The notes beneath the pieces were generated by a model. The model had not been told where the DNA came from and did no database searches. It saw nothing but the letters and a program-made list of their open reading frames with translations. Positions 1 through 64,000 of a stretch of DNA of 64,000 nucleotides are shown here, piece by piece. Numbering within the stretch: the first letter of the stretch is position 1; each line of letters opens with the position of its first letter. The stretch covers positions 96,001-160,000 of the forward strand of contig CAWDFP010000007.1 of NCBI GenBank assembly GCA_963801605.1. Reading direction: 5' to 3'. Position numbers and translations under genes: made by a program. Source of the stretch: an uncultured candidate division Zixibacteria bacterium. GTDB lineage: Bacteria; Zixibacteria; MSB-5A5; UBA10806.

Positions 1-365
1 GGATTGCTAAAGCGATAGGCCGGCCGGGGAAAATAATTGGGGCGCTATCACTTTCATTTTTCCTGGCTATTCGGTTTTTGCCGGAATTGTCTCAGCAGGG
101 CCGATTGACAATTCTATCACTCAAAACAAGAGGATTTGAGATTAAAGGCGGATTAGGACATAAAGCCAGGGTGGCGGCGTTGCTCATCGTCCCGATGTTT
201 GTAAATGCTATCAAGCGGGCCGAATTGGCTGCAGCGGCGCTAAATATTAAAGGGTATGCCACCAGATATTCACGAGCAGTATTCGCCCCGACCAGAATCA
301 CCTTAGGGGGCATTATCACGATTTCAATATCGGTTGTAATCCTGATTGCGGGGTGGCGAACTTGA
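1..365 (+). CDS. ecfT: ECF transporter transmembrane component EcfT/CbiQ, C-terminal part (5'-truncated by window)
   Basis: Frame open from window start: ...LAIRFLPEL...SLKTRG...AAALNIKGY, resembling the EcfT coupling helices; lies directly upstream of truA as in ecfAAT-truA operons. Confidence 0.75.
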   Translation, partial: IAKAIGRPGKIIGALSLSFFLAIRFLPELSQQGRLTILSLKTRGFEIKGGLGHKARVAALLIVPMFVNAIKRAELAAAALNIKGYATRYSRAVFAPTRITLGGIITISISVVILIAGWRT

Positions 366-1159
366 TAGCGAAACCGGATAGCATAAGCGAGAGCCAAATT
401 GTTAAATCAAACCCAAGGCGTAATGTTTTGCTGAAATTGGAATACTGCGGAACGAGCTTTGCAGGATGGCAATGGCAGAAGGATACTCGAACGGTACAGG
501 GAGTGCTTAAAGAAAATCTGGAGAAGTTTCTGAGGCATAACATTAAAATAACGGGTTCGGGACGGACCGATGCGGGGGTCCATGCCCTGGCGCAGTATGT
601 AAATTTCAATACTACTCATGGAATGAAACCGGAAGAAATTAAACATCGTTTAAACCGCATGCTGCCATCGGATGTAGTCGTTTTAACTTGTCGAGACGTT
701 CCCTGGTCGTTCGATTCCAGGAGGCAGGCGCATTGGCGGGCTTACCGGTATCTAATCAGCGAAAAGCTAACGGCACTGAATAGGGACTTTGCCTGGACTA
801 TAGATAGAAAATTGGATTTAGTATTGCTTAATCGCCTCTCTAAATTAGTCTCAAAATCAATTCATTTCGAAAACTTCTGCAAAACCAAATCTCTCAAGGA
901 AAGCAACGATTGCACCATCTTTAAGGCTAACTGGTCGCGGCGGAATGGTTTTCTGCGTTTTGAAGTAACAGCGAATAGATTTCTTCACAATATGGTCCGT
1001 CTGTTAGTGGGAACAATGGTTGCTGTAGAAAATGGTAAGATGAGCATTGAGCATTTTACCGAATTGCTAAATGGTAAAAAAAAGGAAAAGACGAAATATA
1101 TCGCGCCCGCCTGCGGCCTTTACCTGGTTGAAGTGGGCTATAAAGGAGATAACGTATGA
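353..1159 (+). CDS. truA: tRNA pseudouridine(38-40) synthase
   Basis: [38 protein letters not shown] motifs. Confidence 0.97.
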
Positions 1160-1803
1160 AATTTTTCTTAGACACCGGAAGCGTTGACGAAATCCGCAAA
1201 GCGAATGAACTCGGGATGGTCGATGGCGTCACCACTAACCCGTCGCTGTTGGCCAAGGAGAAAAAGCCATATCGCGAGATTCTCAAGGAAATCTGCGCGA
1301 TTGTTAAGGGTCCGGTTTCGGCGGAGGTCACCGCCACCGATACCGAGGGAATGCTTCGCGAGGGACGGGAGCATGCCAAGATCGCGGATAATATCGTGGT
1401 TAAGATTCCAATCATTAAAACCGGCGTTAAGGCGATCAGCCAGCTAAGAGCCGAGGGAATCAATGTTAATGTCACGCTCTGCTTTTCAGCATCGCAGGCT
1501 CTGATCGCCGCCAAGGCGGGAGCCAATTATATTTCACCGTTTATCGGGCGACTCGATGATATCTCATCGGATGGCATGAAACTGATCGAGGAAATAATCA
1601 CGATATATGATAATTATGGTTTTGATACGGAGGTCCTGGTAGCCTCGGTTCGTCACCCGATGCACGTAGTCGATGCCGCCATGTTGGGGGCCGATATCTG
1701 CACCATGCCATATTCGGTATTCGACAAGCTCTTAAGTCATCCGTTAACGGATGTGGGCCTCAAAAACTTTTTGGCCGATTGGGAGAAAGCGCAAAAGCAA
1801 TGA
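1156..1803 (+). CDS. fsa: Fructose-6-phosphate aldolase / transaldolase (TalC family)
   Basis: [32 protein letters not shown] motifs. Confidence 0.95.
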
Positions 1804-3095
1804 TCTCTCGCTATAGTTTGCCCGAGATGGCCGATCTCTGGTCGGAGCAAAATAAATTTGCCACCTGGTTAAAGGTCGAGATCGCCGTTTGTGAAGTCAA
1901 AGCTGGTAAGGGGCAAATACCCAAATCGGCGCTGACTACAATCAAGAAGCGAGCGGCTTTCGATCCGGATCGTATCGCCGCCATTGAAGCCGAAGTTAAT
2001 CACGATGTTATAGCGTTTCTTACCAATGTCGCGGAAAACGTGGGGCCCGATTCGAAATATATCCATCTGGGACTGACGTCATCGGATATTCTTGACACAT
2101 CCCTGGGCTGCTTGATGAAGCAGTCGGGGATTCTAATTAGAAAGAAACTTGCCGAGGTCTCTGATCTGCTGCGGGAAATGGCGCCCAAATACAAAGATGC
2201 TCTAACCATAGGGCGCACCCATGGGGTTCATGCCGAACCGACGGTGTTTGGCTTGAAATTAGCCTTGTGGTATACCGAAACTGCTCGAGATCTGAATCGT
2301 CTGGATGATGCTATCAAAGAGGTATCGGTCGGCAAGCTGTCCGGAGCGGTCGGGAATTTTGCGCATATCGAACCAGAGACGGAAGCGCTGGTTTGCAGGA
2401 AATTAGGCTTAATGCCGGCGGAAGTTTCCACCCAGGTTATTCAGCGCGATCGGCACGCCCATTTTCTGGCGGTCCTGGCGGTTATCGGAGGTACTGTAGA
2501 AAAGATAGCGACCGAAATTCGTAATCTTCAAAGAACCGAAATATTAGAGCTTGAAGAGGGCTTCACCAAAGGTCAAAAGGGCTCATCGGCGATGCCGCAT
2601 AAGAAAAATCCGATCACTTGCGAGCGATTAGCCGGATTGGCGCGAGTTCTTCGGGGGAACGCTCTGGCCGGCATGGAAAATATGGCGCTCTGGCATGAAC
2701 GAGATATAACGCATTCCTCGGTGGAGAGGATAATTATTCCTGATTCCACGACGCTATTGCATTACATGCTTCACAAGCTTTTGGGTGTCCTTTCCAATCT
2801 AGTCGTCAATACCGACAGGATGCGTCAAAATCTCGAAATCACCCGCGGTCTGGTTTTTTCTCAAAGGGTGCTTCTGGCTCTTACCGAAAAGATGCCAAGC
2901 AGGGAAGAGGCTTATCAGTTGGTTCAGAATCTGGCTATGAAAAGCTGGAAAGAGGGACTTGATTTCAGGAAACTGGTTAAGGATTCCCCGGATATCCGGA
3001 AATATTTGAAAGTAAAAGAAATTGACACTCTATTCGATTATGCCTACTTTACCCGGCGAGCAAATGATGTTATAAGAAGGGCGATCGAAAGATGA
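1800..3095 (+). CDS. purB: Adenylosuccinate lyase
   Basis: MISRYS start (ATG 1800), [22 protein letters not shown] signature. Confidence 0.97.
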
Positions 3096-3714
3096 CAAAA
3101 GAAGGCTACCTGTTTCCATTACCATTTTTTATTCTGGGAATTATATTATTCTTTCTTTTTGATAAAACCATGACATCGTTACCTCTTCTTTATGCCGCCG
3201 CTGTGTCGTTCTATCTGGGATTGGTGATTGTGCTGTTTTTTCGCGATCCCGACCGGAAAATTCCGTCCGGTGAAAATCTGGTGATTTCGCCGGCTGATGG
3301 AAAGATAATCAGAATCGACTGCGAGGGAGAAAATCCAGCACTTTCGATATTTCTATCGGTAACCAACGTGCATGTTAATCGAGCGCCGGTAACGGGGTAA
3401 TAAATTCAGTGGAGCATCGCAAAGGGAAATTTCATACGGCTTTCAAGAAGGCCGCGATGCATGAAAATGCCCGCAATGAAATCGAGATCGAGACTAATAG
3501 GGGACTGGTTAAGATGAATCAAGTCGCCGGTTATATCGCTCGACGGACAATCTGCTATAAGAAACCCGGCGACAAAATTGCGGCAGGCGAGCGGATAGGT
3601 CTGATTCGGTTTGGAAGCAGGGTCGATCTTACGCTTCCGGCCGGTTCGAAGATCGATGTTAGTTTGGGTCAGAAAGTGCGGGCAGGCGAGACCGTTCTGG
3701 GGAATCTATCGTGA
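3092..3714 (+). CDS. psd: Phosphatidylserine decarboxylase proenzyme (single-base frameshift at ~3397, probably a sequencing error)
   Basis: FFRDPDR, SPADG and NVHVNRAP in the first fragment; [11 protein letters not shown] autocleavage motif in the second; one extra G in ACGGGGTAA joins the frames. Confidence 0.9.
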
Positions 3715-4493
3715 AAAATTTTAAGGGCATTCTTCCCGGCATGTTTACCATGGGCAACTTGGCCTGTGGTTTTGCATCGATAATAACATCAAGCATGGCC
3801 AGGTCGGGCGCCAACGGACATAATACAGCCAATCTTTTCGAGGCGGTCTGGCTAATCGTTCTGGCCGCCTTTTTCGATTTTCTCGATGGCCTGGTGGCGC
3901 GCTTTTCCAAGAGTTATTCACGATTTGGAGTTGAGCTCGATTCGCTAACCGATATCGTTTCTTTCGGCGTTGCTCCGGCGGTGTTACTCGTGAATTTCGG
4001 CCTTATTTCGCATGGCAATTGGGCCTGGATACTGGGTTTTGTTTTTCTAATGGCGGCCAGTTTCCGGTTGGCTCGATTTAACCTGTCCGCAACGCTCGAG
4101 AAAAAAGTAAACTTCGTCGGATTGCCGGTACCATCGGCGGCCATTGTAATAATCTCCTATATACTTTTCTCTTATGAAGTGTGGGACAGCATAAGGTTGG
4201 AGAAATTTTTTATTATCGTAATTTTGGCGTCGGCGGCGCTGATGGTTTCCACGGTGGAATTTGAGACGATGCCGCGCTTCGATTTCGGTAAGACCTCGAA
4301 TAGAATAAAGGTCATTATTCTTATGGCGGCGGCAATAGGGATCATGATTAACGCCTCCCTATTAATCTTTCCCCTGGGGATGATTTACATTCTTTATGGA
4401 ATTGGCAAATTTGTAGCTGAGCTGCTGTTCGGAGATAAAAAAGGAGCACCCAGAGAGGCAAAACTATCGAAAAGCGGGCATGAGGCAGTATGA
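3711..4493 (+). CDS. pssA: CDP-diacylglycerol--serine O-phosphatidyltransferase
   Basis: DFLDGLVAR...FGVELDSLTDIVSFGVAPA CDP-alcohol transferase motif; RLARFN; adjacent to psd. Confidence 0.95.
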   Translation: MKNFKGILPGMFTMGNLACGFASIITSSMARSGANGHNTANLFEAVWLIVLAAFFDFLDGLVARFSKSYSRFGVELDSLTDIVSFGVAPAVLLVNFGLISHGNWAWILGFVFLMAASFRLARFNLSATLEKKVNFVGLPVPSAAIVIISYILFSYEVWDSIRLEKFFIIVILASAALMVSTVEFETMPRFDFGKTSNRIKVIILMAAAIGIMINASLLIFPLGMIYILYGIGKFVAELLFGDKKGAPREAKLSKSGHEAV

Positions 4494-4738
4494 AATTTAT
4501 CGCCAATATTAATGTTTCTCTTAAAGAAGGCGTGCTTGATCCGCAGGGTGTCACCATCGGACGAGCCTTGCAGGAATTAGGTTTCGATTCGGTAATTAAA
4601 ACATCGACCGGTAAATTCTTCAGGCTCGAAATCGAGGCCGAAACCGAAGCGGATGCCAAAAGAATCGCCGGAGAAGCGGCCTCGAAACTATTAGCCAATC
4701 CAGTCATAGAACGATACGAGGTAGAGGTAGTTCGTTGA
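4490..4738 (+). CDS. purS: Phosphoribosylformylglycinamidine synthase subunit PurS
   Basis: VLDPQG and LLANPVIE motifs, 82 aa. Confidence 0.97.
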   Translation: MKFIANINVSLKEGVLDPQGVTIGRALQELGFDSVIKTSTGKFFRLEIEAETEADAKRIAGEAASKLLANPVIERYEVEVVR

Positions 4739-5442
4739 AGGTTGGAGTAATAGTATTCCCTGGCTCTAATTGCGATCATGATGCCTATCGGGCATTCAAA
4801 TTGATTGCTGGTGTTGAGCCTGTATATCTGTGGCATGGTTCGCATGATCTCGAAGGGTGTGACGCTATCATTCTTCCGGGTGGTTTTTCGTATGGGGATT
4901 ACCTTCGGGCGGGAGCGATTGCCCGGTTTTCGCCCATTATGAAAAAAGTAATTGAATTTGCCAAAGGCGGAGGCGTGGTTTTGGGAATCTGTAACGGATT
5001 TCAGATTCTGACGGAATCAGGTCTATTGCCGGGCGCTCTAATGAGAAATTCGAACTTACGATTTGTTTGCAGGGAAGTCACCTTGCGTGTCGAAACAGAT
5101 AAAGCCCTCTTAACGGCCGGGCTCAAACTCGGAACATTGCTTCGTATGCCGGTCGCTCACGGGGAGGGCGGTTATTTTGCCGAGTCATCGGTTTTAACCA
5201 GGCTCGAATCATGCGGCAGAATATTGTTTCGGTATGTCGATGCCGCCGGAGTGGTAACATCAGGGGCAAATCCTAATGGGTCTATTAATGGTATCGCTGG
5301 TATTGTAAATGAGGATGGCAATGTTTTTGGCATGATGCCTCATCCGGAACGCGCAGCGGAGGCTGTATTAGGATCGGCCGACGGGCTACAGCTTATCAAG
5401 GCGTTGTCATCACAGGTTGCTGGAGGTGTGATTGCGAGATAA
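4735..5442 (+). CDS. purQ: Phosphoribosylformylglycinamidine synthase glutaminase subunit PurQ
   Basis: FPGSNCD, PGGFSYGDYLR, GICNGFQIL, MMPHPER. Confidence 0.97.
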   Translation: MKVGVIVFPGSNCDHDAYRAFKLIAGVEPVYLWHGSHDLEGCDAIILPGGFSYGDYLRAGAIARFSPIMKKVIEFAKGGGVVLGICNGFQILTESGLLPGALMRNSNLRFVCREVTLRVETDKALLTAGLKLGTLLRMPVAHGEGGYFAESSVLTRLESCGRILFRYVDAAGVVTSGANPNGSINGIAGIVNEDGNVFGMMPHPERAAEAVLGSADGLQLIKALSSQVAGGVIAR

Positions 5443-5731
5443 AGAGATAAAATTTATTATCATCTCACTGATAATGGCGGCTATCATAGGCGGTTTTATG
5501 GGACAGCTAATCGGTGAGTATCTTCCCGAAGGGGCCGTAAAGACCTTGTTTGTGAAGAGCATGGATATCGGTATCGGACAACGAGGAATCAGTGTAAATG
5601 AAGTCCAGGAGCCAATTTATATCGATCTTTACAGTATTTCGCTGGCCTTTGGGCTGATAGTAAAAATCAATTTTGTATCGCTTTTGATGATAATCCTTGT
5701 TATAATATACTTCAAATGGTGGTATCTTTAA
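5432..5731 (+). CDS. Small two-TM membrane protein (DUF4321-like)
   Basis: Two hydrophobic segments and a GGFMGQLIG pattern; in operon; family assignment from memory only. Confidence 0.6.
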   Translation: MRDKEIKFIIISLIMAAIIGGFMGQLIGEYLPEGAVKTLFVKSMDIGIGQRGISVNEVQEPIYIDLYSISLAFGLIVKINFVSLLMIILVIIYFKWWYL

Positions 5732-5747
5732 ACCATGAGGTGTTTTA

Positions 5748-5990
5748 ATGAATAATCCAGTCTTGCTTTCAATGCCTGGCGGCCAGGAGCTTTTTCTCAT
5801 ATTTCTAATAGTGCTTCTGCTGTTTGGCGCTAAGCGAATCCCCGAAGTAGCCCAGAATCTGGGCAAGGGGATCAGGGAATTTAAGAAATCTATGCGGGAA
5901 GTGCAGTCGGAAATCGATTCTGCCGATCCCAGCAAAAGCAAAATAGAGGCTCCCAAACCGGAAGATAAAACCGCAACCGATAAGAAATAA
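5748..5990 (+). CDS. tatA: Twin-arginine translocase subunit TatA/E
   Basis: GGQELFLIFLIVLLLFGAKRIPE...GKGIREFKK. Confidence 0.95.
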   Translation: MNNPVLLSMPGGQELFLIFLIVLLLFGAKRIPEVAQNLGKGIREFKKSMREVQSEIDSADPSKSKIEAPKPEDKTATDKK

Positions 5991-5992
5991 GC

Positions 5993-6448
5993 ATGCCGGT
6001 ATTCACCAAAGATGATATTGCTCGGATAGCGGCCTGTTTGGGAAATTTGGAAATCTCCGACGACCGCGATCATTTCAGGATCAAGTTAGTGCAGCGAAAG
6101 GAAAAGAGATCGCTTTCGCTTGAGATTTACCCTGAGGTTTCACTGAGCGATAATGCCAAGGGATCACTGGTAGTTGTATATACCGGCAATTGCCATTTAC
6201 AGCTTCACAACTGCACCGGTTACGTTCTATCGGACGAATTAGGCGAGGTGACTTTTGTTTCGGAGTGTACCGGTAAAATTTCGGGATTGGTGGTGGAACG
6301 CGAAGCGGCCTGTTCGCTATATTCCAATGTCGATCGCAAGCTCATCTCCGATGATTTTACCCGTTTCGGAGTTGAAGTTATGTTATCCGGCGTAGCTCTT
6401 TCTCTTGCAGAGGATGTTTTATCATCAAAGAACGGTGTAAACGAATAG
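5993..6448 (+). CDS. Hypothetical protein
   Basis: 151-aa ORF packed in operon 2 nt after tatA; no recognised motif. Confidence 0.75.
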   Translation: MPVFTKDDIARIAACLGNLEISDDRDHFRIKLVQRKEKRSLSLEIYPEVSLSDNAKGSLVVVYTGNCHLQLHNCTGYVLSDELGEVTFVSECTGKISGLVVEREAACSLYSNVDRKLISDDFTRFGVEVMLSGVALSLAEDVLSSKNGVNE

Positions 6449-6498
6449 ATATTTTTTTTTACAATTTAATAGACAAAGACGACCGATAAAGGTGTTCT

Positions 6499-6903
6499 AT
6501 GCAGTTTACCAGAAAAGGTGATTACGCGCTAAAGGCCATGGCATATTTGGCAGTGACCAAAAGCTCTAATCCCCATACAATCGATGAAATTTCCGAACAG
6601 AGTCGGATTCCCCGGCATTTTCTCGCCAAGATTCTCAAGGATTTGACACACGCCAATCTTCTGATTGCAATGAAGGGCGCGCATGGAGGGTACACTCTGG
6701 CCAAAAAACCATCGGAAATAAGCCTGCTTGAAGTTATTGAAGCGTCGGTGGGGCCGTTGGCGCTCAATCTCTGTCTGGAGGGAAGCGGCCGATGCTCGGA
6801 GCTTTCGACATGCGGGCTTTATCCGGTATGGCAACAGGCCTCACGGGCCGTGCGAGATGTTTTTGAAAAGGCAACACTAAGCTCAATTTCCCAGGGACAG
6901 TGA
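6499..6903 (+). CDS. Rrf2/IscR-family transcriptional regulator with three C-terminal Cys
   Basis: MQFTRKGDYAL, GAHGGYTLAK, C-x6-C-x5-C; directly upstream of iscS-iscU. Confidence 0.92.
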   Translation: MQFTRKGDYALKAMAYLAVTKSSNPHTIDEISEQSRIPRHFLAKILKDLTHANLLIAMKGAHGGYTLAKKPSEISLLEVIEASVGPLALNLCLEGSGRCSELSTCGLYPVWQQASRAVRDVFEKATLSSISQGQ

Positions 6904-8120
6904 GTCGTGAGATGAGCGAGCGATTCGTTTATTTCGATAATATCAATACGACTTTCCCCGATCCGGAGGTCGTTGAGGTCCTAACAAAGGTATTGGTATC
7001 CCGGGCGGGCAATCCGTCATCCCATATTCATTCGGCCGGTATTGCGGCCGGGGAAATCCTGGATGAAGCCCGTCAGAAGGTAGCGGCATTGATTAATGCC
7101 GATGCCAATAAAGTCATTTTTACATCGGGTGCAACGGAATCGAATAACTTAGCGATCACGGGATTTATAAAAGCTCATCCCCAATATCAGATTGTAGTTT
7201 CGAATATTGAGCATTTTTCGATACTAAATCAGGCCGCAAGGCTTAAAAGGGAAGGCCACAAGGTAAGCTTTCTCGACGTTAACAGCTACGGACTGATCGA
7301 TTGCGCCAAATTAGAGATAATACTTAGCGAAGGACCATCGTTAGTATCAATAGCGCCGGCTAATCCCGAGATAGGGACTATTCAAGATATTGATAAGATA
7401 GGCGAGATCTGCCTTAAATATAATGCGGTACTGCATTGTGACGGGACTGCGGCGGCATCAACTATGGAAATCGATGTGCGCAAGATGAATATCAGCTTCC
7501 TGACGCTTTCGGGCCACAATATGTACGCCCCGGTTGGAATAGGCGCGCTTTACACAGGAAATAGTATAGCGCCACTTTTCGAAGGCGGCAATCAGGAGAC
7601 GGGTATTCGTCCTGGCACCGAGAATTTTCCGGCAGCAGCGGCAATGGGCGAGGCTTGCACAATGTTATCGAAAAATAGAAATCGGTGGAATCAAGAGCTT
7701 GGGAATATGGGGCAGCGGCTTTGGAATGGATTATCAGAAAAGATACCTTTCATTCATTTTACCGGCCATCCAAAGCAGCGTTTGCCGGGGCATGTTTCAT
7801 TCTGGGTAGAGCATATCGAGGGTGAATCGCTCTTACTATTATTAAATATGAAAGGTGTAATGGCGGCCTCGGGATCAGCCTGCAGTTCGAATCTAAAGGG
7901 ACGCGATGAAGAGGATTTGGCGGCCTCGCATGTCCTAACCGCTATCGGGGTACCAAACGATATTTGCGCCGGTTCGATAACATTTTCGCTGGCCAGATAT
8001 AATACCGAAAATGATGTTGATTATGTGTTAGAGATAATGCCCGGAATCGTTGAAAAGCTTTTGGCCATGTCGCCAAGTTATAGCGATTATCTCAGAAAAA
8101 AGGAGTTATTACATGAATAA
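6900..8120 (+). CDS. iscS: Cysteine desulfurase (IscS/NifS) family protein with atypical PLP site
   Basis: GNPSS, FTSGATESNN, RPGTEN and SGSACSS present; SGHK is replaced by SGHN; start may be ATG 6912. Confidence 0.88.
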   Translation: MSREMSERFVYFDNINTTFPDPEVVEVLTKVLVSRAGNPSSHIHSAGIAAGEILDEARQKVAALINADANKVIFTSGATESNNLAITGFIKAHPQYQIVVSNIEHFSILNQAARLKREGHKVSFLDVNSYGLIDCAKLEIILSEGPSLVSIAPANPEIGTIQDIDKIGEICLKYNAVLHCDGTAAASTMEIDVRKMNISFLTLSGHNMYAPVGIGALYTGNSIAPLFEGGNQETGIRPGTENFPAAAAMGEACTMLSKNRNRWNQELGNMGQRLWNGLSEKIPFIHFTGHPKQRLPGHVSFWVEHIEGESLLLLLNMKGVMAASGSACSSNLKGRDEEDLAASHVLTAIGVPNDICAGSITFSLARYNTENDVDYVLEIMPGIVEKLLAMSPSYSDYLRKKELLHE

Positions 8121-8496
8121 ATCATTTCCATATTCTCCGCTGGTGATGGAACATTTCGCCAATCCCCGCAACATGGGCGAGATTGCCGATCCATCCGCTG
8201 TTGGCGACGTAGGCAATCCTACCTGCGGGGATATGATGCGGCTCTATTTGAAAATCGAAAATGGCGTTATCGTAGATGCCAAATTCAAGACTTTCGGATG
8301 CGGAGCCGCCATCGCTTCATCGTCGATTTTGACCGAGATGCTGATCGGCAAAAAGGTTGAGGATGCGCTCAAGATTTCCAATGAGGCCGTTGCGGAGGCG
8401 TTGGGTGGGCTTCCGCCGGTTAAGATTCACTGTTCAGTAATGGCCGAAGAGGCCGTAAAAGCGGCTTTAGCGGATTTCGAGAAACGCAACAAATAG
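8113..8496 (+). CDS. iscU: Fe-S cluster scaffold IscU/NifU
   Basis: EHFANPRN, GNPTCGD, FGCGAAIASS, LPPVKIHCS; ATG 8113 after AGGAG. Confidence 0.95.
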   Translation: MNKSFPYSPLVMEHFANPRNMGEIADPSAVGDVGNPTCGDMMRLYLKIENGVIVDAKFKTFGCGAAIASSSILTEMLIGKKVEDALKISNEAVAEALGGLPPVKIHCSVMAEEAVKAALADFEKRNK

Positions 8497-8521
8497 GGCA
8501 GTTGAATCGCCGTCAAGCAAT

Positions 8522-8563
8522 AAAAAATGGGCCTCCTCGTTAAGGGAGGCCCAATGTTTATTT
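8522..8563. terminator. Bidirectional intrinsic terminator between iscU and the LVIVD gene
   Basis: AAAAAA-TGGGCCTCC...GGAGGCCCA-ATGTTTATTT between convergent genes. Confidence 0.75.
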
Positions 8564-8585
8564 ACGACAAGAATTTTTAGGGCGC

Positions 8586-10657
8586 TTACCTTGCTGGCGG
8601 ACAGGAAGGACAAGGCGTCGGCGACGGCCCGCCTTTGAAGAAAGATACCATATAGGTTACATCCAAACCGTTGAAGGAGCAGGAGGCGTTAACATCGCCG
8701 GATACAAACCAGGTGTTGCCCGGTGTACATTCGCAGGAATAGGGAGGCAGGGGCCCGCCCTTGAAGTAGGAGACGGAATAGGTAACATCAAGGCCGTTGA
8801 AGGTGGTCGAGCCATTGGCGTCGCCGGGGGTGTAGGCGCAAGGAGGGGGGCCAAAGTTTGTGCGCAAAATCATAAGAGAGTTATTATCTGCCACATAAAC
8901 ATAAGAGCCGGAAACAAATAAATCTTCGGCCCAGCCTGGCGTATCAAAGCTTCCCTGCAAGGTGGGGTTTGAGGGGTCGGAGATATTTACTATCTGAAGG
9001 CCGGCATAGTAATCGGCCACATATGCATAAGAGCCGGAAACAAATACCCCCGAGCTACAACTGGCGTAGCATAGCTCGCCTGCAGAGTTGGGTTGGAAGG
9101 ATCAGAAATATTTACTATCTGGAGGCCGGAAGACCAATCGGCCACATAGGCATAAGAGCCTAAAACGAATACTGCATAGGCAATGCCCGGCGTATCATAG
9201 CTCGCCTGCAAGGTGGGATTGGAAGGATCAGAGATATTTACTATCTGAAGGCCGGATTCGCCATCGGCCACATAGGCATAAGAGCTTGAAATAAATACGC
9301 CTAGGGCAGGGCCCGGCATATCATAGCTCGCCTGCAAAGTGGGGTTGGAAGGGTCGGAGATATTTACTATCTGAAGGCCGGAATAGTAATCGGCCACATA
9401 GGCGTAAGCGCCCGAAACGAATACTTCCTGGGCATAGCCTGGCGTATTACAGCTTCCCTGCGGGACAGGAGATGAGGGATCAGAGATATTTACTATTCGA
9501 AGGCCAGTGGAGCCATCGGCCACGTGGGCAAAGGAGCCTGAAACGAATACTCCATGGGCTTGGCCTGGCGTATCGTAACTTCCGCTTAAGGTCGGGCTTG
9601 AGGGATTGGTGATATTTACTATCTGAAGGCCTGAAGTGTAATCGGCCACATAAGCATAAGAGCCTGAAACGAATACTCCCTGGGCATAGGTTGGCGTATC
9701 AAAGCTTCCCTGCAAAGTGGGGTTTGAGGGGTTAGAGATATTTACTATCTGAAGGAAGAACCCATCGGCCACATAGGCATATGAATCTGAAACGATTACT
9801 CCCAAAGCATTGCCTGGCGTATCGAAGCTACCCTGCAAAGTGGGGCTTGAGGGATTTGAGATATTTACAATCTGAAGGATATAACCATCGGTCACATAGG
9901 CATAGGAGCCTGAAACGAATACTCCCCGGGCCTCGACTGGCGTATCATAGCTTCCCTGCAAGGTGGGAGTTGAGGGGTTAGATTTATTGACAATTTGAAG
10001 GCCGGAATAGCCATCGGCCACATAAGCGTAATTGCCGGAGACAAAGACGTCAGAGCCCTGTCTGGCGTATCATAGCTTCCCGCCAGGGTTGGGCTTGACG
10101 GATTGGAGATATTGATAATCTGAAGGCCGGATGTGTCATCGGCCACATAAGCGTAACTGCCGGATACAAAGACGCCATAAGCAAAGTCCGGCGTATCGAA
10201 GCTTCCGGCCAGTGTCGGGCTTGAGGGATTGGAAATATTGACAACCTGAAGGCCGGAAGAGCCAGCGGCCACATAAGCGTAAGAGCCGGAAACGAAAACG
10301 CCTAAAGCATCGATGGCGTAAGCTGCCGACCAGAGTCGGACTTGAGGGATTGGAGATATTTACTATCTGAAGTCCGAAAGAGGCATCAGCCACATAAGCG
10401 TAAGAGCCGGAGACATCAATTGCTTTTCCATAACCTTGAAGAAAATATTGGCTTACAAATACAGGCGCTGCAGGGTCTGAAATATCGAGGATAACAAGTC
10501 CATTTACAAAAGCGCAATAAGCATAATTGCCAACTACTTCGACATCAATGACGCCGGTCCAGAGGGTTGAGCCGACATATTCTACGTTTTGGGCGTGAAT
10601 ACCGGCCGCGCCGAGCAGCATCAAGAATACCGAAAAAATCAGAACAAAACGATTCAT
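8586..10657 (-). CDS. Secreted LVIVD-repeat protein with C-terminal dockerin-like domain (three apparent frameshifts at ~10321, ~10053, ~9048)
   Basis: Signal peptide MNRFVLIFSVFLMLLGAAGIHA; ~12 repeats of YAYVADxxSGLQIVNISxPSxPTLxGSYDT; C-terminal GDxNGSxxFNGLDVTY twice. Confidence 0.85.
8890..10420. repeat. Intragenic tandem repeats of ~123-126 bp (LVIVD units)
   Basis: GATATTTACTATCTGAAGG-like core recurs with 126-bp spacing (~8982, 9108, 9233, 9359, 9485, 9611, 9737...). Confidence 0.9.
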
Positions 10658-10794
10658 CTTTTCCTCCAAAGGAAAAAGCCAGGGCCAAATGGAACTCTTT
10701 AGTTTTTCTGCCAGTATCCCAAAAGAAGATAATAATAATACAGGCCCAATATAATAGAATTGGGCCTGAAAACAATCCAAAATTTAGGAACTGC

Positions 10795-12111
10795 CTATGG
10801 CGCCGGCGGACAGTCCGGGCAGGGTCCCGGTGTTGGCCCTCCCTTGAAATAAGCGACGCCGTAGGTAATATCAAGCCCGTTAAAGCTACAACTTCCATTT
10901 ATATCACCAGCCACAAACCAGGAATGACCCGTGGTGCATTCGCAGGAATATGATGGCGGTGGTCCGCCCTTGAAGTAACCCACTCCGTAGGTAACATCCA
11001 ACCCATTGAAGGTGTTACTGCCATTAATATCGCCAGTCACGTAAATACACCCGCTCGGCGGCTCATGCACCAAAAAATGGAATATAGATGCGCTGGATCT
11101 TTCAGGCGCATGGCCATTGAAAGCTACAACCTTCCAGTAATAGGTGGAATCATTAGGAACACAGAGCGGGGGAGACCAGGTGGTGTCGGAGAGCGTGTCT
11201 GAAATAAGGAAAGGATTGCTAAATGAAGGCGTAAAGTTAAGATATGCCAGGTAACGCACTGCATAGCCTGAATCGGTATCAATGGTGCTGTGCCAAGCAA
11301 CAGTAGTTGTGCATGTGGGAATCGTATCCCCATTGACGGGGGAAATCAGGGTGAAAGGTTCGAGATAGTATGTCATCGTCATGACATTTCGCTTAGCGCC
11401 CTGTAAAATCCTGTGGCCTGAATCCGATTGAACGAAAACAACCACATCGCAATTAGCCTGAACCAAAGGACTGGGACAGGAGAAGGCTTGTGATAAATTA
11501 ACAGTATCGCCGTTGGCAATTGTAAGGGCGATACCGCCGGAGTTAGGCGTTAAATCCCTGAATGTCTGATTGTGTATTGTCGTGCCGTTTGGCGACGAGC
11601 GATTTATGTTTGATTCTGTTATCGCAATGCGAACCTTTAAGTTGGTATTCGTAATTGGAGCAGTTGCGATAATCGTAATATTTGCATGGCCGGCGCGAGT
11701 TGTAGAATTGTAATCGCCGGCAATTTCAATATCAAGCGGCGAGCTAACTGCCAACTCTGTATTGATTCTCGATCCCCAGGTGCCGTGGGTGGCCCCAGCA
11801 TCAATATTTCCGTCAATGAACAAGCTTGGCGCATAATCATTGCCATAGTAGCTGTCTCTGGCAGTTATCTCGGAAATATTATATTGATAGTAAGGATCGC
11901 TTGAGTCCGGATAATATCGGTGGTAACGAATAAGAATTAGGCGATCAGGATGAAGAGTAGCTTGCTGATCTAGGACCAGATCAGCGGCGGGGCAAGATGG
12001 TCAGCACCAGTTGGTTAACATCTCCCCAACGACGATTCTTTCGGTGGCCAAAGCATGCCCGACAAGCAGGCAAAATCCCAAAGCAACAAACAATACCGCA
12101 GTCATCCTCAT
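10795..12111 (-). CDS. Secreted Omp28/thioredoxin-like protein with Ig/FN3-like and dockerin-like domains; predicted selenoprotein (UGA at codon 37), 438 aa
   Basis: ATG 12111 after GAGGT; signal peptide; EMLTNWC-TGA-PSCP...IRYH...DPY...YYG...APSLFIDG continues in frame into ORF 10795..11823; hairpin after UGA. Confidence 0.85.
11964..11985 (-). promoter_or_regulatory. Putative bacterial SECIS element
   Basis: mRNA GCUGAUCUG-GUCC-UAGAUCAGC: 9-bp stem with a G-first tetraloop following 24 nt after the in-frame UGA (12001-12003). Confidence 0.75.
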
Positions 12112-12399
12112 ACACTTACCTCTCTGTCTGTGTGAATCGGTCTATGGATCAATAAAAATAATTTAGACAAAAATTGAAATAAATTCGGGGCAAAAATCGA
12201 AGTGTTGTTAATCACGCAGCGGTCTCTTTATCATGCCAACGATTCAAGTATTTTTACAGAAGAAGCCAGGCAACCGCCTGAAGTCTTTTATATAGATACC
12301 ATATAAGATTATTTTGTCAAGTATTTTACAAGGCAAAAAATCAAAATTGTAAAGGGAGGAAATATGGAATCTACAGATGAAGGCGATTCGAATTTGAGA

Positions 12400-13407
12400 T
12401 CACCATCGCTGTTTTAGGAGATTAGACAACTGCGGTCCGGTCATATTTGATTCCAATACAACCGTTTTGCCCTGCTTGGAGATATTTAAGCTTTCGAGCA
12501 GCGCCCTATTCGGATCGTTAGGGGGCAGGAATGAGGCCAGCCCGCCACCAATCTGGAAAATGCTGGAAACAATCAGGGCGTTGCTTTCACTATCCATTCC
12601 CAGATAGCCATTTACGAGAAACCCGTTGCCACTTGGGGAGATCGACAGGCCAACCTCATCGAGATAATCAACGTAACCAAGAGCGGCGCGGGCAGTAGAT
12701 GATCGTATTTGGACGGTATCGGCCTTGACGAGATTCCGCATTTCGGGAGTTACCAGGATAAACATGTTGGCAAGTTTGGAGTCATTTGTCGAAAAATCCT
12801 GACTCAGACGCTGAAATGTATCGTATGTCGAGATGCCGGGCGCTTTACCGCCGGCAACATCGAGTATGCTTTTAATAATCTCCTCAGAGCCTCCGACCGC
12901 TAATCCTCCTCCCGGAAGCTGGCTGATACATTCGCCGTCTTTCGGGTTAAGCAGGTAGGCAGCGCCGGTCGACCACCATAGAAGCTTTTTATTGGAATAG
13001 TTTATCTCTTTCCAACCTTTGGATTTAATGGTTTGAAGATTGATTTTGTTATCGAGATTGCCGGTGATGATAAAAGCGCCATTTGAGGGAAGCTTTCGTG
13101 GTATGGCCGTTGTTTTTGATCCCTTAATCCAGCTTTTATCAAAAGGCATAAACATTACCAGGCGATCAATATTGGCAAGATCCAGATTCATCAATCCCAA
13201 ATAGTAGCTTAACGTGTTATTTCCCAGCATGGCCGTTTTGAGATCGGGATATTGCGCCACTTGTCCGGGTCTCATCCACAACACAACTTGCGCGTTGCCC
13301 GGAATAGGGGCGACTATCGTTTGTTGAGCCAAGGCTATACCGCCTGCGAGCGATATTACCGCCCAGGTCGTAAGTATAGAGATTAATCTTATTTGGTTGT
13401 TTTTCAT
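12400..13407 (-). CDS. Hypothetical exported protein
   Basis: 335-aa ORF with signal-peptide-like N-terminus (…GGIALA|QQ); no recognised domain. Confidence 0.8.
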   Translation of the reverse strand: MKNNQIRLISILTTWAVISLAGGIALAQQTIVAPIPGNAQVVLWMRPGQVAQYPDLKTAMLGNNTLSYYLGLMNLDLANIDRLVMFMPFDKSWIKGSKTTAIPRKLPSNGAFIITGNLDNKINLQTIKSKGWKEINYSNKKLLWWSTGAAYLLNPKDGECISQLPGGGLAVGGSEEIIKSILDVAGGKAPGISTYDTFQRLSQDFSTNDSKLANMFILVTPEMRNLVKADTVQIRSSTARAALGYVDYLDEVGLSISPSGNGFLVNGYLGMDSESNALIVSSIFQIGGGLASFLPPNDPNRALLESLNISKQGKTVVLESNMTGPQLSNLLKQRW

Positions 13408-13608
13408 TTTATTCACTTTCTATTTATTCATAATTTGCTCGAACTACTTAATGTTTGCGAAAAATGGCGGGATGTCAATAACGATTTTTTAATTAAATCA
13501 ATTTAATGATAAATCATAATTGGAGTTTGCTAATTAAAATGCGAAGGGGGGCTTATATTTATATTAATTCGGTTATTAAGCGATACCTGCATGGTAATAA
13601 CATTTTGC

Positions 13609-13637
13609 TTGTAATTTTGCGATTTTTGGGCTATAAT
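13609..13637 (+). promoter_or_regulatory. Sigma70-type promoter for the C25 peptidase gene
   Basis: TTGTAA-N17-TATAAT. Confidence 0.6.
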
Positions 13638-13774
13638 TAACGTGGTAATGATTATCTTCGATGCCTGTCGAGGTTGTGTTGATCAGAATTGGAAATTGCA
13701 GTAACGGAGTCTTTAATTTCGCAAGGTTTTCGCATTTTCATATAGTGGTACCTTAGTGGAGATTGGAGGTAGAT

Positions 13775-16700
13775 TTGAAAAGCTCTACACTTGTGTTTGT
13801 CATCCTGCTGGCCCTAACAGGGTTGGCGTACCCCGCTCAAACGGTTAACATAGGCCTAACGCCATCGGGGGCGGAGCTTCTCTTTCAGGATCAATCCGGA
13901 ATTGACCTGCGAGTAGATGTGGGGGAATTGAATTTCGACGAAATCAATACCTCTGAAGGGCAATTTATCTTGATCACGTCCGACGGATTGGGAAGCTCTC
14001 AGAATATAGGTGAGCCTAACCTGCCGATATTGAATCGTCTGATTTCAATCCCGTATGGATGCGAACTTCAGTGCGAAGTTACCAGTTCGGAATACCAGGA
14101 TATTTCGCTTTCAGATTTGAATTTGACCAATCCTATTATGCCCGTACAGCCGCCGCTCTCAAAAGGAGTTGATCCGGCGACGGTTCCTTTTGAATACAAT
14201 CGAAGCGTATACCAGCAGAGCGGCTATTATTCTCAGCAACTGGCGTCAGCTCAGATTCTTGGCGTGATGCGCGCGATGCGAATGGGATTGGTTTCAATAG
14301 CTCCGATACAATATAATCCGCTTGAAAATACTCTTCGAGTTTATAAAACGGTAACCGTCCATATAAGCTATCTTCATCCGGATTGGACAACCACCCGTCA
14401 AACCTGGGAGCGCCTTGATTCGCCAGTCTACTCAACAGTATATGGGCAGGTATTCAACTATGTTGGTCAAGAATCAATGCTGCTCGAAGACCATACCAGA
14501 TACCCGATAAAATATGTAATCGTTTCGCCGAGAATGTTCGAAACTCAGCTACAACCATTCATTCAATGGAAAATTAAAAAGGGTTTTAAGGTCGTAGTCG
14601 GTTATACGGATGTCATTGGGACGACCAATACAGCCATAAAAACATGGATTCATAATTTGTACGATGCCGGCACTCCGGACGACCCGGCGCCATCGTTTGT
14701 GCTGCTTGTCGGTGATGCTCAGCAGATTCCGCCGTTTTCATTCAGTACTCACATCTCCGATCTCAGCTTTTGCGAATTTACCAATGATACTTATCCCGAG
14801 ATATATTATGGGCGTTTCTCAGCGCAGACGGTCGCGCAACTGACTCCTCAAATAGACAAGACTCTGGAATATGAAAAATATCTGATGCCCGATCCCAGCT
14901 ATCTGGGCAGGGTTACTATGATCTCCGGCGTCGATGCTAATTACGCTCAGCATCAAGGCAATGGGCAGATCAACTATGGAACCCGCTATTATTTCAATTC
15001 AGCTCATGGAATCACGTCCAATACCTGGCTTTATCCGGCCTCAAACGGTAATGTGGAAGCCGCCATTATCGCGACGATAAATAGCGGCGTAAGCTTCATC
15101 AACTACACCGCTCACGGCTCTCATGATGGTTGGGCCGATCCATCGCTATCAACATCCAACGTCAACGCGCTTACTAATGCGCATAAATATACATTAGCGG
15201 TGGGAAATTGTTGTTTGACGAATACCTTTGGAACCGATTACTCCGACCCGTGCATGGGCGAAGCCTGGCTACAGGGAGCTAACAAAGGAGCTATCGGCTA
15301 TATCGGGGCATCCAACAACAGCTACTGGGATGAGGATTATTATTGGGGAGTTGGATGGCATACCGTAATTGACAACGGTCCCGACTATGATCCGACTCGT
15401 CTGGGCGCTTATGATGGCGTTTTCCATACTCATGGCGAACCTGTCAGCCGTCATTATGTGACCAACGATGCCATGCTTTATTGCGGCAATTTGGCGGTTA
15501 CCCAATCGGGTTCAAGTATGATTGCCTACTACTGGCAAATTTATCATCTGATGGGCGACCCCTCGGTAATGACTTATCTCGGCCTCCCAACGACTAATAA
15601 TGTAGTGCATACGGGGTCGATGCTCTTTAGCGGCACGACATATACAGTTCAAGCCGATCCCGGCTCATACGTGGGTATCTCTCTCGATGGTGTCCTGCAT
15701 GGGGCGTCATATATTGATTCATCAGGATCGGCTAACATTACGCTTGATCCATTCAGCGGCCCGGGTACAGCGGATATCGTGGTAACCGCTCAAAACCGGA
15801 TTCCCTATACCGGAACGATTCAACTAATTGCGCCATCCGGCCCGTTTGTAGTATTCGACAGCAGCAGCGTAAACGATGCCACCGGCAACAATAATGGGAT
15901 CATCGATGCCAGCGAGCATATAATTTTGGGTGTACGTCTGAAAAATGTGGGACCTGATACGGCCCACGCTGTTTCGGCGACCCTGGCCTGTACAGATACT
16001 TTTGTAACCGTAACTGACAATACCGAATCGTATGGTGACATTATTGGCAATAACGGAACCGTAAACAGGCCGAGCGCTTTTGCTTTCAATGTTTCAGGAA
16101 GAACTCCGGAAAATCACAATATTTCATTCCAGATCACAATGACGGATGATGCCGCTCATAACTGGAACGGCACAATTTCCCTGCCCGTTCATTCGCCGGC
16201 GCTAAGTTATGCGTCGATCCAGATAAATGACGGTTCCGGCAATAATAACGGGGCGCTCGATCCCGGCGAAACCGCTCAGCTGGTGGTAACGCTTCAAAAT
16301 AACGGTTCCGGCCAGGCTTTTGCAATTACGGGTATCCTTTCCGAAAACGATACATATATCAGTTTAGGCGATGCCAACGGTACTTTCGGAAATATACTTG
16401 CCGGAGGAAACGGTAATAATTCCGGCGATCTATTCTCCATAACTGCCAGTTCATCTTGCCCGCTGGGTCATACCTTTAATTTAATTCTGGCATTAACCGG
16501 AGCCGACGGATATGTAACATCCGTGCAGATTCCCATGGTAGTAGGGATTAGAGTGCCGATTTATACGGATGATTTTTCGACCAATCGAGGCTGGACCGGT
16601 CTTGGCGGTCTTGGGCAATGGACTATTGGAGCCTGCACGGGCGGCGCCGGCAACGATACTCATGGCGGTCCCGATCCCTCTGTCGATCACAGCCCGACAA

Positions 16701-17762
16701 GCGACAATAAAGTACTGGGAACAGATCTGACCAGCGGAACCGGAGGGGATTACGATTCCAATTTGACGCAAACCTATTGGGTAACATCCCCAACAATAGA
16801 CTGCTCCAATTACAGCGGTGTTCAATTGCAATTCTACCGTTGGCTGGGGGTGGAACGCGTATTATATGATACCGCATATCTTCAGGCTTACAACGGCAGC
16901 GCCTGGGTAACTCTATTCCGCAATGATTCCACGCTGGATGAATCTGCCTGGATTTTGCGAACGCATAATATTTCATCGTATGCCGATCATAATGCAAATT
17001 TCAAGATCAGATTTGGAATCGGCGGCTCAGATCACGCCTGGCAGTTCTGCGGTTGGAATATCGATGATATTTTAATCAACGGATATCAGGAAGTTGCTCC
17101 GGGGAATCCTGATCTTTCACTTTCGATAAATAGTCTGGCAGATACCCTGGTTCAGGGCGATTCGGCCTCACACTCGTTCAAAATATACAATGGGGGAACG
17201 TCCGATCTGCGGATAACATTTAACTGCACGGCCGCATGGGTTAGATATTCGGGTAATCAAATTACGGTACCGGCTAATGACAGCGCCAATTATTCGTTGA
17301 CGCTTCGTTCCGCCAGCCTTTCGCCCGGGCCGTTTGCGACTATCGTTAACCTATGTCTCCAACGATACCGGTAATGCCTCGGGGTCAATCCCGATCAGTT
17401 TGTTGGTCAGGCCGGTTGCTCCGCCTCAGTGTGAATATATCCTGGGTGACGTTAATGGAAATAACGTCTTTAATGGTTTGGATGTAACTTACGGCGTTGG
17501 TTACTTCAAAGGTGGAATCCCTCCGCCATATAGCTGCGAATGTCCGGCGGGAAGCGGTAATTACTGGTTTGTCGCTGGCGATATTAACGGCAGCTGCTCA
17601 TTTAATGGCCTGGATGTAACTTTTATGGTAGCTTATTTCAAGGGCGGCGGCGTTTTAACCACCTGTCCTGATTGTCCATCGTCAGGAATATTGAAAGCTC
17701 CGCAACAACCTATCTTAGTACCTACCGCAAACCAAACCAATGGGAGTGGATCGTCGGAATAG
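13775..17762 (+). CDS. Gingipain-like C25 cysteine peptidase (propeptide, catalytic, Ig-like domains) with C-terminal dockerin-like domain; frameshift at ~17341
   Basis: TTG start after GGAGGT; signal peptide; GEPNLP propeptide; FVLLVGD, YYGRFSA, NYTAHGS (His), GNCC (Cys), YHLMGDPS; the 17334..17762 fragment carries the dockerin-like repeat. Confidence 0.9.
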
Positions 17763-17794
17763 AAACGTAGAAACATTATAAGATTCAGATTTTG

Positions 17795-17831
17795 GCAACC
17801 GAGGGTAATAGATACCCTCGGTTGTTTTTTT
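17795..17831 (+). terminator. Intrinsic terminator after the C25 peptidase gene
   Basis: GCAACCGAGGGTA-ATAGA-TACCCTCGGTTGT followed by a T-run. Confidence 0.85.
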
Positions 17832-17923
17832 GATGCCCCTCTAATCAGAGGAATTTATATGGCAATAACTTACATCTAACAGCAAAAGCGATTGATTAAG
17901 TAGATTCCCTTGATTAAGCCTCC

Positions 17924-17998
17924 AAAAAAGTAAACCGGACAGTCTTTACATCTAACTGCCCGGTTCTTCCCCCTTTAATATAGCCCCCCCTAATTACG
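17924..17998 (-). ncRNA. Candidate ~75-nt G-rich small RNA
   Basis: Minus-strand promoter TTGACC-N16-TAAATT with extended TG (18031-18004); terminator AACCGGGCAGU/ACUGUCCGGUU + U6; no ORF. Confidence 0.45.
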
Positions 17999-18273
17999 AC
18001 CCTAATTTACCACAAAGCTCTTTATGGTCAAGACTAATAAAGTCGGTAGGGAATAGGTATATCGAAATACGCAGTAAATAAGGGGATAAAATATTTCGTT
18101 ATACAAATCGGAATGAGATTAAATCGAGCTGGGTGCTTATGGTTATCGAATAAGATATTGGATAATTTTCAACGATCCGATTAATTTTTTATTTTGAAAA
18201 TTGCAATAATAATGAAATCAAATTTATGCAATTAATAGCGCTGAGAATTGGTCTTAAATCTTTTGGGAAAATA

Positions 18274-18351
18274 TGGGGTGGGAGATGGGATTTGAACCCA
18301 CGGCCCCCAGGGCCACAACCTGGTGCTCTAACCAACTGAGCTACACCCACC
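18274..18351 (-). tRNA. tRNA-His (GTG) with encoded G-1 and CCA
   Basis: GGTGGGTGTAGCTCAGTTGGTTAGAGCACCAGGTTGTGGCCCTGGGGGCCGTGGGTTCAAATCCCATCTCCCACCCCA folds as a cloverleaf; C73 discriminator. Confidence 0.97.
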
Positions 18352-18570
18352 ACGCAAACTATTTTCGTCCCTAAAATATTCACCGGCAACGATTATGTCA
18401 ATATAATAGATGGCTTTATTCCCACCAATATGGGCATGTCCCCATAGCCATTTTTCAATAATTGAGTAAGGATTATACAATTAATTTCGGCAAATTTTGA
18501 GAGCTGGCATATCTACATGACCCTTCTGGTTTTAGCAAGCCGTCCCGGTATGCAACCATAAGCAGTGTTA

Positions 18571-18586
18571 CGGCATAATGGTTGCA
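18571..18586 (+). promoter_or_regulatory. Sigma54 (-24/-12) promoter
   Basis: CGGCAT-AATGG-TTGCA, GG-N10-GC spacing, ~40 nt upstream of ATG 18626. Confidence 0.6.
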
Positions 18587-18625
18587 TTCTCATTTAGAGG
18601 GAGAATTGCACCTTAAGGAGGGGAA

Positions 18626-20619
18626 ATGAAATGTTTTAAGACAACGAGATCGAAGACTCTGTTGTTGTTATTGGTGTCTGCGATTATAGTTGATCTCATA
18701 TCGAGCGGCTGTGGACTTAAAAAGCCGCAAGCTCCATCATGGATGACAACCTGGGATATTCCCCTGGCTAACCGAACTTTCACTATAGCGGAAATCCTCG
18801 ATGATTTGCATAGCACCAATATCGTTTATAACGATAGCGGTAATCCCACAATAGAGTTAACTCAGAACCTCGATACCACAACCGTGGCGCAAAGCTTGAA
18901 GGTTGAATCCACAAGCATGAATCTTTTGGATTCAGTTGGTATCCTGGAGGTAGCTCCACCATCGAACGTGACGTCGTTTACAAATCTCAGCGACGTCATC
19001 GATATTAGTTTGGGATTCGTCCCGCCGGCGCCATTTGAAACCATCCAACCGCTGGGCAGAATCGATAATTTTACCTGGGCGCATATCGAACAGGGGTTAT
19101 TGGATGTTACTTTTCATAATGCGCTGGAAATCGATCTGGATACCTTAATTGTCACCCTGATCGATTCTGCCGATATGCATCAAATAGGCACTCTGGTATT
19201 CGAGAATGGATTGCCTTATCTTGCGACAGAAACCCGTCAGGTCGATATTTCCGGGCAAACAATTTCCAATTGCATTTTTATGCGTTGCCACGGCCATACG
19301 CCCGGAGGGCTGCTTATCAATGCCGGCTCTCAGCGTCTCGAATCAGAGGTATCGTTTCCGAATAATTTACTGGTATCATCGGCGTGCGCCCGAATAGAGC
19401 AATTTACCCGCGTTAAAGAGGGTAGATTTGAAATTGATGATTCAACCAAAATAATATCGTCGGTTGTCTATCAGGGAAACCTCAATCTGCAAGTAGCCAA
19501 TTATTCCAACTTACCGTTTGATGTCAGACTGCATTCACCAAATTTCAAATGGCAGGGATCGGATTTTAATATCAGCCGCAGGCTGGAACCACATAATCTT
19601 ACGGAAGTCACCATTGATATAGCGGGTTATGTTTTTACGCCCGACCAAAACTCCGATTCGCAGTTTGTGACAGTCGAAATGATTAACACTATGGCACCGG
19701 CGGATAACCAGGCAATATGTTTTCAATTCGTCGGATAGCTTAGCCCTTCATGTTGACGTATCACAAATATATTTAGAATCGGTCAGCGGCCGGATTAAGC
19801 CGGTTCCAATCACCATGGATACGGTTACGAGATCGCTCGATCTTCCCCGAGGGTATGGAGCAAACCGCCCTTACTCATGCCAATTTGAGTCTCAATTTGA
19901 GCAATAACTGCATGGTCGCGGCCTATACCGAAATTACGGTAACGGGGAATGGCCGTACCCTTCATCTGAACGGCCTTGTTCCGGGCAAAAACTCGTTTGA
20001 CGCTCCGCCCGCAGTCACTACGCTCAGCGCCAATCCGGAGGAGCTATTAAGCTTTTTCGATCCGCCCCCCGGCGAACTGGTTATTTCCGGTAACGGGATA
20101 ATCAATCCGGATTATGAGGTGGTGACATTAAGGCGGAACGATAGTTTCTGGGGCGAATTCACATTTCAATCGGCTTTAGCCTTTGCGGTAAGGGATACCG
20201 TTGAGCTTGAGCCGGAAATCTCGAAAATTGAACCGAATACAAAGAACAGTGAATTCAATTACGGAGAATTTACTGCGGACTTGACCAATCATCTTCCTGT
20301 CGGCGCCCTGGTGACATTCTTCATTGGCTGCAGTTCGGATTCCACGTTATACAGCGATCCGAATACTATCAGACTGGGGCCATATCAATTGTCGGCGGCA
20401 CTTACCGACGCTAACGGGTTTGTCTCCGAACCGGTAAATTCCACAATTTCGGATTCGTTGGGGACCGAGGCTTTACGTTTGTTTGAGCGCGATTCTCTTT
20501 TTGTCAGTCAGCGAGTTGAGCTTCTGCCGACGCCGGCGTCAGGGGTTGTTGTCACGGGTTCGGATAATATTCGTGTCGGCGCCAGAGCCAGAATTCAAAT
20601 GCTACTTGGCGGGGATTAA
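18626..20619 (+). CDS. Large beta-rich lipoprotein of unknown function (two apparent frameshifts at ~19711 and ~19846)
   Basis: Lipobox-like SSGC; the intervening segment reads QYVFNSSDSLALHVDV...SLDLP in a third frame, joining ORFs 18626..19738 and 19855..20619. Confidence 0.75.
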
Positions 20620-20628
20620 GGGGAAAAT

Positions 20629-21891
20629 ATGAAATTACGGATATTAATTTGGGGACCGATATTTCTCAGCCTGATCGCGTTCCACCTGGCCTGGAGCAGG
20701 GGAGAGAACAATCCACGCGCGGTTGGCATGGGCGGCGCCTATACAGCCCTGGCGCGGGATCTCGACGCTCCCGATTGGAATCCGGCCAATCTGGGATTAT
20801 CGGACGGTAAGGGATTTACAATAAATTTCTTTAATCTGGGCATGCGTGCAAAAAATAACAGCTTTTCGCTCGACGATTACGAACGGTATAACGGCAAGTT
20901 TTTGACTGATTCAGATAAAGATGAAATCATAAATTCGATTCCCTCAACCGGTCTGGGTTTGGACCTGACCGCGGAAGCCTCGGCATTTAATTTTTCAATC
21001 GGAAATTTCGCGGCTACTTACAAGGCAATCGGAGTGACCAGTTTCTCCATAGATAGAGATCCGTTCAAGCTGATGCTGCTGGGAAATGCAGTCGTACATG
21101 AAGTTTCGGTATCGGATACGAGGGGCGAAGCGTTTGCCTTAGGAGATTTTGGCCTTTCTTACGGACAAGCAATTCGTCGCTGGCCGGGAGGAGAGCTATC
21201 GGTTGGGGCGAGCGTTCATTATCTCAGGGGAATTGCTTATGCAGGAATATCCGAAGCTCTCGGCGGGGTGATAACCACCGATACCGGTTTCGTCGGCTCC
21301 GGGCAGATGATCTATCACACGTCCAGGGGCGGCGATGGATATTCCTCGGATCTCGGCTTAGCCGTAAGATTTTCCGATGATTGGTTTTTCTCGGCGGCCT
21401 GGCAAAATGTATCGAGCAAGATCAATTGGCGAAAAGATAATGAGGAATATCGGATGTGGTTTGAAATGAAACCCCTGACCGCGGAGAGCATGCTTGATGA
21501 AAACCGCGCCGATTCAATGGTGACCTCAAATGATACATCCTACAACTATGGAGCGTTCTCAACGCGATTAGCGCCAGCAATCCGGATGGGATTGGCCAAA
21601 AAATGGAAACGGTTCGCCTGGTCTTTAGACTGGGAGCAGAATCTTTTCAGCGGCCCGGGAACCGGGGTCAATCCGAGGATTGCCAGCGGGCTGGAATACA
21701 AGCCCTGGCGTCATTTGCCGCTCAGAACCGGATTAGCGTTCGGGGGCAATCAGGGATCGATATATTCAGTGGGATTGGGATTAATTTTTGGGCCATATAA
21801 TCTCGATTTAGGCCTGGCCAATTCAGGGTCGCCATCGCCGACACATACCAAGGGGGTTCGGTTAGCTTTTGCAATGAGTCTGCGATTTTAA
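20629..21891 (+). CDS. Outer-membrane beta-barrel protein (DUF5723 / PorV-FadL-like)
   Basis: Signal peptide, PRAVGMGGAYTALA...WNPANLG hatch motif, amphipathic strands, terminal Phe. Confidence 0.75.
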   Translation: MKLRILIWGPIFLSLIAFHLAWSRGENNPRAVGMGGAYTALARDLDAPDWNPANLGLSDGKGFTINFFNLGMRAKNNSFSLDDYERYNGKFLTDSDKDEIINSIPSTGLGLDLTAEASAFNFSIGNFAATYKAIGVTSFSIDRDPFKLMLLGNAVVHEVSVSDTRGEAFALGDFGLSYGQAIRRWPGGELSVGASVHYLRGIAYAGISEALGGVITTDTGFVGSGQMIYHTSRGGDGYSSDLGLAVRFSDDWFFSAAWQNVSSKINWRKDNEEYRMWFEMKPLTAESMLDENRADSMVTSNDTSYNYGAFSTRLAPAIRMGLAKKWKRFAWSLDWEQNLFSGPGTGVNPRIASGLEYKPWRHLPLRTGLAFGGNQGSIYSVGLGLIFGPYNLDLGLANSGSPSPTHTKGVRLAFAMSLRF

Positions 21892-22104
21892 GTATCAGGT
21901 CAATTCCATAGTTATTTTGTCGATAATAGTATTGACGCCCGAATGGCGCTAATATTTGGGAAATTCAATAAAGCATAGAATTGATGATAATCGAGCTCGA
22001 ATTGCGAATTAGGCGCTTAAATTAATAAATTAACCGGGTAAAAAAAATAAAGAAATCTATTATTTTTGCTTGCAATTAATAATCTGGCATGATAATATCT
22101 GTTT

Positions 22105-22275
22105 CAATCTGCGTTGGATGCTATCTTATGTAGTTAAGAACGGCGTTCAACCTGAGAATCCGATAAATAGCTGCATTCATTTGAGCTGTTTAGCGGCGGT
22201 TCTTCCCAGGTCGGCAATTGCTATGGCCTATTGACTCGGTTGTGGGATATCGGGGTCTTTTCCGGGGATACCGCA
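22105..22275 (+). ncRNA. Candidate structured RNA (sRNA or long 5' leader)
   Basis: Promoter TTGCAA-N17-TAATAT with extended TG (22070-22098); stem-loops 22113-22151 and 22150-22211 with G-U pairs favouring the + strand. Confidence 0.4.
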
Positions 22276-22717
22276 TATGAATCATAATTGATTATCTTGG
22301 CCTGATTTACTTTGTTTATTGGGAACGAAACATACGCTGATATTGTTAGTATAATGCATTAGAGAATACTAACTACTGCCAAAATAACAGCGGTTTTTCT
22401 ACAAGAAGTTCTAGTATACGGAGAAGGGGCGACCGAATTGCCGAACTTCGAAGGTCAGTGCCAGTAAATTGAAAGTATAGGTATTTTACGGGGCAGAGGG
22501 GCTGTGTCGGAGTCTATAACAGAGGATTTGAAGTTAAAGAAGTAATAAAACAGGTTAATTGTAAGTTTTCGAATCTTTCAGGTAAGCTTAATTGATATAA
22601 GGGGATAGACGATATCGGAAATCTCTGATATTGACGGAAGTGTAACTGAAAGCAGATATTAGGAAAAAAAATAATGGCCCATATATGATAGATGGCACCA
22701 TGAAGGAGGCAACCAGA

Positions 22718-22915
22718 TTGGTTGAAAAAACCCAGGAAGTAGACAAGGAATCCAAGGAGATTCCTGCCCAGAAGGATGAGAGTCGTCAAGACGACCAGAG
22801 TCCAGAGGTGAACCATGAGCGTATTGCCAGGATGAAAAAGGCTTTTCGTCCAACATGGCTTCACGACCAGATTAATTCCAACGGCAACGGTAAAGGCTCC
22901 GTCAAAAAAGACTAA
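22718..22915 (+). CDS. Small charged hypothetical protein (65 aa)
   Basis: Strong RBS AAGGAGG upstream of TTG 22718 within ORF 22685..22915. Confidence 0.55.
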   Translation: MVEKTQEVDKESKEIPAQKDESRQDDQSPEVNHERIARMKKAFRPTWLHDQINSNGNGKGSVKKD

Positions 22916-22959
22916 AAAATAATCCTTGACTTTTGACCTGGAGGGGTTAATCATTAATA

Positions 22960-23161
22960 AGCGGGCATATAATATGCAAGCTCTTTGAGAAGTTTTCTAA
23001 GGGTTCACGTTTCGTATTTGGAGCTTGATAAATTAGAGAAGCTCTCAGAGATCGAAAAAAAATTAAAGCGGTCTTATGTATTAGGTGTCTTCTTACCCCC
23101 TCCGGAAGATATTTGAGGCTAAGGCCGCAAAAGAGGCCCCGTAATGGGGCCTTATTTTTTT
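22960..23161 (+). ncRNA. Candidate ~200-nt structured RNA with a C-rich loop
   Basis: Long hairpins 22981-23050 and 23068-23128 (loop UUACCCCCUCCG), then terminator 23134-23161; no ORF. Confidence 0.5.
23129..23161. terminator. Bidirectional intrinsic terminator
   Basis: AAAAG-AGGCCCC-GTAAT-GGGGCCT-TATTTTTTT. Confidence 0.8.
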
Positions 23162-23170
23162 GGGGTATTT

Positions 23171-24274
23171 TTATTCCTTAGTGGTGAATTTAATAGGATA
23201 TATAATCCAAACCGGCAGATTTATACCATTGGAGGAGGCCGGGATAAAAAGGCTTTCTTTGGCGGCTTTGATCGCGGATTCCTCGAAACCGACGCCGGGG
23301 GCATCACAAGATACAATCTCCGCTTGTTTGATGGTACCATCGCTTTCCACGCGCGCCCGAACCATCAAGGTACTTGAAAGGCCGCTCTTCTTAGCCCATT
23401 CCGGATATTCGGGAATAACCATTTTCACAGCCGTGGGCGCCTTTTCAACAGTAACGATTACGCTTGATTGCGGCAAAGCAACCTGAACGGAGCCAGGAGC
23501 GGCGTGATAATCCGCCATCGATGCCTGGCGCGATTGCTTGTCGGGCACCATACGAGCGTCAGCCATTGTAAAAGCGCCAACGCTGACGGTATCCCCAGGC
23601 TGCAAAACCGTATCGGCCACAAAACCGAGGGAGGTTGGCTGTTTTGCCGGCGCTATTTCCATAGCCAGGGTTTTTCCCGAATCGGCAGTTGGTGCAGGAA
23701 TAACGGCGATTAACTCACCTGGTTTCTCCGATGTCAAAGCTTTCGCAACGGTAATCTCTTGGCGAGGCGCTTTCATTTTCGGAGCGGGTGCGGCAGGCGC
23801 TTTGTTACCCGCGGGTGTTTCAGCGGGTGGAGAAGGCAAATTAGCGCGATTCAATTCGAGGTTCAGTACCCTATACTCATCGCCCCCGACTTTATCTTTT
23901 TGGGTAATCGTCATTGGCGTTTGAATCTCACTTAAATCGGAAATCGATTTTACCAGGAATAAGACAATCGAAGCCGCCAATGCAAAAGAGAAAGCCATCC
24001 GAAGCGAATATTTTTTGGATATCTTTTCCGGAATTATCACGGGAGCTATCTGACCCCGGATTTTTCGCATGACGGCAGCGTCAAAAGCGGCGCCATCAAT
24101 TGCAGACATGACCTGCCTGCCGTGGTCCGCGGAAACCTGAAGCGCTTTGATATTCAGGAATGCTTCGCTGCACTCAGGGCACAGAGCCAAATGCCGATCC
24201 AATTCGGCTTTTTCAGAGGGCGAAATATCCGGATATAACCAGAGCAGCCTATCTATTTTTTTGCAATCGCTCAA
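23171..24274 (-). CDS. Zinc-finger (ZAS) anti-sigma factor fused to a TonB C-terminal domain
   Basis: N-terminal C...HLALCPEC (HxxxCxxC), one TM helix, Pro/Ala/Lys linker, PEYPEWAKKSG...GFEESAIKAA...FIPA...VWIIYPIKF. Confidence 0.85.
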   Translation of the reverse strand: MSDCKKIDRLLWLYPDISPSEKAELDRHLALCPECSEAFLNIKALQVSADHGRQVMSAIDGAAFDAAVMRKIRGQIAPVIIPEKISKKYSLRMAFSFALAASIVLFLVKSISDLSEIQTPMTITQKDKVGGDEYRVLNLELNRANLPSPPAETPAGNKAPAAPAPKMKAPRQEITVAKALTSEKPGELIAVIPAPTADSGKTLAMEIAPAKQPTSLGFVADTVLQPGDTVSVGAFTMADARMVPDKQSRQASMADYHAAPGSVQVALPQSSVIVTVEKAPTAVKMVIPEYPEWAKKSGLSSTLMVRARVESDGTIKQAEIVSCDAPGVGFEESAIKAAKESLFIPASSNGINLPVWIIYPIKFTTKE

Positions 24275-24834
24275 ACCAGATTACCTCTATTAATAAGTTC
24301 GGTCAATCGTTGCCTGGCCCTGAACAGCCGCGACATAACGGTGCCGATTTTAATCTTCAATATTTGGGATATCTCCTCATACCCATAATTGCCATAGGCC
24401 TTGAGCACCAACACTTCTTTGAGCTTGTCAGGCAGCCTCTCAATCGCCGTTTCCACGTCGGCCAACCGTTGGTTAGAATCATCGGAACTTGATTCAATTT
24501 TCGATTCCTGAGAGGCATCGAGTTCATTTATCTCGCGAAATACCCGGCCCCGTCTGGTATGCCGTCGGAGTCTGTCACGACACTCATTCATACTTACGCT
24601 GGCGGCCCAGGCCGAGAAATCCCGGGACTGATCGAAGCTCTTCAGGTGGAAATAAATTTTAACGAAACTGTCCTGGGCTGCCTCCTCGGCCTCGATTTTA
24701 TCTCCCAGCATCCGGTAGCAAATCCCCAAAATCCTCTGCCTGTGCCTTAAGAGAAGCTGCTCGAAGGCTTTATCGTCACCATGAAGAACCAGGCCGATAA
24801 GCTCTATATCCCGGATACTATCGCCCACGAGCAA
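24271..24834 (-). CDS. ECF sigma factor (sigma70 group 4)
   Basis: AEEAAQDSFVK, FSAW, YEEISQILKIKIGTVMSRLFRARQRL; overlaps the anti-sigma start. Confidence 0.95.
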   Translation of the reverse strand: MLVGDSIRDIELIGLVLHGDDKAFEQLLLRHRQRILGICYRMLGDKIEAEEAAQDSFVKIYFHLKSFDQSRDFSAWAASVSMNECRDRLRRHTRRGRVFREINELDASQESKIESSSDDSNQRLADVETAIERLPDKLKEVLVLKAYGNYGYEEISQILKIKIGTVMSRLFRARQRLTELINRGNLV

Positions 24835-24849
24835 GAGATTCCCTGTTTC

Positions 24850-24877
24850 TATACGTTTTGGAGTTGCGCTTATTCCC
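24850..24877 (-). promoter_or_regulatory. Putative ECF autoregulatory promoter
   Basis: Minus strand GGGAAT-N16-CGTATA just upstream of the sigma gene. Confidence 0.55.
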
Positions 24878-25090
24878 CATCGAATCGGGGACTAGCCGTT
24901 TCCATGCGCTAAATCTTGCATATAACATGGGTTATGGCAATATATTTTTTTACTTAGACAATCGCCCTGCTATAATTAGGAGCCTGGCGATCCCAATTCT
25001 TTGAGGTTGCGTATGTCCGGGAGTATCTATTATCATTGAGACTTAGTGGATAAATCCCAATAGCGAATAGGGGATAGGCAAATAGATAAT

Positions 25091-25393
25091 TTGATTGTGG
25101 TTATGGTCTCTTGCGCCTCTGAAGAAGAAGCCCAAAAAATCGCAGGGCTATTAGTGGAAGCTCATCTGGCGGCCTGTGTCAATATCATGCCTGTACGGTC
25201 CATATATGAGTGGCAGGGGAAATTAGAAGATCAAAAAGAGTGGCTTATGTTGATCAAGTCAGAAAATTCGCATTTTGATGATATTAAGACAATGGTCTCG
25301 GCTAACCATTCTTATGAAATTCCGGAGATAGTCGCTCTAGATATTAGTATGGCGTCTGAAAAATATGGCGATTGGATAAGGAATTTTTTTTAG
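25091..25393 (+). CDS. cutA: Divalent-cation tolerance protein CutA
   Basis: LAACVNI, SIYEWQG, HSYEIPEI. Confidence 0.93.
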   Translation: MIVVMVSCASEEEAQKIAGLLVEAHLAACVNIMPVRSIYEWQGKLEDQKEWLMLIKSENSHFDDIKTMVSANHSYEIPEIVALDISMASEKYGDWIRNFF

Positions 25394-25424
25394 GATAAAA
25401 TAATTAGACAAGAGGGTATTCGTA

Positions 25425-25845
25425 ATGAACAGTATCAATGTAAATGACGGTTTTCTGATAAGATGCGATATCGGAGATGAAATCGTATCGAGGCTAAAGG
25501 GATTCGCCGTCGAGAATAAGATTTACTCCGGGACTGTGCTGGGGATCGGCTCCATTAAGGATCCGGAATTGGGCTATTATGATATCGAAAAGAAGATATA
25601 TCTTAAAAAACGATTTGAGGGTGATTATGAACTCTTAAATCTATCGGGCAATTTTGCCAGGTTTGGCGAGGAAGTAATTCTGCATTGCCATGCAACTATT
25701 GTCGGACCCCGAATTTCATGTCATTGGCGGGCACTTGTTCAGAGCCGACGTGGCGGTAACAACCGAATTTTATATCAGGCCGGGCGGAATTGAACTCAAT
25801 CGGGCCCTCGATAAACAAACAGGACTCAACCTGCTTAAATTCTAA
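25425..25845 (+). CDS. PPC/DUF296 domain protein (frameshift at ~25701)
   Basis: GIGS, ELLNLSGN, HCHATI, then shifted frame SDPEFHVIGGHL...TGLNLLKF* ending at TAA 25843-25845. Confidence 0.85.
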
Positions 25846-26603
25846 TGGCCCTAATAACGCTTGCCACAGACTATGGAGATCGTGACGGCTACAGCGCCGC
25901 CTTAATCGGCGTTATAAAAACGATAGCGCCGTCAGCGGAGGTTATTGAGGCTTCCAACAATCTGACGACGATAGCTAAAACATCGCTGGCGCTGTGGCGT
26001 TATTACGCGCAGTATCCCAAAGGAACTATTCATTTGGTGGTTGTCGATCCCACAGTTGGGACATCAAGACGAGCGTTGATAGGGATTGGCGGCGGATATT
26101 ATTTCGTCGGCCCTGATAATGGCATTTTTTCAAGGGTTATCGAGGACAATCCCCAAATGAACTGGTATGAAATTGACCAAGTCAGGCTTCCGAAAAGAAC
26201 GATATCTCAGACCTTTCATGGACGAGATATCTTTGCACCGGCGGCGGCTTTGTTGGCCCGGGGCGATCCTCCGGAATCGTTTGCATCTAAAATTACGAAT
26301 CCTATTGTGATGGTTGTCCCCCAGCCTGTTTTCACTGCCGGGCGTATCTCCGGTGAAATTATAGATATTGACTCTTTCGGAAACCTGATTATTAATATCA
26401 GGGGGGAGAACTTGAGCGAAAAGCCTAAAGTTGCCATAAAAGGGCATAGGATAAGATTCGGAAAAACTTTCGCCGATGTTAAGCCCGGCAATCCAGTGGC
26501 CTATATCGGAAGTCTGGGCTTGCTGGAGATTGCCGTTAATGGTAAGCGGGCGGATAAATACTATGGGGCAAAAGTGGGGAATAAAGTGACGGTATCAATA
26601 TGA
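25845..26603 (+). CDS. SAM hydrolase / SAM-dependent halogenase family (DUF62)
   Basis: ITLATDYG, HLVVVDPTVGTSRR, GPDNG, SQTFHGRDIFAPAAA, IDSFGNLI, LEIAVN. Confidence 0.92.
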   Translation: MALITLATDYGDRDGYSAALIGVIKTIAPSAEVIEASNNLTTIAKTSLALWRYYAQYPKGTIHLVVVDPTVGTSRRALIGIGGGYYFVGPDNGIFSRVIEDNPQMNWYEIDQVRLPKRTISQTFHGRDIFAPAAALLARGDPPESFASKITNPIVMVVPQPVFTAGRISGEIIDIDSFGNLIINIRGENLSEKPKVAIKGHRIRFGKTFADVKPGNPVAYIGSLGLLEIAVNGKRADKYYGAKVGNKVTVSI

Positions 26604-26620
26604 AATTATTTCAATTCGGG

Positions 26621-26657
26621 TGGCATCAGGATATCGCAAGGCTCCATCCTGAGGCAT
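26621..26657. repeat. Dispersed palindromic repeat, copy 1
   Basis: TGGCATCAGGAT...TCCATCCTGAGGCAT, similar to 47722 and 57865. Confidence 0.7.
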
Positions 26658-26667
26658 ACGAGGTAAT

Positions 26668-27429
26668 ATGATCTGTCCGGTCTGCAATACGGATGGCGAT
26701 CGGGTAATAGATTCTCGTCCGACGCCCGATGGCAAGGCTATCAGGCGGCGCCGCGAATGCCTGGCCTGCGGCAACAGGTTCACCACGTACGAACAGGTCG
26801 AGGCTCCCGGGCCGGCTGTAATAAAAGCCGACGGACATCGCGAGAGTTTCAATATCGATAAGCTGGCCAATTCGCTTCAAATGGCATTAAAAAAGAGGCC
26901 GGTATCTCATGACAGGCTTCAGGCGGTCGTGACCGATCTTTCGATCCGAATAAAAAACGATTTCCCAGCGGAAATAACGACGTCTCAAATCAGCGACCTC
27001 GTTCTCAACGAACTTCTCAAGTTAGATGAGGTAGCATACGTTCGATACGCGTCCCACAGGCGGACATTTGCCGATAAAGATGAGTTCATAACATCGCTGA
27101 GGGCTTTGCCAAGTTCACTTCAGGTGGTTAAGACCAGCGGACGGTATGAACCGTTCAAACGCGATAAACTGCTTTCCTCGATGATCATCGCGCTGCGCAA
27201 AAGGCCGGTATCGCGGCGAAAAATCGAGAAGGTGGCTGAAGAGATAATCGAATCTTTCGCCGAGCGCAGCGAAGTCAGCTCCTCGGAGATTGGCATTCTG
27301 GTTATGAAAAGATTGCGCGAAATAGATGAAGTTGCCTATATCCGTTATGCCTCCGTATACCGCAAATTCCGCGATGCCGCCGAATTCACCAAGGAAGTAG
27401 AGAATCTCTCCGGAGAGGAAACGGCATGA
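26668..27429 (+). CDS. nrdR: Transcriptional repressor NrdR with duplicated ATP-cone
   Basis: CPVC...VIDSR...IRRRRECLACGNRFTTYE zinc ribbon; two copies of VxK..G..E.F...K...KRPVS...DEVAYxRYAS. Confidence 0.92.
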   Translation: MICPVCNTDGDRVIDSRPTPDGKAIRRRRECLACGNRFTTYEQVEAPGPAVIKADGHRESFNIDKLANSLQMALKKRPVSHDRLQAVVTDLSIRIKNDFPAEITTSQISDLVLNELLKLDEVAYVRYASHRRTFADKDEFITSLRALPSSLQVVKTSGRYEPFKRDKLLSSMIIALRKRPVSRRKIEKVAEEIIESFAERSEVSSSEIGILVMKRLREIDEVAYIRYASVYRKFRDAAEFTKEVENLSGEETA

Positions 27430-28184
27430 CAGGCAGTAAGCCATCAGATATGCCGATCCTGGATCATCTTGAAGAACTGCGCTGGCGGATCATCAAGATT
27501 CTGATAGCCCTTTGTATAGCATCGATAGGCAGTTATTTTTTTACCGATACGTTTTTTAGATGGATACGGTGGCCTCTTGACGCCGGCACGCCTCCGGGTA
27601 AAATCATTACCCTGAATTATCTGCGGATCGGGGAAAGCTTCAGCGTCAGGATAAAAATGGCGCTCATGGCGGGGATTTTTATCTCTATTCCCATAACACT
27701 TTTTCAAATCTGGCGTTTTATCGCTCCGGGGCTATACAAACATGAGAGACGGCGAATACTGCCGCTGGTTTTCTGGTCGTCAGTGCTATTTCTGATAGGG
27801 GCAGGAATGTGTTTTTTCTGGATGATGCCGATCACGATCAGATTTCTGCTGACTATCGCCCCGGAGAACGTGACCCCGGTGTTGACGATTAACGAGTATA
27901 TTAATTTCGTGATGTGGACTACAATTTCGTTCGGTGCCGTATTTCAGCTTCCGTTAATTGCGCTCTTTCTGGGAAAACTTGGAATCATCAACTGGCGAAT
28001 GATGGCTCAGGGAAGGCGTTACGCGATCGTGGGTATCGCGATAGTTGCGGCGATAGTCACCCCCAGTACGGATGCGCTTTCGATGATCCTCCTGGGTTTA
28101 CCATTATATTTACTTTATGAAATCTCGATCTGGCTGGTACGTTTTCAGGCAAGGAAACGTCCAAAGCCGAATCCAGCCGTCTAA
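27426..28184 (+). CDS. tatC: Twin-arginine translocase subunit TatC
   Basis: LDHLEELRWR, QIWRFIAPGLY, FQLP, IVTPSTD, LYEISI. Confidence 0.96.
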   Translation: MTGSKPSDMPILDHLEELRWRIIKILIALCIASIGSYFFTDTFFRWIRWPLDAGTPPGKIITLNYLRIGESFSVRIKMALMAGIFISIPITLFQIWRFIAPGLYKHERRRILPLVFWSSVLFLIGAGMCFFWMMPITIRFLLTIAPENVTPVLTINEYINFVMWTTISFGAVFQLPLIALFLGKLGIINWRMMAQGRRYAIVGIAIVAAIVTPSTDALSMILLGLPLYLLYEISIWLVRFQARKRPKPNPAV

Positions 28185-28546
28185 TTGACTCGAAATTGAG
28201 ATTTATCTATTAATTAGAACTTATTTCGCCAACGGAATAATTGGGCTTCAAGGTTGTAATAATGGATAAAGCGGAGGTTGTTGTGATCTATGTAACCTCT
28301 TTTCTGCCATCTGGCAAATAATTTGGAACATAGGCAGGAACAGATAAGTTAATTATATAAGAAGGATTTATGAAGCGAGTTTGGTATGTGCTTCGACCCA
28401 ATTTTACCATAAAATACGAAATCTATATTAAGGGGGAAGGATGCCCCTTTTCGAACAAAGTATGAGCCTCAATTATATTTTTTGGGGCTTAAATTGTTAA
28501 GGCGGAATAATTACATATATCAAACTTGGCAAGGCGGCAGGTTAGT

Positions 28547-31405
28547 ATGAAAAAAGGCAATATTTATCTTCGAGCCATAATAATATTATTCAGTTTATCG
28601 ACAGCCACTGCTTATGCCCAGTTTGATTTCGGACAGAACAAAATTCAGTATTCGCAATTTGACTGGCAGGTGTTAACCACTGATCATTTCGAAATTTATT
28701 TTTATCCGCAGGAAAAAGATATCGCCGAAACAGCGGCTCAATTGGCCGAGGATTCGTACGATTTCCTTCAGGGGAAATTCAATTTCACGATTAATAAAAA
28801 AGTACCCTTCATCGTATATAGCTCTCCGGTATTTTTCGAACAAACCAATATCGTACCGGGTATCCTTCCCGAAAACGTAGCCGGATTTACCGAATATTAT
28901 AAGCAACGCGTTGTAATTCCTTTCAATGGATCGATGTCGGATTTCGCTCACGTCATAAGGCATGAGTTAACTCACGTTTTTACCTTTCGGAAAATGGCCT
29001 ATGTAGACAAAATTCATAACAAAAAGACAATGGCCCAGGCGCCATTGTGGTTTACCGAGGGTATCGCCGAATACTGGTCGGAAGGCTGGAATAAAGAAGC
29101 CGACATGTTCATGCGCGATATGGCGGTAAGCGGCCATATTATTAATGTCGAGGATCTATATTCGATTTCCGGTTCATTTTTAATGTATAAGGTTGGCCAG
29201 TCGCTCCTCAAATATATGGGCGATACTTATGGTGACGATAAACTCACGGAGCTATTCGACAACTGGTGGAAGGGACAGGATTTCGAGAAAATAGTAAAAA
29301 TCACTTACGGCAAAAGCCTGGAGACTATCGGCGGAGAGTGGGAATACCAACTCAAGAAAAGCTATTACCCGCTGTTGCAGCAGCATGAGTTAGTTGAACG
29401 CAAATCTACGCAACTCACCAGTAAGGGTTATAATATCAAGCCTACTATTTATCTGAAGGATACCAAGAATGGGCGTGAAGAGCATATTGCTTTCAAATCT
29501 TATAGATTGGGATACTCCAGCATTGCGGATATATCTCTCGATGGCGAAAAGGCGGGGTATCACAATCTTATAAAAGGAGAACGCTCGGAGGATTTCGAAT
29601 CTTTGCATTTTAACGAAACGGGAATAGATTGTAATAATAACGGTCTGCTGGCTTTCGCATCCAAGAATCAGGAAAAGGACGTTTTATATATTTACGATAC
29701 CAGGCGAAACGCGATAGTCGATAAAATTGAAAACGATTCGCTGATTTCGATTGCTTCGCCGTCATGGTCTCCCGATGGCAGGAAGATCGCATTCGAGGGT
29801 ATTGACCGCGGGGGACGTTCCGACCTTTATATATTCAATTTCGGCAATCGTGAATTTACCCGATTGACCAATGACGTTTATGCAGACAGATCGCCGGTTT
29901 ATTCGCATAACGATCAAAATCTAATTGCTTTTTCATCAGACCGCGGACTCGAAGGGTTCAAGGGTGCGCGCAATCTATTCCTCTATCATGTCGATACCGG
30001 AGAGATTACCAGGCTTACCAGCGGCAATCAGCTCGATGTGACGCCGATCTGGTCAAAGAGCAGCGACAGGCTGATCTTTTCGTCGGACCGCAGCGGGGCG
30101 ATGAATATATATGTCATGGACGGTGTGACGGGCGATAATCCGATAATTTTCCAGATGACAAATTTTGTGACCGGGGCATTTGATCCGGTGTTAGCTCGTA
30201 ATGATTCGGTGGTGGTGTTCTCGGCCTACGCAGACCAGGCCTATAATATCTTCAAGATGGAACTTCCCGCCGAATCTCAGGCAATAGCCAGCGAAAACGC
30301 TCGCACTGCCGAAAGCGCCGGCGACTCGTCCCTGGCGGTTGCCTCTCCGGTGGAATGGAGCCTGGCGGATGCCTGGTCCCGTCCAAAGCTTAAAGGTCAG
30401 CTTTCCCAGGGATCGGTTAAGTATCATCCAAAATTCTCATTTGATATTGCCCAATCGGCAGTTTCCTATGATGCCATTACCGGCAGCGCCGGCGGCCTTC
30501 AAATGGCTATGACCGATGTTCTTGGCAATCATCAATATTATTTCCTGCTTTCCAACACTGCCACATCCAGATCAACGTTCCTGAAGAGTTTCAATTTTGG
30601 CGCTACTTATATCAATCGAACGCATCGTCTCAACTGGGGCGCGGGAATATTCCATTTTTATAACGAATATGATGATGATTATTACGGTTATGTCGCCGAA
30701 CGCGATTACGGCGTTTTGTTTCTGGCCAGCTATCCGTTATCGCGCTTTAGAAGAATTGAATCGGTTATCGCGTTCAAACAGGTCGATAAGCAAACCCTGT
30801 TGCCGAACAGTCCGCATGGTACCAGCGCCTCGGCGTCGCTGTCTTATGTAAAGGATACATCGATCTGGCGTCCCACAGGCCCAATCGATGGTATGAGATA
30901 TAATTTAACCATTTCCGAGGCAGTGGATTTATCTCATTCCAGATTATTCAGCAGTTCCTATAATATCGATATCCGAAAGTATTTCAGGCTGGCGGCCAAT
31001 TCGGCATTTGCCTCCAGGGTGATGTATATACGTTCGTTTGGCGAAGATCCGGAGAGATATTATCTGGGGGGAAGCTGGTCGCTGCGCGGATATCCTCAGC
31101 GCTTCCTTTACGGGAAAAGCATGATGTTAATCAATAATGAACTTCGCTTTCCGCTGATTAATGACCTTCAGTTGGGATTTCCATTTGGAAATATCAGATT
31201 TTCGGCAATCAGCGGGGCTCTTTTCCTCGATGCCGGGAACGCCTGGGAAAATCATTTTGGCAGTATGTATGGAAGTTTCGGAATTGGATTCAGGGTACCG
31301 CTTGGGTATATAACGGTTTTAAGATTCGATTTTGCCAAGAGGACCGATTTCCATTATGTAAATCGAGCCACGAATTTTGATTTCTTCTTCGGGTGGGATT
31401 TCTAA
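28547..31405 (+). CDS. Omp85/BamA-family barrel with N-terminal zinc-peptidase-like and PD40/TolB propeller domains
   Basis: FGQNKIQY, HELTH...WFTEGIAEY, SPSWSPDG and FSSDR repeats, LRGY, FLDAGNAW, terminal GWDF. Confidence 0.88.
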   Translation: MKKGNIYLRAIIILFSLSTATAYAQFDFGQNKIQYSQFDWQVLTTDHFEIYFYPQEKDIAETAAQLAEDSYDFLQGKFNFTINKKVPFIVYSSPVFFEQTNIVPGILPENVAGFTEYYKQRVVIPFNGSMSDFAHVIRHELTHVFTFRKMAYVDKIHNKKTMAQAPLWFTEGIAEYWSEGWNKEADMFMRDMAVSGHIINVEDLYSISGSFLMYKVGQSLLKYMGDTYGDDKLTELFDNWWKGQDFEKIVKITYGKSLETIGGEWEYQLKKSYYPLLQQHELVERKSTQLTSKGYNIKPTIYLKDTKNGREEHIAFKSYRLGYSSIADISLDGEKAGYHNLIKGERSEDFESLHFNETGIDCNNNGLLAFASKNQEKDVLYIYDTRRNAIVDKIENDSLISIASPSWSPDGRKIAFEGIDRGGRSDLYIFNFGNREFTRLTNDVYADRSPVYSHNDQNLIAFSSDRGLEGFKGARNLFLYHVDTGEITRLTSGNQLDVTPIWSKSSDRLIFSSDRSGAMNIYVMDGVTGDNPIIFQMTNFVTGAFDPVLARNDSVVVFSAYADQAYNIFKMELPAESQAIASENARTAESAGDSSLAVASPVEWSLADAWSRPKLKGQLSQGSVKYHPKFSFDIAQSAVSYDAITGSAGGLQMAMTDVLGNHQYYFLLSNTATSRSTFLKSFNFGATYINRTHRLNWGAGIFHFYNEYDDDYYGYVAERDYGVLFLASYPLSRFRRIESVIAFKQVDKQTLLPNSPHGTSASASLSYVKDTSIWRPTGPIDGMRYNLTISEAVDLSHSRLFSSSYNIDIRKYFRLAANSAFASRVMYIRSFGEDPERYYLGGSWSLRGYPQRFLYGKSMMLINNELRFPLINDLQLGFPFGNIRFSAISGALFLDAGNAWENHFGSMYGSFGIGFRVPLGYITVLRFDFAKRTDFHYVNRATNFDFFFGWDF

Positions 31406-31416
31406 GAATTATCGAT

Positions 31417-31453
31417 AGGCCCGCTGTGAAATTGCTGGCTCGCGGGCTTTTTT
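31417..31453 (+). terminator. Probable intrinsic terminator
   Basis: AGGCCCGC...GCGGGCTT followed by a T-run. Confidence 0.6.
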
Positions 31454-31679
31454 ATGCGGACAAATAACCTCAATTTAGATCAAATATTTTTGCTATTAAT
31501 AATTCGATATTGGTGCGCCGGGGACCTGTTAAGGCTGTCAGTTTGTTCTATAGATGAGTAATTCAGAAAATATTCGGCCATAAAAATGGCTTGTGACATT
31601 TTGGGGGCGTTTCTATATTCGAGTTCGATTTATCCGATCAATTGAAATGTAAGATAACGCAGCCAAGGGGAGGGAAAAG

Positions 31680-32834
31680 TTGGCATCATCCCAAAAATTA
31701 TTTCTGCGCTCAATCATCATTCCCGGGATTGAGCTATTTGCGCTATTACTATTCGCGTGCGGTCACCAGGCGCCAATACTCATTTCTAAGATCGAAAATG
31801 CCTGTAGCTGGAGCCAGGGGGGAAGCAACGCAACGCGCACAGCATACGTGCCGGCTAACGCCAATGGGTTTCCGAAACCGATCTGGAACCGCAAACAGGA
31901 AACACCTTTATTAATCGAACCGACGGTTGGATCCGGATATTTGTTTATCCCAACTACCAATGAGCGAATCTCAATAGTCTCATACGAAGACGGCAGCCGG
32001 TATGGCAGGCTTCGCTTCAAAGGACCTGTCTCGGCCCCTTGCGGCCTGGTCGATTCATTGATTGTGGTCAACGAGGATGGCAATCGGATGGTTATCGATA
32101 ACTGGGTAGTTGGCCGCCGTATCTGGCAAGTTGAGCTGAAGGGATCCGATATTGAGCCTCTAATCCATGATAAAAAAGTATACTGGCAGGACGGAACGGG
32201 GAATTTTCAATGCTATGAAGTATTGGAGGGGAAAAGAATCTGGGAGAAAAAGCTTGAATTCAGGCTTGTAAGTCCTGCCGCAGCAAACGATTCCTGCGTA
32301 GTTTTGGCCGGTGATGGTCCGAATATTGATTGCTTATCGCTTCAGGACGGCCATAGGCTCTGGCATGTTGACATGAAGGGTCGTATCAGGAATCCGATCG
32401 AGATTGCGGGGGATACCGTGCTTTACTGCACGGCCGATGGCCATATAGGAACCTTAAGCCTGAAAGACGGCTCTAAAATTTGGGATATCGATACTGGCCC
32501 GGAATTTATTGCTCCTCCGGCTACTGACGGTCAGGGGATTTATTTTGGCACCAATAATGGGCATTTTATGAAGTATAGTTTCAATTCTGGACAACAAATA
32601 TGGGATAAGGATATCGGATCGCCCATAAAGGCAGGGGCTACCATTTTCGGCGATATGGTAATATTCGTGAGCCTAAACCACCGGGCCTATTTTGTCGATA
32701 AGAATGATGGTACGATTAAGTCCGAATTTACGGCTCGGGGAATGCTTTCGGTAAGACCGGTCGCATGCTCCAATCGGATTTTTATCGCAGGAGAAGACAA
32801 AAACCTTTATTGCTTTCAGGTAGCGGCAGAATGA
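31680..32834 (+). CDS. PQQ-like beta-propeller lipoprotein (BamB-like)
   Basis: Lipobox LFAC; repeated G...W propeller blades (GKRIWE, GHRLWH, GSKIWD, GQQIWD). Confidence 0.8.
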   Translation: MASSQKLFLRSIIIPGIELFALLLFACGHQAPILISKIENACSWSQGGSNATRTAYVPANANGFPKPIWNRKQETPLLIEPTVGSGYLFIPTTNERISIVSYEDGSRYGRLRFKGPVSAPCGLVDSLIVVNEDGNRMVIDNWVVGRRIWQVELKGSDIEPLIHDKKVYWQDGTGNFQCYEVLEGKRIWEKKLEFRLVSPAAANDSCVVLAGDGPNIDCLSLQDGHRLWHVDMKGRIRNPIEIAGDTVLYCTADGHIGTLSLKDGSKIWDIDTGPEFIAPPATDGQGIYFGTNNGHFMKYSFNSGQQIWDKDIGSPIKAGATIFGDMVIFVSLNHRAYFVDKNDGTIKSEFTARGMLSVRPVACSNRIFIAGEDKNLYCFQVAAE

Positions 32835-35002
32835 ATAATGACATCAAACAAATAAGCCTGGATATTCTTCGGGATATCTATGGCAGCTCTCGACGCCTGG
32901 CCCTGTACCCTCTTGGCCATCCCATTACACAGGAAACATTAAAAAAGCCGTTGGGAACCTTAAATGAGGTTTTCATTTTCAAGCACAGCTTTACGGTTGA
33001 CCTGTTCAAAGATCGGATTCTTGGCGAGGGAGTGTTGCTTGATGATACAGTATATGTCTCAGGGATAGCCCTGGAAATGAAAAAGCACAAACTTTCAAGG
33101 GTTACATTCAGCTCTGATCTGGCGATAGGCGATCTTTATTATTTCCTATCGCTATTGGTGGCTCGTCCCGGACCTTTTCAGGATAATATGGCTCGCATCC
33201 TTAAGGCGAAAAATATTACGTCAATAATTGTCAACCACGATACCCCTCCAAGGCTATATGAATTCGACAAAATTGAAGGTATCAGCGGTGAAAAGTTTTA
33301 CCTCGAAGAGCGTATCAATGATGTCCTTTCCGAAAAATCGGGAGTTATAGGTTCCTACTACATGGGACGGCTTAAAGATGATAACGATGTGCTGGATGAG
33401 TTGGGGATTGATTTCCGGATATCGTATCTGGCCCGCTTCTTTAAGAATAATCTTTTGCATCTCGATCGCGACAAGGCCATGGCCTTAATCGAAAACGCAT
33501 TGCTTTCCACTAACTGGCTCGATGACGCTATCGATTCCCAGGCGGTACTGGGGCTCAGACGTATTTTCGATGATTATCTTACGGAAAATCCCGATGAGCA
33601 TGTGCTTTCCTCGGTTTATCATCTTCTTAAAAAAGTTGGCACTCCGGAATCGATATTGGGGCAGTTCTTTAATAAAACGTCTATTCTGAAACTTAAGACT
33701 TTTCAGCAGTCCGAGGATATAGTCGATACTCTAAAATATTCCGATCCATCGAAAGTCGATCTTGCCACCTTACGAAAAACCATTTTCAAATTGGCGGCCG
33801 CCCAACAGAACAGCTATATCGAAGACATAATAGATCAACTGATCAGGTCGTTATCCTCTCCGACGATGGAGGAGCGGCAAAAGGCCGGGAATCTAGTGGA
33901 ATCCGTTGCGGAAGTATTAGTCAACGGAGGCTTTTTCGAGTTTTACGGTCATATTTGCAAAGAAGCCGTTCGACTATCGCTGCTTCCAACTCAAACCAGC
34001 GAACCGGTAGAGTTGACCTCCAATTTAATATGGCTGGCCATAAAAAATAGTCGCTGGCCGGAATTTAAGGTGCTTTGCCGGACTCTGCGAGGCGTTGTCG
34101 ATGATCGTTTACAATCGGAGAGCAAACGCGAGTTGGCCGGGCTAAAGTTAGCGGAGATTTCATCATCGGATTTGATATTCAAAACGGCATCATGCTTAGC
34201 CGAAGGCAACCGTTCCGATGATGCCAATGAGTTTTTCGAGGGTATGAGCGCGCTCAGTTCAAAGGAAATTATCAAGATGCTGGCCGGCAAATTGACTCAT
34301 CCGGATATAAATATCAGATCACGGATGATCAAGCTGTTGGTGAGCATGAAAAAGGACGCCGGTGAAGTAATTACTGAAACGCTTGAAGAGATGATTGGAC
34401 GGTTGAAGGGCGGATCAATTTCAGACGAGGATTGGTATTATTTTCGTAATGCGCTTCGAGTGATAAAGGAAGTAAAGGCCGAGAGCGCGATGCCGCTTCT
34501 CGAAATCATGAGCGGATGGCCGACTGCCCGTATTAAACTTGAAGTGATCAAGACGCTCGAGGCGATGCCACCCGAAAGTTCCGTCAAACTTTTCGATAAG
34601 CTAACGCGCGATAGCGATGTCGATGTTAAAAAAGCGGCTATAGTGGCAATGGGTCTTTCGGGCGACAAATGCATGATTCCATATCTACGTGAAATATTTA
34701 TGACAAATCCGGATTGCCGGCAAATCGCGGTAGCATCATTAGGCCGGATAGGCGACGCTCCCGCAAGGGATATATTAATCGAGCTTTATGAAGACCCGAA
34801 GCTTTTCAAAGACCTTGGTATCATGAAGAGAGAATCGGATGAAATAAAAGCGACAATCCTAAAGGCCTTATCACTCATTGGCGATGAACTTTCCCTGAAA
34901 AAAATCGAACAGTACTCGGCAAAGTCCGTGGACAAATCGCTTTTTACTCGCGATCTTCTTTCCAACACCGCAAAAATTATTTTAGGGGCAAAAATTAAGT
35001 AG
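32831..35002 (+). CDS. HEAT-repeat protein
   Basis: N-terminal LYPLGHP motif; C-terminal HEAT-like repeats (DVKKAAIVAMG, AVASLGRIGD); ATG 32831 overlaps the upstream stop. Confidence 0.8.
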   Translation: MNNDIKQISLDILRDIYGSSRRLALYPLGHPITQETLKKPLGTLNEVFIFKHSFTVDLFKDRILGEGVLLDDTVYVSGIALEMKKHKLSRVTFSSDLAIGDLYYFLSLLVARPGPFQDNMARILKAKNITSIIVNHDTPPRLYEFDKIEGISGEKFYLEERINDVLSEKSGVIGSYYMGRLKDDNDVLDELGIDFRISYLARFFKNNLLHLDRDKAMALIENALLSTNWLDDAIDSQAVLGLRRIFDDYLTENPDEHVLSSVYHLLKKVGTPESILGQFFNKTSILKLKTFQQSEDIVDTLKYSDPSKVDLATLRKTIFKLAAAQQNSYIEDIIDQLIRSLSSPTMEERQKAGNLVESVAEVLVNGGFFEFYGHICKEAVRLSLLPTQTSEPVELTSNLIWLAIKNSRWPEFKVLCRTLRGVVDDRLQSESKRELAGLKLAEISSSDLIFKTASCLAEGNRSDDANEFFEGMSALSSKEIIKMLAGKLTHPDINIRSRMIKLLVSMKKDAGEVITETLEEMIGRLKGGSISDEDWYYFRNALRVIKEVKAESAMPLLEIMSGWPTARIKLEVIKTLEAMPPESSVKLFDKLTRDSDVDVKKAAIVAMGLSGDKCMIPYLREIFMTNPDCRQIAVASLGRIGDAPARDILIELYEDPKLFKDLGIMKRESDEIKATILKALSLIGDELSLKKIEQYSAKSVDKSLFTRDLLSNTAKIILGAKIK

Positions 35003-35036
35003 CTGCCATCGTGGCATAGCATTGCATTTATGGCAT

Positions 35037-35066
35037 AAAAGGCTGTCATATTGACAGCCTTTTTTA
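35037..35066 (+). terminator. Intrinsic terminator (overlaps a possible activator site)
   Basis: AAAAGGCTGTCA-TAT-TGACAGCCTTTTTT. Confidence 0.7.
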
Positions 35067-35112
35067 TTTGGCATCGGAGTCAATCCTCAGTTAATACCCG
35101 TAAATACTTATA

Positions 35113-35160
35113 TATCAATATGTTGTTAGAGTCAGTACAAAATTTGGCACGTTGTTTGAA
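35113..35160 (+). promoter_or_regulatory. IHF site plus sigma54-like promoter of the hsp20-hsp20-dnaK-dnaJ cluster
   Basis: TATCAA-TATG-TTG (35113-35125) matches WATCAANNNNTTR; TGGCACG-TTGT-TTGA (35145-35159). Confidence 0.6.
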
Positions 35161-35210
35161 TAGTATTGGTGCGAGTGAAAATGGCAACGATTAACAAAGG
35201 AGAAATAGAA

Positions 35211-35576
35211 ATGTTTGACATCAGAATAGCACCATTTATCGCGGGGGCCGGATGTGATTTCAGCCCTCAACCAGACGTGGATATTTCGGAGACCAATGAC
35301 AGCTTCAACTTCAGCTTTGATATTCCGGGCGCATTAAAGGAAGATATCAAGATCTGGATCGACAACGATACGCTTACGGTTTCGGGCGAAAAAAAGTATG
35401 AGGCCGATAATAATGCCGAACGCCTGGTGGCGGAGAGAGTATTTGGCAAGTTTGAGCGTTCGTTCAAGCTTCCCAGCGCTGTTGATAAGAATAATGTCAC
35501 GGCGGAATTGGTAAACGGTGTATTGGCAATCAAATTGCCAAAGATCAATGATACCAAAGAGATTCATTTAAGTTAA
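35211..35576 (+). CDS. Hsp20/alpha-crystallin small heat-shock protein
   Basis: DIPG...LTVSGEKK...ER.FGKFERSFKLP...NGVLAIKLPK; ATG 35211 after AAGGAG. Confidence 0.92.
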   Translation: MFDIRIAPFIAGAGCDFSPQPDVDISETNDSFNFSFDIPGALKEDIKIWIDNDTLTVSGEKKYEADNNAERLVAERVFGKFERSFKLPSAVDKNNVTAELVNGVLAIKLPKINDTKEIHLS

Positions 35577-35595
35577 TCAAAGGGAGGTGCATGAT

Positions 35596-36036
35596 ATGGC
35601 ATTAATCAGATGGAGACCGATGAGAGGCCTGGTGGATATCCAGGATGAAATCAACCGGATGTTCGAGGATATCGCCGGTTCAGCGGATGGAGAAAGGGGT
35701 ATGTCGAAGCTTTCTCCACCGGCGGATGTAATCGAAAATAAGGACTCATTTGTCGTCAGAGCGGAGCTTCCGGGCCTTAAAAAGGAAGATGTCAAGGTGA
35801 CGCTTCAAAACAACGTCTTGATACTCAGCGGCGAAAAGAAGAAAGAGACCGAGGAGAAAAATGAGGCGTACCACAGGGTAGAACGTTCCTATGGCTCATT
35901 CTACAGATCATTCGAGTTGCCGGTGGCGGTTGACGCTAGCAATATTAAGGCTGATTTCAAAGACGGGATTCTCAAAGTAGTGCTTCCCAAGATCGAGGAA
36001 GCCAAACCAAAAGAAATCGAAATAAGCGTAAAATAG
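35596..36036 (+). CDS. Hsp20/alpha-crystallin small heat-shock protein
   Basis: AELPGL, ERSYGSFYRSFELP, DGILKVVLPK; RBS GGAGGT. Confidence 0.95.
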   Translation: MALIRWRPMRGLVDIQDEINRMFEDIAGSADGERGMSKLSPPADVIENKDSFVVRAELPGLKKEDVKVTLQNNVLILSGEKKKETEEKNEAYHRVERSYGSFYRSFELPVAVDASNIKADFKDGILKVVLPKIEEAKPKEIEISVK

Positions 36037-36165
36037 GGGAGCGGCGGCTGCGGAGATAATCTCCGCGTTCCGCCTGGGTTCTTTAGAGGGTTAATTCCCA
36101 ATTGAGGATCCAGGCGGAACCTGATTATAAAAAAATTAGTAATTTGACCTGAAAGGTGGCATCAA

Positions 36166-36288
36166 ATGACAATAATAAAGATTTTAATTCCGTTGATTCT
36201 CGGTATCATGATTATCATTTTGGCGATGGCCAAAAGTTCAAAACCGAAAATCGCAGTAGTGAAGATATCAAAAAAATACTATCGATAA
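36166..36288 (+). CDS. Putative 40-aa single-TM peptide
   Basis: MTIIKILIPLILGIMIIILAMAKSSKPKIAVVKISKKYYR; RBS GAAAGGTG; its stop overlaps the dnaK RBS. Confidence 0.45.
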   Translation: MTIIKILIPLILGIMIIILAMAKSSKPKIAVVKISKKYYR

Positions 36289-36302
36289 GGAGGTGAGGAT
36301 CA

Positions 36303-38195
36303 ATGGCTAAAGTAATAGGTATTGACCTCGGGACAACAAATTCGTGTGTGTCAACAATGGAGGGCGGCAATCCGGTTGTGATCCCCAATTCGGAGGGTTC
36401 GAGGACTACGCCGTCGGTGGTAGCGGTAAGCAAAACCGGTGAGATACTTGTCGGACAGGTGGCAAAAAGGCAGGCGATTACCAATCCCACCAGTACCATT
36501 TTTTCGGTCAAGCGTTTCATGGGAAGAAACTATAACGAGGTGACATCGGAAATAGCAAATTTTCCCTATAAGGTAAAACCGGGCCCTAATAATGATGTTC
36601 GAATCGCGATGGGCGGTAAGGATTATTCTCCACCCGAAATTTCGGCGATGATCCTGCAGTACATGAGAAAGGCGGCTGAGGATTACCTCGGTCAGAAGGT
36701 CACTCAGGCTATCATAACGGTACCGGCCTATTTCAACGATTCGCAGCGTCAGGCAACCAAGGACGCCGGTAGAATCGCCGGGCTGGAGGTGCTTCGTATT
36801 ATCAATGAACCGACAGCGGCATCGTTGGCTTACGGACTTGACAAAAAGAAGGACGAGAAGATAGCGGTCTTCGATTTGGGTGGCGGCACATTCGATATTT
36901 CCGTTCTCGAAATTGGTGAAGGGGTATTCGAAGTGCGCTCCACCAATGGCGATACTCATCTGGGCGGCGATGATTTCGACAAGCGCATCATGGATTGGCT
37001 GATTGATGAGTTTAAGAAGAGCGATAGTATCGATCTCTCTCGCGATCCGATGGCTCTTCAAAGGCTAAAGGAGGCCGCCGAAAAAGCCAAGATCGAGCTT
37101 TCAAGCACTCTTCAAACCAATATTAATTTGCCGTTTATTACGGCCGATCAGAACGGGCCGCGCCATCTGAATTTGACTCTAACTCGCGCCAAATATGAGC
37201 AGTTGGTGGATGACCTTATCCAACGGACAATTGAACCTTGCAAGAAAGCCATGGCCGATGCGCATTTGAACACATCGGAGATCGATGAAGTGATCCTGGT
37301 TGGCGGTATGACCAGAATGCCCAAAGTGCAGGAAGTTGTAAAAAGCCTGTTTGGCAAAGAACCGCATAAGGGTGTCAATCCCGATGAAGTCGTGGCAGTC
37401 GGCGCCGGAGTTCAGGGCGGAGTTCTGGCCGGCGATGTCAAAGATGTCCTGCTTTTAGATGTCACACCGCTCTCGCTGGGAATCGAGACGCTGGGCGGTG
37501 TCTTTACCAAGCTGATCGAACGCAATACCACAATCCCGACCAAGAAATCGGAAGTGTTTTCGACCGCGGCGGATAATCAAACATCGGTGGAGGTTCATGT
37601 GCTTCAGGGCGAGCGAGATCTGGCATCATATAATAAGACGATAGGCAGATTTTTCCTGGATGGCATTCCGCAGGCGCCCCGAGGCATTCCGCAAATCGAA
37701 GTTTCATTCGATATCGATGCTAACGGAATTCTCAACGTATCGGCCCGGGATAAGGCCACGGGCAAAGAACAGACGATTCGGATCACGGCCTCGTCAGGTT
37801 TGACCGAGCAGGAAATCCAGAAAATGGTAAAAGACGCCGAGACGCACGCATCGGAGGACCACGCCAACCGCGAAAAGGTTGAAATGCGCAATAGGGCCGA
37901 TCAGGAAATCTATCAGACCGAAAAGCAACTGAAGGAATTCGAGGGAAAGATCGATCCCGATGCAAAGACCAAAGTCGAAACCGCTCTCAACCGTCTCAAG
38001 GATGCTGTGAAGGGCGAAGACGTTAACGAAATTCGCTCAGCATCGGAGGCTTTGACGGCGATATGGCATGAGGTTTCGGCCAAGATGTACCAGCAGCAAA
38101 CCGCCGGAACGAATTCTGGCGGAGGTCAACAGGGCGGTGGTCCGCAAAATCAGGGCAGCGGCCCTATCGATGCTGACTACGAGGTAGTTAAGTAA
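36303..38195 (+). CDS. dnaK: Chaperone DnaK
   Basis: [27 protein letters not shown] and other Hsp70 signatures. Confidence 0.99.
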
Positions 38196-38245
38196 TCGAT
38201 TTGAAATTAGGAAATTAATTTCGGTTGTGTGGAGGTTAAGGGATT

Positions 38246-38278
38246 GTGCAGGGGCGTATAAGCAATACGCCCCTGCAC
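38246..38278. repeat. REP-like GC-rich palindrome / possible terminator after dnaK
   Basis: GTGCAGGGGCGTAT-AAGCA-ATACGCCCCTGCAC, a perfect 14-bp inverted repeat. Confidence 0.7.
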
Positions 38279-38462
38279 TTTAGGGTTTTTAATTTCCATA
38301 GGCCAACAGGCAGAGGAGTGGATCGGATAGCAGGCGTCAATATTTTATAGAATAATTAAATAAACGATAGGACGGTCAAAACGCGAAAGTTTGATTTAGT
38401 CAAAATTTCATCATATAATAATTAATAATGAAAAGGCGGGCATAAAATTATAATATTGAAAG

Positions 38463-39539
38463 ATGAAAGATTATTATAAAATACTTGGTGTTCCGGAAAC
38501 AGCTTCTGAAGCTGAGATAAAAAAAGCTTATCGCAATCTGGCCAAAAAGTATCATCCTGACGCCAATCCCGGCAATAAGGCATCAGAAAATAAATTCAAG
38601 GAGATTTCGGAAGCTAACGAGGCTCTTTCGAATAAGCAAAAGCGGGCGCAATACGATCAGATGCGTCGCTACGGCGGGGGAGGTTTTGGCGGTTTTGAGA
38701 GGGGAGGACCGAGGCCGGGCGCGGGAACCTCATATAATCAGGAATATAATTTCGACGACCTGTCATCGGTATTCGGTGAATCCGGCGGTTTTGGCTCATT
38801 TGCCGACCTGCTTTCATCGCTATTTGGTCAGGGTGGAAGATCGCCGTTTGGAGGATCAACTCGCTCGGGGAGATTTGCGGAAGCTGACGATACTTATGCC
38901 GAGATAGAAATCCCATTTGAAACCGCAATGCGCGGCGGGCGTGTCAATATTAAGTTGGAAGTTAGCGAACAGTGTCCCGTCTGTCAGGGAACAGGTTCAA
39001 AACCGGGATCATCAGTAAGAACCTGCCCGGACTGTCATGGCAGGGGGCATATAAGTTTCACTCAAGGGAATTTTGCGGTATCTCGTCCCTGCCCGCGCTG
39101 CCTGGGCCGCGGCCAGATTATCGGTGAACTATGCCCGAACTGCAAAGGGGAAGGAAATGTAAGACGACCCAGGGAAATTGCGGTTAAAATTCCGGCAGGT
39201 ATTGAATCGGGAAAATCGATTCGCTTAAGAGGCTTGGGAGGGCCGGGTGAAAATGGGGGCGCCCCAGGTGATTTGTATCTTAAAGTTAATATAATTAAGG
39301 ATAAGGCTTTTTGGCGGGACGGCCTCGATATTCATTATCGTTTACCGATTACCCAGGACCAGGCTTTGCATGGAGCTAAAATCAGAATACCGACAATTAC
39401 AAATCAGCAGATTAATCTAAATATTCCGCCGGGCACAAAATCGGGGGCAAAGCTGCGGCTTCGAGGTTTGGGGCTGGTTCAGGATAGTCGTAAAGGTGAC
39501 CAGATTGTTGAAGTCGAAGTTAAGTCAAATAAATCTTAA
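38463..39539 (+). CDS. dnaJ: Chaperone DnaJ
   Basis: J-domain HPD, G/F region, four CxxCxGxG motifs. Confidence 0.95.
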   Translation: MKDYYKILGVPETASEAEIKKAYRNLAKKYHPDANPGNKASENKFKEISEANEALSNKQKRAQYDQMRRYGGGGFGGFERGGPRPGAGTSYNQEYNFDDLSSVFGESGGFGSFADLLSSLFGQGGRSPFGGSTRSGRFAEADDTYAEIEIPFETAMRGGRVNIKLEVSEQCPVCQGTGSKPGSSVRTCPDCHGRGHISFTQGNFAVSRPCPRCLGRGQIIGELCPNCKGEGNVRRPREIAVKIPAGIESGKSIRLRGLGGPGENGGAPGDLYLKVNIIKDKAFWRDGLDIHYRLPITQDQALHGAKIRIPTITNQQINLNIPPGTKSGAKLRLRGLGLVQDSRKGDQIVEVEVKSNKS

Positions 39540-39550
39540 AAATACACGAT

Positions 39551-39840
39551 AATCGAATAGATGAAGTAATAGCCTTCAAGCCATTAACAATTAAAGAGAT
39601 AGAAAGCATAGTCAGTCTTGAATTTAGCCCGGGTATAAGCAGGCTGTCATCCTTGGTTTTTAAGTATAATTAGCCGATGACCACAAAGCCTATTTAGCCA
39701 AAGAGGAGTACAAACCGCGATTTGGAGCCAGACCGCTATAACGGGTGATTAAGCGAAACTTGACAGATAAGCTCGCCAATCTTATTCTATCAGGCAAATT
39801 GTCGTCTGACGGTAAGATCGTCATCGATGCCAATAAAATA
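39551..39840 (+). pseudogene. Degenerate 3' remnant of clpB/clpC (D2-small domain)
   Basis: NRIDEVIAFKPLT.KEIESIV, then frameshift and YKPRFGARPL*RVIKRNLTDKLANLILSG; no start and no AAA+ domains. Confidence 0.8.
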
Positions 39841-39910
39841 GCGCCTCGTTTTCAAAAGCGAAGAGGTAGAGGCAAAATCGGTTATCTGATCCAAACTCAG
39901 GGAGGTCGGC

Positions 39911-40297
39911 TTGAAACGACTATATGTGGTTATGATGGCTGGGTTGTTTCTGTTTGCGTGCGGTAATAAAAAAGCGAATGTATTAGACGAACAGGCACTG
40001 TTTCAACAGGCGCAAAGTTTCGAGAGATCGCAGGAGTTCGCGAAGGCTTACGATTCATATCAAATTATCATTGATAAATATCCCCAAAGCCCTCTTCGCT
40101 ACAAAGCCCTCTTTATGGCAGGATATATCCAGCTTGAATATCTTAAAGATAACAAGAAAGCCTTAGGCTTATTCGATACCCTTTTGAAAGAATATCCCAA
40201 GTGCGACCTGGCGAAAGATGCCAAAGTAATCCGCGATGTCGCCGCCAGCGGCAAAGACCTGATGTCTGTCTTTCAGGATTCTTTAAAGGGCAAATAA
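39911..40297 (+). CDS. TPR lipoprotein (YbgF/BamD-like)
   Basis: Lipobox LFAC, two TPR helix pairs with (K/E)YP motifs; RBS GGAGG. Confidence 0.8.
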   Translation: MKRLYVVMMAGLFLFACGNKKANVLDEQALFQQAQSFERSQEFAKAYDSYQIIIDKYPQSPLRYKALFMAGYIQLEYLKDNKKALGLFDTLLKEYPKCDLAKDAKVIRDVAASGKDLMSVFQDSLKGK

Positions 40298-40448
40298 TCG
40301 CCTTATAATAAATATAGATAAACGGTGATATGAAGGCCTTAAGTTATTAGACTGTCAATCGCCGTTTTTATTCATGGTCGGGTCCGGATTCCGTATTTTC
40401 CACTGATAAATTATCCAAGATATTCCTCAAAGAAAAACGCCTTTTTTA

Positions 40449-40477
40449 TTGACTGGAGCCTTATTAGATAGTAATCT
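40449..40477 (+). promoter_or_regulatory. Sigma70-type promoter of the dtd-maf-smc-ftsY operon
   Basis: TTGACT-N17-TAATCT. Confidence 0.6.
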
Positions 40478-40499
40478 CAGATGCGAAACGGAGGGGTGA

Positions 40500-40937
40500 A
40501 TGAAAATCGTGCTTCAACGGGTCTCCGAAGCTTCCGTCGAGGTTTCCAGCCAGATAATAAGCGCCACCGGTTCCGGGTTATTACTTTTGGTTGGGGCCGA
40601 TAAGGATGACACTCAAAAAAATGCCGATTTTTTAGCCGACCGCATCCTGGGCTTACGTATTTTCGAAGATAATGCCGGGAAAATGAACCTCTCCGCAGTC
40701 GATGTTAAAAGCGAGATTATGGCTGTTTCGCAATTTACGCTTTCGGCGGATATCTCCAAGGGGAGAAGACCGTCGTTTTCAACGGCCATGGAGCCCGACG
40801 AGGCGTTGAAACTATTCGATTATTTTGTGGGTAAACTTCGAGATAGCGGCTTAGTTGTAAAAACCGGGGAGTTTGGGGCCAAAATGATGGTTCGCCTGGT
40901 AAACGACGGCCCGGTCACTTTTGTATTGGAAGGATAA
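40500..40937 (+). CDS. dtd: D-aminoacyl-tRNA deacylase
   Basis: MKIVLQRV, SQFTL, KGRRPSF, NDGPVT. Confidence 0.97.
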   Translation: MKIVLQRVSEASVEVSSQIISATGSGLLLLVGADKDDTQKNADFLADRILGLRIFEDNAGKMNLSAVDVKSEIMAVSQFTLSADISKGRRPSFSTAMEPDEALKLFDYFVGKLRDSGLVVKTGEFGAKMMVRLVNDGPVTFVLEG

Positions 40938-41527
40938 TGGCAATTTCGACCGGCAAAATAATATTGGCGTCCGGTTCTCCTCGGAGAAAGGAATTGCTTT
41001 CAAATTTGGGATACCGGTTCGAGATCATAGTTCCCGATCTCGATGAGACGCCGCTTCCGGGGGAGATTCCGGCTGAACATGTCCTGCGCTTATCGCTGGC
41101 TAAAGCCGAGTTGATAGCGAAAGATCATCCCGCGGATCTCGTTATTGGAGCTGATACTATAGTCGTACTCGATGATACCATTCTGGGCAAGCCATCATCT
41201 CCCGATGAAGCCGTTTCGATGCTGAAGTTTTTATCGGGGAGATCTCATGTGGTTTATACCGGATTATCTCTGGTTATCAAAGATGATAGAATTTCGATTT
41301 CGAAATATGATGCAACCAGGGTTGTCTTTAATAATCTGGACGATAAGGCCATTCGGGAATATGTGGCCAGCGGCGAACCGCTCGATAAAGCCGGAGCCTA
41401 CGGAATCCAGGGGATGGGATCGTTTCTGGTTAATCATTACGAGGGTGAATTCGATACCGTTATAGGATTCCCCACGGAGCTGTTTAAGAGAATGTATGAG
41501 GAGGTTGTTTCTTGCCGGAATCGTTAG
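40937..41527 (+). CDS. maf: Maf-family nucleoside triphosphate pyrophosphatase
   Basis: ILASGSPRRKELL, GADTIV, GEPLDKAGAYGIQG. Confidence 0.96.
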   Translation: MAISTGKIILASGSPRRKELLSNLGYRFEIIVPDLDETPLPGEIPAEHVLRLSLAKAELIAKDHPADLVIGADTIVVLDDTILGKPSSPDEAVSMLKFLSGRSHVVYTGLSLVIKDDRISISKYDATRVVFNNLDDKAIREYVASGEPLDKAGAYGIQGMGSFLVNHYEGEFDTVIGFPTELFKRMYEEVVSCRNR

Positions 41528-42285
41528 GGGCAATTTTGAGAACCGCCAGGGAAGCTAAAGGCCTAAGCGTAGACCAACTGGCAACCCTCACAAAAATAAA
41601 TCCGTCGTTTATCGAGGCAATCGAAAACGGCCGTTGGGATTTGCTTCCGGGACGAGTTTATTTAAAGCCGTTTACTAAGCTATGCGCCGAGGCGCTGGGC
41701 TTAAGTGTCTCCGAACTTTATGATAAGATTGACGGTTTGACGCCTGAAGATAAAAAAAGATACGAGGTTCCTGTAGCTGATCCAACGCCTGTCGCGCCGG
41801 GACCCAAAAGAGTCGATTACAAGATTCCGATAGTAGCGATCTCGGTGCTGGTGATCCTGCTTATAATCTCGTTCGTAGTGAAGCAACGTCAGGCGATGCA
41901 GGGAAGCACCAGGGGGGATTTTGTAATACCGGCCAAGACATTATTTAAGAGGGGAGAGATCAAATGGGAGCGGCCCTGGGAGCGGCCGTCAGCGAATCCT
42001 CAATTCAATCATGGGCAAAGACTTCGCCTTGAGACCACTAAGGAGGTATGGGCGCTTGTCATTGCCGACCAGGATACGCTCTATAAGGGCGCATTACCGG
42101 CCTTAAGCGGAAAGACTTTCATGGCGGATAGCATTTTCAGGCTAAGCCTTTCGCGCAACGATTGTGTCAGCGCTTATCTGAATGGCGCAAAGGTTGCCGG
42201 TATAGGCGCCAGTCCGAAGAAACTCGGTAATTTCGTAATAGCTCCAGCGGTAAAGGAAGAGAACAGCCCCGATGAAATTAAATAG
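41512..42285 (+). CDS. RodZ-like HTH membrane protein
   Basis: LGAILRTAREAKGLS HTH, one TM helix, C-terminal DUF4115-like region. Confidence 0.8.
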   Translation: MPESLGAILRTAREAKGLSVDQLATLTKINPSFIEAIENGRWDLLPGRVYLKPFTKLCAEALGLSVSELYDKIDGLTPEDKKRYEVPVADPTPVAPGPKRVDYKIPIVAISVLVILLIISFVVKQRQAMQGSTRGDFVIPAKTLFKRGEIKWERPWERPSANPQFNHGQRLRLETTKEVWALVIADQDTLYKGALPALSGKTFMADSIFRLSLSRNDCVSAYLNGAKVAGIGASPKKLGNFVIAPAVKEENSPDEIK

Positions 42286-42814
42286 ATTCGCGGAGCATTA
42301 TGCTAAATTTACCTACGATCGCATCAAGATCGAACCGGTGACGTTTTTGGAAGCGTCGCGGGCGTTAATGCCTTGCTTGATTTGCATGCCGCCAAAACTC
42401 GATCTGCTCAAACCTGCGGCGGAAATTCTTCCGGAGATAGCGGCGGCTCTGACGAATCGCAGTTTGAAAATAATGGTAAGTTCCAGCATCGATCCGGAAT
42501 CACATGGCTATATCAGGAAATTTCATGTCATTCATACCGAACCCGGTGATTATGACACATTTTCGCTTCCCAAAAAACACTTCATTGAAAAGGTATGTTA
42601 CGGCGGCATCGGCATTGCCATAGACCTCGATTTGCGGCCCAACATGTTTAACGCGGTATTGGCTCTTCGTTCCGGGGCAAAAGTGAGAACATCGTTTGAC
42701 AAAGCGGTAGGGCTCCCCTACTATAATATGATAGTAGGCCCGGGCGATCCGGAAAAAGATCCAAGGGCCTCATACAGGGTAATGGCTGACGTGATCGGCA
42801 ATTTCAGTTTCTAA
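42272..42814 (+). CDS. Hypothetical protein
   Basis: 180-aa ORF overlapping the upstream gene, in operon. Confidence 0.75.
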   Translation: MKLNRFAEHYAKFTYDRIKIEPVTFLEASRALMPCLICMPPKLDLLKPAAEILPEIAAALTNRSLKIMVSSSIDPESHGYIRKFHVIHTEPGDYDTFSLPKKHFIEKVCYGGIGIAIDLDLRPNMFNAVLALRSGAKVRTSFDKAVGLPYYNMIVGPGDPEKDPRASYRVMADVIGNFSF

Positions 42815-42825
42815 AGGAGAAATTC

Positions 42826-45800
42826 GTGTACTTGTCCCAGCTTGAGATACTCGGCTTTAAGTCGTTTCCCGAAAAAACAATTTTGGAATTTAGCGGCGAT
42901 GTAACCGCCGTGGTCGGTCCTAACGGCTGCGGCAAAACCAATATTTTAGATTCCATTCGATGGGTGCTTGGCGAGCAGCGTTCCTCCGCATTGCGAAGCT
43001 CCAAGATGGAAGAAGTAATTTTCAACGGCACCGCGGCGCTAAAGCCGCTGGGATTGGCCGAAGTCAATTTAACAATTAAGAATAACCGCGGTATTCTGCC
43101 GGTTGAATATGACGAAGTAGTCATTACTCGTCGTCTTTACCGTTCGGGGGAATCGGAATATCTTTTAAACAAAAGTCAATGCCGTCTAAAAGATATCATG
43201 GAGCTATTTTATGATACAGGTATGGGTCCGCATGCCTACAGCGTTATTCAGCAGGGTATGGTTGACGCCATTCTCTCCGATAAAGCTGAGGATCGCCGCA
43301 ATCTATTCGAGGAAGCCGCCGGAGTTACAAAATATAAACATCGCAAGAAAGAAGCGATTGCCAAGCTCGAAGCCACCCGGGCAGATTTACTTCGATTGGG
43401 CGATATAATCGCCGAAATTGAAAAACAAGTCGGTCAGCTTCGTCGGCAGGCTGCGCGCGCCCGGCAGTTCAGCCATCAAAAAGACGGCCTAAAGGCGCTC
43501 GAAATAAAATTAGCCGCCAGCCAAATATATGAATCACAGGGAAAGCATCATGAATTGGAGGCGAGGCGGAATAGCTTGCAGGACGAGCTAACGACCATTA
43601 ACGCCGAATTCGAAAAAGGCGAGATGAGCGTTCAGGAATCTCGTCTCAAAATGGCGGAACTGGAAAGCCAGGCATCGGAGAGGAGACAGGAACAATCGAA
43701 TCTCACAGCCAAAGCCGCCGAGATCGAAAGCGAAATCAAGCTCAATAAGCACCGTATCGAGACGGCTGGCAAAGAGATCGAGAACAGCAATACCGAAATG
43801 GCGGCGCTAAATAGCCGTATCGTTTCTCTGCGTCAGGGCGCTGATGATAATTCGACAAAGTTAGCAGGAATGGATAGCGAAAAGGAATCGCTCCTGGCTG
43901 GAAGCACCGAGCTTGAAAATCAATTATCCGAAAGAGCGCAGGAATTAGCTCCCTGCGAGGCCGCGGTCAACGAAGTTAGGGGCCGTAACACGAAAATCGC
44001 AGAAAAACTTTCGGCTTTAAAAGCCGAGGCCGCTTCGCTTATCGAGATGAAGCGAAATCTCGAAAAGAAATTATCCGAAGTTCGTCAGGACGCGGAGGTT
44101 ATCGATAGCTCCAGGAGCAAGGAGCAAGATAATCTATCGACTCTCGAGCGTCGGCACTATGAACTTGAACAAAATATCGAAGATATCAAATCAAAACTCC
44201 TGGCCAAAACCGAAGAGATATCAAAATTAGATGGTCAGCTTACACAAGATCGAGAGCAATTGGCAAAAGATAAAGCGGAGATTTCCGGGCTCACGGCCAG
44301 ACAGGAACTACTTGGCCAATTGATTGAAACGGGCGAGGGTTATTCCAGCGGAGCCAAAAGCCTCTTGAATTGGGATTCGAGGCCTGAGGGTATGATGTCG
44401 CCTTTTGCCGAAATACTGGAAGTCCCGGAAAAATATAGAGCCGCCGTTGCCGCGGCGCTTGGCGATCAGAGCGAAATCATACCGGTTAAAACTGCGAATG
44501 ACGCCCAAACCGCTATTTCTTATTTGAAAACAAATGAAGGCGGCAGGGTTAGTTTTCTGGTTATGGAAAAACTCAATTTGGCGGCTTTTAATTTTGAACG
44601 TCCCCAAAGCGCGCCGGGATTTTTGAGTTTTCTCGATGAGATTGTGGGGTATCCGGATCAATATCGTTTGGCGGCCAACCTCCTGTTGGGCCGCACAGCG
44701 CTGTTTGAAACAAGAGAGTCAGCCATTAACGCCGATGGAGATTGGGATAGTTTCGCCAAAGTTGATCTAGATGGCACCGTGATTTTGCCTCCAGCGATTA
44801 TCAAAGGCGGAAAAGCCGCCCAAAGTGTTATTGGACGGCGGCAGGATTTGAGCGAAGTCAAGGCGCTCATCAGTGAGCTTGCGGGTAAGATTGAAAAAAC
44901 GGAAGCTGAACTGCAAGAGAATTTAAGAATTCATCAAATCCAAAAGGATGAATCCGGAATTCTCGATAATAAATTGCAGCGAATAGATGACGAAAAGCGA
45001 AAAGTCGATGCCGAATTAGGGCAGATGAAATTTGATTTCAAAGAACGGCAAACAAAATATGATGCCGCGTTGGATCAAGCGTCCAGTTTTTCCGGCGAAA
45101 TAAAGAATTACGAACAAAAGCTTGAGCAGATACAAATTGATCAAAAGGCGCTCGAAATCGATGCCCACCAGGGGGCCGAGGAGCTAAACGAATCCTCCAC
45201 GAAGCTGTTAACGCTACGTGAAGAGGTTTCAAAGCTTGAAGGAAAACTTACCGAAGCGCGCATTAAATTAATCGAGCATGATGGCATGGCTGCCCAGCTC
45301 CGTTCCGATATCGAGCATGGGCAGGAGTTGTGCGCCGAGGCCGAAAAGATGATCGCCGCGCATAAAGCCAATATCGAGCGGGCACAGCAGCTGACTGAAA
45401 CTTCGAAAAATAAGAACGAGGAACTGGAAACATCGATATATGATATCTTTGCGCAGCGCCGCGAGGTACAGGATAAGCTTCATGAGGCTGAAGATGCCAT
45501 TACGGAGCATCGGGAAAACGCCGGGCGTATCGATGATAATCTTTCACGGCTCCGCAAAGAAAAAGATCGGCTGACATCAACCATACATGCGCTTGAGATG
45601 GAATTCCTGGAACAGGAATCAGCACGTAAAGCAATACTGGAACGTTTGCGGATGGAATTCAACATTGTATCTCTTGAACCTGCTCCGCTTCCTGACGGCA
45701 AAAGCTATGACGAGGTTAGAAAAGAAGCTGATGAAATTCGCATCCGGCTTTCAAAGATGGACCCTGTTAATCTCATGGCAGCCGAGGATTACGAGCGTGA

Positions 45801-46395
45801 AAAAGATCGTCTGGAATTTCTCATTCGGCAACGTGATGATCTGACCGACGCCGAGAACTCCCTCAAAGAAGCCATAAGCCGAATCAACATTACGGCAGAA
45901 ACGCGGTTCAGGGAAACATTCGCCCTGATTCAGGCTAATTTCGAACAGGTCTTCCTGACTCTTTTCGAGGGCGGTGAGGCGCGGTTGGAGCTCGAAAACG
46001 AATCCGATCCGCTCGAAAGCACCATTAAGATTTGGGCTCGGCCAGGCGGCAAGAAGCTGCTTTCGGTATCTCAGCTTTCGGGAGGGGAGAGGGCTTTAAC
46101 GGCAATCTCGCTGCTCTTTGGAATTTACCTTGTAAAGCCCAGCCCGTTTTGCATTTTGGATGAAGTTGATGCCCCGCTCGATGACGCCAATCTCCTGCGC
46201 TTTATCAAGATCATAAAGAAGTTTTCGGGCAGTACGCAGTTCATCGTGATCACCCATAACAAAATCACGATGGAAGCCTCCGATGTACTCTATGGTGTTA
46301 CGATGGAAACTCCCGGAGTATCTAAAGTGGTCTCGGTCAAGTTTGGCGACAATGGCAACGGCAATGGAAATGGGCACGGTAACGGTAATAACTGA
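42826..46395 (+). CDS. smc: Chromosome segregation protein SMC
   Basis: GFKSF, GPNGCGKTN, hinge region, LSGGE, ILDEVDAPLD. Confidence 0.98.
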   Translation: MYLSQLEILGFKSFPEKTILEFSGDVTAVVGPNGCGKTNILDSIRWVLGEQRSSALRSSKMEEVIFNGTAALKPLGLAEVNLTIKNNRGILPVEYDEVVITRRLYRSGESEYLLNKSQCRLKDIMELFYDTGMGPHAYSVIQQGMVDAILSDKAEDRRNLFEEAAGVTKYKHRKKEAIAKLEATRADLLRLGDIIAEIEKQVGQLRRQAARARQFSHQKDGLKALEIKLAASQIYESQGKHHELEARRNSLQDELTTINAEFEKGEMSVQESRLKMAELESQASERRQEQSNLTAKAAEIESEIKLNKHRIETAGKEIENSNTEMAALNSRIVSLRQGADDNSTKLAGMDSEKESLLAGSTELENQLSERAQELAPCEAAVNEVRGRNTKIAEKLSALKAEAASLIEMKRNLEKKLSEVRQDAEVIDSSRSKEQDNLSTLERRHYELEQNIEDIKSKLLAKTEEISKLDGQLTQDREQLAKDKAEISGLTARQELLGQLIETGEGYSSGAKSLLNWDSRPEGMMSPFAEILEVPEKYRAAVAAALGDQSEIIPVKTANDAQTAISYLKTNEGGRVSFLVMEKLNLAAFNFERPQSAPGFLSFLDEIVGYPDQYRLAANLLLGRTALFETRESAINADGDWDSFAKVDLDGTVILPPAIIKGGKAAQSVIGRRQDLSEVKALISELAGKIEKTEAELQENLRIHQIQKDESGILDNKLQRIDDEKRKVDAELGQMKFDFKERQTKYDAALDQASSFSGEIKNYEQKLEQIQIDQKALEIDAHQGAEELNESSTKLLTLREEVSKLEGKLTEARIKLIEHDGMAAQLRSDIEHGQELCAEAEKMIAAHKANIERAQQLTETSKNKNEELETSIYDIFAQRREVQDKLHEAEDAITEHRENAGRIDDNLSRLRKEKDRLTSTIHALEMEFLEQESARKAILERLRMEFNIVSLEPAPLPDGKSYDEVRKEADEIRIRLSKMDPVNLMAAEDYEREKDRLEFLIRQRDDLTDAENSLKEAISRINITAETRFRETFALIQANFEQVFLTLFEGGEARLELENESDPLESTIKIWARPGGKKLLSVSQLSGGERALTAISLLFGIYLVKPSPFCILDEVDAPLDDANLLRFIKIIKKFSGSTQFIVITHNKITMEASDVLYGVTMETPGVSKVVSVKFGDNGNGNGNGHGNGNN

Positions 46396-47309
46396 TGGTT
46401 TTTAATAAATTTTTCGCAGGCCTGAAAAAAACCAGGCAGGCGATCGCGCAGCGAATATCGGGCATATCGACGATTTTGGGAGGAGGCAAAGGCCTCGATC
46501 CCGAAGTCTTAGAAAGACTCGAGGAAGCCCTTATCTCCGCCGATGTTGGCGCTATAGCGACCGCCAAAATCATCGAGGAGCTAAAGAAGAAACGCGAGGA
46601 CGAAGATCCTCAAGTGGTCCTGGCGCGGATAATTGCCGAACGATTTAATAAAGCACAACAGACATCAACTATTACATCCACAGTTAAGCCGCATGTGGTT
46701 CTGATTGTTGGAGTTAACGGCTCCGGCAAAACGACGACAATCGCTAAGTTGGCTCATCGGGCAATCGAGAAAAAGGGCAAAGTCATGTTGGCGGCCGCCG
46801 ATACATTTCGGGCCGCAGCCGGCGAACAGCTTGAGATTTGGGCCGAGCGCGTGGGAGCCGAACTAATCAAACAGAAGAGCGGTTCCGATCCTGCGGCGGT
46901 GGCTTTCGATGCCGTTAAATCTGCCCAGGCGCATAACACCGATCTGGTGCTGATCGATACTGCCGGGCGGCTTCAAACCAAGACCAACCTCATGGAAGAA
47001 CTAAAGAAGATCAAGCGGGTAGTTGGCAAAGCAATGGAGGGGGCGCCTCACGAGGTGCTTTTAGTAATGGACGCTACTACCGGACAAAACGGACTCTCGC
47101 AAATCGAATTATTCAATAACGCTGTGGCGTTGACCGGGATTGTGATGACCAAGCTCGATGGCACATCCAAGGGTGGGGTGTTAGTGGCCGCGGCTGAGAA
47201 ATATGGAATCCCGATAAAATTTGTGGGGTTAGGGGAAAAGCGCGACGATTTAATCGAATTCGATCCTCAATCGTTTGCCGAGGCGCTGGTAGGTGTCGGT
47301 GGTGAGTAA
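46395..47309 (+). CDS. ftsY: SRP receptor FtsY
   Basis: [32 protein letters not shown]. Confidence 0.98.
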
Positions 47310-47706
47310 GTCAGTCACTATATCTTTAAACACCGAACGACGAAATCAGATTATCGATATAACCGCCAGGGTAGAGAAGATAGTCGCTGACTCCGGAGTT
47401 AAAGACGGACTGGCCCTGATTTTTGTGCCTCATACTACTGCTGCCATAACGATAAATGAAAATGCCGATCCCGATGTAAAATCCGATATACTTGGATACC
47501 TGGAAAAACTTATTCCTCAAAATGCCGGATTTCGCCATTCGGAGGGCAATTCCGATGCCCATATCAAATCGAGCCTGGTTGGTTGTCAGGTTATGGTTGT
47601 TATCGATGATGGGCGGTTAGTACTTGGTACCTGGCAGGGGATCTGTTTCTGCGAATTCGACGGCCCGCGGAGGCGAAACATAATAGTGAAGGTTATTGCT
47701 GATTAA
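47293..47706 (+). CDS. yjbQ: YjbQ/UPF0047 family protein
   Basis: PHTTAAITINENADP, NSDAHIKS, LGTWQG, EFDGPR; true start may be GTG 47302. Confidence 0.93.
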   Translation: MSVVSKSVTISLNTERRNQIIDITARVEKIVADSGVKDGLALIFVPHTTAAITINENADPDVKSDILGYLEKLIPQNAGFRHSEGNSDAHIKSSLVGCQVMVVIDDGRLVLGTWQGICFCEFDGPRRRNIIVKVIAD

Positions 47707-47721
47707 AAAAAAGCTTGTTCG

Positions 47722-47758
47722 TGCCTCAGGATGGTGGAAAACATCCATCTTGAGGCAT
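47722..47758. repeat. Dispersed palindromic repeat, copy 2
   Basis: TGCCTCAGGATGG...TCCATCTTGAGGCAT. Confidence 0.75.
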
Positions 47759-47796
47759 ATAAAAAGAATGGCTTTCATAATTTTCTCATAAAAACA

Positions 47797-49304
47797 TTAC
47801 TTAATAAATTCAACCTTAAGACACTTCTCAAGCATCTCTCCTTTCCGCCCGATGAAGTAAGTCCCCGAAGAAAGCGGCTGGTTATCAGTTCCCTTACCAT
47901 CCCAAATTATTCTTTGACTTCCCTTCTCAAAAGGGTATTGCCTTATTATTCTGCCCCCTATATCGTAAATATTTAATATGCCGGGTTCATTGGAAATAAT
48001 GGATATTGTAATAGAGGAATTAAAGGGGTTGGGATAGGCGGAGAGGGAAAAATCCGTTGGAGGAGATAAATCCGGCTCATCCACACTATCTGTAGAATCA
48101 GGAGTGAACTTTTTATAGTATATTTCACTTGCTCCGCTTTCCAATTCTTCCCGCCACGCAACATGGATTTTTCCATTATCAAGCGAAACTGAGGGATCAT
48201 AAGACTCACCTATTGTATTAGTGATTCTTTCTTCACCCTGCCAGGTTTGGCCGCTATTATTGCTTCTATTAAAGAAGATTTCATGCGCACCTTCATCATA
48301 GAAGCGCATATCAGACCAGACCATAATTAGAGTATCGGCCACAAAATCAATTTGGGGGTACCAAGCGGTATGATTATTAGTAGCTTGATATTCACCAGGC
48401 CAGCTAAGACCTCCATCGTTTGAAATAGCGGCAAAGATATCTCCATGAAATGAGTACTGAAAATACCTGAAATCCAAATACCCGGTTGTCAATCTGCTCT
48501 GTTTGTTTGTTACAGGCAAGGCATGCATCTGCAGACCAGTTAGGGGTATTGGGAGAAATCCAGATAGTATCAGACCAACTCCTTCCGGCATCGGTGCTTC
48601 TATAGCCAAAAACGTGACACTCATGCCTACTTGAATCGGCAGTTCCAGCCCATGCAATAAGTATTGACCCATGGCAATAAATCATCTTAATCGGCTGCGA
48701 TTCTATGGCAATAGGATGTCCGACTGTTATCTCATTGCTCCAAGATGGCCATAATTATAGGAATATGTGGCCCTAATAGGGACTCAAGGCCGGTAGAGTC
48801 ATTGTTATAACTGTAATAGACCAGAAATATAGAATCCCCTTTAACCGCTGAGACCGGATAGGTAAAATGGTTGGGATTGTTCGTATAGACGTAAGAAGGG
48901 GCGCTCCAGGTGGCTCCTCCATCAGATGACTTTCTTATTCCAATAGAGGAGATGTTCATAAGAGAATCGCCATCAATCCAGCTGACCAGCAAGCCCCTTT
49001 CAGTCGGATTCAGAGTGGGAAGAGCTCCCCTATGACCAGGTACATTGAGATTAATAATATTGACCCCAGGTATTACCGCCATCGGTGCTTCTAATATAGG
49101 AGACATTACTAAGCCCCATGTGAAACCAAACCACATGCACCGTATCTCTCTGGCAATTACCTGCGGGCTGATCTCATTGCCCCTATAGGTAAGGCGCACG
49201 TTTTCAGACCAGCCGGCATGGGCGGTATTTGCAGCGCATAATAATTGCAGAGATATAAAACTAAGTATGCACAGGTATGATTTTTGGGGGTTACAAATTC
49301 TCAC
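47797..49304 (-). CDS. Secreted BNR/Asp-box (sialidase-like) propeller protein with FlgD/T9SS-type C-terminal domain; several frameshifts
   Basis: Asp-boxes SSDGGATW, STDAGRSW, SNDGGLSW, SNNSGQTW in different frames; C-terminal FSLSAYPNPFN...YDIGGR...WDG...SGTYF. Confidence 0.75.
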
Positions 49305-49434
49305 AGCGGTTCCTTTCCGTTTGAAAAGAATTCCGGCATCCCGATGCAAATATAATAAGTAAGGTCCGTATTTGTCTATTGATTTATTGGGTATTTCCCG
49401 GCTAAGACGTTACCGAAAGGATATTAAATATTCC

Positions 49435-49463
49435 TTGCCGTAAATCAAATAATATTATAAATT
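49435..49463 (+). promoter_or_regulatory. Sigma70-type promoter
   Basis: TTGCCG-N17-TAAATT upstream of 49494. Confidence 0.5.
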
Positions 49464-49493
49464 TAGTGTCTAAACTATAATAAGGAGCCCTGG

Positions 49494-50165
49494 ATGAGTG
49501 CAGATAAAAGACCTACCAAACGTTCGATGAAGGAAGATAGATTAGTTTCAACCACCTTCAAAGCCACCGAGTATGTACAGAAAAATCAAACCCCGTTCAT
49601 TATCGGCACTTTAGCCCTAGTGGTAATCTTTGCCGCCGTAATGTTTTTCAGATGGAGCGGCAACCGCAAGAAAACCGAATCAGCCGCTCTGCTTTCCCAT
49701 GCCGAAATGCTGGGAGCGGTCGGCCAGATGGATCAGTATGCGGCCGAGCTTCAGCTTTTAGCCGATAATTACGGTGGAACGTCAGCCTCTAAAATTGCCA
49801 CCCTGCGCCTGGCTGACAACCTTTTTTCTGCCAAGCAATATGCTCAGGCCGAAAAATATTTTAATGAAGTACTCGATAATTACTCATCTGACATTATGGC
49901 CGCCGCCAGCGCCGCCGCCGGTATAGGCGCCGTCAATGAAGCTAAGGGAAATTTCGCAGAAGCCGCGAAGTACTATCAGCGGGCCGCGGATTACAAATCC
50001 GGCGAACTCTGGACTCCGGGATACCTGCTCAAAGCGGGACAAAATTTCGCAAAGGCCGGAGATAAAAAATCTGCCCAGGCGGCGTTCGACGAAATAAACC
50101 TGAAATTCGCAACATCATCTGAAAATAATATCGCCAAAAGGTCATTAGCCGAGCTTCAGAATTAG
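49494..50165 (+). CDS. Membrane-anchored TPR protein (YfgM-like)
   Basis: KED motif, one N-terminal TM helix, TPR helices. Confidence 0.8.
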   Translation: MSADKRPTKRSMKEDRLVSTTFKATEYVQKNQTPFIIGTLALVVIFAAVMFFRWSGNRKKTESAALLSHAEMLGAVGQMDQYAAELQLLADNYGGTSASKIATLRLADNLFSAKQYAQAEKYFNEVLDNYSSDIMAAASAAAGIGAVNEAKGNFAEAAKYYQRAADYKSGELWTPGYLLKAGQNFAKAGDKKSAQAAFDEINLKFATSSENNIAKRSLAELQN

Positions 50166-50189
50166 TCGGCTCCGGCACGGGCAGAAGCG

Positions 50190-52361
50190 ATGGCTCCGGC
50201 GGGGACTATAAAATATAGCGGCCCGAGGCTCAAACTCGGGTTTCTCTGGCATCAACATCAACCATATTATAAAGATCTCCTGACCGGAGAATATTTACTT
50301 CCATGGGTGCGCCTGCATGGCGTAAAAGATTATCTCGATATGGTTGAGATTTTGGATACTCACCCAAATCTGAAACAAACGTTCAATATGGTTCCATCGC
50401 TATTGGAGCAGCTTGATGATTATGCCAGGGGAGAAGCGCTTGATCCGCATCTGGCTCTAAGCCAGAAAAAAGCCGAAGAGCTAAGCGATGACGATAAAAT
50501 CCAGATGATAAATCTGATGTTTCAGGCAAATGCCGATACCATGATTAGCCCCTTCAAGCGCTACGCATTTCTTTTCAGGGATCGTCAGCGCGCGGTCGTA
50601 AATTGGACAAGCACTGAATGGCGAGATCTACAAGCGCTGGCAAATCTGGTCTGGATCGATCCCATGTATCGGACTAAAGGGCGGCTTCAAGAATTGATGT
50701 CGAAAGGGGAGGGGTATAGCGAATCCGAAAAACAGGAAATACTCGATGCCCAGAGAAAGATAATCGGGCAAATCGTTCCGGCATTAAAGAAACGTATGGA
50801 AAGCGGCCAAATCGAGGTATCGGTGACGCCTTATTTTCATCCGATTCTACCGCTGCTGTGCGATACATCATCCGCGCTGGTGGCAATGCCAAGCGCTCCG
50901 ATGCCTCAAAAGCGCTTTCAGCATCCGGAAGACGCCGAACGTCAGGTTGAGAATGCCGTAAATCTTTACAACAAATTATTTGGGCGAAATCCGCTTGGCA
51001 TGTGGCCATCTGAAGGTTCGGTTTCTGAAGATATAATTCCCATTATCAGCAAATATGGGATAAAATGGATTGCCACCGATGAGGAAATATTGGCTGAGAG
51101 CCTGGGTGTTTCCAGCCGATCCGATGATGCCTCGAGCTTAATGACATCCGGCCGGCTATATTGCGGTTATGAATTTGAGAAAAGCGGTAATCGAATCGCA
51201 ATATTTTTCCGCGATCATGCACTATCGGATAATATCGGATTTGTATATTCCGGTTGGGATGCCGAAAAAGCAGCTGATGATTTTATAGCCAAATTACAGG
51301 CCATCCATAAAAATATAATAGCTAAGAAAGTGGAAAATCCGATAGTACCGATAATTCTCGATGGTGAGAACGCCTGGGAATATTATAAGAACGACGGCCA
51401 CGACTTTCTGGAAGCATTATATAGCAGGATCGATAATACTCCCTGGCTTGAGGCAGTTACATTCAGCCAATTTTTGACTGACTCGCCCAAAATGGGGCAA
51501 TTGAAAAAACTGTTTCCGGGAAGCTGGATAAGTCACAATTTTGCGGTTTGGATCGGGCATCCAGAGGATAATCAAGCCTGGGATATGGTTTCCAGAGCCA
51601 GAGATGAATTGGTAGAGTTTCAAAAGAGCCATCCCGAATTCGATAAGAGGAAATTGGAGTTGGCCTGGAAAGAGATCTATATCTCCGAGGGTTCTGATTG
51701 GTGCTGGTGGTTTGGTCCTGACCATATAGGCCCAAATAACGATGATTTCGACAGACTGTTTCGATCCCATCTAGCCAATGTTTACCATTTTACCGACCGG
51801 GAGCCTCCGGCGGAGCTTTTCACACCGATTCGGTCCAATTTTATCGATGCGCACTACAATAAGCCTATAGATTTTATAAAGCCGGCCATCGACGGTAAAT
51901 TATCGCATTTCTATGAGTGGCAACAAGCCGGCTTTTTTGATTGCACCAAAGCCGGTTCAACCATGCATAAGGCTGAAAGGCTGATTTCGGGTATTTGGTT
52001 CGGATTTGATGAGACTAATCTATATTTCCGAATAGATCGCAGCGTTACGGTGGACCGCAGCCGCTTTGAGGGATTTAAGTTTCTTTTGGAGTTCTACAAT
52101 ACTCTTAAATCGGAATTATCCATTCAACCTAAAGAGAGGGTAATAAAATTCAATTCCAAGGATATTTCCGAGATAAAATTTGCCCTAGTCGATTTCTTAG
52201 AGTTTTCCATTCCGATAAAGATTTTATCCATACAAGGGGAAACCAAACTGTTGGTTCATCTTAGTATTATGGAAAATAATGAAACACTCGAGGTCTGGCC
52301 GCCGTCGGAGGCCCTAAGAATTGATTTGCCTGGGCCTGGATCGATTCCCTGGTCGGTATAG
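50190..52361 (+). CDS. Glycoside hydrolase family 57 (amylopullulanase-like)
   Basis: WHQHQPYY, HPILPL, WPSEGSVS (nucleophile Glu), ILDGENAWE (acid/base Asp), EGSDWCWW. Confidence 0.95.
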   Translation: MAPAGTIKYSGPRLKLGFLWHQHQPYYKDLLTGEYLLPWVRLHGVKDYLDMVEILDTHPNLKQTFNMVPSLLEQLDDYARGEALDPHLALSQKKAEELSDDDKIQMINLMFQANADTMISPFKRYAFLFRDRQRAVVNWTSTEWRDLQALANLVWIDPMYRTKGRLQELMSKGEGYSESEKQEILDAQRKIIGQIVPALKKRMESGQIEVSVTPYFHPILPLLCDTSSALVAMPSAPMPQKRFQHPEDAERQVENAVNLYNKLFGRNPLGMWPSEGSVSEDIIPIISKYGIKWIATDEEILAESLGVSSRSDDASSLMTSGRLYCGYEFEKSGNRIAIFFRDHALSDNIGFVYSGWDAEKAADDFIAKLQAIHKNIIAKKVENPIVPIILDGENAWEYYKNDGHDFLEALYSRIDNTPWLEAVTFSQFLTDSPKMGQLKKLFPGSWISHNFAVWIGHPEDNQAWDMVSRARDELVEFQKSHPEFDKRKLELAWKEIYISEGSDWCWWFGPDHIGPNNDDFDRLFRSHLANVYHFTDREPPAELFTPIRSNFIDAHYNKPIDFIKPAIDGKLSHFYEWQQAGFFDCTKAGSTMHKAERLISGIWFGFDETNLYFRIDRSVTVDRSRFEGFKFLLEFYNTLKSELSIQPKERVIKFNSKDISEIKFALVDFLEFSIPIKILSIQGETKLLVHLSIMENNETLEVWPPSEALRIDLPGPGSIPWSV

Positions 52362-52447
52362 GATCGTTAAAACCCAACGACTGACGCAACATAATTGAAG
52401 GGAGGTTGGATTTTGGCCAACCCTTACCCCGTTCTAACCTTATTACA

Positions 52448-52475
52448 ATGTCCTATAAGATATATTATGTAAACT
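52448..52475. other. dif site (XerC/XerD recombination site)
   Basis: ATGTCCTATAA-GATATA-TTATGTAAACT, 11-6-11 layout; right arm matches the B. subtilis dif arm; lies where gene orientation flips. Confidence 0.85.
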
Positions 52476-52524
52476 TACGATACGGATAGACCGCTCTTTC
52501 CGAGCCAAAGCTTCCTCTTTTGGG

Positions 52525-55022
52525 CTACCGGACTACTATATTCAAAAGCTTGCCAGCAACGAATATTCTCTTCACTACCTGTTTGCCGTCGAGATATTTG
52601 GCGGTATGTTCATCTTTAAGCGCCAACTCGAACAGTTGCTCTTCTGTAATATCGACGGCAACATCAAAACTTCCGCGAAGCTTACTATTGATCTGGACTA
52701 CCATCGTAACGGTTGATAACTCAAGCGCCGCTGGATCGTATGATGGCCATTTCTGATCGAATACGCTGCCTGAGCCTCCGCCAAGATGCCAAAGCTCCTC
52801 ACCAAGATGCGGCGCGAGCGGCGCCATAATAAGAATCAGCTGTTTTAGAGCGTAATAAAACAGATCGCTTTTGGGCTTACTATCATCAATAATCTTATAT
52901 AGATCATTGACCAATTCCATATCGGCGGATATGGCGGTGTTGAAATCGAGGTTCTCGATATCCTCGGTGGCGCGCTTGATAGAAAGATTGAGCCGATGGT
53001 TTAACTGAGCGTCTTTAACCTTTATATCAGAATAAGTTAGGCGCAAATGACTGCGAAGGCCCTCAGCATTACCATGAATCAAGCGATAAACTCGTCCCAG
53101 GAAACGGGCGATACCGTTGATACCGGAATCATCCCAATCACCACCTAAGCTATAGGAACCCATGAACATCAGGTACATGCGAAAAGTATCTGAACCATAA
53201 TGGCTTACAAAGTAATCCGGGCTGATGGTATTACCGCGCGATTTGGAGATTTTAGCGCCTTTGCTGGTAATTGTGCCTTGATGCCGAAGCTTCGTGAAAG
53301 GCTCATCGAAATCGGTCAAGCCTATATCGTGCAAAAACATGCAAAAGAATCTGGCATACATCAGGTGCATTACGGCGTGTTCAGCGCCACCGATATACAT
53401 GTCAACCGGGAGCCATTTCTTAGCCAGATCGCGTCTCCAGGGGCCTTCATCGTAATCAGGATCAAGGTAACGGAGGAAATACCAGGACGAATCAACGAAT
53501 GTATCCATGGTTTCAACCTCGCGCTCGGCTGGTTGGCCACAATGTGGGCAAGTGGTATGAACGAACTCGGGCGAACGCGCCAGGGGCGATTTGCCATCAT
53601 CTGTGGGGCGGAAATCGCTGATCTCGGGCAACAGGACCGGTAGCTGATCGTCAGGAACGGCAACATCGCCGCAATTGGGGCAGACAATAATTGGAATGGG
53701 CGCTCCCCAGTAGCGTTGACGGGATATCAGCCAATCCCGAAGTTTGTAATTGATCTTGAAGTCGCCCTGGCGGTTTTTCTTGAGCTTCTCAGTAACACGC
53801 TTGACACCAATGGCAGATTCCAGACCGTCGAAATCCTCGGAGTTAACCATGTTGCCATACTCTTCATAAGCGGCTTTGCTTAAATCGAAAGATGAGCCAT
53901 CGATTGGCGCAATTACCTGCTTAATTTCAAGGCCGAATTTGGTAGCGAACTCCCAGTCGCGCTGGTCATGTCCGGGAACTGCCATAACTGCTCCGGTACC
54001 GTAGGATGCCAGCACATAATCGGCGATCCAAATCGGCAGGCGATTCCCATTGATTGGATTGATAGCATGACACCCGAGAAAGACTCCGGTTTTCTCCTTG
54101 ATAGTTGACATGCGCTCGATTTCGGACAATCGGCGGCTTTGCTCGATATAATCAGCGACGACTTTCTTTTGGCCGGGCGTTACGATTTTATCCACAAGCG
54201 GATGTTCCGGAGCCAATACGATATAAGTGACTCCGAAAAGGGTATCGGCTCGGGTGGTAAAAACCGGTATCCTCTCCCCTATTTTTTCGACTGTAAAATC
54301 AATCTCGCTGCCCTCGGAGCGACCGATCCAGTTGCGTTGCATGGCCATCGTTTTAGTTGGCCAATCGATCTTTTCAAGGCCAGCCAGAAGGCGGTCAGCG
54401 TATTCAGTTATGCGGAAAAACCATTGCTTGAGATTTTTATGAGTGATTTCGGTATCGCAGCGTTCGCAATGGCCATTGATAACCTGCTCGTTAGCCAGGA
54501 CAGTCTTGCAGGATGGGCACCAGTTGACCGGCGCTTCCTTACGGACGGCTTTACCATGCTTGAAAAGCTGGAGAAAGAGCCATTGAGTCCATTTGTAATA
54601 TTTCGGATCTGAAGTAGCCAGTTCCTTTGGACCAATCGTACATGGCGCCGATTTGCTTGAGCTGCTTTCTAATGTATTCAATATTCGACGCGGTAGATTT
54701 AGCGGGATGGATACCGGTCTTGATAGCATAATTTTCAGCAGGCAAGGCCAAAAGCGTCATATCCCATCGGCTCGAATACGGTGTAACCCTCCATTTTTTT
54801 CTTGCGGCTCCAGGTATCGGGCGGCCCGTAGGCGTACCAATGCCCGACATGAAGCTTATCGCCCGATGGATAGGAGAACATGACCAGCGAATAGAGCTTG
54901 TTCTTGGCATGCTCCAGATCGATCTGGTAGAGCTTATTATCCTCCCAGAATTTTCGCCATTTAGGTTCTATTTCGTGAAACGGATAAGATCCGGCGCCTT
55001 TCGGTTTGTTATCGTCAGACAT
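52525..55022 (-). CDS. leuS: Leucine--tRNA ligase (two +1 frameshifts at ~54746 and ~54627, probably sequencing errors)
   Basis: [51 protein letters not shown]. Confidence 0.95.
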
Positions 55023-55385
55023 TTAATAATTCCTCTGTGTTGCAGCGTCACTAATCAGCCAGTTAATGGCCCACGAGACTATTGAAATCAAAATCGAGGC
55101 CAGGATTGCCACTCCAAAATTTTGCAGTTTGAATCCCGGCACCAGGTACGATACGAGATAAAGTATCAGGCCATTTATAATAAAGATAAATAATCCAAAA
55201 CTCAAAACCGTTATAGGCAGGGTCAGGAATATTAATAACGGACGTAAAACCGCGTTAAGCAGACCCAGTAAAATCGCGGTGACAATCAGAGAAACAGGAC
55301 TATCAATTTTCACCCAGGGCAGAATATTAACCACCACGAATATCGCCAGCGCGGTTACCAGTGTTCTCAGCAGAAATCTTTTCAA
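55023..55385 (-). CDS. YvlD/DUF360-like 4-TM membrane protein (holin superfamily IV)
   Basis: LGLLNAVLRPLL...LPITVLSFGLF...NG. Confidence 0.85.
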   Translation of the reverse strand: MKRFLLRTLVTALAIFVVVNILPWVKIDSPVSLIVTAILLGLLNAVLRPLLIFLTLPITVLSFGLFIFIINGLILYLVSYLVPGFKLQNFGVAILASILISIVSWAINWLISDAATQRNY

Positions 55386-55529
55386 AAACGGCCCCTTTGT
55401 ATTAGCGATCCATTCCTACAGTAAAACCACAAAATATAATGATAGTTTCCAGGGGGCGATTTGGCAAGAAGTTAGTTATGCGTTATGAGTTATGAGTTGT
55501 GGGTTAACAGAAAATGAGGATAATTTCGA

Positions 55530-57702
55530 TTATTTCAAAAGCACCATTTTATTGGTTTCTGTCCTCTCCCCTGCCTTGAGGCGGTAGAAGTAGACTCCTG
55601 ATGGCTTGTCAACCGCATTCCAGATTATGGAATGCTCTCCGGCCTCCATGATGCCCCGATTGCAGCGTCTCAATCTTCCGGCCCAAAATATCGAAGATAT
55701 CGAGGCTGACATCGGATGATATTGGCAATGTGTATGAGATTGTGGTTTGAGCATTAAAGGGGTTGGGGTAGGATTGGGAGAGGGAAAAAGCTGTAGGTAT
55801 AAAACTTTCACGAATATCTGTTGAATTGAAATGTAAAGTCATTAAGGCATTATCAGCAGCAATATAGATATAATTATTAAAGCCACACATATTTCTTACG
55901 CCGATTGGATATTCCGTCACAGTAAATGGCGAAGCGGGATTTTCCACATTAACAGCCAGAAGATCGCTTACATAAGCCACATTGTTTTCAACGAAAATAT
56001 TGCTGAATCCCTCTATTCCAAATTCGCCAAATTCAAAAAAGCCAAGGAAATTAAAGGATGATGGGTTACTGATATCAACTATTTCCAGCGCTCCCCTCGT
56101 ATTACCCATAGGCAACGCCCTTTCAGTCGCTATATAAGCATAATTATCTTTTACAAACATATTCAATGGACAATAAGGGCTTATATGGGACGTGTATATA
56201 CCCGAAAAAATTGGATTGTGGTGATCTTCAACGTTTACAATAATAATTCTATAGCCGTATCGCGAGGCGGATTGTACTAGATAAGCATAATTGTTATTTA
56301 CATGAATACTAGCCGTAGGAATATCAAAATGGTCGGGATATGCTCCGACTCTCTGAGGATTAGTAGGATTGCTAATATCGACAATAACCATGGTATCCTG
56401 TTTCTGCAAATAGGCATAAAAACCGGATATGTCGAAACAAGCTATTCCAGTGCTGTCAAGAATTGTTCCGATTGGTTCCGGCTGATTAATATTGGAAATA
56501 TCCACTATTTTAAGGCCTGCAATATCGTCTTTAAAATAAAGGTAATTGCCTTCTATTTTGAGCCGTGCAATGGATCCATCAGTAGATAAGTTAGACACTA
56601 GAATTGGATTTTCAGAATTCGAAATATCGAAAATTTTTAATCCCAGATTACCATTTGCAACAAATAAATATTGGCCTTGAATTTGGCAATCATAAACATA
56701 ATCTGTTTCATATCTGCCACTCAAAACAGGGTTATTAGGATCACTTGGATTCAATATATAAATCCCAAGTCTTTCATGAGGAGCAAATACCATGTTCTGA
56801 TCACAGGCGACATACTGCTGATTATAAAAACTACCTGGCATCTGATAGTGGCCGCAAAGCAAAGGATTGGATAAATTGGCGATATTTACAATTTGAATTC
56901 CGTTCCTATAAGGTTCGATTCCTGCCGCAAGATAGGCATATTGGCCATTAACAGAAACATTTTCAGAGTATTCAAAAGGCGTGTTGCCCAATAAAATTGG
57001 GAGGGATGGATTGGAAATATCAAGTATTGTCAATCCTGCATTGTAATCTGCGATAAACGCGATATTTTCTCTTATCGTAATTCCGTGTGCCCCTCCGGGA
57101 GTATCATAATAGCCCAATACAAGAGGACTGAATGGGTTACTAATATCAATGGTTGCCATAAATCCATCCAACATGGAGAAAGCATAATTTCCGGAAACCG
57201 CGAGGTCGTATGGCCAGCCGGTCACCGCGCATGAGCCGGACAATGTTGGATTGGCGGGATTTGACACGTCGATTATAAGGAATCGCGAAGATAGATCTTG
57301 CGTATAAACATAATTCCCTGATACTGCGAGATGAAAACCATGAGCATGGAACGAATCATATCTTCCAACCTCAAAGGGCGATGAAGGATTTGTGACATCA
57401 ATGATATATAAATAGTCCATTAATAGATAAGCATAGTTGTTCATCAATTCTATATAGGGACCATGAACGTCCCTTTGCAAACCTGGTAAATACAGCTCAC
57501 TTAAAAGTGACGGATGGGAATAATCTGTAATGTCAATTATAACTAACCCATCATAGAATGCGCAATATGCGAAATTATCTCTTATTTTAATTTCGCTGCA
57601 TCCACTAAATAAAGCTGATGATGAATAATCCAAGCTTTGCGTAAATGATGTATTGGACAGGTATATTAATATTAAAAGTGCTAATATCGCCAGTTTTTTC
57701 AT
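55530..57702 (-). CDS. Secreted LVIVD-repeat protein with FlgD/T9SS-type C-terminal domain (frameshift at ~55655)
   Basis: Signal peptide, repeats of xAY...LxIxDISNPxxP; FSLSQSYPNPFN...IFDILGRKI...SGVYFYRL...KMVLLK; AT-rich. Confidence 0.85.
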
Positions 57703-57828
57703 TCATGCCTCCTGTTACCAGGATTAAAATGCAATCGTGATTTTATTAAGCCTAACCTGTGATGCAAGAATAACCTAAAATAATAATAACCCCATTTTTC
57801 AGATTTGCAAAGCTTTTTTTGAGGAAAA

Positions 57829-57970
57829 TCCGAGGCCCGAAAGCACCCTCGGCCTACAAGGATAATGCCTCAGGATGTCGCTGGAAAGATGCTTCCATCC
57901 TGAGGCATATAGAAAAAGCGTCAGGTTCGGGGACCTGACGCCACTTTAGCGGTCACAATAAATTGTGACA
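57829..57970. repeat. Cluster of REP-like palindromes including dispersed repeat copy 3 (57865-57908)
   Basis: CCGAGG...CCTCGGCCTAC; ATGCCTCAGGATG...CATCCTGAGGCAT; GCGTCAGGT-TCGGGG-ACCTGACGC; GTCACAAT-AA-ATTGTGAC. Confidence 0.7.
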
Positions 57971-57996
57971 CGCAGCCTTTGATACTATCTTATATT

Positions 57997-59264
57997 TTAA
58001 TCCAGCGGCGCGTAAATTCCGGAATCAACCGGACCCATCGTTACGGCGCTGAATTTATCTCTTATAAATATTTCGCGGGCGATATCGGTGATTTCGTCGG
58101 CTTTGACCGAATTAATAGATGATACGGTTTCATCGAGGCTGATATAGCGACCTGTCAATAACTCATGTTTGGCCATCCGATTCATGCGGTTGGAGGTGCT
58201 CTCCAGACCCAGCATCAAGTTTCCCTTTTGCTGTTCCTTGATTCGGGAAAGATCGTCAGCGGATAGGGGTTCATTGCAGACGCGATCGATCTCCCCCATC
58301 ACCGCCGTGATAGCCCGTTTGGCATTGTGCTTATCGGCGGCCAAATATAGGCCGAAAATACCGGTATCCTGAAAGTAATCAACATACGAAAAGACGTTGT
58401 AAGCCAGGCCCAAATTTTCTCTGACTTTTTGGAATAGCCGGGACGACATCCCTCCACCCAACAGCGAATTTAAGCAGCGATAGGGCCGCTCTGTTGGGAT
58501 CGTTGAAATCTTTGGCAGGAATACCCAGGCAGATATGAGTCTGGCTCGGTTTACGTTTGAAGACCTTCCTCAGCGGCTTGAAATTCGGACGTCTTTCTGC
58601 CATCAGGTCTTGGTTTTGCACCTGAAATGGTAAAATTCCGATGCACCAAATCCACCAAATTGTTGTGATCGATATTTCCCGAGGCTGCTAAGAGCATTCT
58701 ATCCGGACGATAGAATTTTTTCATGTGGCCGAGTATAGCCGAACGACTAAGCCCTTTGACTGAAGTGCGCGTTCCCTGTATCGGCCAGCCAAGCGCATGA
58801 TTTCCGAATAAAGCTTTGGCAAATAGATCATGCACCAGATCCGATGGCGAATCCTCGATATCTTTGATCTCCTCCAGCACAACGCTTTTTTCTTTCTCGA
58901 TCTCGCTTGCCTTTAATAGCGGATTATTGATGAGATCGAAAAGAATTTCAACTGCCAACGGCAGATGCTCATCGAGGAATCTGGCATAAAAGCAGGTTTC
59001 CTCGCGGCTGGTAAAGGCGTTAAGGACACCGCCAACAGATTCGAGACTGGAGGCTATCTGAGAAGCGTCGCGAGTCTTAGTTCCCTTGAATACCATGTGC
59101 TCGATGAAATGCGAGATACCCAGGGATGATTCAGACTCATCCCTGGAGCCAACATTAAGCCAGAGGCCCAAAGAAACCGACCTGACATGAGGAATGGCCT
59201 CGGTTATTACCTTGAGGCCATTCGGAAATACAGTTCTCTTATAGACGGAAGAATCCGCTGCCAT
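57997..59264 (-). CDS. M16 (pitrilysin-family) zinc peptidase (frameshifts at ~58575 and ~58466)
   Basis: GSRDE...GISHFIEHMVFKGT (HxxEH), NAFTSRE, GGGMSSRLFQKVRE; follows pnp. Confidence 0.92.
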
Positions 59265-59266
59265 TA

Positions 59267-61429
59267 TTAATCTCGCCTGGGACGATAGGGACGGTCCGGT
59301 CTGCGATCATTATTAGAGCGTTCCGGGCGATCATTTTGCGGCGGGCCGTCGCCGGATTTCTCCAGCAGCACTCGTCGAGAAAGCCTGACTTTGCCTTCCT
59401 GATCGATGCCGATTACCTTCACTTTGACCTCATCGCCGACATTGACAACATCCTCTACCCTGTTGACGCGGAAATTATCAAGTTCGGAGATATGCACCAG
59501 GCCATCGACATTGGGCAGAATTTCAACGAACGCGCCAAAAGCAGCGATGCGTTTGACCTTACCGATATAGACCTTATCGAGTTCGGCTTCCTCGGTAAGA
59601 GCCAGAATCCTGTCTCTGGCAGCCTCGCCAGCGACCTGATCAACCGAGGCAATGGTAACGGTGCCGTCATCCTCGATATCGATCTTAGCGCCGGTGGCCT
59701 CGATGATGCTTCTGATCATTTTACCGCCGGGTCCGATTACCTCGCCGATCTTGTCAATCGGTATCTTGATGGTGATAATTCGAGGCGCGTAGGGAGATAG
59801 CTCGGGCTTTGGCTCCGAAATCGCCTGATTCATCTTATCGAGGATATAAAGCCTACCCTGCCGGGCTTGCTCCAGGGCGGTCGACATTAGTTCGATAGTG
59901 AGTCCGCCGATTTTGATATCAAGCTGGAATGCCGTGATTCCACCGGAGGTTCCCGCAACTTTGAAATCCATATCGCCGAGGTGATCCTCAACTCCAAGAA
60001 TATCACTAAGAATGGCGCGGCGATCACCTTCCATAACAAGGCCCATAGCTATACCGGCTACAGGCGCTTTGATAGGAACGCCAGCGTCCATTAAGGCTAA
60101 CGAACCGCCGCAAACGGTCGCCATCGATGATGAACCGTTGGATTCCAGAACGTCAGAAACTATCCTGATTGTATATGGGAATTTTTCCTCGGCGGGGATA
60201 ATCGGATCGAGCGCCCGTTCCGCCAGAGCGCCGTGCCCGATTTCTCTTCGTCCCGGACCTCTGATCGGCCTGACTTCGCCAACCGAATATGATGGGAAAT
60301 TATAGTGCAGCATATAGCTCTTGAAAGATTCACCAAGAAGATCATCAATCCGCTGTTCATCCATCTTGGTTCCAAGAGTGGTGACAACCAGGGCTTGCGT
60401 TTGTCCCCTGGTAAACACGGCGGAACCGTGGGTGCGGGGCAATAAACCGATCTCGATCGAGATATCTCTGATGTCGGTTAAACCGCGGCCATCGGAACGA
60501 ATGTTCTCTCCCAAAATCATTTCACGAAGGTCGGTGCGTTCGATATCATCTATTACTTTCGTAATCGCACTTTCCGATTCTGGAAAACGCTCGGCCAGAG
60601 CCTCCTTGGTTTCTTTCTTGATGGCCTCGATGGCTTCGCCGCGAGCCTTTTTCTCTCTGATACGATTGGCGGTTTTGACCTTTGTCTCGGCCATTTCTGT
60701 TACGGCTCGAATAATCTCAACGTTGGGAACAGGCGGAGTAACCTCGGTTTTGGGTTTACCGGCTTTGGCCTTCAAATCATCAATAGCGGCTACCACTTTT
60801 TTGACATGCTCATGACCAAAGGAAAGAGCATCCACCATATCCTTTTCGGAGATTTCCTGAGCGCCACCCTCGACCATGATGATATGATCTTTGGTACCGA
60901 CGATAGTGATATTCAAATCGGATTTCTCAAGTTCTGAGAAAAGCGGATCGACTACGAAGTTACCATCGACTCGTCCCACGCGCACAGCCCCGATAGGGTT
61001 GTTGAACGGGATATCAGAAATCGATAGCGCGGCTGAGGCGCCGATGATTCCCAGGATGTCACCGTCGTTTTCCTGATCGGATGAGAGGACCTGAATCATA
61101 ATCTGGACCTCATCGGTATATCCATCAGGGAACAGCGGGCGGATAGGTCTGTCAGTCAGGCGCGCCGATAGGATTTCCTTTTCGGTGGGTCTGCCTTCAC
61201 GCTTGAAAAATCCACCGGGGATTTTTCCGGCGGCATACGATTTTTCTCTATAATCCACTGTCAGCGGAAAGAAATCCCGGGCTACAGTAGTTGGGGCGCT
61301 GGTGACGGCGGTCAGTACTATCGTATCGCCCAGACGCACCAACACAGAACCACTGGCCTGTCTGGCGACTCGTCCGGTCTCTATCGATAATGTCCGGCCA
61401 TCATCAAAGCGCAATTCTATTTTTTCCAA
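59267..61429 (-). CDS. pnp: Polyribonucleotide nucleotidyltransferase
   Basis: [35 protein letters not shown] and S1 domains. Confidence 0.99.
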
Positions 61430-61452
61430 TTGTTTCCTCCAGGTACCCGAGG

Positions 61453-61722
61453 TTACTTCCTCAGGTTTAGATTATCGATCAGCGCGCGATACGCCTCCAC
61501 GTCACTCTTTTTCAAGTATTCGAGAAGACGGCGGCGCTGTCCGACCATCTGCAATAGCCCGCGACGGGAATGGTGATCCTTGACATGGGCCTTGAAATGG
61601 TCCGTCAATCCGTTGATACGGGCCGTTAACAGGGCCACCTGCACTTCAACAGAACCGGTATCGGTCTCGTGCAGACGGTAATCCTTGACCAGTTTTTCCT
61701 TTTCTTCCTTTGTGAAACTCAA
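61453..61722 (-). CDS. rpsO: 30S ribosomal protein S15
   Basis: [23 protein letters not shown]. Confidence 0.99.
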
Positions 61723-62663
61723 CTTACTGCCTCCTTATTCAGCATTCTCTTCTTTATTTCTATCTCATCGTTTTTCATCTGTTCAATTAATTCGTCTTTG
61801 CCGGCAAACTTAGTTGGCGGCCTTATATAATCGATCAGGTTGACAGTGGCATGATCGGAATCGACTTTCCCGTCGAAATCAAATAGATTTATCTCAACCG
61901 AAAGCGCCATATCATTAAATGTCAGGCGCGATCCGATATAGAGCATTCCGGCATAGCTATGATCATCAAAGCGGGCGAGTCCCGAGTATACACCCTCTTT
62001 GGGCAAAAGCTTGCCGGATGGCACAGCCAGATTAATCGTGGGGTAGCCCAGAGTTTTGCCGATACCATGGCCTTTTACGATTTTGCCTGTCAGGAAATAA
62101 TCGTAACCCAAAGCCCGTTTGGCAAGTTCAAATTCCCCGGCTTTCAACAATTCTCTGATAATGGTCGATTTCACATTCTGATTATTTATACGAAATTCGG
62201 GGACAACAGTAAAATCAAAATTATCCGTTTTGGACATTTTGGCCAGAAGCTCTTTATTACCAGCCCGGTCTTTCCCGAAGGCGTGATCATATCCAATCAC
62301 CAGGGCTTTCATATTCATCTCATCGATGAGCAGTTCGCGGACAAAGGTTTCCGGAGGATATGAAGCCAATTGGCGGTTGAAATCAAGAATGACGACTGTT
62401 TCAATACCGGTAGCGGAAAGAAGATCGAGCTTTTCCTCGAGGGTGGTTAAAAGCTCGGTAGGCCCGCGCTTTCCCAGAACCGCCTGGGGATGAGGATGAA
62501 ATGTCACCAGCACCGAATGCAGTCCCCTCTCGCGGCTAACTTCCAACAAGGTGGCAATGATCTTCTTATGACCAACATGGACTCCGTCAAAGGTGCCAAG
62601 GGTGACGGCGGTATTGGTCAGATTGGTGGCTTCTAACTCAGTTAACCCGTATATGACCTTCAT
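61719..62663 (-). CDS. ribF: Bifunctional riboflavin kinase/FAD synthetase
   Basis: [33 protein letters not shown]. Confidence 0.97.
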
Positions 62664-63588
62664 CTATCACCCTTACATAAGTGCCCATAACCTGAGATGG
62701 ACTTAGTTTTTCGATTGAATGCCAATTCAAATTAAGACGGGCCAAAGCCAAAACCTTTTCCTCCTCATCCAACAACAAGGATAACTCTCCCCCGTTGCCG
62801 TGATAATCGCCCTCGGTAAAATATTTCTTAACGAGAGGCCGTCCGCCAATAACCGCCCCGGCGTATTCCTCTTTAATCCTTAGCACAGGATAATCCGGTA
62901 GAGCCTCCTTAAGCGGCCGGATATAATTTTCGGGTGAGGCCGATTTCATTATCTCCTCGAGGGTATGAGCCTCGGATAAACGAAATGAACCAACTTCCAA
63001 ACGCCGTAAAGTTTTTAGATACCCCCCACATCCGATAGCAGCGCCCATTTGATGGGCCAGGCTTCTGATATAGGTGCCGGTGGAACAAGAGATATCCAAA
63101 GCTACTTCGGGCCAGGCGTAATCTATTACTTCAAGAGATGTTATTTCCACAACCTTAATGCCAGGGTTGAAAATTTTACCGTTACGGGCCAGCTTATGCA
63201 AAGTTTTTCCGCCACGTTTGGCGGCAGAATACGGCGGAATATTCTGTTCGATTTCTCCGCGATAATTATTGAGAAGCGTCTCAAATTGCTCGCGCGAGAA
63301 ATCACCCGGTTCGGTTTGGGATGTTATTTGGCCATCGGCATCATACGTATCCGTGGCAACGCCAAAATCGACGCGCGCTACGTAGCGTTTTGTCATTCCG
63401 GTCAGGAGGCTGGAGAGAAGGGTTCCCTGACCAAGGAGCATCACCAGAAGGCCGGTAGCATTGGGATCGAGTATCCCGGTATGACCAATTCGGCGTGTAT
63501 CGAGTTTACGGCGCAAATAATTAACTACATCATGTGACGTCATTCCGGCCGGCTTATCCAAGAGCATGATGCCGTTTCTAATTTCCAT
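62638..63588 (-). CDS. truB: tRNA pseudouridine(55) synthase
   Basis: DKPAGMTSHDVV, GHTGILDP, GTYIRSL; ATG 63588. Confidence 0.96.
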   Translation of the reverse strand: MEIRNGIMLLDKPAGMTSHDVVNYLRRKLDTRRIGHTGILDPNATGLLVMLLGQGTLLSSLLTGMTKRYVARVDFGVATDTYDADGQITSQTEPGDFSREQFETLLNNYRGEIEQNIPPYSAAKRGGKTLHKLARNGKIFNPGIKVVEITSLEVIDYAWPEVALDISCSTGTYIRSLAHQMGAAIGCGGYLKTLRRLEVGSFRLSEAHTLEEIMKSASPENYIRPLKEALPDYPVLRIKEEYAGAVIGGRPLVKKYFTEGDYHGNGGELSLLLDEEEKVLALARLNLNWHSIEKLSPSQVMGTYVRVIDEGHIRVN

Positions 63589-64000
63589 GAACAAACTCCG
63601 CGGCCCTGGAAATGACATCATCAACTACTTTGGACAAGGGACCAACAAGGGTAAAACCGGCAGCGTTAGTATGGCCGCCACCGTTGAATCGCTTTGCAAA
63701 TGCGGCGGCATCGAGACCGTTTTGGGAGCGGACAGATATTTTTATCTCGCCGCTTCCAACCTCCTTAAAGAGGAAGCCCAGCCGTACTCCGGCAACTCCC
63801 AGCGAAAAATCTACAAAGCCCTCAGAATCCTCCATCCGAGCCTGGGCTTGTCTGACACTTTCCTGGGTTACCAGCAAATAGCTGATCACGCCATTTTCAG
63901 CTACTTTAAGGCTACTTAAAGTCAATCCGAGCAAACGCAATGTAGCCGGGGATGCCTTGCTAAATATATTTTCGAATATTTTTTTGGGACTTGCGCCCAT
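63578..64000 (-). CDS. nrnA: DHH/DHHA1 oligoribonuclease/PAP phosphatase, C-terminal part (truncated by window)
   Basis: KISVRS...FNGGGHTNAAG DHHA1 motif; conserved position upstream of truB. Confidence 0.85.
   Translation of the reverse strand: MGASPKKIFENIFSKASPATLRLLGLTLSSLKVAENGVISYLLVTQESVRQAQARMEDSEGFVDFSLGVAGVRLGFLFKEVGSGEIKISVRSQNGLDAAAFAKRFNGGGHTNAAGFTLVGPLSKVVDDVISRAAEFVHGN

Follow-up and report, generated by a model that had tools for sequence, protein, structure and literature searches.

Clostridial type I dockerins (PF00404; PDB 4DH2, 5NRK, 3UL4, and 6KG9) are built from two tandem segments of about 22 residues, each with a 12-residue calcium loop (D1, N3, D/S5, N9, and D12) and a helix, and they stand at the C terminus of secreted enzymes. 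The module described here, found in a 64,000-nucleotide window of the genome of an uncultured Zixibacteria bacterium, shares this predicted two-segment plan and C-terminal placement, but it also carries six conserved cysteines, a 9-residue hairpin between the repeats, and a C-P-x-C-P end, which the clostridial type I dockerins lack. The setting differs from clostridial cellulosomes as well. The host is a diderm with a type IX secretion system (T9SS), and no glycoside hydrolase family was matched in its cargo.

A cellulosome-like complex has been inferred in silico for Candidatus Stygibacter, a member of the Cloacimonadota (Williams et al. 2021, PMC8542988). Stygibacter resembles our system in having dockerins on signal-peptide-bearing C25 and S8 peptidases, along with a cohesin scaffold that has a C-terminal sorting domain for surface attachment; both systems are predicted. 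The same paper gives Stygibacter one scaffoldin of 3,755 aa with CBM2/CBM3 and lists GH18 and GH57 among the cargo, whereas the cohesins here are spread over several small proteins, no CBM was seen, and the 51 cargo open reading frames (ORFs) matched no glycoside hydrolase family. Furthermore, Cys-rich dockerins are not mentioned for Stygibacter in the passages of PMC8542988 consulted. A comparable system has already been proposed for a related uncultured phylum, and the six-Cys dockerin is the new variant. Our literature search found no work joining Zixibacteria and dockerins, nor, judged by titles and the openings of abstracts, any natural Cys-braced bacterial dockerin.

Three unrelated window genes with one C-terminal module

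An 85-aa module is common to the C termini of three proteins encoded in the window, an LVIVD propeller, an Omp28-like protein, and a C25 peptidase, as the first-pass annotation had recognized. Pairwise identity among the three copies is 66-70%, and their alignment has 51 invariant columns, including the six Cys, two GDxN..NGLD loops, two FKGG motifs, and CPxCP, while the remainder of each protein belongs to an unrelated Pfam family (LVIVD, Omp28, and Peptidase_C25). When the same copies were aligned as DNA, mean column identity was 76% and many of the differences fell in codons whose residue is conserved. The likeness therefore looks like the product of selection on the protein and not of recent copying, and on this ground we reject recent gene conversion among the three.

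Two of the genes lie on the minus strand. The propeller gene (8586-10780; Pfam LVIVD repeats) appears in the assembly as four overlapping ORFs, with apparent indels between them; its N-terminal ORF opens with the signal-peptide-like MNRFVLIFSVFLMLLGAAGIHAQ, and its module, a profile match, occupies 8589-8843 ahead of the stop at 8586-8588. The Omp28-like gene (10795-12111; Pfam and NCBIfam matches) comprises 438 codons when one in-frame TGA is read through, and it ends in a module at 10798-11052 (profile match) and a stop at 10795-10797. Its product has a signal-peptide-like N terminus and a W-C-U-P-S-C motif, in which the TGA (12001-12003, minus strand) is the candidate selenocysteine codon of a C-U-x-x-C motif. 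With this codon read through, the NF045500 (Omp28_seleno) match grows to cover positions 34-272 of 377, although the score of 53 bits is far below the 200-bit cut-off. The gene is thus a plausible selenoprotein candidate, as had been proposed, with the motif and the longer match in its favor and the low score against it.

The third gene, on the plus strand, encodes a gingipain-like C25 peptidase (13763-17762; Propeptide_C25, Peptidase_C25, and Peptidase_C25_C). Its module lies at 17430-17684, with a profile match and a weak match to Pfam Dockerin_1, and is followed by a 25-aa Pro-rich tail (GILKAPQQPILVPTANQTNGSGSSE; 17685-17759) and a stop at 17760-17762. The catalytic ORF (13763-17374) and the ORF that contains the module (17334-17762) are in different frames, and the frame seems to shift close to a cccggg run at roughly 17320-17350. 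In a genome of the same genus, however, the homologous C25 C-terminal region and the module are contained in one open frame of 1187 aa, and we therefore read the window genes as single genes with apparent indels. A search for sequencing runs over 8500-12400 listed none.

Dockerin features of the module

The Pfam dockerin model misses most copies of the module. The PF00404 gathering cut-off of 22.9 bits is reached by only 3 of 36 six-Cys copies; within the window, the C25 copy scores 19.8 bits against Dockerin_1 and the other two copies give no match. Public records leave the module unannotated; PF00404 is assigned to 2 of the 120 relatives listed, and nearly all of these are named as hypothetical proteins or for their cargo alone.

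Profile comparisons were made with an alignment of the 36 six-Cys copies. Compared by hhalign with eight simpler dockerins from the genome (seven reach Pfam Dockerin_1), this alignment gave a probability of 99.9% (E = 2.9e-33) with a 9-residue insertion. Among these simpler forms, one has no Cys, whereas the other seven contain two or three and end in G-x-C. They share the loop-2 Cys and one C-terminal Cys with the six-Cys form, but they lack its hairpin (Y-S-C-E-C..W), its N-terminal Cys, and its second C-terminal Cys, and they number about ten in the genome versus about forty six-Cys copies. When the alignment was searched against PDB sequences, 18 matched at E ≤ 1 (best E = 5.5e-5); at least 15 of them are dockerins by name or cellulosomal enzymes that bear one, and the others are further proteins of cellulosomes. 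Across the 36 copies, the calcium-loop residues D14, N16, N22, and D25 in the first repeat and D56, N58, N64, and D67 in the second are invariant or at least 90% conserved.

Structure prediction points the same way. The AF2 model (pLDDT 88.4) has helices at residues 23-33 and 65-75. The best 27 of 34 Foldseek matches are all entries with dockerins, at probabilities of up to 0.99, albeit with weak E values (0.05). VIA-align compared the model with 48,161 chains, and of the 19 rows that reached Z ≥ 2 the top 14 are dockerins; the best of these aligned over 68 of 70 residues at Z 9.3 and an rmsd of 1.9 A, compared to Z ≤ 2.4 for unrelated rows. By sequence profile and predicted fold, then, the module is a six-Cys variant of the type I dockerin. 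The duplicated calcium-loop and helix units described in the first-pass annotation are borne out, and the predicted structure, which it had set as a point of refutation, has a dockerin fold.

Within a genus, both repeats carry the same helix residues, which suggests a surface for protein-protein recognition. At their C-terminal side, 47 of 86 distinct modules are followed by a tail of 7-35 aa. These tails contain no transmembrane segment, and the one pattern they have in common, G-[IL]-L ... P-[LIM]-[VI]-x-P, is loose.

Tagged cargo, cohesins, and a proposed surface attachment

An HMM built from the three window modules was searched against 55,964 six-frame ORFs of the 3.06-Mb genome, which is 87% complete. 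This genome-wide count, suggested earlier as a check, found a module domain in 51 ORFs at E ≤ 1e-5, nearly always at the C terminus. With so many matches in such a set, the sharing of the module is not a matter of chance, and the diversity of the families involved upholds the claim that many unrelated secreted proteins bear one module. The recognized cargo domains are mostly peptidases (C25, S8, M14, and M28), propellers (LVIVD and Kelch), and Ig- or cadherin-like repeats, together with one cupredoxin and the Omp28-like C-U-x-x-C protein. Two tagged ORFs match DUF4962, 17 of the 48 that were scanned have no Pfam family, and an obvious signal peptide is present in 27 of 51. Neither the Pfam matches of the 51 tagged ORFs nor those of the cohesin proteins include a glycoside hydrolase or CBM family. 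With peptidases prominent in the cargo and not one glycoside hydrolase family matched, we do not regard the system as a cellulosome. The protein-degrading half of the earlier proposal fits the cargo, while its redox half is tentative, with two cargoes behind it, the cupredoxin and the Omp28-like protein.

The first-pass annotation had seen no cohesin in the window, and our search located cohesins elsewhere in the genome. PF00963 matched the genome eight times at E ≤ 1, passing the cut-off in three cases, and in protein-level scans four cohesin proteins passed the Pfam cut-off. An iterated HMM started from four cohesin seeds recovered the seeds alone among the genome ORFs. The weaker cohesin-like modules, namely the N-terminal and middle modules of a 709-aa protein and those of proteins of 594, 253, and 767 aa, are sub-threshold Pfam matches or readings by eye. 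Most cohesins are on proteins with a C-terminal T9SS type A sorting domain, and the genome encodes PorU (701 bits) and SprA (707 bits). At a conserved locus, which we call A/B, the 709-aa protein has one Pfam-significant and two weaker cohesins besides a sorting domain and an internal dockerin; a second protein, of 274 aa, pairs one cohesin with a sorting domain. A further, free cohesin of 193 aa consists of a signal peptide and one cohesin with no anchor, and its gene follows a DUF1573 gene in a conserved operon. Its model matches type I cohesins (E = 2e-10, TMt 0.79), including the autonomous single-cohesin proteins of Ruminococcus flavefaciens (PDB 4N2O and 4WKZ), which likewise have no anchor; that likeness is limited to the fold.

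The distribution of these genes was surveyed in 201 genomes of the phylum, 182 of which lie outside two families, f1 and f2. Strong matches to the six-Cys module were found only in one order of Zixibacteria, where all 18 sampled genomes have it (10 of 10 in f1, 8 of 8 in f2), and the three genomes counted in full contain 42-48 copies. Outside f1 and f2, 44 of 182 genomes have a match at E ≤ 1e-10, with best E values between 4e-19 and 1e-10. The B-type cohesin was found in 10/10 genomes of f1 and 7/8 of f2, the third cohesin of the 709-aa protein in 10/10 and 5/8, and the free cohesin in 10/10 and 4/8, with a single occurrence among the 182 genomes elsewhere. The cohesin of an 887-aa protein does not track the module, as it occurs in 6/10 genomes of f1, 1/8 of f2, and 12/12 of another family. 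Identity of the free cohesin reaches 41-52% only in genera with the same dockerin subtype. On these sequence comparisons the free cohesin co-varies best with the dockerin subtype, yet it lacks an anchor, and the cohesin partners are candidates only; since related genomes share descent, the phyletic pattern is suggestive and nothing stronger.

The modules themselves are homogeneous within a genome (mean identity 0.55-0.74) compared to those of divergent genera (0.28-0.47). In a tree of sampled copies, genome-specific clades take in 8/8, 7/8, and 9/10 of them, and in every divergent genus the sampled copies are all of a variant peculiar to it. Such genus-wide replacement would be no surprise if many tags kept pace with a single lineage-specific receptor.

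We consider it likely, from the sequence profiles and models, that the six-Cys dockerin docks some 50 secreted proteins onto cohesins of the bacterium's own surface proteins. Tagged cargo would be exported by Sec, after which the dockerin would bind Ca2+ and plug non-covalently into cohesins, the candidates being those of the A/B locus (the 709-aa and 274-aa proteins), the free 193-aa family, or both. The cohesin proteins would in turn be fixed on the outer membrane by T9SS and PorU, resulting in a peptidase-rich surface display. If such binding occurs, an abundant lineage of sediment and soil presents a peptidase-rich enzyme set on its outer membrane, which would bear on the breakdown of protein-rich detritus by Zixibacteria. 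It would also join cohesin-dockerin assembly, familiar from the cellulosomes of Gram-positive bacteria, with the type IX anchoring of Bacteroidota, two subjects usually studied apart.

An unlikely alternative is that the dockerin fold and its calcium loops serve a ligand other than a cohesin, such as a surface glycan, LPS, an S-layer component, or the substrate. Outside cellulosomes there are reportedly many dockerin-like modules with no known partner, and the genome has roughly ten Pfam-detectable cohesin matches versus 51 dockerin ORFs. However, a dockerin excess of this size is usual in cellulosomes. Moreover, the order with the six-Cys form has conserved the A/B-locus and free cohesins, and a cohesin locus directly adjoins large dockerin-bearing genes, both of which argue for cohesins as the ligand.

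We also think it unlikely that the chief role of the module is to mark proteins for export or sorting by outer-membrane machinery, read by T9SS directly or via cohesin-bearing substrates, with no lasting dock. Several features do recall type IX sorting. The type A sorting domain (TIGR04183 / PF18962) has 115 matches, so that a C-terminal tag marks many secreted proteins in the same way that the module marks the extreme C terminus of about 50. The two tags occur on the same kinds of cargo (C25-like peptidases and propellers), and a sorting domain closes one 1030-aa ORF whose C25/PorU-like match is weak. No type II secretion system (T2SS) was recognizable in the 87%-complete genome, as both of its secretins are in PilM-N-O-Q type operons, a point that also weighs against the docking account, and the short tails on about half of the modules would also suit a sorting signal. 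Yet the T9SS sorting domain is a beta-sandwich, whereas the module is predicted to consist of helices and calcium loops and has no known cleavage or lipid linkage. The TIGR04183 (NCBIfam) sorting-domain HMM does not match the module, and Por_Secre_tail of Pfam has no match at E ≤ 1e-4 in the 48 scanned tagged ORFs or in the three window proteins. Cohesins that co-occur with the module, and helix residues repeated in both halves of it, likewise favor protein-protein docking over a transient sorting signal.

Cysteine pairs of the module

Across 93 distinct modules the cysteines co-occur as the pairs C1-C2, C3-C6, and C4-C5. The pairs would brace the fold, as disulfides or as metal ligands. The first-pass annotation had favored disulfides, a reading with which the three co-varying pairs are consistent. 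Nevertheless, DsbA, DsbB, and VKOR were not found in any of 21 genomes of the order, and no bias toward even numbers of Cys was seen in other exported-like ORFs (111 of 244 even). The disulfide reading is accordingly insecure, and metal ligation is possible. Thioredoxin_4 was not found in genome G000. Six conserved Cys in a lineage with no detected DsbA, DsbB, or VKOR make a small puzzle.

One speculative scenario, to which we assign little probability, combines the two tagging systems. The roughly 50 tagged proteins, which lack a sorting domain in a genome with no recognizable T2SS, would first fold in the periplasm. There they would plug into the cohesins of sorting-domain proteins, or be passed on by the free periplasmic cohesin, and cross the T9SS translocon as hitchhikers on type IX secretion. 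Neither DsbA nor DsbB would be needed for the Cys brace, which might be a metal cluster or be formed with the help of the dockerin-tagged C-U-x-x-C selenoprotein. It is more improbable still that the module, small, Cys-rich, and always terminal as it is, with Cys that may bind metal where no Dsb system was found, is just a stabilizing calcium- or metal-binding end cap with no binding partner, given the cohesins in the genome and a genus-specific replacement and within-genome homogeneity that are hard to explain without a shared partner.

As for the ligands themselves, a Zn(Cys)4 site formed by C-x-C and C-x-x-C is disfavored, because one family keeps C1, C2, C4, and C5 and so loses one Cys from each knuckle. 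The pattern would suit a binuclear metal cluster of six Cys in which C4 and C5 are the bridges. As a natural variant of a module much used in protein engineering, the six-Cys dockerin is compact and probably very stable, and its genus-specific versions could yield orthogonal cohesin-dockerin pairs.

The shared tail and its identity as a dockerin

Three proteins in the window, whose bodies belong to unrelated Pfam families (LVIVD; Omp28; and Propeptide_C25, Peptidase_C25 and Peptidase_C25_C), end in tails that are 66-70% identical over ~85 residues. The module occupies the C-terminus of the last-piece ORF of LVIVD (8586-9020, minus strand) and of the Omp28-like ORF (10795-11823, minus), and it recurs in an ORF (17334-17762, plus) directly behind the 1203-aa C25 peptidase ORF. 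The first-pass annotation had reported such a near-identical, Cys-rich module, and its coordinates were correct to a few bases. The three tails share 51 invariant alignment columns, including six cysteines, two G-D-x-N ... N-G-L-D loops, two F-K-G-G motifs, and the C-P-x-C-P end. Because many DNA differences lie within codons of conserved residues (mean column identity 76%), the likeness reads as selection on the protein rather than recent duplication.

Two of the three genes are broken in the assembly. LVIVD is spread over four overlapping ORFs with three apparent frameshifts (8586-10780, minus), and the catalytic ORF and module of C25 are in different frames, the frame changing close to a run of c and g (cccggg) at ~17320-17350 (plus). 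In a same-genus genome, G106, one open frame of 1187 aa holds both the module (G106:C100:8407-8667) and the counterpart of the C-terminal region (8725-9777), so we read LVIVD and C25 as single genes carrying assembly indels. Short fragments also account for several other module-bearing ORFs of the window's genome, G000; together with the frameshifts, they suggest indel errors in the assembly. The Omp28-like gene (10795-12111, minus) has an in-frame TGA at 12001-12003, within W-C-U-P-S-C near the N-terminus. When it is read through, the resulting protein is 438 aa long, has a signal peptide, and aligns to positions 34-272 of NF045500 (Omp28_seleno; 53 bits, cut-off 200), making it a candidate thioredoxin-motif selenoprotein that bears a dockerin.

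Pfam Dockerin_1 gave only one match on the window copies (19.8 bits, below the cut-off of 22.9), and NCBIfam gave nothing on them. Even so, a profile of 36 six-Cys copies hits type I dockerins of known structure (best E 5.5e-5), and hhalign aligns it with eight simpler dockerins of G000, seven of which reach Dockerin_1, at a probability of 99.9% (E 2.9e-33), the sole gap being a 9-residue insertion between the repeats. In the AF2 model (pLDDT 88.4), each of two loops is followed by a helix, and the linker contains a small hairpin. All 27 of the Foldseek rows listed were dockerin-containing entries, with probability up to 0.99 and E of only 0.05. In an exhaustive VIA-align search, dockerins took the top 14 of 19 rows (best Z 9.3, rmsd 1.9 A, 68/70 residues), and unrelated rows reached Z 2.4 at most. 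Finally, positions 1, 3, 9, and 12 of both calcium loops are at least 90% conserved across the 36 copies. Taken together, the profile matches, the predicted fold, and the conserved loop positions identify the module as a dockerin with a duplicated Ca loop, in line with the first-pass annotation, which had called it dockerin-like. To the simple form, the six-Cys form adds the hairpin Y-S-C-E-C-x-x-G-x-x-W, a Cys at the N-terminus, and a second Cys at the C-terminus. It is a real feature and an order-specific variant of the dockerin. No paper in the literature searched links Zixibacteria with dockerins, and among the titles and abstract openings returned, none describes a natural Cys-braced bacterial dockerin.

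Proline-rich tails of 7-35 aa extend beyond the C-P-x-C-P end in 47 of 86 distinct modules from G000 and its relatives (in the window, 17685-17759, plus); they frequently start with G-[IL]-L, contain a P-[LIM]-[VI]-x-P stretch, and are without a hydrophobic anchor. Between the Omp28-like and C25 genes lies a 338-aa ORF (12400-13416, minus) with a signal-peptide-like start and no Pfam or NCBIfam match. Three co-directional ORFs of 370, 254, and 420 aa follow C25 (18626-21891, plus); no family was found for the first two, and the third is DUF5723 and resembles an outer-membrane barrel.

Copies, cargo, and distribution

The first-pass annotation also proposed an HMM-based count of cargoes across the genome. 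With an HMM of the three tails, 51 of 55,964 ORFs (six frames, >=30 aa) in G000 (3.06 Mb, 14 contigs, 87% complete; the window is C7:96001-160000) carry the module at domain E<=1e-5, nearly all at the very end or before a short tail. Full-length six-Cys copies make up 36 of these. The remainder grade into simpler forms with three, two, or no cysteines that resemble ordinary dockerins (G-D-A-N-G-x-G-x-x-N-G-L-D-V-V-Y-L-V-N-Y-L-K-G-G-P) and reach Dockerin_1. A crude test found an obvious Sec signal peptide in 27/51 ORFs, many of the others being fragments.

The expectation that the cargo would be protein-degrading rather than cellulosomal held up. Peptidases include C25 (four, counting that of the window), S8 (two), and M14 and M28 (one each), one ORF has an InhA-like MAM domain, and Pfam scans returned no glycoside hydrolase family. 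There are also propellers (four LVIVD, two Kelch), one cupredoxin, one sortilin/BNR, one Omp28-like protein, and large Ig/cadherin-like proteins. Two module ORFs match DUF4962, and 17 of 48 in a second Pfam cargo scan had no family.

Scanning 185,579 species genomes for the sequence pattern yielded 44 loci, mostly in Zixibacteria-named MAGs (bin119, bin38, MFD05942.bin.1.318, Ww191, RBG_16_53_22); the others come from two MAGs that bear the labels 'Ignavibacteria' and 'uncultured bacterium'. Among 201 genomes sampled from the phylum, strong matches occur in 10/10 of the window's family and 8/8 of a sister family in the same order; 44 of the 182 genomes counted as other families have a match at E<=1e-10 (best E 4e-19 to 1e-10). 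Full counts in three relatives gave 43, 48, and 42 copies. All cargoes sampled from a divergent genus carry that genus's own version: G186 has F-N-I-A-D-I-I..F-S-K-L-K-T-G, G080 has E-L-T-D-V..Y-R-G, and G028 has a form with four Cys. Within a genome, copies average 0.55-0.74 identity, versus 0.28-0.47 between these genera, and a tree places 8/8, 7/8, and 9/10 sampled copies in genome-specific clades (starred support, long branches). The profile matches 323 of 1.84 billion representative proteins at E<=1e-30 and 1,314 of them at E<=1e-10; of 244 candidates with lengths of 188-599 aa from a public protein collection, 160 pass the latter threshold. Precomputed PF00404 appears on 2 of the 120 matches listed, nearly all of which are named 'hypothetical protein' or after the cargo alone. 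One 720-aa representative protein, P0017, has 13 stretches that match the profile and may be built largely of dockerin repeats.

Chemistry of the six cysteines

Across 93 distinct modules from G000 and its relatives, the six cysteines (C1-C6) are gained and lost as pairs. Both members are present, both absent, or discordant in 78, 11, and 4 modules for C1-C2, in 72, 16, and 5 for C3-C6, and in 81, 4, and 8 for C4-C5. The G028 family keeps only C1, C2, C4, and C5, and most simple forms retain C4 and one C-terminal Cys. In the model, DSSP assigns a bridge to residues 58 and 82, which neighbor C4 and C5. This pattern, built from few events in related genomes, is that expected of three disulfides and is consistent with the first-pass proposal of disulfide bonding.

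Other evidence speaks against disulfides. Pfam searches for DsbB, VKOR, and DsbA, with positive controls that worked, found none in 21/21 genomes of the order (G000 and 20 others; completeness is >=90% and contamination <=5% in 16 of the 21), and a search of G000 for Thioredoxin_4 was likewise negative. Nor is there a bias toward even Cys number: 111/244 other exported-like ORFs with Cys (45.5%) versus 438/869 ORFs without a signal peptide (50.4%), signal peptides being called by a rough heuristic in an assembly with frameshifts. These results make a metal cluster a possible alternative to disulfides. Genomes counted in full nevertheless encode 40 to 50 six-Cys exported modules each.

Candidate cohesin partners and a proposed surface display

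As the first-pass annotation stated, the window contains no cohesin; a Pfam Cohesin search of G000 found several elsewhere. On contig C6, a locus adjoining three large dockerin-bearing genes encodes proteins of 709, 274, and 594 aa, each with a type IX secretion (T9SS) sorting domain (type A in the 709-aa protein). The 709-aa protein also contains one cohesin of Pfam significance (51.6 bits), two weaker matches to cohesin, and an internal dockerin that lacks Cys; the 274-aa protein also contains one cohesin. Elsewhere, proteins of 767 and 887 aa each combine cohesin, dockerin, and sorting domain, and a 193-aa protein consists of a signal peptide and a free cohesin, whose predicted model matches type I cohesins (E 2e-10). 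The T9SS encoded in G000, with PorU at 701 bits, SprA at 707 bits, and 115 matches to the sorting domain, is complete enough for anchoring cohesin proteins.

The cohesins differ in distribution across the 201 sampled genomes of the phylum. The 274-aa type is found in 10/10 genomes of the window's family (42-51% identity), 7/8 of the sister family, and, weakly, 36/182 others; the third cohesin of the 709-aa protein in 10/10, 5/8, and, weakly, 13/182; the free cohesin in 10/10, 4/8, and 1/182; and that of the 887-aa protein in 6/10, 1/8, and 22/182, including 12/12 in another family. Free-cohesin identity is 41-52% only in four genera sharing the F-N-G-L-D-V-T-Y dockerin subtype and falls to 27-30% in genera with diverged dockerins. 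Because it tracks dockerin subtype, the free cohesin is the best co-varying partner candidate, and the 709-aa and 274-aa pair is the best anchored candidate. The free-cohesin gene follows a DUF1573 gene in 6/6 orthologous loci examined. At its locus (G000:C6:1730000-1735000, L019; L124-L128 in relatives), a cysteine-synthase-like gene precedes the DUF1573/OS_HP2-family gene and the cohesin, an order kept in all six genomes examined, with a 4-base overlap between the two small genes in G000. A 253-aa ORF (G000:C6:282000-282800; L018 8019-8780; L068) is cohesin-like by eye, has no Pfam hit, and runs into a dockerin whose remainder lies in a second frame and whose Cys pattern differs (C-C-L-C); an indel may have disrupted an adaptor protein here.

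The searches and the model establish the homology, predicted fold, distribution, and cargo of the module and show that G000 encodes cohesins and T9SS; for binding, calcium dependence, location, and Cys chemistry, we infer the following as the most likely mechanism. Tagged proteins would be exported by Sec, the braced dockerin would fold in a Ca2+-dependent manner, and it would then dock non-covalently on the cohesins carried by proteins that T9SS anchors at the outer membrane, resulting in a peptidase-rich surface display. The same architecture was inferred in silico for Ca. Stygibacter (Cloacimonadota), with dockerin-tagged C25 and S8 peptidases and a cohesin scaffold with a sorting domain (PMC8542988). 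The dockerin-tagged proteins have no sorting domain, and both secretin genes of G000 lie in PilM-PilN-PilO-secretin operons (G000:C7:338700-352000, L155; G000:C6:996000-1012000, L156), with no Gsp-type type II secretion operon seen around either. This leaves room for a bolder idea, that tagged proteins might ride through T9SS bound to cohesin-bearing substrates. The window itself holds two T9SS type A sorting-domain matches, at 47851-48039 (minus; C7:143851-144039) and 55657-55770 (minus; C7:151657-151770), so that both kinds of C-terminal tag share one neighborhood.

Follow-up and report, generated by a model that had tools for sequence, protein, structure and literature searches.

Does the one TGA codon that interrupts an otherwise open reading frame in a Zixibacteria genome end the gene, or does it encode selenocysteine (Sec), and what would the full-length product be? 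The frame lies in a 64,000 nt stretch of contig CAWDFP010000007.1 (assembly GCA_963801605.1; hereafter, the window) from an uncultured candidate division Zixibacteria bacterium. We conclude that the TGA is very likely read as Sec, and that the product is predicted to be a thiol-disulfide oxidoreductase of the HBP35/Omp28 type that is exported and that a dockerin-like tail likely keeps outside the cytoplasm; we put the probability of this reading at roughly 0.8.

Results

A long reading frame with a single TGA

The frame runs on the reverse strand from an ATG at 12111 to a TAG at 10795, and its 438 codons are interrupted once, by the TGA at 12001-12003, which is codon 37 in the context T-N-W-C-U-P-S-C-P (Table 1). 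An initial annotation of this DNA had described a frame open up to this ATG save for one TGA, with an automated start call further downstream. Both descriptions are accurate: the table-11 ORF list puts the gene start at 11823, and public databases carry a 342-aa shortened form of the protein (P0003). Gene callers thus shorten the gene, as had been predicted, and 30 of the 144 best database representatives likewise begin 3' of the active-site motif, having been cut by gene callers. Homologues align with the gene product across residues 2-244, and 95 of 111 have a Met start 33-46 codons ahead of the active site. The secretion signal proposed earlier is consistent with inspection of the N-terminus by eye and with hydropathy.

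Table 1. Features of the gene (positions within the window)
Feature	Position	Strand	Basis
Whole gene, 438 aa with Sec37	10795..12111	-	open frame and homologues
Ribosome-binding-like site AGAGGT (GAGG core)	12118..12123	-	sequence, just 5' of the ATG
Predicted signal peptide, residues 1-22, ending A-L-A, no lipobox	12046..12111	-	sequence and hydropathy
Cys36, extra Cys directly before Sec	12004..12006	-	1 of 111 homologues
TGA, predicted Sec37, nucleophilic position of U-x-x-C	12001..12003	-	aligns with Cys in 36 homologues and with HBP35 Cys48
Cys40, resolving cysteine	11992..11994	-	invariant in alignment A2, whose rows were selected for carrying the motif
SECIS-type hairpin, 9 bp, loop GUCC at 11973-11976	11964..11985	-	folding, homologue comparison
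Thioredoxin and Ig-like module (HBP35/Omp28 type), residues 23-249	11365..12045	-	Pfam Omp28, fold match
Fibronectin-III-like (FN3) spacer, residues ~248-353	11053..11370	-	fold match
Dockerin-like tail, two G-D-x-N-G-x7-D repeats, six Cys	10801..11052	-	fold match
Terminator-like hairpin after the stop	10741..10768	-	consensus match only

The gene lies on its own, and the gene preceding it belongs to no known family. At 12400-13416 (-) the window encodes an exported-looking protein with no Pfam match, and a similar gene precedes the orthologue in both same-genus genomes (L035 and L036). A repeat protein that we take to be LVIVD-like is encoded at 8586-10780 (-); it has the same dockerin-like tail and is broken into four frames. 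The large secreted protein encoded at 13763-17762 (+), which presumably resembles a gingipain-type C25 peptidase, is split near its end and has a dockerin-like tail. We assume that the genes at 6499-8496 (+) encode an Rrf2 regulator, a cysteine desulfurase and a NifU-like protein.

Selenocysteine machinery and use of TGA

Genes for tRNA-Sec(TCA), selD, selA and selB cluster within 6.5 kb on contig C6, and selD has its own in-frame TGA. The initial annotation had suggested looking for such machinery. The genome has tRNA-Sec, selA and selD, together with a selB gene that is split by a frame change in the assembly. Given that selB is whole in all five relatives and that further genes of this assembly are frame-split, the split is likely an assembly error. 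SelA was found in 60 of 61 related genomes. The earlier statement that TGA is an ordinary stop elsewhere also stands: TGA terminates 365 of the 1235 long open frames of the genome, from which we infer that the genetic code is standard.

These observations bear on the possibility that translation really stops at codon 37, that the TGA there is a sequencing error, or that a changed code reads it as Trp or Cys, in which case the gene would be broken or would start downstream. We consider this very improbable. It is true that several genes in the assembly are frame-split, selB among them, and that neither of the two public sequencing runs compared, out of four, covers codon 37; against this, TGA stops are normal, and tRNA-Sec(TCA) is accompanied by normal tRNA-Trp and tRNA-Cys.

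Two further Sec candidates with hairpins lie on contig C6: a thioredoxin-TPR protein with W-U-S-A-C at 1327865 (L145), and a DUF1573/OS_HP2-like protein with U-G-C at 3220 (L146). Both products have signal-like N-termini, and all four non-SelD Sec candidates that we found look exported. A coding-score scan for more Sec genes yielded 435 noisy candidates, which were discarded, and its background rates alone were used.

Alternation of Sec and Cys among homologues

A search of 61 genomes detected the domain in 33, and a search of 251 with a stricter threshold detected it in 37. Our census at the DNA level covers nearly all matches from the 61-genome search, with four short or weak ones omitted. 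The motif is present in 112 of its 122 domain rows (76 with TGA, 23 with TGC and 13 with TGT); the other 10 are fragmentary or motif-less. With one TGA row left out, the active-site column of the 111 analysed homologues has TGA in 75 and TGC or TGT in 36. The Cys/TGA alternation at codon 37 that had been suggested as a check is therefore evident. As expected for a selenoprotein gene, the in-frame TGA lies opposite a Cys of homologues, with homology on both flanks. The recurrence of the same TGA across many genomes, with Cys in its place in 36 homologues, further argues against a stop codon or an error. The predicted placement of Sec at the nucleophilic position is supported by those same Cys forms and by the alignment with Cys48 of HBP35.

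Those close relatives that carry names are Zixibacteria; the locus search reached 11 close relatives. On a quick tree of 106 rows, from which the active site and the hairpin-coded residues were masked, there are 19 Sec/Cys changes versus 30 expected if the states were shuffled, and at least 11 switches are forced by strong branches.

The extra Cys directly before Sec, to which the initial annotation gave weight, does not share this pattern. Among the 111 homologues, only the window gene has Cys at position 36; most carry Ser or Gly there, the closest relatives have Gly or Ala, and none of the 114 full-length database representatives checked has a Cys. Judged from these sequences, Cys36 is no family trait but either a substitution confined to this gene or a base error, and it is probably an incidental bystander. 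A C-x-x-x-C register with Cys36 as the nucleophile was considered and rejected; the closest homologues read T-N-W-[G/A]-[U/C]-x-x-C.

Some family members lack a standard C-x-x-C (L086, L088, L109, L111, L112, L117, L118, L120, P0191 and P0214). Some of them have a lone Cys followed by His; these motif-deviant members are possibly non-catalytic or peroxidase-like variants.

A SECIS-type hairpin that accompanies the TGA

The initial annotation had also pointed to a SECIS-like 9-bp hairpin 24 nt 3' of the UGA, and we find it within published limits. In the hairpin at 11964-11985, the loop GUCC begins 24 nt past the TGA; the bSECIS model describes a loop of 3-9 nt, with a G in loop positions 1-2, located 16-37 nt from the UGA and folding at -7.5 kcal or below (PMC13188914). 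The hairpin folds at -14 kcal/mol, with -11.5 kcal for the bare stem; its z-score is -3.09 when 41 nt are folded but only -1.36 when 74 nt are folded. Of 3000 random genomic TGA triplets, 15 have an equally stable hairpin, and 70 pass the -7.5 kcal limit.

Across the homologues, the presence of the hairpin follows the codon. The bSECIS limits at -7.5 kcal are passed by 49 of the 75 TGA forms versus 1 of the 36 Cys forms; at -5 kcal, the corresponding numbers are 67 of 75 and 3 of 36, with 8 of the 75 TGA forms still having no hairpin. Of 11 independent pairs, an average of 9.3 have the hairpin on the TGA side, and none shows the opposite association (median p 0.004). Among 21 hand-chosen rows, 4 of the 9 base pairs have changes on both sides, in a test that is inflated by relatedness. 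The loop is located 24, 34 or 20 nt past the TGA depending on the clade, with two changes on the tree (loci L011 and L034-L127). That the hairpin is tied to the TGA is again at odds with a stop codon or an error, and we propose that SelB and Sec-tRNA almost certainly would bind the hairpin 24 nt downstream and insert Sec37.

The Cys form L059 retains the stem and has lost the loop G relative to its TGA sister L058, such that this switch from Sec to Cys looks recent.

Domain architecture of the predicted product

The predicted structure has a mean pLDDT of 93.8. The protein scores 58 bits against Pfam Omp28 (PF11551), above the cut-off of 34.9, and in the model residues 23-249 match Porphyromonas gingivalis HBP35 (5y1a; Z 25.9, rmsd 2.4 over 220 residues) and DUF1223/Atu2684 (2axo; Z 19.6). 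Sec37 superposes on HBP35 Cys48, and Pro95, which is conserved in the thioredoxin module, is likely the cis-Pro. Searching solved structures with this one sequence gave weak thioredoxin matches alone; the profile and the model were needed. HBP35 reduces insulin via Cys48/Cys51 and reaches the cell surface (PMC2907840). By analogy with HBP35, the Sec37 selenolate would quite probably attack a disulfide or peroxide of a substrate, with Cys40 resolving the intermediate to a selenenylsulfide.

HBP35 also invites another interpretation, in which the protein is a scavenger and no catalyst, binding heme or a soft metal (Cu, Hg) through its C-U-x-x-C site or its Ig-like part. Hemin is bound by HBP35 independently of its cysteines (PMC2907840), such that this activity would not explain Sec. 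C-U dipeptides do occur in metal-handling selenoproteins (PMC13188914), whereas the C-U here is private to the window gene, and the cis-Pro position is conserved. We therefore regard a scavenger as decidedly unlikely, and favour a thiol-disulfide oxidoreductase.

The spacer that follows matches FN3 modules in the model (Z ~10) and has no Pfam match. The dockerin-like nature of the tail, as initially annotated, is supported by its modelled fold (Z 9.8 and rmsd 1.9 over 70 residues to a cellulosomal dockerin), with the duplicated Ca-loop and helix in two repeats, though its Pfam Dockerin_1 score of 14.3 bits is below the cut-off of 22.9. Fifteen tails encoded in the genome match Dockerin_1, sister tails pass the Pfam cut-off, and three cohesin-like domains score above their cut-off. 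The tail is less distinctive than had been thought: a search of the genome with the single protein gave 54 matches, nearly all to the tail, which is a generic tag on ~50 proteins. Nor is the view that a dockerin-tagged Omp28 selenoprotein is unusual supported, since the curated profile NF045500 itself ends in this way, with positions 268-373 matching TSP3 and dockerin-like tails. Among the 111 homologues, 83 tails are T9SS-like, 19 are dockerin-like, 3 proteins have FN3 only and 6 are unclassified; the one FN3-only homologue that was scanned ends in IPTL-CTERM. SprA and 105 T9SS-tail matches are present in the genome. We suggest that the signal peptide very probably would export the protein, and that the FN3 spacer and dockerin may, on balance, either tether it to a scaffold that bears cohesins or direct it to the surface.

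A redoxin-barrel operon elsewhere in the genome

A paralogue at C6:193555-196837 (L144) also has a TGA, together with a T9SS-like tail. The gene order at this locus is TlpA-like redoxin, DUF6029 barrel (frame-split in the assembly) and Omp28-like Sec gene; the window gene lies outside this operon. By coordinates, the barrel is immediately followed by a family gene in 29 of 33 genomes; in the remaining four, the two are within ~3 kb (2 genomes), cut by contig ends (1) or apart (1). All 16 hand-chosen operon loci have a redoxin, a barrel and one to four family genes. Across 251 genomes, 48 have DUF6029 and 40 have Pfam Omp28, with 39 having both and 202 neither, a co-occurrence that tracks families in genomes that are not independent. 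Nine of the 48 DUF6029 genomes have no Pfam Omp28 match; two of the five barrel-only loci that were fetched also encode divergent dockerin proteins with U-x-x-C. The neighbours of the redoxin-barrel pair in other families are a Fer4_5 membrane protein, a PEGA-redoxin and dockerin-tailed U-x-x-C proteins (L171, L172, L176 and L178-L181); the PEGA-redoxin at L180 carries U-G-P-C. We presume that PG2174 of P. gingivalis is a DUF6029 barrel. That species encodes Omp28 as PG2173 and, two locus numbers away, a thioredoxin-domain protein, PG2175 (PMC13744359).

The barrel has a C-x4-C that is invariant in 58 of 58 DUF6029 rows. Its model (pTM 0.83) has 24 strands and no plug domain, and by topology places the Cys pair on the hairpin before the last strand, in an outer loop; the fold matches are ushers and AlgE. 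Outer-loop Cys pairs of barrels are often structural. The genome also encodes two DsbD membrane domains. Taken as a hypothesis, the operon context suggests a thiol relay across the outer membrane, running from DsbD through periplasmic TlpA and the DUF6029 C-x4-C to surface Sec/Cys Omp28 thioredoxins with T9SS tails or dockerins, the window protein being a surface terminal. We advance this only tentatively, and the relay reading is weaker for the stand-alone window gene than for the operon copy. It is correspondingly conjectural that DsbD, periplasmic TlpA and the barrel encoded with the paralogue, through its Cys pair, re-reduce the window protein.

The same selenoprotein could alternatively be a periplasmic disulfide oxidase or isomerase that folds Cys-rich secreted proteins, with a structural Cys pair in the barrel and an operon that serves folding or secretion and does not conduct electrons. 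This overlaps with our preferred reading in Sec insertion, export and the Sec37/Cys40 chemistry. The Cys-rich tail on ~50 proteins of the genome would supply substrates of this kind, and the barrel resembles secretion pores. The upstream partner, by contrast, is TlpA/ResA-like, which is usually a reducing type, T9SS-like sorting tails are found on 83 of the 111 family members, and Sec favours reductive or peroxidatic chemistry. Reports that hbp35 complemented an E. coli dsbA mutant (PMC2907840), and the proposed role of DUF6029 in polysaccharide export (PMC9603273), fit an oxidase or isomerase, which on all of this evidence we judge rather unlikely.

Discussion

The window gene taken alone is not surprising. 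Its family represents a large added branch of exported selenoproteins that is cut by gene callers and missed by the curated model. With at least 11 Sec/Cys switches, matching gain and loss of the hairpin, and three hairpin registers, the family is a natural test set for the turnover of Sec codons and SECIS elements within coding sequence. If the redoxin-barrel relay is true, it would show how Gram-negative cells keep surface thiols or selenols reduced, and DUF6029 would gain a function.

We found no relevant literature on Omp28 with selenocysteine, and none on Zixibacteria with dockerin or type IX secretion; the parts examined of one preprint (10.1101/2022.07.06.499078) make no mention of Omp28, and selenoprotein-prediction papers from 2024-2025 could already list this branch. 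A thiol relay through an outer-membrane barrel is likewise not described in the literature searched.

Known reducing routes lead from DsbD to TlpA, ResA or CcmG; porin-cytochrome conduits, of which MtrAB is one, are a further comparison. This genome likewise has DsbD and a TlpA-like redoxin, and, as in MtrAB-type conduits, the genes for periplasmic and surface redox partners flank that for a wide barrel without a plug; unlike in these systems, the window gene is not in the operon. With type I dockerins (PF00404), the tail shares two EF-hand-like repeats and the fold, and cohesins are encoded in the genome. It differs in scoring below the cut-off, in its extra cysteines and in not being cellulosomal, and binding to cohesin is putative. 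The protein passes the Pfam cut-off for Omp28 lipoprotein (PF11551), with a fold Z of 9.6; unlike the Omp28 lipoprotein of NF033782, it has no lipobox, scores 41.5 bits against a cut-off of 150, and contains Sec. In the model it shares with HBP35 the thioredoxin and Ig-like module, the active-site register and a C-terminal sorting tail, although HBP35 has Cys and a T9SS tail where the window protein has Sec, FN3 and dockerin, and the two are only 13-16% identical.

The 'Omp28-related selenoprotein' of NF045500 is the 'Hypothetical protein GOS_C' of Table 1 in PMC13188914, and GOS_C, a U-x-x-C family of the thioredoxin fold, comprises 74 Sec and 312 Cys sequences (PMC2398784). The NF045500 profile matches 55 of 56 family rows (best E 3.8e-25). 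The window protein scores 53.1 bits against the curated cut-off of 200, which was reached in none of the 61 related genomes. Shared features are the Omp28-type thioredoxin domain with the E-x-F-T-x-x-x-U register (compared by eye), a signal-like N-terminal segment, Sec/Cys alternation and a dockerin-like tail. Unlike NF045500/GOS_C, the window protein has an FN3 spacer where that family has TSP3, and a Cys-rich dockerin variant that the NF045500 profile does not match, and its family is multi-copy in Zixibacteria. This kind of selenoprotein has therefore already been predicted, and the window gene, as its sequence indicates, is a member of a branch that the curated NF045500 model misses.
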